Assembly: GCA_965113315.1 (NCBI GenBank)
Contig: OZ220369.1
Strand: one strand, 5' to 3'
DNA length: 64,000 bases
Source: Podarcis vaucheri
Taxonomy: Eukaryota
Shown here: positions 1 through 64,000 of the stretch, one piece after another
How positions within the stretch are numbered: the first letter of the stretch is position 1
Layout: each line of letters starts with the position of its first letter
Notes under the pieces: model-generated
Seen by the model: the letters and a program-made list of their open reading frames with translations, nothing else
What the model was told of the DNA's origin: nothing
The model's database searches: none
Position numbers and translations under genes: made by a program

Positions 1-121
1 ATTCTCAGCCAAACCAACCTCAGAGGGCTTTTGTGAGGATTAAATGGAGAAAAGGAGGATGGGGTAAACTGCCTTGGGTTCCTTGGAGGAAAACTAGGGG
101 GGTATAAATATAATAATAAAA
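1..121 (+). mobile_element. 3' part of tRNA-derived SINE (Squam3/MIR-like)
   Basis: ctcagcc..acctcagagggcttttgtgaggattaaatgg.. core followed by gggtataaat(aat)n tail; truncated by window edge. Confidence 0.55.
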
Positions 122-352
122 ACATAATTCCATGGTTGGCTGAGTTACTGCTAATAGCACTGCCTGCGGCAGCTGATTAACAGGTAGCCATGGTTTTGGG
201 AAAATGGCATTATGCCAAATCAGACTCCCTGGAGTGCCAAGGTTGACCTGAGGACTAAATGTTCCCCATCACATATCTGTTCTAATACTGATTGCTCTGC
301 CAAGTTGTGGTTCCCCAGGGTTTTATCTCCTAACTAATCTGTCATAGATGCT

Positions 353-435
353 TTAGCTGAGATTCATGCATCGCATGGGTGTCGGACTCGATGACCCTTG
401 GGATCCCTTCCAACCCTATAATTCTATGATTCTAT
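353..435 (+). mobile_element. CR1 LINE 3' end fragment
   Basis: gatgacccttgggatcccttccaaccctataattctatgattctat, the typical CR1 3' UTR with ATTCTATG tail. Confidence 0.7.
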
Positions 436-2849
436 TATTTAACTGGAGGTGGCAAGACTTGAGCCCAGAAGCAAAGCATGTCCTGAACCACTGACCTATG
501 AGGCTACTGAGATATGATGCTGATACCTAGGTCTAGATTCATAAATGCCCTATCAATGAGGCTAATAAATGTTGTTCCTTTTATGTCTTCTTAAAAATAA
601 TGATGATGATAAAGAAGAGTGATGAAGAGTGGTGAAGAGTTAACTGTTTAATTTTGTAATGGAATGTTCCCTTACATTTTCTTTTTAAACCAAGCCAAAC
701 AACAACAACAACAAAAATCCAATATATATTTTAGTACAACTGATGCATAGCAGCTGTTTTTTGAAAAGGATAGGAAAGTAAAATCTTATCTACCTTTTAA
801 AAAACCTGGCCTATCAATTTATTTTTTATTTTTTGCGGGATAAAATGTTAAAGAACTGAAATTTTCATGGGCATACTATCCTAGTGAAGATTATTCTTTT
901 ATTGTGATTTTTATAGAGCTTTTATCACATCCAACTTTTATATCAAATAATTAATTTGCATTAAACATCTACAGTGTTAAGCACATAAAAAGTGCCCACC
1001 ACTTTTATAATATACATAGAACCTTCTGCAATGTGGGAACATTTTGATGCACATATATAGATATCCCTTTAAATTATACAGTGCACTTAACACTTTCCCT
1101 TACAGTTGATATTCCCAAATCGTAAGAGCTTGGGGCCTTTCAACAAATGGAACCACTCAGACAAGCAAGTGCCTAACTCTTCCTTTTGCTGTACAGCTGC
1201 TGCAATGTTCAAATGGGATCTTGAGGACCTAAGAGATCTGTGGGGGACCTCAGGTCTGCAGGTTGAATATGGCCCTTCAAGACACCCTATCTGGCCCTTG
1301 GAACTGTTTCCTGACCACACTCTTCAGCCACACTCCCTACTTGTCTTGCTTCACACCCTCCTTGAGTACTTTTGCCCAACTGTGATGTATCCTTGCTCTC
1401 TGATAATGATGCTTGCTTGCCTCTATGGAAGATAGGGAAGGGTGTGAGAGTGTGTGTGGAAACCAGCCTAGTGTACTAAGATAAAATTCACATTCATTGC
1501 TATACCCACTTTTGCCTCTACCCTTGTCCACCCATAGTATGTACCCCCTAGAAACCATTTTGAGCCTGTGCAGTGGGCTTGTGCTAGACTTCTCCACACT
1601 CTCCAAGGCTGCCTTATACTCAGTATGATCTACACAGACTGACAGTTGTTCTGTTATGGTTTCTGTCAAGACTCTTGGTAAGCCCTGTGTGGAGTGCAAA
1701 GGGACTGAACCTGGGACTGTTTGGGAGCGCCGTATCACTGATCCGTGACACTTCCCTTGGAAAAAATTGTTGAGGATATGGATCTTTTGGGACAAATGCG
1801 TGTTGGGTTGAATTGAAGCCAGGTGTCAGTGAAGGTATGCTAGCATATCACCAATTGCTGTGATGGTGCCAGGTGAAAAACAGGGATATCACTGCGTCAC
1901 TGCAATCAAAGTGTTCACAACTGAAATGCATGTGACTGTATATATTGGCCAATATCTATACAACCATGTTCCAAGAGCAGGAATTCAGTTCAGGTTTGAT
2001 ATTTCATTTGCTTTTGCTTGCGTGACATATGTGGGGGTGGTAAGACAGGAAGTTCCATCTTTTCCTCAGAGAAACAGGTGACATCCCTATATTCAGCAAT
2101 AGGTACACACAAAAATTATGCTCCTTCAAGAATCACTTCTTATGCAGAACCCCCTCCCTCTCCAACAGCCTTGCAGAGGGCTGGCATCTGTACATGTGCT
2201 ACCTATGAAGGAACAACATTAAGGAACCTATGAAGGAACAACATAACCTAAGCTAGTTAGTATTGATTTGTTTTGCCTTAGTTATAAATATTCTTTTAAG
2301 TGGTTTTCTGAATAACAAGCCACCAAAGTAATTTTGTATGAAATACAGTTGTATGGAGCCATAGAGATGGAACCAACAGTACTTTCCAGATTTGCAATTC
2401 AAATGGCTTATCTGACAAATACTCAAATTGGAATTTGCTCCATGTGAATCTATGCAATTAGTTTATTTCAAGTTTGCTGCTGATCTTTTATATTACGCCT
2501 AAGGTCATGATTTTTAAAAGTAACCATTTCTGGTCTTGAGAGTAATGAAAATAGTCAATGGTTTGGAAAATATTAATGTGGAGTTGTTTCTTGTATGTGC
2601 ATATTGATAGATTTAACTTAATTCTTATCACTTGATTACATTGGCTATCTCACAGCTTAAATGTTTGAACTGATTCTGTTGACAATAATTGTGTTTGAAT
2701 TATAAAAGGTGAATGCATGAGATATTATGCCTTGATCACACTTCTAAATGAGTCTACAGGGACTCATCAATGGTTTTCCTCAAGCCTTCATGGAATTTGG
2801 ATTCATCATCAGTCTGATAAAGGCCAGCATCCCGGGTCAGGACGTTACC

Positions 2850-3450
2850 AGCACTCCATGCTTCATCTTGAAGTGATAGACAATTTTGTCTACCTGGGCT
2901 CCACCAGAATCAGTAACCTTTCCATCAGTGCTAAACTGGACAGGCATATTGGCAAGGCAGCTACAGTAATAGTTCACCTTTCCAAAAGGGTATGGAAGAA
3001 TGTAGTGCTAATGACCAATACCAAGATGAAGTCTAGCAGGCTTGCATGCTGAGCATGCTGAGTCATGGGCAACTTACACCAGCCAGGAGCCTGTTGGCAG
3101 ACCTTCTCTGCATTACCAAGTTTTCTACAAACATGACGCGACGGTTGGCAACATCAACCATGCTGTCCTGGAACCCTTTGCAGATTATCATAGTGCCTGG
3201 AGACAGACAGACAGTTTTTGTTTCCACAACAGTAGAGAACTAATGACTGCTGGGAGGACCACAGAGGGGGGGGCACTTGGAACATCTGCAGCAGCACAAT
3301 TGGATGCCTTCATCTTCCCCAGCTGCAATGAAATCTATCTCTCCCATATTGGTCTCTGCAGCTGCAGCAGATGTTGTAACTCTCCAGTGGTTTGACTCTT
3401 ACCCCCAAAGTCTCACTTTTCCATTATCTCCTGAGATGAATGCCAACAGG
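2850..3450 (+). mobile_element. Degraded RTE-clade LINE 3' part
   Basis: LEVIDNFVYLGS...LDRHIGKAAT..HLSKRVWKN..L..NTKMK (RTE ORF C-terminal region); degenerate C-terminal Cys motif FPSCNEIYLSHIGLCSCSRCC; frameshifted. Confidence 0.7.
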
Positions 3451-4081
3451 AACAGGATTTGTGCATTCAGAAATGATTGCAGCCAAAGTCATTCCAGTAT
3501 TGCTTTAAAAAGAAAAAGAAAAGAAAAAAACCTCTCCTTCGTACTGACATAGTATATCTTCTCTCTATGATATACTCCTTGGAGAATTTCCGAAGGAAGA
3601 AGGATCTAAAGTAAAGACTTTAAAATGCTGGTTGTCATTTCCCAGGTCACAAAGCCTTTTAACACAACAAATGCTGGTTCTCTTAAAAGAGTGCCTTAGA
3701 ACACTCTGAGTCAGAGAATAGATCTGATACATCAAAGGTGGCCTTGGCTCTCTATTCCTTTTGTAGCTTCAACAAACCCAAAGTCTCTGTGCTCTTAATC
3801 TCAGCTCCCTTCCTCATACAAATCCTTCATTGACCTTTGGCAAGTGTTACCACCACCGTAGTTAACTCTTGAAGGACAAATGATTTTAGCAGATGGATAG
3901 GAAGAGAGCAGATTTTTTTCATAAATGCATGTTTAGTGCATTGCTTTTACTACCACCTTTTTACTCCACCGAAGGCTGAGCCTAGAAATTACACTCAATA
4001 TCTCCCCACCCACCTCTTTTTGTATGACAAATTTCCTCACCTTTTTCACAGGTGCCAGCATTTCAGGATAGCTGCATTTCA

Positions 4082-4295
4082 GGGTTAGGTACTTAATTCG
4101 TTCTGTAGGTCCGTTCTTAACCTGAAACTGTTCTTAACCTGAAGCACCACTTTAGCTAATGGGGCCTCCCGCTGCCGCTGAGCCGCCGGAGCACGATTTC
4201 TGTTCTCATCCTGAAGCAAAGTTCTTAACCTGAAGCACTATTTCTGGGTTAGCGGAGTATGTAACCTGAAGCATATGTAACCTGAGGTACCACTG
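4082..4295. mobile_element. Tc1/mariner (pogo/Tigger-like) MITE, one end truncated
   Basis: Near-identical to the complete copy at 41824-42049; ends gaggtaccactg followed by TA. Confidence 0.8.
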
Positions 4296-4539
4296 TATTG
4301 GCTCAATGAGTGTGAATTAGGTACCCCCCCCAATTAAAATGCAAGCAAAATTTAATTTTCCCCTCATCCCTACTGTCCCCATTTGGTTGACCAGGAAATG
4401 AATAGTCACAGGGGTCTTAACCCCGTGCTAGAAATAACATTCTGCTCTAGCAACCAGGATCCCTGATGCCGCAGAACCAAGAGAAATGTAACTCAGCAAG
4501 AGGAAGAAAAGGCACTGGTTAAATGCACCGAATGTAGTG

Positions 4540-4683
4540 NNNNNNNNNNNNNNNNNNNNNNNNNNNNNNNNNNNNNNNNNNNNNNNNNNNNNNNNNNNNN
4601 NNNNNNNNNNNNNNNNNNNNNNNNNNNNNNNNNNNNNNNNNNNNNNNNNNNNNNNNNNNNNNNNNNNNNNNNNNNNNNNNNNN
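4540..4683. other. Assembly gap (144 N)
   Basis: Run of n. Confidence 1.
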
Positions 4684-5654
4684 GCTCCCTGTAGCTGCAG
4701 GGACAGGAGGGGGAAACCCCAGCTCCAGCCCTAGCCAGCTCCAACCCATGGCTAGAAGTGCCTTTATGGAACAGCAAAAGCAATACATTTCTGAAATTTA
4801 ATTTTTGTTTATTGCGTCCCTATTTTTGGCATTAAGGAATGGAATGAGATTACATCCACTCCCCAATCTAAGGTGCAAATGGAATGAATCAACAATATCA
4901 TGGTTGACATGTTCCCACTTGTTAAGTCTTCCCAGCTGGATCCTCCATTTTTTAATTATGTCTTAACACAATTTCCTCACCTAAGTTTTTATTCATTTCG
5001 CTATGGTTTCACCTAATCTAAAATTCCCATAGTTTTACTACTTGGAACATTTGATAAACTGTGACCTTTTTCCCCCATTGCATGTTATTACTTCTCCATG
5101 TGGAAACATCTGTAACATAAAGCAATTAAAAGCCTATGTGACTTGATAGCCACTGCCTCACTCCTCCCCCTCCTGGCACACCACTGTGATCACAGTGATG
5201 AGAGGTCAGGTGAACAGAACCACCCTGCTGGCTACTGCCGCTTGGTCCTGCACTTCCAAAAGCACATGAGAGCAGTCAAGAGCTGTGAACTGCTCCCAGG
5301 ATTATACAAGCAGTGCCTATTGCTTCAGAGGACCCCAGAAGCACTGCAAGAGACCAGAAGTTCTGGGAGAGTGCTTTGCTCACCTTTATCTGCCCCAACT
5401 ACCCTTAGGAAAAAGTCATATCTAAATTCTTGATCATGAAGAGTGCTTGACCTCCTGATCAAGTGATGGGGAAGGGGTGCCATTTTCACAGGACGGATGG
5501 CTGAGCAACATTGGGGTGCATATGTGCGCATGTGTGTGTTGGTCTCTGTCTGCGGCTTTTTCTGTGTTAAGTTTTTCTGTGTGTTTGCGTGAATGGGGTA
5601 AGTTTTGCCATTGCCATCTTTGGGCCTACCCATTATCAATATGCAGCCACCAAC

Positions 5655-5800
5655 CACTTGTATTTTATATGCAGAAGGCTCCAGGTTCAGTCTCCATCGT
5701 CTACAGGTAACACTGGGAAAGACCCCATCTGCAACCTTGGAGGCTTTGCAGTCAGTGTGGACAGTGCTGAGCTATGTGGACCATTGCTATGACAGCTTCC
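5655..5800 (+). mobile_element. Old tRNA-derived SINE
   Basis: atgcagaaggctccaggttcagtc B-box-like head; related copies near 32620-32790, 53720-53890(-), 56965-57085, 58935-59100, 24325-24500(-). Confidence 0.5.
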
Positions 5801-6859
5801 TGCGAAACACAGCCCTTGAAAAGGGGGGGGGGAGAGTACTTGAAGTGGCTTTAATGCTCAATATTTTTACAATTTGTCTCTCGCTGCTGCGTCCATTAAG
5901 TGTTAAAAACATTAACAAGCTGAAGCACCACAACAACACACAGAATGAAGCAAAAAGCTGCCGTTATTTTTTTTGAACATTCTGCCTTCTTGCCAGGTCG
6001 AGACATCCAGCTGTTAAGGTTTGTGCTCATTATAGTTATCTGCAATAACATTCATCATGTTATGGTAATCAGATTAGATAGGTAGGTGTAGGTGATAAGT
6101 GCAGGACTGAGCATAATCAAAATAAATGAACCTCTCCACTTAATGAAAAATATTTCTTGAACTGGGGGGGGGGGGGAAGCTCTCCAAGAACAAAATTAAA
6201 AGCCTGAAATTAGGCACAATCAAGGAACAGTGTGGTTTTGTCGACACTCTCTTTATTTCTAGGTAATGATGTTTAAAATTACAAATGTCCGTAATTTGCA
6301 AAGCTTTTAAGGTTGCCATCATGAAGTTGCTGTTTTTCTCCCCTAAGTGTGCACTTATATCTGTTATATTTATATCAATGTGTCTATAAATATGTACATT
6401 TAGAGCTAAACTCTGTGCTATGCAGGAGACCCAAGCTTTTCTTTTTCCCTTTTAAAAACTGAAATACAGTCTCTTCAAATCTGACCAATTTTTATTTTTT
6501 TTACATGGGTGGGGGAACTTAACTCTCCTTCCACTTTTCAAAGACCACATTGCTTCCAGCAATGGTGGGGAGAATACAGGGCCTGAATGTCATGAGTCTC
6601 ATGAAAATGTTGTGGAGAGGGTAGGTGGACAAAGAAGAGGAACAGGAAGGGCTTGGGGGACTGGAAGAGGGCAACTCCAAGGAAGGTCCTAGCAAGTTGG
6701 GGGATAAGAACATGGGAACCCTAGGATGTCTCTGACCCAGGGGAGGGTCCTAGAAGATTGGGAGGTGAGGATCTGGATTCAGGGTAGGGGGTCTAGTGAC
6801 CTGTCAGAGGAACGGCTCACTTCTGTGGTACCGGGCACCTCAAGCAATATGTCACCAGC

Positions 6860-7576
6860 TGTGGAGGTGCCTTGCCAAATGCAAGATGGCTCTTTTCAAA
6901 TTAGATTTGGAAGCAATACAAACAGAAGTAGGTGAGAAGGTTAAATATTTTATTCCATACAGCAAGCAAACTATACATTACCAAGCAAGCACTTCAATCT
7001 GCCATGTAGAAGCCCTGAAGGAGTGGCGAAGTGTCCCCCAGATAGTCTTGGTGCACAACTCTACGGCCAATAGACTGTGCTGAGCTTCTGCCTGACATGC
7101 CCCTAAACCAGATGTTTTCTAGACCTGGGTCCTGTTAGGATAATATAGGCTCGACTTTGAGGTGTTCTACATCAAAAGACAAAAAGCCAGGCCATACATC
7201 AAAGGCTTTCCTGACCAGTGTCATCAACACATCAAAGACCTTATTACAAGGAATATAGAAAACAATAAAACACAGATAGGAGAGTTAGGTAGGTAACCAG
7301 AGACAGGAAGAGTTGACCATGTCAGATCATTATCCCCTTGAAATTACAATAATCTTCCGCATTATCCACACCACAGGAGGTGGCACAGGTGGCTTCTTCT
7401 GTCAATGAAGAGTCTCCCCCTTCGGGGATAAGTCTGGCTGTGAGTTGGCTATGTGAACTCGACCTTCATCTTCAAGGATGTGGAGGCTAAAGTGCTGGAG
7501 TGAGCAGACCAGGCATGCCAAGCTTTGAGGGAGGAGTTCCTGTTTCCTTTACCCAGTCCTGAGGTTCAAGATGTCA
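6860..7576 (-). mobile_element. Putative LTR (minus strand) with PBS-like site and leader remnant toward ~6530
   Basis: Minus strand reads TGAC...AATAAA (plus tttatt 6949-6954)...cctccaCA, then gc-TGGTG; no TSD confirmed. Confidence 0.35.
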
Positions 7577-8489
7577 ACTGTGTGAAGACGGCACAGCGCC
7601 ACCCACATCCCATCTGTAGTACCCATAATATTATGCTCATTGACAAGCAGGGACGGAGAAAGGGTGGGGGTGGGGGCGGATCACCCCGGGTGTCACCAGT
7701 GGGGGGAGTGACGCGGTGGCTTCGGTGCCCACAGGCTCCGCACTGCCACAAATGGTCCGTCTCCCGCCTCTCCCTCAGCAGTAGGGTGGCTGAGTGGAAG
7801 GAAGCAGGCAGACTCCTCGGAGGTCCTGCGGAGTATCCTGCCCTGGCTGGCCCCGCCAGGTGCCTGATCGGCTTACTCCACTGCTATTGACAGGTCAACA
7901 TTCTTATATGCTATGGAATGAACATTATGAAATTTTTAAGGCTCATAGGGAGTTTATTAAGTAGAAAGTGCCTATCATACATATGTTATAGAAATAAATG
8001 AAAACAGACAAATGGATTTCTTGTCAATTCATAGCATTCATTTCTATCCACTTTTTCTTCAACTCTGCTTCTGAAAACTGGGTTTGTGAAATAGATATTC
8101 TACTTTAGACTGATCACGAAAATTTGGCATACAGATCAAATTTCCTTCTAGGCATAGTTTGGGTGAGACAATATAAATGAATGTCATAATCCTCTAATGT
8201 CTACGATCCCCATATGCATAATTGCTTATGTAATGGAACCTTATGGTGGCACATACTGATAAATTGCAAGGGCATTGTTTGAAATCTTAATGCTGAAATA
8301 GCTGTATGCAGGGAGCTCAAAGTAGATCATGAAATTATTTTTCTAATGCTAACTTATCACCAATGTGGTTCTTGGTTTAAATAATGGGGTGCTTAGGGGT
8401 TGTTTTTTATGTGAAAGTTAAGCAAACAAGAAACATCGTGTTTGAAAAGAATAAATGCATCAGAGAGTCAAATTCCCTAGCTTGCCATC

Positions 8490-8844
8490 TGTGGGAAAAT
8501 GATTGCTTGTACATAAGAGCATGAGCAGAGTTCTTATTATCGCAGAGTGATTTTACAGCACGAGATATTGTTAAGAGCTTGATGAGCATGTGAACACCTC
8601 ATGCTAGACTAAATGATTGGCTCACGTAGCATAGTACTCTCTTTGTCTGCGGGCAAGAGCAAGGTTGCATTCCTTTGATTGTTACTTTTGAGTACCAGGC
8701 AGAGCAAGCGCTGTGCTGGAGGAGAGAGGATGAATTTTTTTACTGCGCACAATAAACATTGCATGGCAAAAGCCAAAGCTTTTTCTTCAAGTCATCTTGG
8801 TGTGAGACTGATTTTCTTACTGATGTCGAGCTGCCTTCTCGACA
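8490..8844 (+). repeat. 5' LTR
   Basis: tgtggga...ctcgaca; AATAAA at 8751-8756; no differences from 3' LTR seen by eye. Confidence 0.95.
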
Positions 8845-8846
8845 TT

Positions 8847-8861
8847 TGGTGCCCCGTGTGA
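8847..8861 (+). promoter_or_regulatory. Primer binding site, complementary to elongator tRNA-Met 3' end
   Basis: TGGTGCCCCGTGTGA 2 nt after the LTR; vertebrate tRNA-Met(e) ends ...TCACACGGGGCA-CCA (recalled); 15-nt match. Confidence 0.75.
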
Positions 8862-9199
8862 CTGCCTTCGGACTTCACGTTGTTTTTCATTATTCAGCAC
8901 TCACCAACACGTCGTTCATCCACGTAGTGGATCCCTGGTGAGTGCTCCCGTGTGATTTCTTTTGGATTTCATGCTGTTAAACAACGTTCAGCCTCACCTC
9001 GCCTGGCAAGGGCTGCAGACGCGTCGTTCATCCACGTAGTGGATCCCTGGTGAGAGCTCCCGTGTGAATGTGATTCTGGACTACGTTACGGACTTATCAG
9101 CACTTACTTCCGCCCGGACAGGGCAAAAAGGCGCCTCCCTCATCCTCCTAAGGATCCCTCCGGTAAGTGCTCCCTGCTCTTTTTGCAACTCTTGCAATC

Positions 9200-10255
9200 A
9201 TGGGAAAGTCTCTCTCTGCACCACAGAAAAAATTTTATAAAGACCTTAAATTCCTTTTGGCCAGTAACAACCTTGCTGTTCGGAAAGCTGACCTTAAGTC
9301 CCTTATAAAAGCCCTGGACACTCACTGCCCCTGGTTCCCCCAGGACGGAAATTGGGAGTTAGACGATTGGAAAAAAATTGGACACTTCTTTCAAAATCAT
9401 CCTCAGATTGATGTCAAGGTTTTGCATGCCTGGAGTAACGTCTACAAAGCTATGTCGTGTTTAACTCCTTCAAACATTCTTCTGGCTGCTGCAACAACTT
9501 CTTCGCCCGCCCTCCCCGCTCCCGCTTTGCCTGCCTCAAACCTACCTCCTAAACCGCCGGACATTTTCCCTTCGGCTCCTCCTGTCACTCCCCTGCATTC
9601 TTCAAATTCTGCAGCACCCCCCACTCTTCTACCTCCTCCACCCAAGGCATTTGGCACCGCTCCTACAATTCCTCTTCAAAGATCTCTCTGTGCCACCGCT
9701 CCGTTGCTGCCTTTTGATTCTGATACTCCAAATCTCTTTCCTGTGATTGCTCCTGCACCCTCAGCCCCCGTCATGCTGAGCCAAACCGATGTTCTCGATG
9801 GGCTGACGGGAGGAGGAAATTTTCTTCCTATTGCCCAACAGTTGGTCCTTGATCCTATGTATTGGGCAGCCACCACAGCCTCAGCCCAAGAGACTTTGGC
9901 CTCTGTCCCTGATGACAAGACTGAGCGCAATGGCCGATGGGACAGCATCAGACAGGGCCCTGCAAAGCCCTATGGACAATTTGTTGATCGCTTGTATAAT
10001 ACCTTCAAGCGGCAAGTTCAGGACCTGGCAGCACAAGAACTGACTGTACGCCAGCTTGCGTTTGCTAATTCAAATGAGGACTATAAGCAAGCACTGAGCC
10101 TTCTAATGGCAACATCAAATATAGCCATTGCTGATATGCTTAAAGCCTGCCAGTCAGTGGGCACTGCTAGCCACGGCCTGCTAGCCACGGCCTGGTCCTC
10201 CTCCGTGTCCCAAATTCCTGCAAAGGATAAAACCTGTTGGCTTGACAGTGGCTAA
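9200..10255 (+). CDS. gag: Internally deleted beta-like Gag, 351 aa (MA, Pro-rich late region, partial CA; no NC)
   Basis: MGKSLS myristoylation motif; beta-type MA CPWFPQDGNWELDDWKKIG; two PSAP late motifs; MHR IRQGPAKPYGQFVDRL; LAFANSNED..; MLKACQSVG; no CCHC knuckles. Confidence 0.88.
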   Translation: MGKSLSAPQKKFYKDLKFLLASNNLAVRKADLKSLIKALDTHCPWFPQDGNWELDDWKKIGHFFQNHPQIDVKVLHAWSNVYKAMSCLTPSNILLAAATTSSPALPAPALPASNLPPKPPDIFPSAPPVTPLHSSNSAAPPTLLPPPPKAFGTAPTIPLQRSLCATAPLLPFDSDTPNLFPVIAPAPSAPVMLSQTDVLDGLTGGGNFLPIAQQLVLDPMYWAATTASAQETLASVPDDKTERNGRWDSIRQGPAKPYGQFVDRLYNTFKRQVQDLAAQELTVRQLAFANSNEDYKQALSLLMATSNIAIADMLKACQSVGTASHGLLATAWSSSVSQIPAKDKTCWLDSG

Positions 10256-10520
10256 GGAAAAAATCCAGCGGACTTTACCCATTACGTACCTGGGACACAA
10301 GCTGACAGCATCTGCACCCATTCCAGTTACGCCTCAACTACAGTTTCCTGGTTATCTTAGATTGGTGGATTTACAACAAATTCTTGGACAGCTGAATTGG
10401 ATAAAGAGTTATTTGGACCTGCCCACCTCCACTTTGTCTCCACTATTTTCTGCCCTTAAAGGACACAAGAATCCAGCGGACAAGATCACAATCACCTCTG
10501 CAATGGAAGAGGCTCTTCCA
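10239..10520 (+). pseudogene. pol: pol remnant: RT palm end and thumb
   Basis: GLTVAKEKIQ..P..YLG and LVDLQQILGQLNWIKSYL, typical of class II RT; YxDD region and protease absent. Confidence 0.85.
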
Positions 10521-10639
10521 CAGCTGTTCCAGTGTTTCCTGGCACGCTGAAAGGCCATCTTCATCACTACTGCATTGGCCCCCTTTTCCCTGGGAAGCCA
10601 CTTCAACCACCAAACATCATTACAGTTTTGCTGCCTCTT

Positions 10640-10750
10640 GTTTGGGAAGTGAGCCTGGCTTTGAAAGATGTCCTTGCTGGACTGGCATCGCTTGGGTTTT
10701 GCCTCCTAATAGCAACCATCCCATCTGTGTCACCACGCTTCATTGGGCTT
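10640..10750 (+). pseudogene. Possible integrase C-terminal remnant
   Basis: TGIAWVLPPNSNHPICV resembles the beta IN C-terminal GxAxVxP..PxWV pattern; weak match. Confidence 0.35.
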
Positions 10751-11319
10751 GGACTTTTGACTCAGCAGCACAAGGAGCAATACATGAGACTTATTTACAG
10801 CAAATGGGCTCCTGTATCTGCAGAAATGGTTGTGTGACTTCTTCTGGATTGTGGTTTTTACATGCCAATAATCGAGCCATGAAATATCACACAGGTTGCT
10901 CGGAAGTGGCCTTTGGACTAATTTACCATTCTCATCCTTATTGGCATCACTTGGATTTTACCCCCCAGATTTTTTTCTCCTCCTCCCTCAGGAGTCCTGC
11001 CTTATGATGTGGTCCCCTGAGCATGTACAGAGGGTTATCTTGGAACTATTGTGGACTCTTGGCAAGGGAGGGGGTGAGGGGATTTAAGTGTGTTCCAGTT
11101 GTTTCATTTTTGTGCTTTGGCATGGTTCCCGGACAGAAAGCAAGTTGCAATATGGTTCTTTAGCAAGGCCTACGAAGACAATGGGCTCTGTTCTCGACCT
11201 TGTTGCAATCTTTTTAGTTACAGCAAGCGGAATATGCTTGGCTATTGCCTTTTAGCTGCTGAGAAAAATGATTTTGAAAAGCTTTAAAAAGCTTTGAGCT
11301 TTTTTTTTTGGTGGTGGTA

Positions 11320-12110
11320 TTCTAGCATTCCAGTAAATGCTTCATTTAAGATTAGCAATAATATGAAGGACAATCATACAAGTTCACCTCCTGTGCCTTT
11401 ATCGCTTCTTGAAATAGCGTCTCTTTGTTTTTGTTTTAATCATAATAGCAATAAATTTTTAGGTCATTATCCATATTGTAATTGGACCTATGAGTATGTT
11501 AATGGATCTTCTTGTTTTCTTAATGTTACCACTATGAGTGGTAGGCCAAAAGTCTCAGTTACTTATGTCACAACCTATATGACTTATGAACAACAGGCTA
11601 CATGTATAGATTTTTATGCTTGGTTGGACTGGATGAGAAAGAGCAGTAAATCTGCATATTTGCTTCAATCTGATTTAGGGTTATTCTGTGGCAAATTGGA
11701 CCGAAGCTTTGTTTTTAATTCTATCATCTTTGTTTTAAAAATAATTAACAAAAAAACAAAAAAAAAAGTCAGAAATGAGAGAAGTTGATTTATAAATTTT
11801 TTATGCTTTAAATGTAATCTTTGCCTCTAAAGGTGGAATTTATGTCTTAATTCATTTTCATTGTTGTATGTATATAACTGATCAATCAACCAATATCTCT
11901 GCTATTATTGATTATATGGAACAAATGATAACCCATAATCCTTTGAATCCACCTGAAGGTTTTGATCCATGGGATTGGTTATTTTCTTGGTTACCTAATG
12001 GCTTATGGTTAAGAAATTTATTATTGATTGTAATTGCGTGTATTGTTGATTTTATTATGATGTACTGATTGTATTCAATGCTTGCTTTTTTTTGATTTCC
12101 CAATGTATTG
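11320..12110 (+). pseudogene. env: Decayed env: SU fragment and gamma-type TM
   Basis: N-glycosylation sequons and Cys residues (NWT, NGS, NVT); from 11772 EMREVDL*IFYALNVIFASKGGIYVLIHFHCCMYITD (degenerate ISD, Y-x6-CC for CX6CC); Trp-rich DPWDWLFSWLP and hydrophobic anchor. Confidence 0.75.
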
Positions 12111-12226
12111 CATGGTGGTACCGACCACGGCCCACCACAGGGATTACAAGGGGAAATTATGTTGCAAAATATAAACGCTTAGGTAATGGGAATGCAATTC
12201 TGATTAAGGGTCCCTCTAATAATATA

Positions 12227-12243
12227 AACAAGAAAAGAGGGCG
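12227..12243 (+). promoter_or_regulatory. Polypurine tract
   Basis: aacaagaaaagagggcg immediately before the 3' LTR. Confidence 0.8.
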
Positions 12244-12598
12244 TGTGGGAAAATGATTGCTTGTACATAAGAGCATGAGCAGAGTTCTTATTATCGCAGA
12301 GTGATTTTACAGCACGAGATATTGTTAAGAGCTTGATGAGCATGTGAACACCTCATGCTAGACTAAATGATTGGCTCACGTAGCATAGTACTCTCTTTGT
12401 CTGCGGGCAAGAGCAAGGTTGCATTCCTTTGATTGTTACTTTTGAGTACCAGGCAGAGCAAGCGCTGTGCTGGAGGAGAGAGGATGAATTTTTTTACTGC
12501 GCACAATAAACATTGCATGGCAAAAGCCAAAGCTTTTTCTTCAAGTCATCTTGGTGTGAGACTGATTTTCTTACTGATGTCGAGCTGCCTTCTCGACA
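12244..12598 (+). repeat. 3' LTR
   Basis: Copy of 8490-8844; AATAAA at 12505-12510; followed by TSD gccatc. Confidence 0.95.
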
Positions 12599-13055
12599 GC
12601 CATCTTTGGTGGCAGGTATATGTGGAAATTCACCAGTCAGGTTAAGTAAAAACCCTTAGGTACCTTTTAGGGTAAATGGCTTAGTCAGAGACGTGTGGGA
12701 GAGAGAAAGGGGGGGGGAGGGAGAGAGAGAGAGAGATTTTCCATGCAGTTATTGACATAAGCATATACAAAATGCAGTAAGAATGATGAGTGTAACAAAT
12801 AAAAAAATAGAAACAGAAAATGAGAATACAGATGGGAGGAGGAAACCAGGAAACAACTGAGAATGCAATGCTACATACAATGCTACATACTAGCACCTAT
12901 CCCATAAGAAGAAAAAGTTGAGTCAATTTAGTTCTCAATAAAGTCTCACCACATATTTATCTGCAAAGCAGGGGGTTTAGTTGCCTGTGCAGTTGAGTTA
13001 AAATAGGAGAAAAACTTATACCATGTCAAATTGAAGTGGTCTGTTTTTGACAAAC

Positions 13056-13889
13056 TGTTAAGAACTCTCCGTTTGTGTGTCAGGTGTTTTGACAATGCCA
13101 CAGCCCGTACTTTTGCCATTCCTCTTGAGAAGGAGGATTTTCTATGGGAAAGCCTCTCCTCCTCACGGAGGGGAGGGGTTGTGAGTGGGAACCGTGCCAT
13201 GCCCCCCCCCCGGTGGCCAGCCAATCGGGTGAAGGCTTGGGGGCAGGGTTTAGCTGCTCAAATGCTTCCACAGAAGCGTTTCCCAGCCATTGTGCTGCTG
13301 CTCTTCGCCGGATCACTCACCCATCCTCCCTTAGTTCATTGCTTGGTTCTTGACATTGCTATGGACCTGTGGTTGGTCGCCTTGGTTGGCCAAGGGGCCT
13401 GGTAGGAATTTTTATCCAACTGGCAAATTGGTATCAGCCACTTGGTTTTTCGCCTACCTCGTAGCAAATCGTCACAACTTTTGGGTATTGGCAGTTAGGC
13501 ACTGGAATATGGTTGTGTGTTGGAGGGCAGGGTGTGGCCATTGCCTACCCCTCCATTTTATGGGTATTCCAGTAAAGGAATCCAGCGGTCGTGGATCCTG
13601 TCAGATGCCCTTGCTGGTGGCTAGGGCCATGGCACAACCCCCGGTGACATCAGGGGGAGCTTTCAGTTGTATTTGCATCAACAGGCTCCTCCCACTGGTG
13701 GTTAACCCTTGATGGACTCACCCCTCCCTGAAGGGGTGGAGTCACACTCTATTGTTTTATCCAATACCTAAGCCACTACCTCTCACATGCTGTAATCAAT
13801 AAAGTTGTGGCCTTTTTTAGCCCATTAACCTAATATACTGTGTCCCTGTGTCTTTCTTATCCTCAAGCGGGTGGCGGGTCCTTGAATCA
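13056..13889 (+). mobile_element. Solo LTR, 834 bp (ERV or Gypsy)
   Basis: TGTTAAG...TTGAATCA; 5-bp TSD caaac (13051-13055 / 13890-13894); AATAAA at ~13798. Confidence 0.75.
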
Positions 13890-16555
13890 CAAACTGCTTA
13901 CATTCTGGCTATGGCAAGAAGCATTAACACAAAAGAGTTATGCATGATTTTCTATACTAAGAGATAAGAGGAAGTATAAGTGAGTTGAACTATATCATGG
14001 TTCAGACTCACATGCTCTAAATAACAGCTTTACACACACTATAACTTCAAAGCATATTCAAAGTGGAATCTTTCCTTAGAATAATTCTGGGCACTCTAGT
14101 TTTTCTGAGGGTTGCCACATAGTGTAAATCTGTAAGGGGTAAACTACAGTGTCCAGATTTTTGGGGGGCGGGTGTTATTTGGATGCGCTCTAAATGTTTG
14201 CTTTGTATACAGCCAGGATCACAATTTACCGTACTTGTGTTTCCTTAACCTTTATTGAGTACATGGTGGAAGCTGCTCAGAGATGAACTGGGCAGTCATC
14301 TACCCACCTTCCCACACACAATGAAGCCCTTCTCAAAGTGTTCAGCTACCTCCTCAAGCAGTGTTGGGTGGGAGAGAAAACCTCTGCCTCCTCATCTTTA
14401 CTGGGACTTGCCTAGTTCTTAGAATTTGTCTATTCCCTGCCTATGCCCCAACATTTCCCCAATATTCAAAAGAGGCCAAATTCATACCATCCTAAAACAG
14501 ACCAAATAAACCTCTCCTTCAAATGTTCAACAGAAATACCCTACAAGTGCAAATAGTCTTCAGGGTGAGACAAAGGGGCGCAGAAACCACAGGGACAATG
14601 GGTGGAAGAGCAATAAAACTCTGTCAAGTTTTATGCAAACTATATATCTTTGCACCATAAATCACCAGCATCATCAGTGATTGTGATTAATATTAAATAA
14701 TATCAATACTATCACCAATACTATCACATTACTGATTGGTGATCACTGTGCTCTTCAGCAGAGGGCCTTCTGCAGATACCATCTCATTCCATTCTGGAGG
14801 AATCAGGCCTTTAATATGGGGGCAGCTACCCATCTCTATTGCCCTTTGAGTGCCCATTGGAGACCTTCCTTTTCCAACAACACTTTTAAGTGGATATTCT
14901 TATCCCAGTCTGCATTTGTATTTTGTATTGGATTTGAAATTGTGTATAACGTGTTTGTGCAAATATGTGTGTGTGTGTGTGTGTGTGTGTATGTCTATGT
15001 ATATTTAAATATATATGTTTGTGTGTGTGTGTGTTTTATAGAAAGTGATTCATAAATGCATCAAAAATCCTAACAAACATTGCTTCCTCCTGTTCCTTTC
15101 AACAATTTTGCATTCTCTTACATGCATCCTACAATTGGCTGCTGCTGCTTCAACAGAAATCAGTCTGCATGGGATAAAAATAAAATAAAGAGTTTGCAAA
15201 GTATTCTCAACTAGTAGGACAAAAAGAATAAGCTGTAATCATCTTCAAATCACCGTTTTCATTCGTAAATGCTATGCACCTCCTTTTGTTATGGTAAAGA
15301 GTAAAATCCTGGCAAGCCAAGATGCAAGATTTCTGTATTCATAACAGCATCTGCAAAGATGTTGGAGCCATTTGTTAAAGTCAAGTCAGCAAAAGGACCA
15401 CCTGGAGGAAGGCAATACAAAGACGCAGGAAGAAGTGGAAAATATTGCAGCATTTGGGGCTGGCAAACATTATTGCATCTGTTCCCCCACTCCTGCATAT
15501 ACATTTATTGAATACTTTTGTGAGATCTTTAAGTGAATTATGGCTCCAATAATTTCTAAAATTGTTGGTTGACAATGAACTTGGATCTAAAAAAACAACT
15601 GTATTACAACGTTGTTGTGCTTGACAAATAAATTGAAATGGATTTTGAATACTGTCCTACTGAATTTTGTCCAAATGAAGATTTGGAGGTGAACTTGGAG
15701 GCTTGGAAGGATTTTCGGGATGCAGAAAAAGAGCTATGATAAGCCTAGCACAATTTCTCGAGGGAGATCCTTCAGTGCTTGAATTAAGGCTGTCAGATTC
15801 ATCTGCAGAAACATCATCTATTTGGCCCTGGTGCTTTAGAAGAGGTGTGTGAAACATTTATCCCTCCAGATGCTGCTAAACTACAGTTCCCACCATCTCT
15901 AATTAGTGACCTTGCTTTCTAGGGCAGTTGGGAGTTGTAGTTCAGTAGTGCATGAGGTGACAAAGGCTCCCAACAGTTGCTTTCAAATAAATTCATTATG
16001 GAGGGCTGTGGATGTCTCGTCCTCACTGGTGTCTTGAATCTTGATAGGGTATGAAACTCATTTATTCATATGGAGGTGCTTCATTCATTTAAGAACAAGT
16101 GGAACTGAATGGAGCCCATTTGGCTCCATTTTCATTCATTCCAAAATCAATTAACATAGAAGCCATTTGGGGTGGAGCTTACCATTCTCTGGCTTTAGTA
16201 TAACCAGAGCTGTTGTGAGTGGCAGCCACCTTGTGATTTACCATCAGTGTTCTGGCCATGGCATGGTTCTCGGACATCCTTGGAAAGATGCCAGCCATCA
16301 CTCTCCCCAGAGAAAATCGCATGCCTCCTGGAAGGCTGCAGAATACAGACCACAGGAGGGATGGTTTGAGGTTGAAAGGACACTCCCCAAATCTCTTGTC
16401 CTCTCCAAAATTTAGGCAAGCATGACTAAAGCCCCCCACTCATGAAAATTTTACTGATCTGATAATTTCATAGAATCATAGAATCATAGAATCATAGAGT
16501 TGGAAGAGACCACAAGGGCCATCGAGTCCAACCCCCTGCCAAGCAGGAAACACCA

Positions 16556-18220
16556 TCAGAACACTCCTGACATATGGTTGTCAAGCCTCTGCTTAAAGAC
16601 CTCCAAAGTAGGAGACTCCACCACACTCCTTGGCAGCAAATTCCACTGTCGAACAGCTCTTACTGTCAGGAAGTTCTTCCTAATGTTTAGGTGGAATCTT
16701 CTTTCTTGTAGTTTGGATCCATTGCTCCGTGTCCGCTTCTCCGGAGCAGCAGAAAACAACCTTTCTCCCTCCTCTATGTGACATCCTTTTATATATTTGA
16801 ACATGGCTATCATATCATCCCTTAACCTCCTCTTCTCCAGGCTAAACATGCCCAGCTCCCTTAGCCGTTCCTCATAAGGCATCGTTTCCAGGCCTTTGAC
16901 CATTTTGGTTGCCCTCCTCTGGACACGTTCCAGTTTGTCAGTGTCCTTCTTGAATTGTGGTGCCCAGAACTGGACACAGTACTCCAGGTGTGGTCTGACC
17001 AGAGCAGAATACAGTGGCACTATTACTTCCCTTGATCTAGATGCTATACTCCTATTGATGCAGCCCAGAATTGCATTGGCTTTTTTAGCTGCCGCGTCAC
17101 ACTGTTGGCTCATGTCAAGTTTGTGGTCAACCAAGACTCCTAGATCCTTTTCACATGTACTGCTCTCAAGCCAGGTGTCACCCATCTTGTATTTGTGCCT
17201 CTCATTTGTTTTGCCCAAGTGCAATACTTTACATTTCTCCCTGTTAAAATTCATCTTGTTTATTTTTGCCCAGTTCTCTAATCTGTCAAGGTCGTTTTGA
17301 AGTGTGATCCTGTCCTCTGGGGTGTTAGCCACCCCTCCCAGTTTGGTGTCATCTGCAAATTTGATCAGGATGCCCTTGAGTCCATCATCCAAGTCGTTGA
17401 TAAAGATATTGAATAAGACCGGGCCCAAGATAGAACCCTGTGGCACCCCACTAGTCACTCTTCTCCAGGATGAAGAGGAACCATTGATGAGCACCCTTTG
17501 GGTTCGGTCAGTCAGCCAGTTACAAATCCACTGAGTGGTAGCATAGTCAAGACCGCATTTTACCAGCTTCTTTATAAGAATATCATGGGGCACCTTGTCA
17601 AATGCCTTGCTGAAATCAAGGTAGGCTACATCCACTGCGTTCCCTTCATCTACCAGGCTTGTAATTCTGTCAAAAAACGAGATCAGGTTAGTCTTACATG
17701 ACTTATTTTTCAGAAATCCATGCTGACTATTGGTGATCACAGCATTCCTTTCTAGGTGCTCACAGACTGTTTGCTTAATGATCTGCTCCAGAATCTTCCC
17801 TGCTATTGATGTCAGACTGACTGGGCGGTAATTATTTGGGTCCTCTCTTTTCCCCTTTTTGAAAATAGGGACAACATTTGCCCTCCTCCAGTCTGCCGGG
17901 ACTTCGCCTGTTCTCCAGGAATTCTCAAAGATGACTGCCAGTGGTTCTGAGATCACATCTGCCAGTTCTTTTAATACTCTTGGATGCAGTTCATCTGGCC
18001 CTGGAGACTTGAATACATCTAAACTAGCCAAATATTCTTGTACTATCTCCTTAGTTATTCTGGGCTGTGTTTCCTTTGCTGAATCATTTGCTCCAAATTC
18101 TTCAGGTCGGGCATTGTTTTCTTTATCGGAGAAGACTGAGGCAAAGAAGGCATTGAGGAGTTCAGCCCTTTCTGTGTCCCCTGTTTGCATTTCACCATCT
18201 TCTCCTCTGAGTGACCCCAC
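16556..18220 (-). CDS. CR1 ORF2, reverse transcriptase part
   Basis: [56 protein letters not shown]; 554 aa without stops. Confidence 0.92.
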
Positions 18221-18375
18221 TGTTTCTTTGTTCTTCCTTTTGCTGCGAACATACCCATAAAAGCCTTTTTTGTTGCTTTTAACCTCTCTAGCAAGCCTGA
18301 GTTCATTCTGTGCTTTAGCTTTTCTGACTTTGTGTCTACACGTGCTGGCTATTTGTTTGAATTCCTCTTTGGTGC

Positions 18376-19185
18376 TTACCCCCCCCCTTTTCCATTTTTG
18401 TACACATCCTTTTTTAATCTTAACTCAGTTAAAAGTTCTTTAGATAGCCACCCTGGCTTCTTTAGGCACCTTCCATGTTTCCGTCTCATTGGTATTGCCT
18501 GACGTTGTGCTTTTAGTATCTCCCTCTTAACAAACTCCCAGCCATCATGAACTCCCTTTCCTTTTAGTATTGTTGTCCATGGGATCTCACCCAGCACTTC
18601 CCTAAGTTTTATGAAGTCGGCTTTCTTAAAGTCAAGAAATTGAGTCCTAGTATGCTTGGCTGCTCCTTTCCGCTGTATAGTAAACTTCAGAAGAGCATGA
18701 TCACTCGCGCCTAATGATCCTTCCACTTCTACCCCACTAACCAGGTCATCAACATTGGTTAGGACCAGATCTAAAATGGCTGTTCCTCTTGTTGCTTCTC
18801 CCACTTTCTGGACAATGAAGTTGTCTGCAAGGCCAGTGAGGAATCTGTTTGACCTTATGCTCTTGGCTGAGTTTGACGTCCAACAAATATCCGGGTAATT
18901 GAAGTCCCCCATTACTACTATCTCCCTTCCTTTTGCATGCTTGGCCATCTGTTCCAGGAAGGCATCATCTATGTCCTCCGTTTGGCTTGGGGATCTATAG
19001 TAAACTCCCACAATGAGGTCTCTGTTATTCTTCTCTCCCTTAATTTTGACCCAAATGCTCTCACTTTGGCTTTGAGGATCTAAATCTTGGATCTCTTCAC
19101 AGGTATACACATCCCTGACATATAACGCCACTCCTCCTCCTTTCTTGTCTGGTCTGTTTCTCTGAAATAGATTGTATCCCCCCAT
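18376..19185 (-). CDS. CR1 ORF2, APE endonuclease part (5'-truncated, frameshifted from RT part)
   Basis: [39 protein letters not shown] motifs. Confidence 0.88.
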
Positions 19186-20844
19186 AAATGAAATTTATGA
19201 AATCCCCCCTAATGAAATTTCTTTTCTGATTTATTGAGAGAGAATGGTTGGAGAATGGTGGGGGACACAGAAGGAATTTTCACTAATTATTACTGCCAAC
19301 AGCAGCATAGTGTCAAGAATTTTAGTCCCCTGCTCCAATTGACTTTGAAAAACACACCCATGAGTAAAATTAAGGAAAATCCAAGGGGCAGAAAGTCAAT
19401 CTGAATAATGCCAGATTCTCCATGGCATGTCCTTTTTGGATGTAAACAATAATGACACAACAAGATATGTGCAGCTTGGACCCCCTGTGAGACAATTACA
19501 AACAGCACATTTTTTGACATGTTGTACCATATGTTGGAAACATTTGCTTTCCTCAAGCAAGGCGTCTGACCTGATCCCTGCCATGAAACAGCACCGAGGG
19601 TAGAAGTTTGGTGTCATTTGAATATCAAGAGACCTAAGATATATATTAAATGAAGCAGTTGACAACTTCAAGTAAAATGTAATCTCATTTTTCCCCTTCA
19701 TCTGGTCAATAATAAATGAGTTTTAGAGCTTAAATCAAGACACAAAGGGTTTCTCATGGTACATTATTGATAGAGCACACTTAGTCTAACAACATTTTTC
19801 CAAGGGAAAAAATGTATTATTTACTGCCTCTGTTAATACAAAGCCCAACATAAATAAATAGATTGCCTTTATCTTTTAAAGGAAGAAATCACTTTGAATA
19901 TTCTGTAGGGTGTATTTTAGGAAGGTTGCAGAAGAGAATTACATTTTAAAAAAACTGATTTACTACCCTAATAACTGAAATACGGAGTTTGGCTTTCTGT
20001 TTGTGTGTTTGCTTTCTACACTTGGCAGTCAAATGTAGCTCTTGATATGGTCTCAGTGTCAATAATGGATGCAGCAAGTAACAAGCAAGGTTGCTTTTTG
20101 CAAAGCACTGGGAAAAAAATACATTTCTTTGTTGTAAGAAAATTATCTGGACATTGTAGTAGAAACTGCAATCGTCAGATATAGTGTTATGAAAGTGCAT
20201 TGGCAGGATTTCTTGAAATAAACCACCAATATCGATACACTTGAAAATTATTTTCTTTGTGGCTTCCTCTTACTTTCTAATAATGACTTTGCAGGGTCAG
20301 ACACAAACCATGTTTAAGTGACACAGTTATTGTCATCTCCATGCCTACATCTGCACCTCTAGAAATATGTATTGAAATATGTATTGATTTGTTTTGGATG
20401 TTGTCTGTGATGCCAATAAAGGTTTTACGATATAAGCTCTTACTCTTATGTCAGAAACGGGAGACTGGTCCTTGGGTATGTCCCCAGGCCACACATTCTC
20501 CAAAACCATGCCCATTACAGTTCTCCCTTTGCATACTCCTTGTTTTTGCTTGGCTGGAATCTGACCTTGATGTTAGCTGAGGTTTCTTGTCTGTCTGGAT
20601 GGAAGCTAGAGAGGGATATGTGAGTATGAAAAAAGCAGTCCAGTGTTCAAAAGTAAGATTCACATTGATTGTTCCTCCCACTTGTTCTTCTGTCCTTGCC
20701 CAGCACTGGCATGTCCCCCCCCCCAACAGTTTGCATAGAGGAAAATTTGGCCTTTGGGCTAAAAAAAAGTATTTGGGCTAAATTTGGCTAAAAAAAGGTC
20801 CCCCAACCCCTGAATAATGTGATATCTCTTTGGGTCTGGTTTAC

Positions 20845-20845
20845 G

Positions 20846-20890
<45 letters not shown>
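20845..20890. repeat. (GTT)n microsatellite
   Basis: About 15 perfect units. Confidence 0.95.
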
Positions 20891-20931
20891 TATTAAAAAA
20901 ACCCACCTTCATAATTCATACTTTTTGGACT

Positions 20932-21177
20932 GAAGAAGAGTTTGGATTTGATATCCCACTTTATCACTACCCGAAGGAGTCTCAAAGCGGCTAACAATCT
21001 CCTTTCCCTTCCTCTCCCACAACAAACACTCTGTGAGGCGAGTGGGGCTGAGAGACTTCAAAGAAGTGTGACTAGCCCAAGGTCACCCAGCAGCTGCATG
21101 TGGAATAGCGGAGATGTGAACATGGTTCACCAGATTACAAGTGCACCACTCTTAACCACTACACCGCGCTGGCACTC
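20932..21177 (-). mobile_element. Full-length tRNA-derived SINE (Squam3-like)
   Basis: Minus strand starts gagtgccagcgcggtgtagtggttaagag (A-box); CORE-like ctgggtgaccttgggctagtcac; tail gatatcaaatccaaactcttcttc. Confidence 0.75.
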
Positions 21178-21391
21178 TGAAGTGCAGCTATCCTTTGAAA
21201 TTCTAAATTTGGTAATGCTGTTTTTCTTCTTCAACAACAGCAGCAGCATCAACAGCAAAACTGTGTAAGCATGCATATATTAGAGGAAATTGTGTGAAAG
21301 CAAGACATAGTCAATGAAAATGACAATAATGCACTGTACTGGTAAAAACAGCTAGCAAACTTTTATATTAGGCAAAAATTCATATAAAATA

Positions 21392-21640
21392 CAGTGGTAC
21401 CTTGGTTAACAACCATAATCCGTTCCGGAGGTCTGTTTGTAAACCAAAACAGGTTGTAGCCCAAGGTGTGCTTTCAACAATGGGGCCTCCCCCCAAAAAA
21501 AATTCTTCATAATCCCCCCTCCAAAAAATGGGTTGTAATCCAAAAAAAGGTTGCAAACCGGAACACACACTTCCGAGTTTGACGTGTTTGTAATCCAAAA
21601 TGTAAGCATACCAAGACGTATGCAAACCAAGGTACCACTG
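21392..21640. mobile_element. Tc1/mariner-type MITE
   Basis: TIR cagtggtaccttggtt / aaccaaggtaccactg; TA on both sides. Confidence 0.88.
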
Positions 21641-22911
21641 TATGTATATTAGATGAACTGTGTATTAAATTGCTGATAAATTATTGTGGGTCCTTTTAAT
21701 AAAAAGATCACAAACTGATGCAAAATTGTGGCAAACTGAAAATTGGAAAAATGAGAAACTGAGAGAAACTGAAAATGACAGATTTATCCATCCCTAATCT
21801 TAATTCCCTTCCCCACCCCTGATTTTTACAGTCCAAAACCCCCTTTAACCCAGCCATCAAAACCTCCCACATGTGCCTCTACATTTATTTATGGTGCTCT
21901 CCATATATTTTGAAATATAGCACACATGCTGATGGGCTGATGAGAGTTGTAGCCCAAAACATCTGGAAACCACCAAGCTGGCAAACACTGCTCAAGAGAC
22001 ATAGGAGCAGCCATGGGGATTGTATCAACTGCAGCACTATAGATTCTTCTCCAAGTGCGGTTCTGTTTTTGCTAGTGAGGTGGATAACACATGGAGGCAT
22101 GTCCTCCTCAGTGGTGGTACCCTATTTTCAGAATACCTCTATAGACAGGTTTGACAGGTCTGTCATTTAGATGGTCTTTTTTTAAATCAGCAAGGCTTTG
22201 TAATGGAAAACTAAAGCTGCTATGGGTGCTCTCTTCTGGCTTATACGACATGGTTTCATTTCAGGTTGTTTGCTGCATTGTTATATTTGTGGGCTGTGTG
22301 CTTTTTGTGTGTGTGTGTTTTTGTATATTTATGCTTTACTGCTGTATTGATAATACCGTGAGCCATTCTATAATACATCTTTTTTTAAAAAATCTGTTAT
22401 AGAATATTACACACATGCATTTAAGGGAGTTATAGAATTTGAAGGATGCACTTTGTATTACTCCATATTTACCTTCTAGGATTTGAGTGTTTGATTTACT
22501 TGCATATCTATTCCCAACTGTCAGTGCGGGCAAACCTTTCAAAACTCTCTTCCAAAGTGTGTACAATAAATATCAATCTTCTCTTTCTACAATCACATAT
22601 AATGTTTGCTTGGTCTCCAAAGACATTCCCATACTTTCCTAGCCTGCTTTCACTTACTATATTTTCCCCCAAGTTGCTGCAATACTGAGCAAGTAAATCT
22701 ACCATTATTTGTGGAACATCTCACCCCATCAGATAGCTGCCTTTACTGTGCACAATAGGCAGGAATATACACTCAAACAGGGATTTGGTCATTCCTGTAT
22801 TAAGCATTGCACTATTTTTGGTCTAACCATTTTGTTTTTTATTTTCTTCAGCTTCCCAAGGAGCAATGCAGTTTTCTCCAGACTAAAGAGAGCTCACAGA
22901 AGCAAGTTGGT

Positions 22912-22997
22912 CTAACTTAGTTGGTCTTTAAGGTGCTACTGGAAGGAATTTTTTTATTTTGACTATGGCAGACCAACACGGCTACCTATCTGTAACT
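22912..22997. mobile_element. Penelope-like element terminal fragment
   Basis: Reverse complement nearly identical to 49021-49104; agaagcaa repeated on both flanks. Confidence 0.7.
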
Positions 22998-23204
22998 AGA
23001 AGCAATTGTGTCAATCACCCTCAGCATCGCACCATTCCAGGGTTAGATTAAAGCTACAGCACTTCTTTCTCCTAAGAATGTTCCAGAACATTCAGGAACC
23101 CATTGGATTCCCAAAATCTTCAAGGACAGACCATATTATGGGTCCCCCACCTTTACAAAGGAAAACTGCCATTGTGAAGCCAAAATTCACCAGAAAGTGG
23201 TTTG

Positions 23205-24270
23205 ACAGAAGTAAGCCATGTCCTGTGTGCGTGTCTGGAGGCGCTTGGAGGATGGATGGCATCTAACAGATTGAGGTTGAATTCTGACAAGACGGAAGTA
23301 CTTTTCTTGGGGGGCAGGGTGTGGGCGGATGCGAGGGACTCCCTGGTCCTGAATAGGATAATTGTGCCACTGAAGGACCAGGTGTGGAGCCTGGGAGTCA
23401 TTTTGGACTCACAGCTGTCCATGGAGTCACAGTTCAATTCTGGGTATAGGGCAGCTGTCTACCAGCTCCATTTGGTATGCCAGCTGAGACCCTACATGTC
23501 TGTAGACCAGGGGTTGTCAGCCTGGTCCCTACCATCCACTAGTGGCTGTTTCAGGATTCTAGGTGGGTGATAGGTGGTTCTACTGCACAAGCTGAATCCT
23601 CCTCCATCAAGCGCTGGTGGGCAGTAAGGAAATTTTACCAACAAGAAAGATGTGTTAGTGGCGGTAGGTATAAAAAGGTTGACTACCCCTGCTGTAGACT
23701 GTCCGCCAGAGTGATTATCTGGTTATCACCCACTTACATTACTGCAATGTGCTCTATGTGAGGCTAACTTTGAAGGTAACCTGGAAACTACAACTAATCC
23801 AAAATGTGGCAGCTAGACTGGTGACTGGGAGTGGCCGCCGAGACCATATAACACCAGTCCTAAAGGATCTTCACTGGCTCCTAGTACTTTTCAGAGCACA
23901 TTTCAAAATGTTGGTACTGACCTTTAAAGTCCTAAATGGCCTTGACGCATTATACCTGAAGGAGCATCTCTGCCTCCATCATTCAGCCCAGACACTGGGG
24001 TCCACTTCTAGCAGTTCCCTCACTGCAAGAAGTACAGTTACAGGGAACCAGCGAAGGGGCCTTCTCAGCAGTGGAACACCATCCCGTCAGATGTCAGGGA
24101 AATAAAGAATTACACAACTTTTAGAAACATCTGAAGGCAGCCCTGTTTAGGGAAGTTTTAAATGTCTGACATTTTATTATTTTTTAGTATTTTGCTGGAA
24201 GCCACCCAGTGTGGCTGAGGAAACCCAGCCAGATGGGTGGGGTATAAACAATTAAATTATTATTATTATA
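23205..24270 (+). mobile_element. Degraded L2-clade LINE 3' part
   Basis: WMASNRLRLNSDKTEVL, SLGVILDSQLSM, KLQLIQNVAARLV, DHITPVLKDLHWL; 3' end cagccagatgggtggggtataa(att)n. Confidence 0.85.
23508..23691. mobile_element. hAT MITE inserted in L2
   Basis: TIR caggggttgtcagcct / aggttgactacccctg (14/16); perfect 8-bp TSD ctgtagac. Confidence 0.88.
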
Positions 24271-27029
24271 ATAAGTTACGTGGATAGAGCGACAGTCCTT
24301 ATCATATCTCTCCTACAGTCCTGAACATAAGAATCTGCCTGATACTGAACCATCTAGTCCAGGGATGTCTATGCTGAATAGGACCACCTCTCCAAGACTT
24401 CAGGTAAAGGTATTCCACAGTTCAGCTTTTTAAAATACTTTTAACTGGATTTTCCAGGGATTGAACGTGGATCCTTCTATGTTCAAAGCAAGTACCCTGT
24501 CATCATAGCTTTCTATGGTCATATTATCCTATCTCGTGGGTGAACATACATACATGAACATTGAGATCTTCTTCAGAAGCCTGTGTCTGGGTAATTCCAC
24601 CAAGTGAAATGCGGTGAGTGCATACCAAGGAAAGGGCCTTCTCAGTGGTGGCTCCCTGGTTGTGGAATGCTTCTTCAGAAAGGCTCACCTCACACCTTCA
24701 TGATAAGGTTGCTAGGTGGACTTTTTAAAAACAAAATAAAAACCTCACAGCTTTTGGTTGTTTTATGAAATTGTTGCTTAGCGACATTGGGTTTTAACTG
24801 TTGTTGTTTTCAGTTTGCAACCAGCCCAGTGAACAGTGTTGGGGGTGTGAGAGATATGTCGTGCGGGTAATGGGATGCAGTATTTCCTCGCTGTGATGCA
24901 TTGTTGCAGTTGCTGCCATACACATGGTCCCCCTCACAGAACTGGAGTGGGAGGTCAGTCCTGGGGTGGGGGGTCAGTTTGGGTATGGCTTGTGTTTCAG
25001 GAGGCTGGGTTGTTTATGAAGAGGGGTCAGGGTTAGGCAGTGTGGCTTACGGCCGGACAAGGTGTGTGAGGGAGTTGGGCTGTGAGAGAGTTGCAGTAGA
25101 GTAGACACATTCATGTATGTGAGGTGTGTGGCCCTCCAGGTTTCAGGATTCCCAGTGTGCCAAAGGCCCTAAACATTTGGTAACCTCTTAACTAACCACT
25201 GCACCACAGCGGGGTGGGCATGCATGCGTGCATGATTATGAGCTGTGGCCTCCCAGGAGAGTTTCTTAGGATTCCAGATGTGCCTTCCAGAGTTTATGAG
25301 TCCTCATCTAACCACTGCGCCACACTGTGATCTTTCATAACTTAAGGAATAGCCATTGTACATAGCATCCACTAGGTGGCTTCCTCTGCAAACACCTCAT
25401 TTCTGGCAAAGCATTGGCTTCATTTTTGCATTCAGTCATGGTTAACACTGTTTTCCAGTACAGTATTTGTTTTCCCAAAGCATTAATAGGGCAATGAAAC
25501 CTTAATAGCTTTTGAACCACTGATCGGAACTTCACCAGACGGAGGCAAGAAACCTGAATAATGTGAATCTGTAGGTTTTGGGGTTTTTTAAACCAAAATT
25601 GGAAAATAATTATATGATAATTTTTCTGAATGACAGAAAATAAAGGGGCTAGTACCCATTTCAAGCACTTTTTCACTTACTGGATAAACATGAGTTTTGG
25701 CACTTTCATAGATCTCATCAATTGATCACTATTTCAATTTTCAAGTTTTTACCCCAGCAGATGTCAATTTTATAAACTATATAATTTTAAGGTTCATGGG
25801 ACCTCATGTTCTCCTATAATGGGGTGGTAGCCAGCTCAGCGTAGAGCCACTGAAATCAATTCTCCGTCTATGACAAACTTTGAATGTCACCTCAAATAAA
25901 TTAATTTCTTTTTCCTTAGAAGATAGATAGAAAAGGTTGGCTCTAGCAAGCCTAAAGCTCTCTTTACGTGTGCTTAATTGACAGGCACTTCTTGACACCC
26001 ACGAGCTTTTCAGCTAGTTAGTACTAAAACCCTGGCTGCCTTCAGAGTTATCTAAATGGATAAATGTGGGTCTGTTAATATCAAATCATATCCCATTATA
26101 TTTACAGGGATAAGTAGGACATGGATGGATGGCTGCTGCAGCTTAAGAACTCCATTATGTTTCGGTATGCTTATTGGTGGTTAAAATGTTAATGGGTAGC
26201 ATTCTGAAATGGCTCTTGCAAAGCTAAGGAAATCTACTTGACATGTGGGTTGGTGGGGAGGGGAGGAGCTGGGGGGGGACAAATAAAGCTAATTTAGGCC
26301 TTGCCTCATTAATCAGATGTGCCTACAGCTAAGAAAGTGTCACCTAAGTATGCTTTTGCTTTTTGCTGTATACTGCTGATGAAGATACTGACATACAAAA
26401 GAGCAGTAATTGGATTTCTGATTGTAGGCAGTGGTGTATTTCTTTTTTTAAAAGAAAACAAACAAACCACAAAGCAATGAATTAGAATGTGCATTTTGAC
26501 TGACCTTCGGGAAGAATGCCTACGGCATTTCCCATGTGGTAGCTGTCATACAATACAAATTAGCTATACAATCCACTTTGCTAAACTGTTTGCAGTTGTA
26601 TGCTGTCCCCTAGAAATGCTTTCTAAAACTACTTGCCACGTTATATCAATCTGGGGGCTCTGGTCTTGTTCATCCCTAAGACAGAGGTGGGGAACATGTG
26701 GCTTTCTAGCTGTTGCTGAACTCCAGCTTCCACCAGACTCAGACACCACGGTCAAAGGGAAGGGAAGCAGAGATGCAGGACATGGGGGGGTGTGCAAAAG
26801 TTTCCATGTTGTTTGGAAAGGTAGAAAATTGTGGGTTCTCTGTTGGTGGAGCATGCTAGTAGTGCTGCCCCTCACACATAGCAGAGAAGATTGGGAGTTT
26901 AGATTGCACACAAATTTGTAGCTCTGAAACACACAACCCACAATATTTCCTCTATTTTTCTTCTGTTATCTTTTATTCACAAAATCATATAGAAAGGCAA
27001 AACAATGGTGGTCATATTGCTTGTATATT

Positions 27030-27298
27030 GGGTTGTCATATTTCAAAAAGTGAAAATCCGGACAGAAAAGTTGTTGAGCTTCTTTAGGCAAAATTGTTGA
27101 ACTTGGGGGGGGGGGGCAAAGCCATTGAGGTTTTTTAAGTTTTGCACAAAGTTCTTGAGTTTTTTAAATGGGAAATTGGCAAAACTGACACTGCCATACT
27201 TACAGATTTTCCTGGACATTTGAACATTTCCGCCCAGACACTGCTGTTGACTTCAGTATTTCAGATATGTCCAGGGAATTCCGGACATATGGCAACCA
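27030..27298. mobile_element. Non-autonomous DNA transposon (gggttgccatat-type ends)
   Basis: ggttgtcatat...atatggcaacc inverted ends; internal ccggaca motifs; related to 44187-44329. Confidence 0.5.
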
Positions 27299-28809
27299 AA
27301 TTGGAAGGTGGCTCAGCTGTAGATCATAACCAGGCAGGACAAGGCAGAGAAGCCCAGATGTGCACATTCAGCCTCTACGCATAAGGTTCCCCATCAATAG
27401 AACCATAGATTTGGAGGGTTAGGAGGGACCCCAAGGGATAGCTAGTTCAACTGCCTAAAAAACACCTTGTCTTAGGACAGACAGGCAGGAATAGCAGGGT
27501 CAAGGCTAACAATATACAACAGACTTCTAAGCTTTATATCATGAAGTGTTTCCAAATTACAGTTGATAGACTAGCCTTTGGTATCACATTTCTAGGCCTG
27601 AATGATTATGAAATATTAAGAAAGGGTAGAAGAAACTTTACAACCTGTCCTCTTTGAAAACCAAAGATACCTTGCCGACAATTTGAATAAAACATTTGTA
27701 GGTGCTGCAAGGGAAATTCTCAGTGGAATGCGAATCAGCCTTTCAACAAACATTAATGGAGGAAAAGTGAGACTGAGATTATTATGAAGTGCTAAAAGCA
27801 CTGCCTGGCAGTTTAGATAAACAAAAATTAGAGCCCCCACAAATAACAGCTGAGAAGACTGACATTTCCTATGCTTTTAGGAGATGCTAAATTAAGAAGG
27901 CAAAATCCTAAGCAAGAGGAATCAACTAAGGATGTGTCATAGAAAGGCAAGGTTTTCTGTTTTCTCTTGAAGTGTTTGAAGATAATCAAGACAAATTTGT
28001 TCACAGTTGTTTTCAACACTGAGTGCAAATCAGAAGCCAGAGCTATGTGAATGAACTCATGGGGCACATCTACACTGAAACTGGTTTGATTGTATTTTCC
28101 CTATGGAAACTCAAATGAGAATTATAGGTTTATGTTGGTGGTGAAGAATTATTTGTAGAGTATTAACCTTTTTCACAGAATTGCAGTTTCCAGGGATCCT
28201 TGGCTGAGAGCCGTAGAAGTAGGGTTGCAATCTTAAGTCCCTAAGGAGCTTTCCAAGTAAGCATTTCTAAGAATGGCACTTGGAAGTCAGTTTTACTGCA
28301 GGGATAGGGTTGGTTTTCAGCTGCTGTGCCAGATGCTTGGGTCTCCCAACCCTCATGGGCCATTTTGACAGTTAGGCAAGGCCACCCAACTGTCAATCAC
28401 TTGATGCTGCCAGGTGAAGTAGTTTGCATTCAGCTAACTTCTACTCAAAGTAGACCATTTAGCATTGTCATGTTCGTTAACTTCAATGGGTATGCTCTGA
28501 GTAGGAGTAGCATTGAATTCCACTCGGTGTTTTCAGCTAATCACTGGTGCTTCCAAATCCCTGTGCTTTTGCAAGTACTAGTGGCCATGGTGGTGCTTGC
28601 AAACAGACTGTGTTTTGCACGTGTCCCCAATCAGCTAATAAGTGGTGCCTACAGATCCTGCTTTTGGCAGGGAGCTGCCTCTGTATCTGCCCAGCACCTG
28701 ATGTCCCATATTTAGATGAAATGGTCCTATGGGCCAAAGAAGGAAGTCTTCTACTTTGCTATATGGGAAAGTTTTTAATGTTTTATATTTTACTATGTTA
28801 TACAGGCTG

Positions 28810-28853
28810 CAAGCCACCCTGAGTGGCTGGAGAAACCCAGCCAGATGGGTGGG

Positions 28854-28894
<41 letters not shown>
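28810..28894 (+). mobile_element. L2-type 3' end with (TTA)n tail
   Basis: gccaccctgagtggctggagaaacccagccagatgggtggggtat, as at 24200-24270 and 38338-38380. Confidence 0.65.
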
Positions 28895-28895
<1 letters not shown>

Positions 28896-28998
28896 GCATG
28901 CAGGTTGGAGGCTCTCAACTGTTGTTTTATTGCTTTCAGTGAAATATGCTCCCACGTAGATGTGGTTAAGGTCAGGATATGAAACAAGTTTGAGAGTA

Positions 28999-29250
28999 CA
29001 GTGGTACCTTGGTTTATGAACTTAATCCATTCTGGAAGTGCATTCTTAAACCAAAGCATTCTTAAACCAAGGTGTACTTTCCAATAGCAGCGGAGGACTC
29101 AATTTACAAATGGAACACACTCAACAGGAAGTGAAACATGTTCTGCTTCCAAGGCAAAGTTCACAAACCAAAACACCTACTTCCGGGTTTGCAGAGTTCT
29201 TAATCCAAGTTGTTCATAAACTAAGCTGTTCTTAAACCAAGGTACCACTG
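28999..29250. mobile_element. Tc1/mariner-type MITE
   Basis: TIR cagtggtaccttggttta / taaaccaaggtaccactg; TA TSD. Confidence 0.88.
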
Positions 29251-29636
29251 TAGTTTAAATGAGGGCTGTCAGATGATCCATGATAGCACAGTTGATTTTT
29301 CTTAACTTCTATACTACTAATTAAATAATTAAATGCATTTTTTTGCATGTGTGAAAAAGCAAGAGATCTGAAGGGAAAAAATACTTTTTTAAAATTAACC
29401 AGGCATCAACTTGAAGAACTGTCCTCCCTTCTCTCTCACAAAGAGATGGCCTCATTAAAGATGGAACTTGCTATAGGTATGATTTTTTATAAGTACTTGT
29501 AATAAGCATAGTTTCAGGGTTTATTTGGGGGGGGGGAGGAGGGAATTGTAGAATCTGGTGACCCGCTCATTTGGCAGGTGGCATTTGCTGAACTTCACAG
29601 TCAGTCAAAACATTTTTAATCAATTAACCTTGCCAA

Positions 29637-30043
29637 CAGGGCCGTCTTAAGCATATCTGGCACCGTGGTGCAAAGATCCCTCTGCCCCCCCCCCCGGTTT
29701 CCCAGAGTTGCCAACCTTTTTAAGGGAGGACAGTGCTCTGCCGGCGACGCAACCACTTTTGCGAGGCTAGAGGAGGCGAGCAGCAACTGAAGGGCAGCTC
29801 CTCCAGTGGGGAAGAGGCAGAGGCTGGCTGCGGCAGCTCTCGGCTCAGCTGGCTGCTTTGTGCCATGGTGGCCACAGCACGAGGAGGCTCCATGCGCAGT
29901 GCTGCTTCAGCACGGCATGGCGGAGGCGGGCGAGGACGGCGAGCTGATGCCGGGAGGTGCTGCATCCAGCCTCCACCTCTTCTCTGGCGCCCTCCAGAAC
30001 ATGGTGCCCTGTGCCACTAGCCTGTATGGGTAAGACGCCCCTG
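29637..30043. mobile_element. GC-rich hAT MITE
   Basis: TIR cagggccgtctta / taagacgcccctg; perfect 8-bp TSD cttgccaa. Confidence 0.88.
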
Positions 30044-33000
30044 CTTGCCAATGTTTTAAGAGATGCTTAAAAAGCTTGATCTTCCTGAATTCTGAAACAA
30101 AGTGATATAGCCCACACTTCCTGGAATGGTGTGCAAACCTTAGCATATGTATCCACAAGCTTTTGCAATCCCCAAATGCTCTGATGTAGCTGTCAGCTCA
30201 AAATAAAAATAAAAGTGTGTTTGAAACACTTATTTTGGAGAAAAAAATACTTTTAGAAATGTGTGGTTTGAGATGTCACACATTTTAAAATATGCATTTA
30301 AAGACATACTTCAGTTTCAAATATGGGTTATTTTTTATTTTTGTTTTAGAGTTGATTAATGTGGAAACAGGACAGAACAGACTTACAGGTGAGCACACAT
30401 GAAAGTGGCCTGAAGGCAAATTAGACTGAGTCATCCAACCCTACAGTTGCCTAAATTTTGCAGCCATATTTTAAATTTGTAACTTGGACACCAGACTGTC
30501 ATTTTTCCAGTGCTGCATGGGGAAGGCATGGAACATCCTTTCATCAAATGTCTGGTCAGGTGCTCCCTGGGTAGGAGTGGGGAAGGTTTGGTGTGGAAGT
30601 CACTGCCATGCATATGCATTAGCGAAGCCAGTTGGTGGACATGCCAGCCTCCCTGCCAGCTCCTGCCTCCCATTTCCATCCCACTAAGCATCAGGCGACT
30701 CAACTGTTGGGATATCAGGTGAGCACCACTGCCCTACTACAGCATCCATTGCTTTCTGGTATGTTTCTGACCCACAAGCAGAGTTGTGTGTATATATCAC
30801 TTAATATAATGAAAATCAATAAGCAATAAAAACATGAGAATATTCAATAAAACATCCTAAAAACCAGATAAAACAGACAAAAGCAAAACACCACTGTATT
30901 TCACAAGCAAAGCTGATAAAACAAATAAGGTATTTACAACACCAAGAGAAAGAAGACATGCTCTGGGTGAAGCCACTTCAGGCCTTGTCCAAGACCTTTT
31001 ATTGTCTGAGATGAAGTACAAGATGGCAGCCTCTCCCATTCCATGGACAAAAGGCAACTGGATTAGCAGTTGAAACTTATTCTGCTGGCAATGGGACAGC
31101 ATCCTCCACTGCATCTAAGGTCAGCAGGTTGGCTTGTGGATGCAAGGCTGGCCACATGACACACACAGTGACCTGTTTGATCCCCACCTGGCAGCATTTG
31201 CCTCCTGCAGTGGGTGCCTCACTCTGACTTATAGTAGGGCTGGGCCTGGACCACTTCATGAAAAATGAGGTCTCTAACATCCTAGCATCCATTCTTCTCT
31301 GCAGCAGAAGGGAGGGTAAACTTACTTCTGCTATGCAGAGGGAATTAATTGCATTCTTCTGCTTTGGTTTCACAAACTTGTGTAAAACAAGATTTGAGAT
31401 TTCATGGCACAGAATTAATGTAATTTACTAGTCATGCAGCTGCACAGTAAAGGCCTGGAATTCCTGTCCATTAAAAGGTTGATAACCCTCCTAGGAACTC
31501 ATGGTGGGGGTTTTTAAAGCAGTGAAACTTTGAAATGTGGCAGGGGATTCTGGACTTTGAAAGCCAACCTGCAGTACTCTGAACAGGTGACTGTCTTCTC
31601 TCTGGGATAACTGAAGCAACACATGATCAGTGAGTGACAGCAATTAAGCATTCCCTTTTTGCAAAAGCTATTATTTAGCATTCATTTTATGTCTTTTGCA
31701 ATCTTGTGTGACAGATCCCAGCTTGATGTCTACATGCCAATCACTCCTTCTCTTTAATTAGGTTTGCATACAAACCAAGCAAACTTCAGGAGAACCTTCC
31801 TTGCATTTATGAATTCTTGAGGTGTATAAAATGTTTACATCACATTTATTGATATAGCTCTGCTGGGTATACTTAAAGTAATGCTCAATTTCCTCCTCTT
31901 TAGTGCAGAAATAATAGACCTGATCACAGCTGAGAGCTTCATCGGCTGTTATGGGATAAGGTGAGATATTTATTTGTGCCTGGAGACCTTTGGAGGTCTT
32001 GTGAGACAGTGCAACCAGCTTTTGTTTTGTGTTTGAAGAGAATTTTTAAATATTTTCTCAGAATGAAGAATGTTTTCTCAGTAAATATTTCCCTAATGAT
32101 ATGGCGCCAAACACTGAAGTAGATATATATATAAAAGGCAGATTCCTCAAAAAGAAACAGGTGCATGGGCCAAGAATTAGTAGTTTTAGAGGTGAGCAAA
32201 CCATCTTAATGGAACAATCTCTTGATTGCATGAGGGATCTTCTCTGTCCAAATGGTCTACACCATAACTTTGACTATGGGTCACGTTGGCTGGAGCTGAT
32301 GGAAGCTGGAATCTGAATAGTTAGTTCCCTTTCTCTATCCATAATGACTTCCTCATTTGCTTGGGGTGTTTATGCCTATGTGAACTAACTTGTCAAATTT
32401 ACTGAAAAATAGATGGGGAGGCCCTTGCAATCCACCAGAGCATGCATGAGACACTGGATCCGTGTGTTCATGTATGCCAGGAATTCCAGGAACTTGATCT
32501 AGAAACAATGCAGGCTGATGAAAGGTAACAGTAACAGAAAAGAATAAGCATATGCCACAACAGCTCCTGTGATTAGTTAGCAGTAGGGTGCCTTGGGATA
32601 GACTGTGCCTGGCAGGAAGGGCTGCAGCTCAGCAGTAGAGCATCTGCTTTGAATGAAGATTCAAACTCAGCATTGGGCTGAGAAATATTCCCTGTCTGAA
32701 ACACCGGAGAACTACTACCATTCATTGTAGACAACACTGGACTAGATGGATCAGTGGTCTGAGTTGGAATAAGGCACATCCTACGGTTCTGAATGCCAGG
32801 TACTGGCCTGCCGCTGTCCTTAGCCAGACAATCCCATCTGCTCTTCCAAGCAACAGGCAGTTAGAAAGAAATCACTGTGGATTGTGCATGACCACCCCCT
32901 GTCTCGTCTGCACGGAAGTAGGAAAGGACATGGTGTTTGCGCCATAGAATGGTTTCTTCAGGCCCTCTTCTTGCATCAAAGGGGAAATTATTTCCCCTAT

Positions 33001-33859
33001 GCCCTCATGTATGGATCTGTCAATTTCAGAAAGTTATATTCGACCATTGAAATTAGCGAGCCTGAGCTAGTCATGTCCATTAACTTCAGTGAGTCTACTT
33101 TAAATAGGACTTGGTTTATCACAGTTTCTCATTTTTCCAGTCTTACATTCAGTTTGCAATTATTTTTATTTTTTTAAAGCCCTCATGAAAATTTAGGAGC
33201 ATTTCAGTGCACGTTTATTCTTATTTACGCATTCTTGTTTGCAATTTTGCCATATATACAAATCACTGCAAGGGATTTTTACTAATATAATGCATTTTTA
33301 TAAGTTATTTGCACAAACACACTGCATTTTTATGCACATTTCCATTCAGCACATATATTTTCTACACCTTATTTGGAGAAGTGCAAATTTTGAAGAGTGT
33401 CTCTCTTTCACTTTGAATATTGTTTCTGAAAGTGCAAATTAGGTTGGTTTGCAATTAACATTCAAAATGAAGCAAATTTCCTTTCCTCCTTGTCAGGCCT
33501 TCTGCCAGAAGCAGAAGAAAATCAAAAGACTGGTGATGTTCAGAGATTTGAAACCAACAGAAAAAAAGAATATATCGTGTAATCTCCTGAGAAGTTTCCA
33601 CCTGATGAGCCATGGAACTGAAAAATATCCCAATGAAGTTTCCCAGAATCATTTCCTTTGATTATATTCCAGTTTTAATTAGGTTCTTAGCATAAGCATG
33701 CAATGCACTTGAAGGCAGGTCATGGCAGGAGACAGGTTTTAAACAAAAGGAACTCGGAGATCAACAGTGAACACAGCTATTATTCTTTGGCAGGAGGTTT
33801 ATCCTTTCTTCTCTCCCTTTTGTCTTTGTTTCACCCCTTAGCAAGTAACAAAGGAAAGT

Positions 33860-33862
<3 letters not shown>

Positions 33863-33909
<47 letters not shown>

Positions 33910-33916
33910 AAGAGAG
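33863..33916. repeat. (GA)n microsatellite
   Basis: Visible directly. Confidence 0.9.
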
Positions 33917-36900
33917 AAATAGTGTTGATGGAGATGCTTCATAAGTGACACAGTTGCTGGGGATTTAGGATTAAGCCATGAATTTACATAATGTCAGATA
34001 GTTACAACAAATGGAGGCAGATTAAATTCTGAACTCAAAAAAGCTACCCCAAAGTTGTTGTGATTCAGCTTCTGAAATGAACATCATGGCTGTATTATAA
34101 CAGATTTGGAAAATTTTGTTGTTGTTGTTGTTGCAACTCGCTCTTCAGCAACACAGATAGTAGAGTGGGTTACAAAAGAAAAACAAGCAACCAAATCATC
34201 AAGTAACAATGATGCCAACAAAAATAGACCACCAAACAAATACAATTTATAAAATACACCAGACTTAACATTTCTCAAGTTAGAAAACTTTAAATACCTG
34301 GGAAAAGCAAAGCAAAGTATGTCAACCTGGTACAAAAATAACACAATCAGCACTGGTCATACCTAAAAGATAGGCAGGGGTGACTTCTGCTCTGTGGACA
34401 GAATCAGGCCTGCCAGAGGTGCTAATGTGGCCTTTGAAGCCATTTTCCCTCAGCTTCATCCACTTGCCCAACAACTGACATCACACTGGAACAACTAGGA
34501 ACATTAGAGTGCAAACAACGCTTGTATTCACCATATTTTGAAATTGGGGAAAAACACACCTTTCTGGGACCAGCTCCTCTTGGAAACATCTGATCATATA
34601 TATTTAGAGGTCACTAAATCTAAGCAGTGCAGATAATATAACAGTTGATAAATACAGCTAAAATCCTCAAAAACAATTAATAAAAATTTACTTATATATG
34701 AAACAATTATTTTTTTTTAAAAAAACACACACATTAAGATCATTAAAACTTTTAAAATAAATATGGGTAACTAAATTGTATGAGCTGTATCCACTGTTAG
34801 TTCTATGCAGGATAGACCCATTGAAATTAATGAAGCTATGTTGGTCATGTCCATTAACTTCAATGGGTCTCATTTGTGCAATGGATACTGTCAGCCTACA
34901 TATTAGTATTGGGAGGATACTGAATAACATCTAAGGTCTATTTTTGGATACCTGCAAGGTGATATTGTAATCGTGTGGGGAGAAGGAAGCTATGTATTTT
35001 TAAGAGCATTGGTTGTACTTCTTTTTTTAAGTACAGGGTTATTGCTATATACAGGAACAGAGACTTTATTTTTAAGTAAAAGGATTTGTGCCTTCGGCAT
35101 GCATTGCCACTTCTAGGGGCCCATTGACTTCCTTATCACAATCATCACTGAAGATGCAGTGCTGATAAGTGGGCTGGAGGTAGAAGTGCTTCTGAGACAC
35201 AATCCCAAGGAATCTCAAACAGGGATTGTTTCAAACAGAATCCCAAACAGTCTCCCTGCTTTCCCTAAATAATGCACCTGCTCTGGCTGATTCCTGCTGC
35301 CTGTGTCAGAAAACAGGATCTCCCTCTAGAGCAACCCTAGTATCTTCTAGCTAAGAAGTTTCCAGGTGCTCAGTTAGGCTGCCAATTGATCAATTATTCT
35401 TCCAATATAGCTTTTCCTCATTAGTTTGCAACCCAATTTTCCAGGTGCTGTGAAGAAGGCTTTCAAAACACACCCTGACAGAATAATGCTTAAACACTTG
35501 GCAAATTTAGGGAAGACAAATCGCCCCCTCCCCCTTTTCACTTCAGAGCCCAGTACATTATGCAAGGAAACCTACCCATGTTACTCCACACTGCTTCACT
35601 GCCATTTGAGTAGGCTTCTGCCATACAAGATACTTGGCAGTATCACAGTTGGCAAGGTAATCTTATATTATTGAGACATCCATCTTCCAACTAATTGTTA
35701 CCCCTTCTTCTCAATAAGCACAAATTTGAGGCTGGGGCTTGGTTTAAGGAAAATGCATCTCTATAGTTCCTAGTCTGCTCTAGCACATGACTTTGTTGCA
35801 AAACACTGTTGAGTCTCTGTTTTTCCTAGTCTTAATGGCAACAACTTATTTGGCTTGCTGTGAAGGAGTTGAAGCCCATAGGATTAGATTTAAGGGTCCC
35901 TCTGTTGGTGAAAAGCTACAGCAGCAATTGTTCCATCAGGAATCCCTCCAACTTGGGTCACATCCACACTGCAAATTTAAATTACAATTAACACACATTT
36001 AAAACACATGACTCACCCCAAATAATTCTGGGAACTGTGGCTTACCCTTCGTAGAACTACAATCCCTGGCACACTTAACAAGCTATCATTTCCATATTTC
36101 ATCTGTGTGTGTTTAGGGGGTGGGGGTAGGCAGCCTGGGTGGCAGAGTAGCTAGCTAGTGCTTACAATCAAGGGTGCCAACTTGAATAAAATATAGGAGG
36201 GGGAATAAGCCCCGCTTCACATATTTGACTACAAGATGTGGCACACACACCATTTGAATGGCAATGCCCATCAACTTGGTGGGGAGCCCCCTCAAATCTT
36301 TTATTGGGTGGTCCAAAGGGACCTCAGACCCTAGGAGTTGGCTCCTAGGCAACTCTTTCACTTTCCGCAGCAGCACTTTGGCTTTGCTGTGCTTCTTCGG
36401 GAAAGCTGTTTTCTCCAAGGGCATTCATGAACCCAGACAGCCACCCACACCTCCATGTGGTGTTTTCATGTTCTCATCACTTGCTGCATTTGCTTACAAA
36501 GCTCAGTGGTGCTCATTAACATTCACTGGATCTTTCTTCATGTTCCATACTGCTACCTACAATTAGTGCATGCAATAACGTGCAATGTACAGGAGGTGTC
36601 ATTCTGTTCAAACAGACGTATTGGAAGACAAGGGACATTTCAAGGGAAAATTTAGTTGCCATGCCTTAATTTGCATGCTAATTCTTTATGCAGATGGAAC
36701 CAAGTTATTTCATTTCATTTCAATGAAAGATGATGTACAAGTGAATATGAAGAGTGTCCTGCTTAACCTTCTGATATTTTGAAATCAAGAGCACCAAGTT
36801 CTTGGGGTATAGGGCATGAACTATATGTTCATGAATCCAGTCTACCATAGTTTGGGTTGAATTGAGATTTAGTTTTAGGTTACAATCCTAAGGCCATTTA

Positions 36901-36970
36901 GGAAGGTGCCTTCTACTGAGCCAGACTATTGGACAATCAGTGGTCCAACACTATCGTCTACACTCACTGA

Positions 36971-37628
36971 GTCATGGCCACTGGGCCCATCACCTCCTGG
37001 CAAATAGAAGGGGAAGAAATGGAGGCAGTGAGAGATTTTACTTTCTTGGGCTCCCTGATCACTGCAGATGGCAACAGCAGTCACGAAATTAAAAGACGGC
37101 TGCTCCTTGGGAGAAAGGCGATGGCAAACCTAGACAGCATCTTAAAAAGCAGAGACATCACCTTGCCAACAAAGGTCCGTATAGTTAAAGCCATGGTTTT
37201 CCAAGTAGTGATGTATGGAAGTGAGAGCTGGACCATAAAGAAGGCTGATCGCCGAAGAATTGATGCTTTTGAACTGTGGTGCTGGAGGAGACTCTTGAGA
37301 GTCCCATGGACTGCAAGATCAAACGCATCCATTCTTAAGGAAATTAGCCCTGAGTGCTCACTGGAAGGACAGATCGTGAAGCTGAGGCTCCAATACTTTG
37401 GCCACCTCATGAGAAGAGAAGACTCCCTGGAAAAGACTCTGATGTTGGGAAAGATTGAGGGCACAAGAAGAAGGGGACGACAGGATGAGATGGTTGGACA
37501 GTGTTCTCGAAGCTACAAACATGAGTCTGACCAAACTGCGGGAGGTAGTGGAAGACAGAAGTGCCTGGCATGCTCTGGTCCATGGAGTCACGAAGAGTCG
37601 GACACGACTAAATGACTAAACAACAACA
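36971..37628 (+). mobile_element. 5'-truncated BovB (RTE) LINE
   Basis: MATGPITSWQI...SHEIKRRLLLGRK...RRIDAFELWCWRRLLRVPWTAR...QYFGHLMRREDSLEKTLMLGKIEG; (CAA)n tail; TSD acactcactga (36960-36970 / 37629-37639). Confidence 0.92.
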
Positions 37629-38717
37629 ACACTCACTGATAGTGGTTGAAGACTGAACCCAGGACCTTCCAGAAGCTCTACCACTTAACTAAATTTAAAC
37701 AGATTTACATCTCTGTAGACATAGTTAGGATTTTACTGTAAGACTCCAATCAGACTTTTAAGATCACTTGGAAAGCTCTCTGCACTGACCCATGTAGCCT
37801 GCAAAATATTAACTATATTGCTGCTGCTTTTAATTTGTAGATTAGAGTTGCACCATCAGTGCTATGCAGCAAATGGTATGTTAGTGATTGTGAGCAAATC
37901 CATCCATGTAGTTTCATTATCCTGCATGACAGTAAAAACCATGCATGTGAAGCATGTACCAAAGTCATGAAATGGGTGACCAATGCAATAAAAATAGGCT
38001 AATGGGGATGCATTCGAAATGGCTGTGACGCAATGCTTTAGGTGAAATTCATTTGTAACTGCAGACTAGGTGTAGGGAACCTGTGGGTCTCCAGATGTGG
38101 TTGGACTCCAGCTCCCATCACCTCCAGCCAGCAGGGCCAGTGATTCAGGATAATGGGAGCTGCAGTCCAGCAATATATGGAGGGTCATGGGTCTCCACTC
38201 TTGACCTTGTCCCTATCCATTTTTCCCACAATGCAGGGGATTTTTTTAACCGCCCCCCTGCTCAGCCCTGGACTCTCCAGGTGACCTCCAGAGTGGATGA
38301 TATCAAGAGCAAAGCAGCATTTTTCATCAGTATTATACCCAGCCAGATGGGCGGGGTATAAATAATAAATTATTATTATTATATGTACAAATATCATGAG
38401 ACTTATATATTGTGATAGCCTTATCTAAGGATATTTGAGTTCATTATCTGCAATTTCCAGTGCAACAGCACTGATCTGTATTTATTGGAAAGCCTTTTGG
38501 AACATAGCTGGAAAAGCAAAATATGGGAGGCAGCAATGGTGTGGCAATTTTTCACACTTTTCTGAATGTTGCGATACAGTTCTTGAATTAAAACCATGTA
38601 TCCAAAAATGCATTTGGGGGAAGGGTTTACATATATCTTTAAGTGCATTTCTTATTTAGTGTTTTTGTTTAAATAATAGAAATTTGGGATAGAAATTAGA
38701 CAAAAGTGACTTATGAG

Positions 38718-39115
38718 TAAGGATGGGGCATAATTTTAGTTCAGTTTATATTTAAAGCAAAACCTATCTAATTCACACTTCCCAAAACAATATGTGAGCC
38801 AAAAAGCAGCCATCCTTTGAAATTCACACTTCTCTGAATTTTGCAGTGCAGGTCTCCAACCAAGAAATGTGTACAAAAATGCATTCACTAGGGTAAAATG
38901 TGCATTAAAATACATATTTATGTTAGTGAAAACAACTTTCAATGTGCATTATTTTAAGCAAAATTTATATTAGGAAAAGTGATACTAAAATGATAATCAA
39001 TTTTCATGAGGACTTTTTAAAATGCAAAGTGATGTAGAAATGTGGATAACTGAATTTAAATTGGGGTGGGGAGTGAGAAACTGAGAGAAAACAAAATTAA
39101 CAGGTTCCCCACTCA
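38718..39115. repeat. Old AT-rich dispersed repeat (probable non-autonomous DNA element)
   Basis: Shared motifs acctatctaattcacactt...ttctctgaattttg...gagaaactgagagaaa recur at ~21180-21797, 33125-33490(-), 41536-42390, 45273-46217. Confidence 0.55.
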
Positions 39116-40463
39116 TATTTATGAGTTAATACATACTAAATGACCCAGACCAGAAATAAACTGCTCCATCCACCCCTAATCTTACTCGACTTCATCCAGT
39201 GCTAGTTCTACTCAGAGTAGATTCAACACATTTAACTTCAGTTCATTAATTTCAACAGGACTGCTCTGAGTAGGACTTAGCATTGGAGACCCAGACTGGA
39301 AACCTCTAAGTGAAATTTGACAACCACTTGACTTTCATATGTTGGTGCCACATTCAAATGAGAAAGCAGAAACTTGAAATCCCTTCAAACATGTTGTCCC
39401 ATGTGACATTAAATCTTTTATCTCTGTGTTAGCATTTACATTGATTACTTAGGGAGTTTGATGCTCTCTCATATTCAAATTATGAGAGATTCCTCTTTGA
39501 AAGGAAAATTAAAAGTGAGTTTCTGAAATTTATCGAAGGAAGGGGATACAGCGACAAGAGTCCCTCACAGAGTCATTATGTTTATATTATTTTGCATTCT
39601 CATTACAATCACTGTCAAAATAATAGGTTTGCATTTGTGTTATGTTCTCATTACAACCTTGAATGAGGCATCAGAATGTTAATGTCTCATATATTCAAAG
39701 AATTAGCGCAGCCTGCTGCTTCGCGTTGACCTTTTCAGTATTCTGTAAATGGAGGCTGCTATCCTCCCCCATCCCACCCCAATTCTATATTTACAACTAC
39801 TCTTTTCACCTTCATTAATTGGTGGGGAAGAGGAAAGAACCAGCCAATGAAAGCGCTATATTCAGTAAAGGTCAGACCAGCACAAAGCAATCAGTGTTAT
39901 TGCAAATAATAACCCCACCCAATAATTTTGTTTTGGTTATGAACATTTGTCAAGCTAATAAAAGCAATATTGATGCAATAATTTTGATACACAATTATAA
40001 AACAACAAAAAACTAATGTCGTACAAAATCTCTCCCCCCCCCCATGCACTCTTTATTATTGTACTCTTCATCATGGTGTCAGGATTAGATGGCAATTAAA
40101 CACTGATATAAAATTATTTGACTGTAATTATACGTATGTGTAAAAGTGTCTGCTTCCTTTCCCCTATTTCTGATTTTCCATTTTTGTGTGGATATGTGTC
40201 CATGCAAAGGTTTGAATCCCAATTTCATCTCCAATGGTCCACTTGGATGCTGGACAGTCCCATCCTAGTTCTTGCAGCCATGAGACAGCCTATTAAAAAA
40301 GGAGGCTTAACAAACCTTCCATGGTCCATTATGCATGTTCGGTGGGGTACAATCAGCTGGACTGGTGATAGGAATTGCTGAGTACTGCACATAAAACAAT
40401 GAACAGTGTTTCCTAACACCTTTATGGTCTTCAGCAGCTTCTCACAAAGTCCTGATCATCACA

Positions 40464-40567
40464 ACAGGTGGTCAGCTAAGCCATTACAGCATCTCAGTGA
40501 AGAAGCTTCAAGACTACAGGTGGTCAGCTAAGCCATTACAGCATCTCAGTAAAGAAGCTTCAAGACT
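40464..40567. repeat. 52-bp tandem duplication, 1 mismatch
   Basis: acaggtggtcagctaagccattacagcatctcagt(g/a)aagaagcttcaagact twice. Confidence 0.9.
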
Positions 40568-41313
40568 GCTTCCATCCAGACTGGCCAGAACAGAGTATAG
40601 AAGGGGTTCTTTTTTCAGTGGAAATGACCTCTGTCCTTGTTTTAAGCTAGATTTAGCATAGCTCTCTGGAATATGTCTCCTCCATGTTCCTTTCATTCTG
40701 CAAAGGACATTTCTGCTCTCTCTTGGGAGGGCCTGATCTGCTCATAACTATACGCCTACCTTAAAGGATAGACAGAACACTGAACAGGAATACTGAGCAA
40801 TAGGATGGAGAAAATGTGTATGTCTCTTTCCATCCCTTCACCAGTGACAATACTTACCTTGTATCTTATTAGTTATTTCCTCATGCCTTTTCAAAAATCA
40901 GGTTTATAAAATACAGATCTAAGGATACATTTAAGCAGCACACTTTATATACAAACACCAAAATGTAACAGACATTCACATCTTACTATAGGTCTAAAAG
41001 ACTGAATTTCCAGTCAACTTCTTTGTCATTTTTTATAAAGACTTAATTACTGTGTCACGGTTTTGCTTATCAGAAAGCACTGAAAGCTTTAATTACTTTG
41101 TACTTCGGTTGGTTTTGAATGCATGCAAAATTTAACTGTTTCCCCAGAAGCAAATAAAGTCCACATTTATTATGTTACATAAAAGTTATTGAATGATTTA
41201 GAATAATTAAGTTAAAGGCTGCCTTATTCGGGGTTCCACTTATTTAAATGGTGCATAAAATTAATTTCAGAAATTTAATTCTTATTAAACTTGAGTATTA
41301 GGCAGAAGAAGAG

Positions 41314-41376
<63 letters not shown>

Positions 41377-41823
41377 CATTTCATCCTTTGTTCTCTGTTT
41401 CATGTGATTCTTAATTATTCCTCAGGAACACCTATTTCTCTTGCTAGTCCACCCTACTTAGAGTCAGTTTGGCCTTTTTATTTTAATTTTAAAAAACAAA
41501 ATAAGTCATAGGGTCGTTGGTCAAGTGTACAGAGTAGAGATGAGGAATATTAATCACATTTTAATACAAACCTATCCAATTCACACTTCCCAACCCAATA
41601 TGTGAACACAACTATTCTACAAAATCCACAGTTATTCTGCTTTTTAAAAAGATATATTAGGGAAAAGATCACACAAAATCTGTACATTAGTAAAAGCAAG
41701 GAACAAAAAATAGTCTTCACATATTCAAATGAATATTAGGCAAAATTATGTTCAAAGGGTTGTATTTGACTAAGTGCTACTCAGAGTAGACACACTGAAA
41801 TAAATGAGCCTAAGTTAAGCATA

Positions 41824-42049
41824 CAGTGGTACCTCGGGTTAAGTACTTAATTCGTTCTGGAGGTCCGTTCTTAACCTGAAACTGTTCTTAACCTGAAGCA
41901 CCACTTTAGCTAATGGGGCCTCCTGCTGCTGCCGCACCACCGGAGCACGATTTCTGTTCTCATCCTGAAGCAAAGTTCTTAACCTGAAGCACTATTTCTG
42001 GGTTAGCAGAGTCTGTAACCTGAAGCGTATGTAACCCGAGGTACCACTG
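41824..42049. mobile_element. Complete Tc1/mariner (pogo/Tigger-like) MITE
   Basis: TIR cagtggtacctcgggtta / taacccgaggtaccactg; TA TSD. Confidence 0.9.
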
Positions 42050-44049
42050 TATTCATTAAACTCAATGGATCTACTCTGCCTAGCGCTTAGTGGCACACCA
42101 TCAGAAAGGTTGTATCCAATGTTAGTCCTACACAGAGTAGGCCCATTGAAATTAATTGAAAGGGCTAATTTAGGCTTATGAATTTCATTGGGTCTATTTT
42201 GAGTAGAGTTAAGATTGAATATAACCAAATGTATGTATTAGGGGGAGAAATTGCATGAAAATGCATGACTTTTTGTGTGGACTCTTTCAAAACAGATCAC
42301 AAACTGATGAGGAAATGGGGCAAACTGAATTGAAGTCGGGGTGTGTGAGAAACTGAGAAAACTCAATATTTTCTGGTATGTCCAGCCCTAGTACAAAGCA
42401 TATTCTCCTTTGGATCAATGTGTAGCTCAGGAGTGGAAAACAGAAAGTGCAATCATTGATTATCCACAGCTCATGAATGTCATAATAAGAATTATTTTAA
42501 TTAGCACTGGGGGAAGTGACTCTCGGCTCAGTTTAGAATGTGCTTGGAATTTGGCTTGCTTGGAGAGACCTTTTAAAGAAAAAAAAGCTCACATGTTCTC
42601 TGCTCATAATTTTGACACGTGCATGCTGATATACTATGAACGTTAATCACTGCTGGGGCAGTGTTGGAGAAGAACTCCTTGGGGAAACATTATTTGCTTC
42701 ATAATACATCCAAGCATTATGAGCCAGACACATTCATATTGTAAACCAAGTCATTATGAACTTCGTCAGCACCACTAATCATTAGAGTGTTTGCAATGAT
42801 CCCTAATGCCCAATGAAAAGCCTAGCCTTGTGATGAGTCTCTAGCACCGTGTAGGATCAGATTGTTTATCCAACTTGGTTGACTTCAACATGTAGAAATG
42901 GTCAAGCATCAGAGCATAAGTTGACAAAAGTAGGGTAGAAACTTTGCCTTCCTGTCTGTAATTACACAGTGACTGTATGTTACAAATTGATGCTGACAGT
43001 ATTCACATGGTTGAGTAGGACTTAAATGAGGAATCAGTCAGACTGTTGAAGGTTAAACTATTCTGATTTTCTTTAATGAAGATAGTATGTCCCATTTGTA
43101 TTTATGCACCCACAGGCCCTATTCAGCGCTCACCCCCTTGCCATCAGAAGGGGAGAATCCTGGTGACCCCATGTGTTCTTGCCTGTCACAGCAGTATATT
43201 GACAGTGCAGAATATATCTGTCTGTCTTCTCAACCGGGTGTTATTAATTAATATCTTGCTGCCTAATTAGATTTCTTTTTCCCCTTCTCATTTGAATTTG
43301 ATCTCTCAAGCACACCGTCACATTGTCGACATGCACTGTGTTCCAGAGGAGCAGAACATCTGGTAGCATATTAAGTTACTGTAGGGAAGTCAACTTTCCT
43401 GGGAGGCTCAGCACATTCAATGTGACTGCTGCAAACTTTGTGAGATGTCAGAATTTCAATCAGGCGTACAATTTGCATATAACCAGAAAATGTGGTGGAA
43501 ACATGTCCAATGCTGTTGAACATCAGTGGGGAAAACATCCATTATGCACACTGGGGAAGAGTTCCCCCCTGCAGGATTCATCTGAATGAAAAAAGCATAG
43601 ATGTGATATCATGGAATTAAATTTCAGAATGCAGGTCAAGATAAGAGGCTCCTCCCATTCAATTGATTTGTTCAAAATGTTTCCACGAGAGCCTATAGGG
43701 CATGCATACAAAAATCTGCAGCTTACATTGAAAAACTGGTACTTCATTCCAATAAAGTGCAATAATTTGAAACTGAAGTTTGAAACATTTCACAGTTCAA
43801 CAACACACTAAAATTAAAGATCAAATCTTTAAATAAGGAGCAATAGCAACTCTTAAAACTCAGATATTCAGCTCAGCATCTCAGCTCAACTGGATTTCAA
43901 GGCCCGATTATGGGGGGCATCACTGAAAAGGGGGTCCATAAGCAGAGTCTAGGAGCTATTCCTAAGGCCTGGCAGGGTTGATACAGGTTAAGGAAGGTCT
44001 ATAGATGAAGGCTAGTCCATATACCCACTTAGGGGTTTAAAATGTAATA

Positions 44050-44550
44050 GAAGCATTTCAAGTTTGTTCCAAAATGCACTGACACCCCCAGTGCAATATA
44101 TCAATTATCAATGCAACATACTAGGACTGCCAGGCCCCAACAAGCATTCAACAAGTTATCTTCTGTACTACAGGAAGTTTCCAAATAGGGTTGCCATATG
44201 TCCTCTTCTTCCAGGACACATCCTCTTTTTCACGGGTATGTAAAATGAGAGTTGTCATAGCGATCCATAGTCAAAAGTAGAAGTCTGCAAACGCTCCCTC
44301 TTTTTTGCTCTTCAAAATATGGCAACCTTACAAAGGGAGCCCCACATAGAGTGCATTGCGTGGTCTAGTTTGGATATATCTGAACAGCTGTCTCTGAATA
44401 GGATCGCAGCCGGTGTATCACGCCCAGACAATAAAAGGCATATTTAGACACTACCACCTGCACCACCACAGATAAGGCTGACTTCAAGAGAATTCCCAGT
44501 ATTTGAACGTGGTCCTTCAGATGGAGTGCAACTCCTTTCAAGACCTGTCA
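44050..44550 (-). mobile_element. Old L2 fragment interrupted by a MITE (44187-44329)
   Basis: Degenerate reverse-complement similarity to the L2 at 23.3-23.8 kb; MITE ends tagggttgccatat / atatggcaacctta. Confidence 0.5.
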
Positions 44551-45574
44551 CCCCATAGGGGAAAAACATCAGGAAAGTACACACTTCCTTCTATGGGGCA
44601 GATAGCACTTTTTAGGAAAAGATTTTCATCAAAACAGCATAGGGAAAGGGTTAACCGTCCTGCCCCAGTGTTGTGGTTCAGATCCAAATTACCCCTGCCC
44701 TGTGGATGTGATTCCTTTGGGTTATTTAAAAATCCCCAAAGGAGATTTATTCGCAGTTCTGCTGTTTGTCTGGCCTTGTGATCATAATCTTGGCCTGCTC
44801 TTGTCCCTCCACAAAATTTAATTCTATAATGTGGTTGTTGTTGTTTTTTTTGGTCATTAGAAGATGGCAAAGAGCATATTTACTCTACCAATATTTTATG
44901 GTCTAGCACTAATCTGTGTTCCCTTTAAATAAAGCTGCAAGGTGCTTTTGTTTTTTGTTTAGCATCTTGCCTTTCTCAAATTTAGTCCAGAAAGCAGATG
45001 CAGAGAGAAGAACATTAAGGAACCACCCATGTGGATATGTTTAGCTGAATAATGAGAAAAGTATGCAAATAGTTGGTTAATGTTTGCACTCAACTTTATC
45101 CATGCTTTCTTTTTAAGTCCTACATATGGAAACTCTTTGAAGTAATAGTGACAAAATTAATTGCTTGATCAAAATACATGCACAGAGTACACATGCAAGG
45201 GAAGAGAGAACATGATCTGGTAGCCACATAAATCCTTTTATGTCTTGCTGATTTCAGTTGAAGTGTTAAGCCTAGGGTTTTAGGAAGAGGAGATTTATTT
45301 CAGTTCACATTTAAAGGTGAACCTACCTAATTCACACTTTGAACTGAACATTGAAATTCCAGCTTCTCTGAATTTTGTATGCCGATCTCCAACCAAGCTG
45401 TGTTTACAAAAAAATGTATATACTACGGTGAAATATAAATATAAATGCATATATTGAGTGTATGTTGCAAAAATGCATGATATTTGGAAGAAACTGCTTT
45501 GCAGAAGTGTGTATATTAGGCAACATTGCATACAAAGATGTGTATACTCTATTCTGTCTTAGACTCCAACAATA

Positions 45575-46062
45575 GTCAGACTACTGTTTCCAGTTCTGGG
45601 CACTACAGTTTAAGGAAGATATTTACAAGCTGGAACATGTACAGAGGAGGGTGACCAGGATGATTAAGGCTCTGGAAACCAAGCCTTATGAGGAACAGTT
45701 GAGGGAGCTTGATATATCTAGCCTGGAGAAGAGAAGACTAAGAGATGATATCACAGCCACCTTCAAATATCTGAAGGGCTGTCACATGGAAGCTTCTTTT
45801 CTGCTGCTCTAAAGAGTAGGACCTGAACCAATGGATTCAAGTCACAAGAAAGGAAATTCTGACTTAACATTAGGAAGAACTTTCTAATGGTAAGAGATGT
45901 CGGATAGTGGTAAGGTGGTGGAATCTCCTTCACTGAAAGTTTTTAAACAGAGGTTGGCTGGCCACATTTCAGGGATTCGTTAGCTGTAATTCCTGCATTG
46001 CAGGGAATTATGTTAGATGACCCCTGAGGTCACTGCCAGCTCTACAATTCTATGATCCTATG
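45575..46062 (+). mobile_element. Older CR1 3' fragment
   Basis: Degenerate QFWA..FK..I.KLE.VQRR coding sequence; ttctatgatcctatg tail; homologous to the reverse complement of 16500-16990. Confidence 0.85.
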
Positions 46063-46939
46063 TATTGTAGAAGAAATTTACTCTGAAATGTTAGTGAATT
46101 TTGATGCGGACTTTTTTCTTTCTTTCTTTTGAATTGTAGACTGATGGGGAATTACGGAGAACTGAACAGATTCTCAGAAAATGAGATATGGAAATTGACA
46201 GATTTGTACATCCCTACTTAAGCATATGGTTAAACTGTTTCCACAGAAATGTGCAGGAAATCCAGGAAGGCCATTGATCCTTGTAACTCGGCATTTCTGA
46301 TGGATGTAATTTTCAGCCTAAACTGGAGATGCCAATGAATGGACCTAGGGCTCTCCTGCATGTAAAGCATGCACCACTGGCCTACAGTCTTAGGCCACTT
46401 GAGAATGAAAAATGTTTCACATCAACATGATTGTGGCCATAATTCATTTCCAGCAATTTATAATGCAACTTGGAAAATGTGAAGGGGAAATCTTTATAAA
46501 GGGTACAACCAATAAGCTGAGTAACAGCGGAAGGTGCCTTTTCTCGCCTGGCAAGATTAAACACGTGCTTATGGATACACAGCATCTGACCTTACAACAG
46601 CCATTCTTGTAAATGTTACTGAGATGCTAATATTGTTTCAATTAAATAAAAATTAAAGCTCAGAAAATATCACAAAAGGGTAATCTAATATTTGATCATT
46701 AATAGGCTTATGCAAAGGAATATTTGCACAAGCATTTTCAGAAATGGTCAATTCCAATGTTTTATTCTGCTTTTCATGCCTTTTCTTTTTCGGCTTTTCC
46801 CTGTCAGGGGTTTTACATTTTCTTGGTCTATAATTTTCAGGGAGTTTTTGAGAAGTTGGGGGGGGGGGAACCAAAGGTGCACCCAAATGACAACCAGTGT
46901 GTACTAAACAAACAAACAAACAAACAAACAGGCATAATC

Positions 46940-47075
46940 CAGGCATAGGCAAACTTGGCCCTCCAGATGTTTTGGGACTACAACTCCCATCATCCCTAGC
47001 TAACAGGACCAATGGTCAGGGATGATGGGAATTGTAGTCCCAAAACATCTAGAGGGCTGAGTTTGCCTATGCCTG
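46940..47075. mobile_element. Palindromic hAT-type MITE
   Basis: caggcataggcaaact...gggactacaactcccatcatccct / mirror arm ...agtttgcctatgcctg; imperfect 8-bp TSD; degenerate relatives near 15845-15980, 38065-38200, 63020-63145. Confidence 0.8.
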
Positions 47076-49020
47076 GCCTAATTAATCCTAAAGGGCCCAT
47101 ACTGATCAAAAGGAAAAAGGAAAACAAAGGGGAAGGGCCACCATTTATAGGCAACTCATTCCCTCAACTCTGTTGGTCAGTCTCGGCCGTGTGAATGGAC
47201 CCCTTCCCCTTGGAATGAAGTCATGTGAGTTTATGCTTGGGAATGATGTTAACCCTTGGGTTTGTCAGTTAAATGACATCAGAATATCCCAGGAACTGCT
47301 CCATCCATGCCTTTGCCACACTATGCTGGTGCCACACCACCCTGGTTTCTTGCTAGACTTCCTGCCTGCAACTAGCATCCCTTGTTCCTTTGCTGACTTT
47401 ACCTGCCTGACAGAGGCAACTATCAGTGCATAAATTGTCATTTGTCTGTTAGCTGGCAGATAATTTGTTTTAAAGAATTGCAAAGTTCAAGACACAGAAT
47501 TCCAGCTGTTTTGCCTTTCTTATTACTGTTTCCTGTCAATTCCAATCATTAATTGTCCCTCTGGAAGTACTGCTGGCATTGTTTGCTTGAGCCAGAATTT
47601 TTTTTGAAAAGAACTTTCAGCTCAGTCCTAATTTTGGAAAGATGACAATTAATTCTTGGGATGGTCCTGCACTTCCCATTTATGTTGCCTTACAATTGAG
47701 ATTGCAAAAAGGATCCTTGTTTCAAAGAAACTGGTTTTCTAAACTTTGTAAAATACTAACAGTGTGATGAGCTTTAGAATTAAGATAGCAATGTAGTAAC
47801 CTCTGAATTGTTTTGCTGAGCTTCCAAATTGTAAAATGTGCTTGGAAAATTATGAGACTAGACATATTAGTTTACAGGTCCCAGTGCTTAAGTGCACGTA
47901 CATCCCATGAAGATAAGTTGCCTTCAATGTTGTCAACAAAGTAACTGGGTAATTTTGAAAATAGACATTACAGATGATTTATGATATTTGCCAACTTTCA
48001 TAAATTCACCAGAAAATGCTTTTGTTTCATGTTTTCTTATTGCTTTTTTATAGACCTATGTAGATATCAAAATTTGATGCAGACATAAAAATGTCAAGGA
48101 AAGCAAGGGGCATAAGGGAGTCCTCAGATCTTAAATTATTAACTTTTCAATCTTGCAGGTATATGATAACCCTAAATTACATGCTAAAGCTCACAAGAAG
48201 GAAAAGAGGCATTTCATAAAACAGAAATGTATACTATCTACCTGCAGATCCTTGTTTCTTTAAAGTGGACATCCTGAATGCATTGAGAAGGTTGCCAGGG
48301 GCGGGGCAGGGGAAGCAACAATAAGTATAAAGTAGAAGAGGTAGAATCAGATTAAATTTGTAGGCATAGTAGCATCTTCTGATGTGATAAATTCCACAAA
48401 ATTTTAGGATGGCTACAGTTGTTTTCATTTAAGTATAGCCTTTACAATTCTGGAGTGTTTTGGTTTTTTTAAGACAATTCACTTAATCTCTTCTATTGCT
48501 TTATGGGCAATTTGTAGGAATTTATATGGAAATGGCAAACATCACAGAGGTCCATCTATTTTTGTTTGTTTGTTTTTCAAGGGAGGGGAAACTGCTAAAT
48601 CACAAAAGAAACAAACCTTGGGACTTTGGGACTAGACACCTTTAAAACTGGGCTAGACATTTTTAAAGTGCATTTTTGAGGATGAAGAAAAACTAAAAGA
48701 AATTCATTTATTGCCATGTGTGTTTGTGGGTAATGATTTTATTATAAACATTGGATGCATTGTAGAGGTGTTACTAGGAAATTAACCTGCCAAATTTCAG
48801 AAGGAGGGGTACAGGAGCTAAGGTGTTATGATGAATGTGGGGAGGGATCAGCTTTAGGCCTGTGCTCTGTTCAATTGGCACTGAAAGTCACAAAAACTTA
48901 CTGCAAATATTTGACAGAAGTGGATGTGTAAGAATGTGGCAGAGGCAGAAGAGCTTGAATGTCCAGCATTTTCCCGAGCAAACACTACTAAAAGAATTAC
49001 TAACATTACATATTTTAAAA

Positions 49021-49230
49021 TTACAGATAGGTAGCCGTGTTGGTCTGCCATAGTCAAAATAAAAAAATTCCTTCCAGTAGCACCTTAAAGACCAACTAAG
49101 TTAGTTCTTGGTATGAGCTTTCGTGTGCATGCACACTTCTTCAGATATCTGAAGAAGTGTGCATGCACACGAAAGCTCATACCAAGAACTAACTTAGTTG
49201 GTCTTTAAGGTGCTACTGGAAGGAATTTTT
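49021..49230. mobile_element. Penelope-like element remnant forming a perfect 168-bp palindrome (49063-49230)
   Basis: gtagccgtgttggtctg...agcaccttaaagac...atgagctttcgtg...cttcttcagat|atctgaagaag..., sauropsid PLE terminal motif in inverted arrangement. Confidence 0.8.
49146..49181 (+). ncRNA. Minimal hammerhead ribozyme core (mirrored on the minus strand)
   Basis: CTGAAGA-A-[GTGTG CATG CACAC]-GAA-AGCT-C; palindromic AGCT replaces stem III; stem I is only 3 bp (tat/ata). Confidence 0.55.
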
Positions 49231-52200
49231 ATAGTTTAAAATGTTTTTAAAAAATGAGTGATCAAGCTTCCCAGTTTCTCCTTTAGCATACAAGCTAGAA
49301 TAAATAATAATATCTTTCTCAAATTGTCTTTGCTGCTAGTATCGGAATCTCTGGCACTATATGTGCATCAAATCTCAGCTTTCTAGGTCAAGTGGAAGGA
49401 CCCATACTATTTTGATGCTCCATTGAGAGAATTGATAAATGAGGCTCAACCATCTTGATAAAGATAATTGTTCTCATTATTTGTTACAAAACAAAGAAAC
49501 CCCAAAGCACAAAGATTGGCTTCTAGCTACCCCATGTGGGAGCACGCACATTGTCCCCAAGTTACACAAATACATTTGCAGCTACACTGATTTGATTCGT
49601 GATTTTTGGCCAACTGCAAACCAGGTGTCTGCCTCTGGGATATGATATTTTTTAAAAGAAAGATTGGCTCAATCAAACCAATTAAAATCTAGGCAAAGCA
49701 GAAAATTGCATGTTTTTATCTATTCTGTTGCAGAGCAGGTTCCATCTGCCTGCAGACTTCATTCAGGCGACCTCTGTGTGGGCATTTGTCATATTTTTTT
49801 TAATATACATTGCATCGAGGCAGTGTCCATTTCGACTACATCGAATTGTCTCCATCCCCACCTCCTTTGGATTCAGCCAGGGGTTTTCGAGCCTTATGAA
49901 AACACAGTGATTGTTTGTTGGAACACATCCTGCCACAATTTATTCAGTTGAAAATCCATTTTTCATCTATGACTTGGACAAAAGAAGGCATGTCAAAATG
50001 AACCAAGAAACACATCAACCAGTCATTTTGAAACAATGCAGGATGTATACAAATGGGAGAGAGAGAGAGAGAGCCTGCTCATCTGTATGCCCTGTCCTTT
50101 TTATCCAAGATGTTTGAGAACTGGCTTGGTTTCCCCTTTCTCATTCAATGGGCCCTGTGCCATTTTGCCACCTGAAACAAAATGTGCTCCCTCCATGCTG
50201 GGGCCAACACTCTTAAAAGTCGTGTTGTACTACTCAAACACTAGCTTCTGCCTTCATACTGTATATCCCACTACCACCACAATGCCCTGGGTGCAAAAGG
50301 TGGGACTCTGTTACAATGTTTTAGTTTATCATTAATTTAGTTTGTAACACAGCTTTCTGTATATAGCATCTAAGCAGGACTATTTGAACAGGGGCAGGCA
50401 GGTCAGGAGATATGGAGCAGGTGTACAATACATTGTTTTGTTGCCCTACTATTTTGTTGCAACCTGCCCAGTACAGGATTAGCCAATTGCAATCAGGGCT
50501 GAGTAGGATTTTTTTAAGCATCCCTAATTAGCACCTTGGGATGACTCCTCCCACCTTGCCTGCCTATTCTGCACTGTTCTGGAGGGTATAATTAATTTAG
50601 CTTAATTTGCTGTTACTGGAGAGCATCAAGTTGGCTATCCTTGATCTTGTCTAAAATGGGGAAAAAATAGATGCCTGTAACTATGCAATGGAAAAGCAAA
50701 GTATTGTTTATTTTTTATCCGATTTTTGATGTCACCATGCAAATCCTAAATTAGAAAGTTCCCCTTGCACTTCAGTGATTTTTAAAAATGTTTCTTTATC
50801 TGACAATAGTTGCTGTTGTTAATAGCCAAGAGAATTGCAGGCAAAGTGTAAGAAATAATGCATGGGTTTCTTGCATGTACCAGTTAATCTTATGTCTTGT
50901 GGGGAAAGCAGCGTCTTAACCCTTTTATAACTCAAAGTCTAAGAAGACTGCCACTTAAGTTTGTACTATGTTTTGACTCCACAGTTTCTTTTGGCTGAAA
51001 TCCTATGCATATTTACATAGAAGTATGTCTCACTGAACTCAATGGAGCTTACCCCTGAGTAGACATGTATAACTCATTGCTCTGTCAGTTTACAATGGCC
51101 ATATTCACACCCTCTGCTCTCTTCCCTCATTTTCAAAGACTTTTTTTAAAAAATGCTGTCTACCTTAGCTCTTCTATGCCAGATTTCTGCCTAAAGCAAA
51201 ATTGTAAGGCTGATTTATAAATACATTGATGAATCCAGCTGCAAACGTCTTGTGTAATTTAATATGCAAAAACTAATCTGACTCATGCATGTTGACAGCC
51301 TTCCCTGGGTTACCAGCAAGTCAGTCAGCTTTAAGTTTTGATTTTCCTTCTGCTTTAAAGTCTCCTCTCCTGAAGGAGCAAGACTTATGCCCTGAAGCTA
51401 AATAGGTTTGGCATAGATCTATACACCTTCTATTTCCACTTATCTCCCGAGCTGGCTCTCCAAGTGACTTAGCTCCCTTAAAATAATATGTGTGTTTTCC
51501 CAGAAAGATACATATAAAATTATATCATGGGTAGTTTCTTAGAGCAAAGGGAATCTGTAATATTTCTTATATGTTATGAAGGGATGGGAAAGTAAATTGG
51601 ATAATGTTTCATTGGAAGAAATGTTATCATTCCTTCACAGGGGACAATAGACTGGGTCTCTCCCTTGGAAAGCATTGACATTGCCTTGAAACCAATTGTG
51701 ATGGCACCACCACAATCCTAAAACATTTAGCATTTTTATCCCTGTTAGCTTGGTAAATTCTTCATGTTTAAAGCTAATAATGTGTAGTAGCATGACTAAT
51801 ATGATCCTTTAATTGGATATCTCTCTTCTTTTTGACAGTAGAGAATGAAAATCCTTGAACATCTTATTTAGTTTGTATTAGCAAATATGGAAGTTGCGCA
51901 TAGATATGGTGAGTTTACATGTTGCTGTCATTAAACATTTCCCAGTGCATTCCAGATATATTTAGGTAGGTTGAACAATCTGCTTCCACATGAGCTTGCT
52001 GCAAGAGACAGGGCTTTTTCAGCGGTAGCACCTGACTTTAGAACCACCACCTTAGGAAAGTTGGCCTCGAATCGTAGACAGTGTCACTTAGTCTTGTTTT
52101 CTCAATCTTTCAATGAATAGCAGTTGCTTTTACACCTTTATTGGGTTTTGCTGGACATAAGAAGAGTCTGCTGGACCAGTGGAAGTCTGTTTCCAGAAAC

Positions 52201-54233
52201 AGAAAACATTCCTGTATGAGAAATGGCTCCCAGCTTTCCCTAACTAGACATCTCTAAGCTCACAATTTGCAGGCCTCCCTTCCCCTTTTTACAGCCTGGC
52301 AGAGTATCATGCTTGGTTGAGATTCAGCCTGATCAGCCTTTCTTGAATCAGGTACCTTTGGGCTATGTGACTCCCTGGTATGCCAGTCCTCAAGGAAGAA
52401 GGAAGGAAGAAGTCTTAATCCCAGCTACAGCCATTGCCTATGTATAATCTGTACCTTTGTCAGTGATCTTCCTGTTTCCCAGTTTGATCCCCAGATGGGC
52501 ATGCTTTAACAAGTTATCCCCTTAACTCTCAAACTACATCAGGATTTTTATTATATACATATACATAAACTAGTCCATTATACATAAACTAGTCCATTTC
52601 ATTCACGTCTATATTTTTTAACTGTCTAAAATGCATATTCCAGGCACACCCACCAATCCATGCAGATATTCATACTGAGCATACATAAAAAGCTCATGCT
52701 TCCATCAAGACAGACTGAATGTCTGCAAAGCAAAATCACAGGTGTCTGTGTTCCACAATATTTCTTCCTATATACATTTTCCCATATAGATACAAAAAAC
52801 GTAAGGCTGTCATTCCACTGTCCCCACTGAATGATTTGTAGTACCTCATCACAATCTCAGATTGTGTTTTATATTTCAGTTGATATATATTTTAATTTGC
52901 CATGCAAATTTGCTAAATTGCAACTCACTTCTTGTAATCTGTAGATTTGTTATAGTTTTACTTAGACTTTCTTAATGATCCGGATGGCAGGTGATGTTTC
53001 ACAGTTGCCTATGCAGTGATGGCTGCCATCTTCCTAGTTGGAAGCAATCTATTCACGTCTCTTGATTAAAATGTTTGGCTCCAGGTGACTTGTCCTCTGT
53101 CAGGAATGCAAACCAGACTTGTTTATTTCTGTTCTTTCTGACCTTCTTGGCATCATGATACGTGTGGGAGTAAACAAATAGTAAAATCCAACTTTGGTAA
53201 AGAAAGTCAGCAGAATTTTGACTCTTCGGTACATAAACAGCTTTGTTGAGTGAGACTGTACAGCTGTACAATGTTGCACTTGTGGTAGAATTGCACTTCA
53301 GAGTCCACCAAATAACAACTTTCCATGGAGTATTTTAAATCAACTTGACTTCAGGAAGTACATGAAGTAAACAATACACCTGCCTCAGGTTTTTCTCTCT
53401 TTTATTGCAGAAAAGTGAATATGGAAAAAGTGCAAGAGGAAAAACTGAGCTGCTCAGGAAATATCAGACTCCCATTGCTTTCAACAGAACATGCAGAGGA
53501 GAATTCCCTCATAGATTGTGTCCCAAATCAGATGTGTGACAGATTTGGAAGTAGCCTACCATGTGATGCAGCTCTTTCAGGGCTTTGTTACTTACTGCAA
53601 GAAAGGGAAATCACATATCTGAGTGCTTTCTGAATTTCTAAAAATTCCCTACACTTGCTTAAACTGAAATATATTGTAATATTATTTATCCTCTGTTAAT
53701 CACTGTAGAAATATAGTGTGCTGCCTTATATCAGGGCAGACCACTGGTTCATATAACTCAGTGTTGTCTACTCTGAATGGCAGCACCTTTGTACAGTTTC
53801 AAGCAGTTGACAATCCCAGCCCTACTTTGAGATGCTGAGAATGGAACCTAGGACTGTTTGCACACAAGGCAGATGCTGTACCACTGAGCTATATAGTCTT
53901 TCCTGTAAAATAAGTATGTACATGTGTAACAATGCATTTAAAAAAGTAAAGAAAATCAGAAACTCATTAAACTTTGAAACAGAGAAGAGAAAGGGATAAC
54001 AGACTCATGTTCTTAAGAAAGAAGCTGAAGAAGGCAGAAGCTGAAATGTTTTGCTTCAGCACTTTTGTCTATCTACCTGCATATCTTCCTGATTCCCATT
54101 TGCAGTCTGAAGTACTGCAGGCCAGTAACCTTATGACCATTTATCAGATATGCTTTTGTAGACTAGGAACACACAAATCAACAAAAATCCTAATGATTCG
54201 TATAGTTCCATTTCTAAATCCTACTGAAATCAA

Positions 54234-54681
54234 TGTTGGAATTCCGGCTCCGTGACTGCAGTCATGGGTTCTTTGTCTTTCACATGACGGTATATGTTTT
54301 GACTCCACAGAGTGGGAAGTGACAGGGGCAGGATGTTTGTGTTACTGTGTTCCATGAAGTGGGACTATTGTCCTTTGTTCTTTTTCTCTGTGGTGTCTGA
54401 TGCTAGAGAGAGAGGGAGCCATGTTGCAGTGCTCCGTGTGTGTTTATATGTAAATAAAGTAGATTAGCCAAAATGCTGAGTTGCTGAGGTCTGTCATGCA
54501 AACTGTGAACACTCTGCGGATCCCTAAAGTGTGCCGATGTCTGTTGGCATCGGTCACTGTGATGTTCGGGCTGAAGAAAGCTTTTGAAGCTCCTGAACAA
54601 TTGACCAGGAGGGAGAGAACATGCCAGTTGGGCATGTGTCTCTGCCAGGGTCCTACTAGAGTGTAGGACGAGCTCCTGACA
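54234..54681 (+). mobile_element. Solo LTR, 448 bp
   Basis: TGTTGG...CCTGACA; 5-bp TSD atcaa (54229-54233 / 54682-54686); internal AATAAA at ~54453. Confidence 0.85.
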
Positions 54682-55729
54682 ATCAACACCACTGATTTCA
54701 GCAGGATTTAGAGATTGATGAATTTGCACTTGGTCTCTCATCACTTCATTACTTGTTGAATCATAACTGAACTACTGTCTTGCAAAAGTTAGAAAAGTCA
54801 GGATATTAAAAGATACCTTCATTTTGGTTTGCCTAATTTGGAGTGGGAAAAATGCACGCTAGGTAGATTTTGAATTTTCTCCACAATAACTATCTATCCA
54901 GGGAGGGGGAATCAGAAACAAGATTTTGTCACTCTGAAAAACATAGTGTAAGAAATCACATTCAAACTTTCATGTCTACCCTTTTCCTGTGAAAATGAAA
55001 ATGAAAAATTGTTCCGACAGGGACAACGCTACAATCTCTTCAAGGCTTGCTCTCCATCACTTATGTTTTGCCAGACTTGTCAGTATAAACATGAATGTGT
55101 CTGACATTAATGGGACATTGTTCCATGTGAAAAGAATCTCTGCATGCGAAAGAGATGGCTTCCTGAGTTCAAAAGAAAGTGAAAAGCTGAAGAAAGTGAT
55201 GATGGTGGGAGAGATATCGAGAATAACTGTTCTTGAGACTGTTAGATATTTCCTGCCATTTGCCACAAAATTTCACTGAACTGCATAATTCAAATACTTC
55301 ACTAGTTAACAAGGAGGAACCTTTTATGAACCTGAAATTCTCCTCCTAGAATCAGAACTTGCATGACCTCCATTCGACCACTCCAGTCTGGGGAATTAGT
55401 ACTGTTGCAGATGCCACATAATATTTATTCTGCACTTGCAAGAAATCAATCTTTTAGTGTGGCAGCACCTATACTTTGGAACTCTCTGCTTATTGACACC
55501 TAGCAGCAGCCATTACTGTACACCTTTTGGCATCTGCTTAAAACTGTTTTGTTTAGGGAAGCCTAACAGACATGTAGAATGCTGATATGTGTTTTAACCT
55601 TTTTGCTTACTGCTGCTTTTAATTATTTCTTAATAATTTTTAAATATTTGTTTTTACCTGAGCTTTATGGATAATTTAAATATTTTAAATACTTTTAAAA
55701 AATATATATTAAAAAAAACCAATTATAAT

Positions 55730-55960
55730 CAAGTGGCTATCCAAACTCTGTTTAAAAGCCTCCAACGAAAGAGAGACCACCACCTTCTGAGGTAGCCCAT
55801 TCAATTGTCACACAGATCTTAATGTCATAAAGTTCCTCCTAATGTTTAGTTGGAATATCAATTCATGTGATTTGAATCCATTGGTTCGGTTCCATCTCCC
55901 ATGTGGCAGTTAGATATATGAAGATGGCCATCGTATCACCTCATGCTTTTAACTTATCCT
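55730..55960 (-). mobile_element. Old CR1 fragment
   Basis: Similar to 16575-16830 (ctctgtttaaaagcctcca...aagttcctcctaatgtttagttggaat); another fragment at ~61640-61890. Confidence 0.6.
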
Positions 55961-58900
55961 GGAAACCAGCAATAAAGAAGCTAGATGTGTCTTAATTTGA
56001 TATGCTACCAAATCCAAACTATTATTATGCCAGTGATGCAAAACTTGGCCAGCTGCTGGTACCCATTATGCTTAGATTCAATTTCAATCAAGAAACTGAA
56101 CCTGCATTTTCTGTCCCAAATGCAGCAGGCCAGTTCTGGTCTTCCCATTTCTTCTCTTTGATCTATTTCTTCCTAGTTGAAGCCTTATACGCTTCCTCCC
56201 CAAGTGCAAAGTATGAGGCATTCTGTCTTATGACTAATCTTTTGGTTGGAGGCCAGGGTTGTGCGAGTCATAAGTAATAGCCCCCATTAATCTGCTTTGA
56301 CAACTAACTACAGCAGTCAATCATGTTTTCCATCTGCCCATCTGGAATAGTCTGTGTCAACTCATGGTTCACCTTCAGAGATGAGTCTGGATATTATTAC
56401 AAATTACCACAATAGTCTAGTCCCATTGTTTTAGCTCCCTGCCATCTTCAGTCTCAGTTTCTCTGGCACATAAAAATTATTTGTCAGACAGCAGGGTAGA
56501 CACTCATCAATAGCTTTTTGAGGTGGATGGAATTAAGTTTTACTTAGAGTAGAATCACTTAATCTAATGAACATTACTCATTTAAGTCCATCAATGTCAA
56601 TGAACCTACTATGAGTAAAACTAGTTGAATACCACCCTGTGCAACAGGATAAACCAGGTGCATAGATGATGAAATCTAGCATAGAAATGTAACACAATAA
56701 CAGATGGCACAATTTTGTTCTTGTCTATTCAGAAGTAAGGCCCACTGAGTTCAAATGGACTCATTCCACAATGGTGTGTATAAGGTAGCACATTAAGACT
56801 TTAGTCTTATGCACACTTACTTGGAATTATAGGATTTGCTCTGTAAGAAATTCATTTTGATATCGCACATCTAACAGATATTTGGAGCATGATTCCGTGC
56901 ATGTCTACTCAGAAGCAAGCACCATGGAGTTCCATGGGACTTATTCTCATTGGAGAATTCCTGACGGTGCAGTGCTGCAGCACATGCTCTGCAGGCAAAC
57001 AGTTCGAGTTTTAATCCCCAGCATCTCCAGGTACGGCTGGGAAAGAGTCTTATCTGAAACCCCAGTGAGCTGCTCCCAGTTCTTGGAGATGAAACTTTCA
57101 GATACCTGTGTGTATAGAACTGCAACTATCAGCCTGGATACTTAAACACCATTTCATGTGAAACAATGTTTTGCCCAGTAACTGCTAATTTTTTGCTGTA
57201 ATCCTAAACCCATTAACCACAGAGAAAGCTTCATTGAATTAAATGGGACTTAGTTTTGAGAACCTGGTTAGAATTGCACTGTGGCTCCCCCCCCCAAAAA
57301 AAAAAACAACTTCAGAGCTTTTAGTTTACAAGAAAGTTATATATGTGTCTTTTTTGTTTTTATACTTTCTATCTGACCTCTGCAGCATTGCTAATTTTTG
57401 AATTATGGCCCTATGTTGTTTATAATTGTTACATCAACCAGCAAGTGTCCAGGAAATATGCAAATAAATAAAATTGGCAACTTGATTTAAATGGACGATT
57501 TGAACTAGCTTTTGGTAGCTTATGTCAGCTTGCTTTATCCACTCTTCTGGATTCAGAATACTGAGAAATAAGTTAAAAGAAATAAGCAATTGAAACTTTA
57601 TGTGTTTTTAATTGTTTTTAAGTTTTACATTTTTGTATGTTTGTTATATTTTTTCTTTTTTTGTGGTTGTTTATTTTTGTTGTTGTTTCATTATAGAAAA
57701 TGCTAATAAATATATATTAAAAAACAAACAAACAGAATACTGAGTAGCTGTTCCACAGCACATGCTTGGAGGGGAAGTACTCAATGAAGTGTGCTCCATG
57801 AACTTTTAAAGTGGACAAATGATTTCAGTGTAAGGCTGAAGTCCAATACGCATTTACTGGAGGTACTCTTAAGTAACTCAGCAGGACTTCCTTCTTATTA
57901 TTCATAAATAAGATCATACTGTTAGGTTGAAAACTTCAGTTGCTTTACTGGGAGGGATGGCAAAGTGGACTTAAAGACAACACCATGGTTGCAGGACCAG
58001 AAAACCCCACAATTGGTTCCATCCCATTTCTGACACAACCTCCAAGGTTTGTTGCCTCGATGCCTTGTCCATTAGATGCTGATCAGGATTAGGACTTCCT
58101 GCTACTGTCCTGCACAGTTCTCTTGTCAAATCTTGTCAGTAGCCAACTGATGTAGCCTTTGGATTCAACAAATAATATAAGCATAAAACTGTGAAACATA
58201 TAGATCTAAAGAAAAATCACTGTAAAAGCAAACCGGTATATCAAATGACGAAGACTGATTGTTTGTTTCTTTGTAGCTACATGCAGAACTAGGCACTAAT
58301 TCATAGAATAGCAACCTGCTCCCTTATTATTTATAGTTGTTAGACCATTTAAGGATTTCAGTCTTGAAGCAGATAAATAGCTTTAATATGGTGTCTTTTG
58401 CTCTTGTTGTCACTCATAAGACTAATAAGAAAAGTGACTTAAACAATGGAATGCCCCTCTTACCTTTCAACATCTGGTCATCAATGTGCAAAGTTAAGAA
58501 TAAGTGACATTGTTAGTGAATCAGACTTTGAATGTTTCAACATTATTAAAATGTTGCATCAATATTCATGCAGTATCAATCTGGAACCATTTTGCCTTAT
58601 GGCTTGGTTTTCTTTAAAATATATAGGCGTTTAGAGCCTATTGCAATGGCCTTTTCCTTTAACAAAAAGGGGGGGTGTTGGTAACACTGAATAGTTATCA
58701 GATATTAAAAAATAACCACAAGAAATGCTCTTAAGATATATTACCATTTTGAATTTTAACCTTGAGCACATCCACCCAATAGTTAGTGAACCTTGCTATA
58801 AATCTCACTACTCAACACTGAAAAATCTCCCTTCCTCCTCACCACCAAAACCCCCACCCCACATTACCAAATTTACTATATTTAGAAATCTGTAGCAAAG

Positions 58901-60727
58901 TACAGATCTGGATATATTTCTATTGATGGACAAAGGTTGTGGTTCAGCAGCAGAGCACATGCTTTCCAAGCACCAGGTCCCAGATTCAATTCCTGGTACC
59001 TCCAGGTAGGACAGTGACTCCTGCCTGATACCCTGGAGATCCATTGTCAGTCACTGCCCCAGTTTCCTATGTTCCTATCTTTAAGGCGGTTCCCTATGTA
59101 ATATAAGAATTACTTTCTTTTAAAAGGGAAAAGAAGTAGACAGAAACAAACAGTACAACCAACTGAAAATTTTGCAGTGCAGCTCAAAATGAATAGCCCA
59201 TATATTTACCATGTGGCTGTCCTGAGCACAATAAAACAGCTGAAAGCTTGAGGAATGACTGCCACATTTCCCTGTTCTAGGGAGAGCAATAAACATTATT
59301 GAGTACAACTGAGAGGGAAACAGTAAAACCAAATGCAGATTTCTAGCCCATAGCCTGCTGACCACATTGTCCTTCCCAAGGTGAGTAGCAGAGTAGAAGG
59401 AAAATCTGTTCCTGAAGCATCTTCTTCCATTGCATGTGCATTTCTTTGTGTCAGGATGCACACGTGTACATGTAAAACAGCATAGCAGACTCAAGCTTCA
59501 TGGGGTGCAGAAGAACATGAGGTTGGGTTTTAAGCACATACACACTCATCCCTCCATGGTGTGGAGCCATTTTCAATTATCTGCTGACCACACCCTAATA
59601 TCAGAACATTCAGTTGAATGCATACAGCTTATGAACATAGATACTTCCAGTCTAGGCTGGTCCATTAGAGCAGGCGAGGCTCTGCCTTCAGCCATTCCCA
59701 CCTCCTTATCTCCTTATTTCCATCCAGCCTAGGGTGTGGCACTAGCTGTCAGCCTCCTCCTCCTTAGTCTTAGTATTGCTTTTGTGGAATTCAAACTGGA
59801 GGAGGATGGCGGCAAAAGCAGAGTTCATTGGCTCCACTTATCATTGACTGTAGGTCTGCCAGGTATTTGCTCCACTCCACCTACTGTTGGACTCCCTGTC
59901 TTATGCCCTACCAGGCCTAATGAGCACAAGACTCCACTAGGTACTTCCATGTGACAACATGTTAGAGGTCCCTTTCATGTATTCATCTGACGTGTCAGGG
60001 GTGTGGTCAGAGGGTCACACCAATGTTAGTGTTCCTCCCCTCTCTCATATGTTCAGTAAACCTGTGATTGTGAGGAGGTTTTCTGTGAAGGGCTTTGTAC
60101 AACAGGCAAAGTGTGTGGCAAACTATTCCATATACCAGGAGGCAGAAAGGTCAGAGATTTGGAGTTCTTAGTTCATTGACCTGTTCCCTGCTTGTCTGGT
60201 CCATTTCCATCTTTATTGCTTGGACAAGATTTAGTTTTGGCAATGCATAGTTTTTGCTGTAAATCTGTGCTATGTTCTTGCATTTATAATGTTCAGCTGT
60301 CAATGGATTGTTTAATTCTTTTGTATATTTATCAATGTGACATCATTGGGGATGTCACTAATGTGACTATTATTAGTTTATTATTTATATGACTATTTAC
60401 ATTTTTAATGTCTTATTAGTGTTAGTGAACTATGTATTTTGATATTTTGATGTTGGGAACTGGCTTGAACATAGTTTACTCTGAAAAGGTGGCATACAGA
60501 TAAGCAATGATGATGCTATTTGGGTGAGCCTTGAAGGGATGGGAGTGCATGGAGATTTGCAGTGGCAGCTATTAATGTTAGTCTGAAAGTCAGACAATCC
60601 ACAAATTCAACCAAATGCTGGGATCTGAGAGTCTTCCTCATCCCCCTTCTCAACCTCCCTCCTTCCCCAAGGGACTCAGAGACACATACACATACATAAC
60701 ATAAAGGAAAAGAAAATTCAAAACAAA

Positions 60728-60920
60728 GTTGCTTGGCATCCATCTGTCTCAGGAGACAATGGAGTAGTGTGCCTTTGGGTGTAAAGACAAACCATTGGAG
60801 AATTATGTCTGCTGTGACTGTAGAGGCTAAAACAGGAGAGACATGTTTTGTTGCAGCTGGGGCACATGAAGGCATCTGGTTGTGCTGATGCAAGTGTACC
60901 ATGGCATTTCTTCTTTCTGT
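60728..60920 (-). mobile_element. RTE-clade LINE 3' end
   Basis: Reverse complement resembles 3290-3450 (MPSCAPAATKHVSPVLAS vs MPSSSPAAMKSISPILVS in the equivalent frame). Confidence 0.65.
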
Positions 60921-63810
60921 GCTCCTCTCAGCAGTGATAAAAATTAAAACAAAAACCTTCAAACAAAAATATCAGAGCTAAAACCCTTCAACTATATATA
61001 TAGCCACATAGAATAAAGAATGTTTTTGCCGCTTGCCTAAATGCCATCAGAGGAGTTTGAAAATCATCATATGAATGGGGGAGATATATATGCTTGTGAA
61101 GTACAAGTGACATTTCCTGATGTGTATAATTATTTAGAGCTGTGTACACACTGAAACATACACAAAGGGATTAATTTGTGTATATCACAGGTGTGTAACA
61201 TTTACCAGATTTGGAGGCTACTACTGAATTTCACGTGCAGATTTAGATGGCAGACCCATTTTCATTTCATCTGTCATATTTTATATTACAGCACTCCGAA
61301 ATTCTAGATTTACAACTCAAGGCATTGACTGTTGAATTATAGGTGGCAAAATAAAGGTAGCTTTCTTTTACAAATGATGATTTAAGGAACACTTTGAAGC
61401 ACCATTGAGCTTGATTGCTGACAGTATATCTTATTAATGAAATTCCACAAGCTGCCACACTAATTATAACTTTTTCATAGACTGAATATGACCATCCAGA
61501 ATCATTTCCTGTTGCTTAATCTACATGAATCACAATTAGAGCAGCAACAAGTCTTCCATGAGGGGGTGCAGAGAAGTTAGGATATCTAGAAATGGCTAGC
61601 TAAGAACTTGAAGCCCAGGGGAGCAGCCATTTTGAGAATATAGAACTATAGAGGTAATGTCCTTTATCTGCAACCAGAATGCAACCACAGAACCACTGAG
61701 TGATGGCTATCTCATCTCTATTTTAATACTTCCAGCGAAGGAGAGCTGACCATCTCCCAAGGCAATCTGTTCCACAGCTCATTCTGTTAGACTCTCCTAG
61801 TGTTAAGCCAAAATCTGCTTCACGGTGATTTCCATCTATTGATTTTTATCCTACCCTGCAGAGCCAAAGAAAACAGGCCTGCTCTGTGTTCCATCAAAAC
61901 CTCCCCCCCCCCGCAAAACACCCTCTGAAATTTCTTGTACATTTTACCCAACACTGATTCTCCAGATTCTGCCCTAGAATTTTATCATTGGTGAAACAGA
62001 TTTCAGCATTGTTGCATAAGTGAAAAGCAGTATGGTGCTACAGTCCCAGTAGTCAAATGCAGCCCTCCACATCTCTGTCTCTGAGACTACCTAAGCCACA
62101 CCTCTTTCTGTGGCCAAACATCCCTCTTCTCAGGCCTTATTGCTCACTGGCCTGCTCCATATCCTCTCCAAGTTCTTTTGCCTCTTGTTTGCCTGAAAGT
62201 AGAATAGAAGTCTGCCTGCCTATCTCTCAGACTCTGAGTTTTCAACTATAGCCTACTGCACAATGGTAAGAGTTACAGCTGTTGCTCCACCTAAATTTGC
62301 CTCTATCCTCACCCACCATTAGTACATGGCCCCCAGAAGGTTGCCCAGGAGGGAATATGGCCCTCTAGAACATGAACCTCCTAAAATGTGATCCTTCTTC
62401 TTTAGAACAGCATTTCTTAAGTCTTTGTGGAGTTTAAATTCAATTACAGCACGCAGATCTTTGTGATTATGGCAGTGTTCTGTCATTAAGATAATAGCAG
62501 AATGGCACACCATTGTTGAGACTACTGAAATGACACCAAATTGTCTCACTTTGAAATCTGATCAATTGTCCTGTGCTTCCTGTACAATGATAGCACCCAA
62601 CAACCCAGTTTGTTTTGATTATCATGCTTAAGGCAATTAACAGGAGATAATGAACCTGTCACAGACAAATATGCAAACAATTGAATATGTTGTGAAGCAA
62701 TGAGAATGAGGAACATACTGGCTGGAATCTAGAATATGCATGCAGTGTTATTATTGTAATGTGAACCCCCAGGTCTCAACTTTATAAGTAGTGGTGTACC
62801 ACTTCATGTGTATGGACTGTACCACTTTAGACTGTAGGTTGGGATTGGCATGTTCCTGCAAACAAAATCATTGCTTGCACTTGAAGAACTTGGTGCTGCA
62901 AGTTGATGCCACAACTAATTAAGCCCTGGCCACTTCTTGACTTTAAGCCCACAACCACTCAAACACATGAATGAGGTTCTAATCTAATTCTGAAGTATCC
63001 CAAGCTCGAGAACAAGAATGTAGTGCCTCTGGTGCTTCAGATTTTGTTGGATCCCAACTCCTACAAGCCCCAACCAGCATGAACAATGGTCAGGGGTGAC
63101 TGGAGTCAGAGTTCAGCAGCATTGGGGATTGGCACAGCTTTCCTGTACTTCTTGAAGTGGGTGCCTCTATTGTAGTGGCTTTGCTGTACTCCACATGCAA
63201 TGCCTTCCCTGAGACTGAAGTGAATCTCAATTTCACGTGAAACACTCTTTATTGTCCCACATGCAGCTTTGAGTTCCAGTGCTCATCCCTAACTCCCCAC
63301 GCCCCAATGAATCTCATGCTCTGCTAATGCAGTTCCCCAAATGCATTTAAAAGAGAGAGAAAATCAATCTCAATATCACATTGTCGTCCTTAAGGTCAGA
63401 GTAAATTTCACTAGAAAGTTTACACCATCTGTGTGGAAGGGAGTGGAAGACACCATCAATAATGCAACCATGAGAGAGAGAGAGAGAGTTGAAGCAATTT
63501 CTGCTCTGAAAGATGCTTCTTCTCTTCCCTTTGATTGGTTATTATTTGATCTCTTCTATAATAAACAGTTTCCTGTTACTGCATTTCCCAGAAACATTGA
63601 GTCATCCCTTCTATAGCATCTGCAAATGGAAAAAGATGAATTGCTCTTTGCTATCCCCTACCTTTGCCACACAAAAACTCTCACGTACACATCAAGCAGG
63701 CATTATCCAGAGAGCATTTTAATAATGGGCTTTCTTCTCCTGTAAACATGTTCTAAAACCTTATTGATCTGCATCCCACTGCTATATCCCCCCCCCAGTG
63801 ATCAAGCCCA

Positions 63811-63865
<55 letters not shown>

Positions 63866-63884
63866 AGAGAGAGAGAGAGAGAGA
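63811..63884. repeat. Compound microsatellite (TC)12(AC)14(GA)11
   Basis: Visible directly. Confidence 0.95.
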
Positions 63885-64000
63885 AGGGGGAAGGAGCTAA
63901 CACATTAATTCAAAGAGGACTCTGTGGTTTGTGCCCTGATACTATGTTTCAGTCCTCAAAGCAGCTGTGTGGTAGAATCTGTTCTACTGGCTGTGTAACA

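What the first reader, a model, noticed from the sequence alone, without database searches (positions are those of the whole stretch)
8490..12598. Young non-autonomous beta-like provirus: identical LTRs around an old, gutted internal region
Seen: the two 355-bp LTRs show no difference by eye and the 6-bp TSD is perfect, pointing to very recent integration. Yet the interior lacks NC, protease, the RT catalytic core, RNase H and nearly all of integrase, and env carries a stop and motif-destroying substitutions. Established: LTRs are identical at integration, and deleted elements such as mouse ETn are mobilised in trans by intact relatives. Inference: the decay happened in a progenitor, and this 4.1-kb form still moves as a parasite of an intact helper virus. 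This could be an undescribed lizard helper/parasite retroviral system.
Basis: partly seen in the sequence, partly recalled or inferred. Interest (0 to 1): 0.8.

Follow-up and report, generated by a model that had tools for sequence, protein, structure and literature searches.

The report
Gutted lizard provirus, recently re-inserted
A broken-down retrovirus copy in a wall-lizard-like genome cannot copy itself, yet it was inserted recently, most likely by borrowing enzymes from intact relatives, a parasitic strategy already known from mice, cattle and koalas.

Summary
The LTRs are 355/355 identical, the 6-bp TSD is perfect, and a Met-type PBS and a PPT are present. The interior keeps partial Gag, the RT thumb and broken Env. 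It belongs to a Podarcis class II (ERV-K-like) family with gamma-type env.

Three deletion junctions each recur in a different, diverged Podarcis protein record. The 3' coding remnants carry 9-15% private substitutions, so about 27 LTR differences would be expected from decay in place.

New here: the element is a mosaic. Gag residues 1-138 match a young subfamily (MA 98-99%), and the rest follows older defective lineages. This fits template switching between co-packaged RNAs.

Not shown:
- a second copy of this exact 4.1-kb form;
- an intact helper at one locus (only gene models and a 23-member Env cluster);
- present-day mobility (identical LTRs bound the age only to about 1.4-4.2 My or less, at assumed rates).

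Gene conversion remains a rival. Verdict: a new lizard member of a known kind (ETn/MusD, recKoRV, bovine D-type ERVK). Ten literature searches listed no description of it.

The parts
8484..8489 (+). 5' target-site duplication (6 bp)
8490..8844 (+). 5' LTR, 355 bp, TG...CA; AATAAA at 8751; no canonical TATA box found
8847..8861 (+). Primer-binding site; first 15 of 18 nt match the tRNA-Met PBS printed in PMC1084362 Table 2
8862..9199 (+). CpG-rich leader with a 49-nt duplication (8907-8955, 9019-9067, 96%) and a degenerate third unit; each unit has a splice-donor-like motif (8929, 9041, 9152); packaging signal presumed, not shown (fold z = -1.2)
9200..9620 (+). Young 5' gag: matrix and proline-rich region; MA 98-99% identical to P0001-P0005
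9621..10255 (+). Older 3' gag in the same 351-codon ORF: in-frame capsid-NTD deletion at 9757/9758 (shared with P0011), capsid CTD, first Cys of NC, junction into RT at 10238/10239 (shared with P0006), stop at 10253
10239..10505 (+). RT remnant: end of palm and the thumb; 89% identical to P0014 918-997; no YMDD
10506..11326 (+). Family-shared middle segment of unresolved identity: 10508-10585 matches the N-terminus of P0016, 10804-10947 matches the N-termini of P0015/P0017; weak hint of the env start at 11024-11131; CpG o/e 0.21
11327..11692 (+). Env SU internal fragment (76-84% identical to Podarcis relatives); deletion junction at 11692/11693 shared with P0015
11682..12190 (+). Gamma-type TM remnant with frameshifts, a stop at 11793 and no CX6CC motif; membrane span and cytoplasmic tail recognisable
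12230..12243 (+). Polypurine tract abutting the 3' LTR
12244..12598 (+). 3' LTR, identical to the 5' LTR
12599..12604 (+). 3' target-site duplication (6 bp)

Best explanation
This is a helper-dependent, recombinant defective provirus of a Podarcis class II (ERV-K-like) family with gamma-type env.

Steps:
(1) Older germline copies of the family lost parts of gag, pol and env and accumulated substitutions. Shown: shared junctions and private branches.
(2) RNA of such a defective copy, which kept its LTR, PBS, leader and PPT, was co-packaged with RNA of a young relative. Inferred.
(3) Reverse transcriptase supplied in trans switched template within gag near codons 138-147, giving a young leader and matrix on an old, gutted body. 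The mosaic is shown; the mechanism is inferred.
(4) Reverse transcription regenerated two identical LTRs, and integrase supplied in trans inserted the DNA with a 6-bp TSD within the last few million years. The LTR identity and TSD are shown. The need for trans enzymes follows from the absence of PR, the RT core, RNase H and IN.

Whether this exact 4.1-kb form has been copied more than once is open.
For: - 355/355 LTR identity, perfect TSD, PBS and PPT.
- No PR, RT core, RNase H or IN.
- The capsid junction is shared with P0011, and the NC/RT junction with its alternative-frame tail with P0006. The env junction, with its out-of-frame continuation and four shared derived SU residues, is shared with P0015. 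P0006, P0015 and P0017 lie on contigs of different lengths.
- Private substitutions: 11/129 in capsid (0-5 in each of the 11 Podarcis relatives), 11/122 in SU and 13/84 in TM, against 1/96 in MA. In-place decay predicts about 27 LTR differences, P(0) about 2e-12.
- Recombination break between residues 138 and 147: 31:1 versus 6:14 informative sites, 0/300 permutations.
- CpG o/e is 0.63 in the 5' part against 0.27 in the 3' part, with flanks at 0.20-0.25 (Fisher p = 0.004).
- Relatives with the missing parts: P0014 with all Pfam domains and the DTG and YMDD motifs; P0008/P0009 with full-length Gag; P0017, a cluster of 23 members with CXXC, furin site and CX6CC.
- The young-flank, old-centre pattern is described for bovine, mouse and koala defective ERVs (PMC10924933 section 20).
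Against: - No record carries more than one of the three shared junctions, so no second copy of this structure was found.
- All relatives are predicted proteins, and gene models can contain artificial introns. P0014 itself apparently skips the RT connection and the env start, so it does not prove an intact helper.
- The 3' end of env is not near-identical to any known relative, so the young-flank pattern is shown only on the 5' side.
- P0011 versus P0006 gave no significant break (74/300), and the Gag trees were poorly resolved.
- The CpG contrast could partly reflect native viral composition.
- The open Gag ORF is not evidence of selection: 19-43% of neutral simulations stay stop-free.
- The host species of the window was not determined, so relatives may come from a different Podarcis species.
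Confidence: 0.75

Rival explanations
1. An old provirus decayed at this site. Its 5' LTR, leader and matrix were later overwritten by ectopic gene conversion from a young relative, and the two LTRs were homogenised. The gutted element never moved.
For: The young segment is contiguous from the 5' LTR to about gag codon 140, as a conversion tract would be. The 3' interior has host-like CpG depletion.
Against: It needs at least two independent conversion events covering both LTRs completely. The TSD is still perfect. Deletion junctions shared with other loci show that defective lineages did spread. One reverse-transcription event explains everything.
Confidence: 0.13
2. Assembly artefact: the LTRs were collapsed or polished to identity, or the interior was joined from different family copies.
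For: The window has a scaffold gap (4540-4683), the family is multi-copy, and the element is a mosaic.
Against: Matching TSDs tie both ends to one integration, and both 500-bp flanks are unique in the window. Hiding about 27 differences by polishing is unlikely. No gap lies near the element.
Confidence: 0.07
3. A complete young provirus was inserted and then degraded rapidly in place, or was hypermutated during reverse transcription (APOBEC-like editing).
For: G>A is the commonest inferred class in most regions.
Against: C>T is comparably common (TM 6 vs 5 against P0017), with many other classes. Matrix and LTRs are spared. The deletion junctions exist at other loci.
Confidence: 0.03
4. A LINE-mediated processed copy of a viral RNA.
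For: A near-intact CR1-like LINE lies 4 kb away, so LINE machinery has been active in this genome.
Against: Both LTRs are complete and identical with TG/CA ends, the TSD is 6 bp, and there is no poly(A) tail. Processed copies lose the 5' U3 and 3' U5 (PMC6114882 passage).
Confidence: 0.01

Closest known systems
Bovine ERVK[2-1-LTR] D-type / C-type pair (PMC10924933; passages and section 20 read)
   Same: Class II defective element without functional genes; keeps LTRs and parts of gag and env; recombines with family members; young flanks around an older centre.
   Different: The bovine D-type is shown to be multi-copy (85% of elements), polymorphic and de novo mobile. None of that is shown here. 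The centre here comes from older deleted lineages of the same family.
Mouse ETn/MusD, IAP I-delta-1/IAP and VL30/MLV (PMC6466679 passages; PMC10924933 section 20)
   Same: Non-autonomous LTR elements retaining cis signals and moved by a competent relative.
   Different: ETn has only traces of retroviral homology, and MusD and IAP lost env. This element keeps an open 351-codon partial Gag and env remnants, and its relatives have intact-looking gamma-type Env.
Koala recKoRV/KoRV-A (via PMC10924933 section 20 only)
   Same: Recent recombinant of a young virus and an old degraded element, complemented in trans.
   Different: recKoRV is gammaretroviral (recalled). Here the young segment is shown only at the 5' end.
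PyERV and avian class II ERVs with gamma-type env (PMC3758190 passages)
   Same: Beta-like gag-pol with gamma-type env in a sauropsid.
   Different: No sequence comparison with PyERV was made. PyERV is not described there as non-autonomous.
Podarcis predicted proteins P0001-P0011, P0014-P0017 and Zootoca P0018-P0020
   Same: Same ERV family (Gag 62-90%, RT 89%, SU 74-84% identity).
   Different: They are unannotated gene models. None shows the window's full combination of deletions.

Membership tests
Integrated LTR provirus | Two LTRs with TG...CA ends, TSD, PBS, PPT | tested here: met
Class II (beta-like) ERV | Gag and RT closest to ERV-K/betaretroviral proteins | tested here: met
   Pfam Gag_p10, Gag_p24_C, RVT_thumb; ERV-K Gag chains lead the named PDB hits for P0008; 7sr6 is the top hit for the RT remnant and P0014 (that 7sr6 is HERV-K RT is recalled)
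Class II (beta-like) ERV | YMDD catalytic motif and two CCHC knuckles | tested here: inconclusive
   Deleted in the window; present in the 89%-identical relative P0014 (YMDD at 891, knuckles at 453 and 479)
Genus Betaretrovirus proper | RT phylogeny within betaretroviruses; dUTPase in pro | not tested
   No RT tree with reference viruses was built; Pfam found no dUTPase in P0014. 'Beta-like' is the safe label.
Gamma-type Env | SU CXXC, furin site, TM CX6CC | tested here: inconclusive
   All lost in the window; all present in relatives P0016 and P0017, whose top PDB hits are syncytins
EnvR supergroup group 1 (Podarcis Env, bioRxiv 2024.03.17.585361) | CX9CC motif in TM | tested here: not met
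   Relatives have CX6CC; the paper's group has CX9CC; its supplementary sequences were not seen
Non-autonomous helper-dependent ERV (ETn / D-type kind) | No capacity to encode PR, RT or IN | tested here: met
Non-autonomous helper-dependent ERV (ETn / D-type kind) | Integration after loss of coding capacity | tested here: met
   Shared junctions and private divergence against identical LTRs; gene conversion not excluded
Non-autonomous helper-dependent ERV (ETn / D-type kind) | Multiple copies of the same deleted structure with different TSDs | tested here: inconclusive
   Each junction recurs singly (1 of 11 Podarcis Gags for each gag junction; 1 of 7 Env hits); no record has two; no lizard DNA collection could be searched
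Non-autonomous helper-dependent ERV (ETn / D-type kind) | Coding-competent helper in the same genome with related LTR and PBS | tested here: inconclusive
   Gene models with all domains exist, but single-locus intactness, LTRs and same-genome occurrence were not testable
Non-autonomous helper-dependent ERV (ETn / D-type kind) | Insertion polymorphism or de novo mobilisation | not testable with these tools
   Needs population or pedigree data
LINE-processed ERV copy | Truncated LTRs and poly(A) tail | tested here: not met

The most novel reading that the evidence does not exclude
Wall lizards carry a currently active class II ERV family with gamma-type env. Several defective lineages swap deletion modules by co-packaging and out-replicate their helper. 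This 4.1-kb recombinant would be a polymorphic, multi-copy parasite whose open partial Gag frame aids mobilisation in cis. That would be a squamate helper/parasite retroviral system that can be followed in wild populations.
Probability: 0.3. Interest if true: 0.65.

Novelty: new member of a known kind. Interest (0 to 1): 0.45.

Why it matters
Helper-dependent ERVs are documented mostly in mammals. A young, recombining class II family with defective derivatives in Podarcis, a genus with several assemblies and well-studied populations, would extend the 'parasite of a parasite' model of ERV family decline to squamates and make it testable there. It could also supply polymorphic markers. The locus is a clear warning that LTR-LTR divergence dates the last integration, not the age of the interior. 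The mechanism itself is not new.

Tried and rejected
- Other copies or solo LTRs in the window: none.
- tRNA and Rfam scans: nothing.
- Cluster-member look-up could not be made, so accession-level locus counts are unchecked. Cluster sizes come and may include isoforms.
- Identity of the middle segment 10506-11326: no informative PDB match in any of three frames, no Pfam family, no usable Atlas hit. Codon-position patterns hint that the P0015/P0017 N-terminus is an alternative-frame reading (9 of 13 substitutions at position 1, against 9 of 25 in SU). P0016 residues 1-24 match Zootoca Env (0/5000 shuffles). The two readings, RT connection plus env leader or Env N-terminal region, remain unresolved.
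- Selection on the Gag ORF: not supported.
- APOBEC-type editing: not supported.
- Conserved leader structure: z = -1.2, 14 of 100 shuffles as good.
- Gag trees: mostly unresolved; P0011 was left out of the MA tree because it lacks half of MA.
- tRNA-Met PBS as a novelty: rejected, since HERV-K(HML-5) appears to use a tRNA-Met primer (PMC6114882 passage).
- The Podarcis Env of bioRxiv 2024.03.17.585361 is a different group.
- Host-gene context: 36 of the window's 74 long ORFs were scanned. Only a LINE and one sub-threshold hit were found.
- No vertebrate DNA collection was available; the metagenome and viral contig collections stayed unchecked.
Full report
Observation. The two LTRs (8490-8844, 12244-12598) are identical over all 355 nt, start with TG and end with CA, and are flanked by GCCATC on both sides. 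Two random flank hexamers would match with p about 4e-4. After a 2-nt spacer the PBS matches the first 15 of the 18 nt printed as the tRNA-Met PBS in PMC1084362 Table 2 (passage seen). A purine tract abuts the 3' LTR. The only N gap is 3.8 kb upstream, and no other copy lies in the window. Zero differences in 355 sites bounds the age at 1.4-4.2 My (95%) for assumed rates of 3e-9 to 1e-9 per site per year. The insertion is recent but not necessarily contemporary.

Family. The 351-aa Gag ORF (9200-10255) has Gag_p10 and Gag_p24_C domains, and a second frame has RVT_thumb. A Gag search returned 13 hits from 6053 candidates: 9 named Podarcis muralis, 1 P. lilfordi, 1 Podarcis with the species name cut off, and 2 unnamed. 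The RT remnant returned 1 hit from 158 candidates. This was P0014, a 1845-aa P. lilfordi model with MA, CA, NC, protease, RT, RNase H, integrase and Env domains. The SU remnant returned 7 hits from 45 candidates: 4 Podarcis and 3 Zootoca. Solved-structure searches put ERV-K Gag chains first among named hits for a full Gag relative, 7sr6 first for RT (recalled as HERV-K RT), and syncytins first for Env. So this is a lacertid class II, beta-like ERV with gamma-type env. That combination is known in reptiles from PyERV (PMC3758190 passages). No RT tree with reference viruses was built, and the host species of the window was not determined.

What is left inside. Against P0014 the element covers Gag 1-187 and 292-454, RT 918-997, SU 1484-1605 and TM 1676-1839, roughly 720 of 1845 residues. 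Protease, the RT catalytic core, RNase H and integrase give no significant alignment. Env lacks the CXXC region, the furin site and the fusion peptide, has frameshifts and a stop at 11793, and has no CX6CC motif. The 0.82-kb middle (10506-11326) is family DNA, because parts match the N-termini of P0016 and of P0015/P0017. Its identity stayed unresolved.

Did the decay predate the insertion? Three junctions seen in the window's DNA recur in other records. The capsid-NTD deletion is in P0011 (1 of 11 Podarcis Gags). The NC-to-RT junction, with the same alternative-frame tail and the same end point, is in P0006 (1 of 11). The SU-to-TM deletion, with the same out-of-frame continuation, is in P0015 (1 of 7 Env hits), which also shares four derived SU residues with the window. 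These relatives are only 62-84% identical and differ in their other deletions, so they are different loci, not alleles. P0006, P0015 and P0017 sit on contigs of different lengths. The window also has private substitutions at 11 of 129 capsid sites (0-5 in each relative), 11 of 122 SU sites and 13 of 84 TM sites. Converted roughly to nucleotide distance, decay in place predicts about 27 LTR differences, with P(0) about 2e-12.

A mosaic. MA is 98-99% identical to P0001-P0005 with 1 private residue in 96, while the capsid CTD is 76-84% identical to every Podarcis relative. Informative sites favour P0003 over P0011 by 31:1 up to residue 138 and by 6:14 from residue 147, with 0 of 300 permutations as extreme. 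Three other comparisons with P0003 also gave a break, at residues 191-205, each 0/300. P0011 versus P0006 gave none (74/300). CpG o/e is 0.63 over LTR, leader and 5' gag, and 0.27 over the 3' interior; flanks are 0.20-0.25 (p = 0.004). Viral base composition may contribute to this. The simplest single event is reverse transcription in a particle holding one young and one old defective RNA, with a template switch in gag (inferred). Enzymes must have come in trans. The wider family shows the same habit: in the gene models, 7 of 11 Podarcis Gags share another capsid deletion and 8 of 11 share another truncation after the first zinc knuckle. Some of these could be annotation introns.

Helper. P0014 has every domain and the DTG and YMDD motifs. 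P0008 (P. muralis) and P0009 have full Gag with both knuckles. P0017 heads a 23-member cluster with CXXC, furin site and CX6CC. These are predictions. P0014 apparently skips the RT connection and the env start (my reading), so intactness at one locus is not shown. LTRs could not be compared.

What is not shown. No record has two of the three shared junctions, so the exact 4.1-kb form may be a one-off recombinant. The open Gag frame does not imply selection: 19-43% of neutral simulations stay open. The substitution classes show no clear one-strand G>A editing. Polymorphism, expression and current mobility could not be tested.

Comparison with known systems. Trans-complemented defective ERVs are established: ETn/MusD, IAP I-delta-1, VL30, recKoRV and bovine ERVK[2-1-LTR] D-type. 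For the bovine, mouse and koala pairs, a swapped old centre within conserved flanks is explicitly described (PMC10924933 passages and section 20; PMC6466679 passages). A tRNA-Met primer is not unique among class II ERVs (PMC6114882 passage). The Podarcis Env in bioRxiv 2024.03.17.585361 is a CX9CC group and differs from this family (passages and section 6; its supplementary sequences could not be seen). Ten searches (listings only, except for the papers named above) showed no description of this Podarcis family or of a lizard helper/parasite pair. The library lacks most subscription journals, and Repbase and Dfam were not searchable.

Verdict. This is a real, recently integrated, helper-dependent recombinant provirus. 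It works like ETn, D-type ERVK or recKoRV. Membership of a multi-copy, still-active parasite family is unproven. New member of a known kind; interest 0.45.

Noticed in passing
window 16556-19194, minus strand: Near-intact LINE ORF2 (endonuclease and RT domains, about 890 aa in two frames, 5'-truncated); looks CR1-like by recall and appears young.
   Followed up: partly
window 49056-49237 (and 22912-22995): A 182-bp near-perfect palindrome (91-nt arms, 98%, no spacer) inside a repeat that also occurs at 22912; a fold-back rearrangement or an assembly artefact.
   Followed up: no
window 8862-9199: The leader has three roughly 112-nt units, each with a splice-donor-like motif; the two best units end in a 9-mer also present in the PBS.
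   Followed up: partly
window 8490-8844: The LTR has AATAAA and a reverse CCAAT but no canonical TATA box; possibly a decayed or TATA-less U3.
   Followed up: partly
P0001-P0005, P0007, P0010, P0011: Eight Podarcis Gag models end after the first zinc knuckle in one shared short tail resembling a protease active-site motif; possibly a second, larger defective lineage, or a shared annotation artefact.
   Followed up: no
P0017: A Podarcis muralis Env cluster with 23 members at 90% identity and intact motifs suggests a young env-bearing expansion.
   Followed up: partly
P0014 residues about 525-620: The stretch before the protease resembles a degenerate dUTPase by eye (recalled pattern); Pfam gave no hit.
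   Followed up: no
window 23698-24105: Sub-threshold Pfam hit (NFRKB winged helix, E 0.003, below the curated cut-off); probably chance.
   Followed up: no
window 4082-4299 and 41836-42053; 46939-47076: Short repeats with terminal inverted repeats (MITE-like); one pair is 94% identical, and the first copy lies near the N gap at 4540-4683.
   Followed up: no
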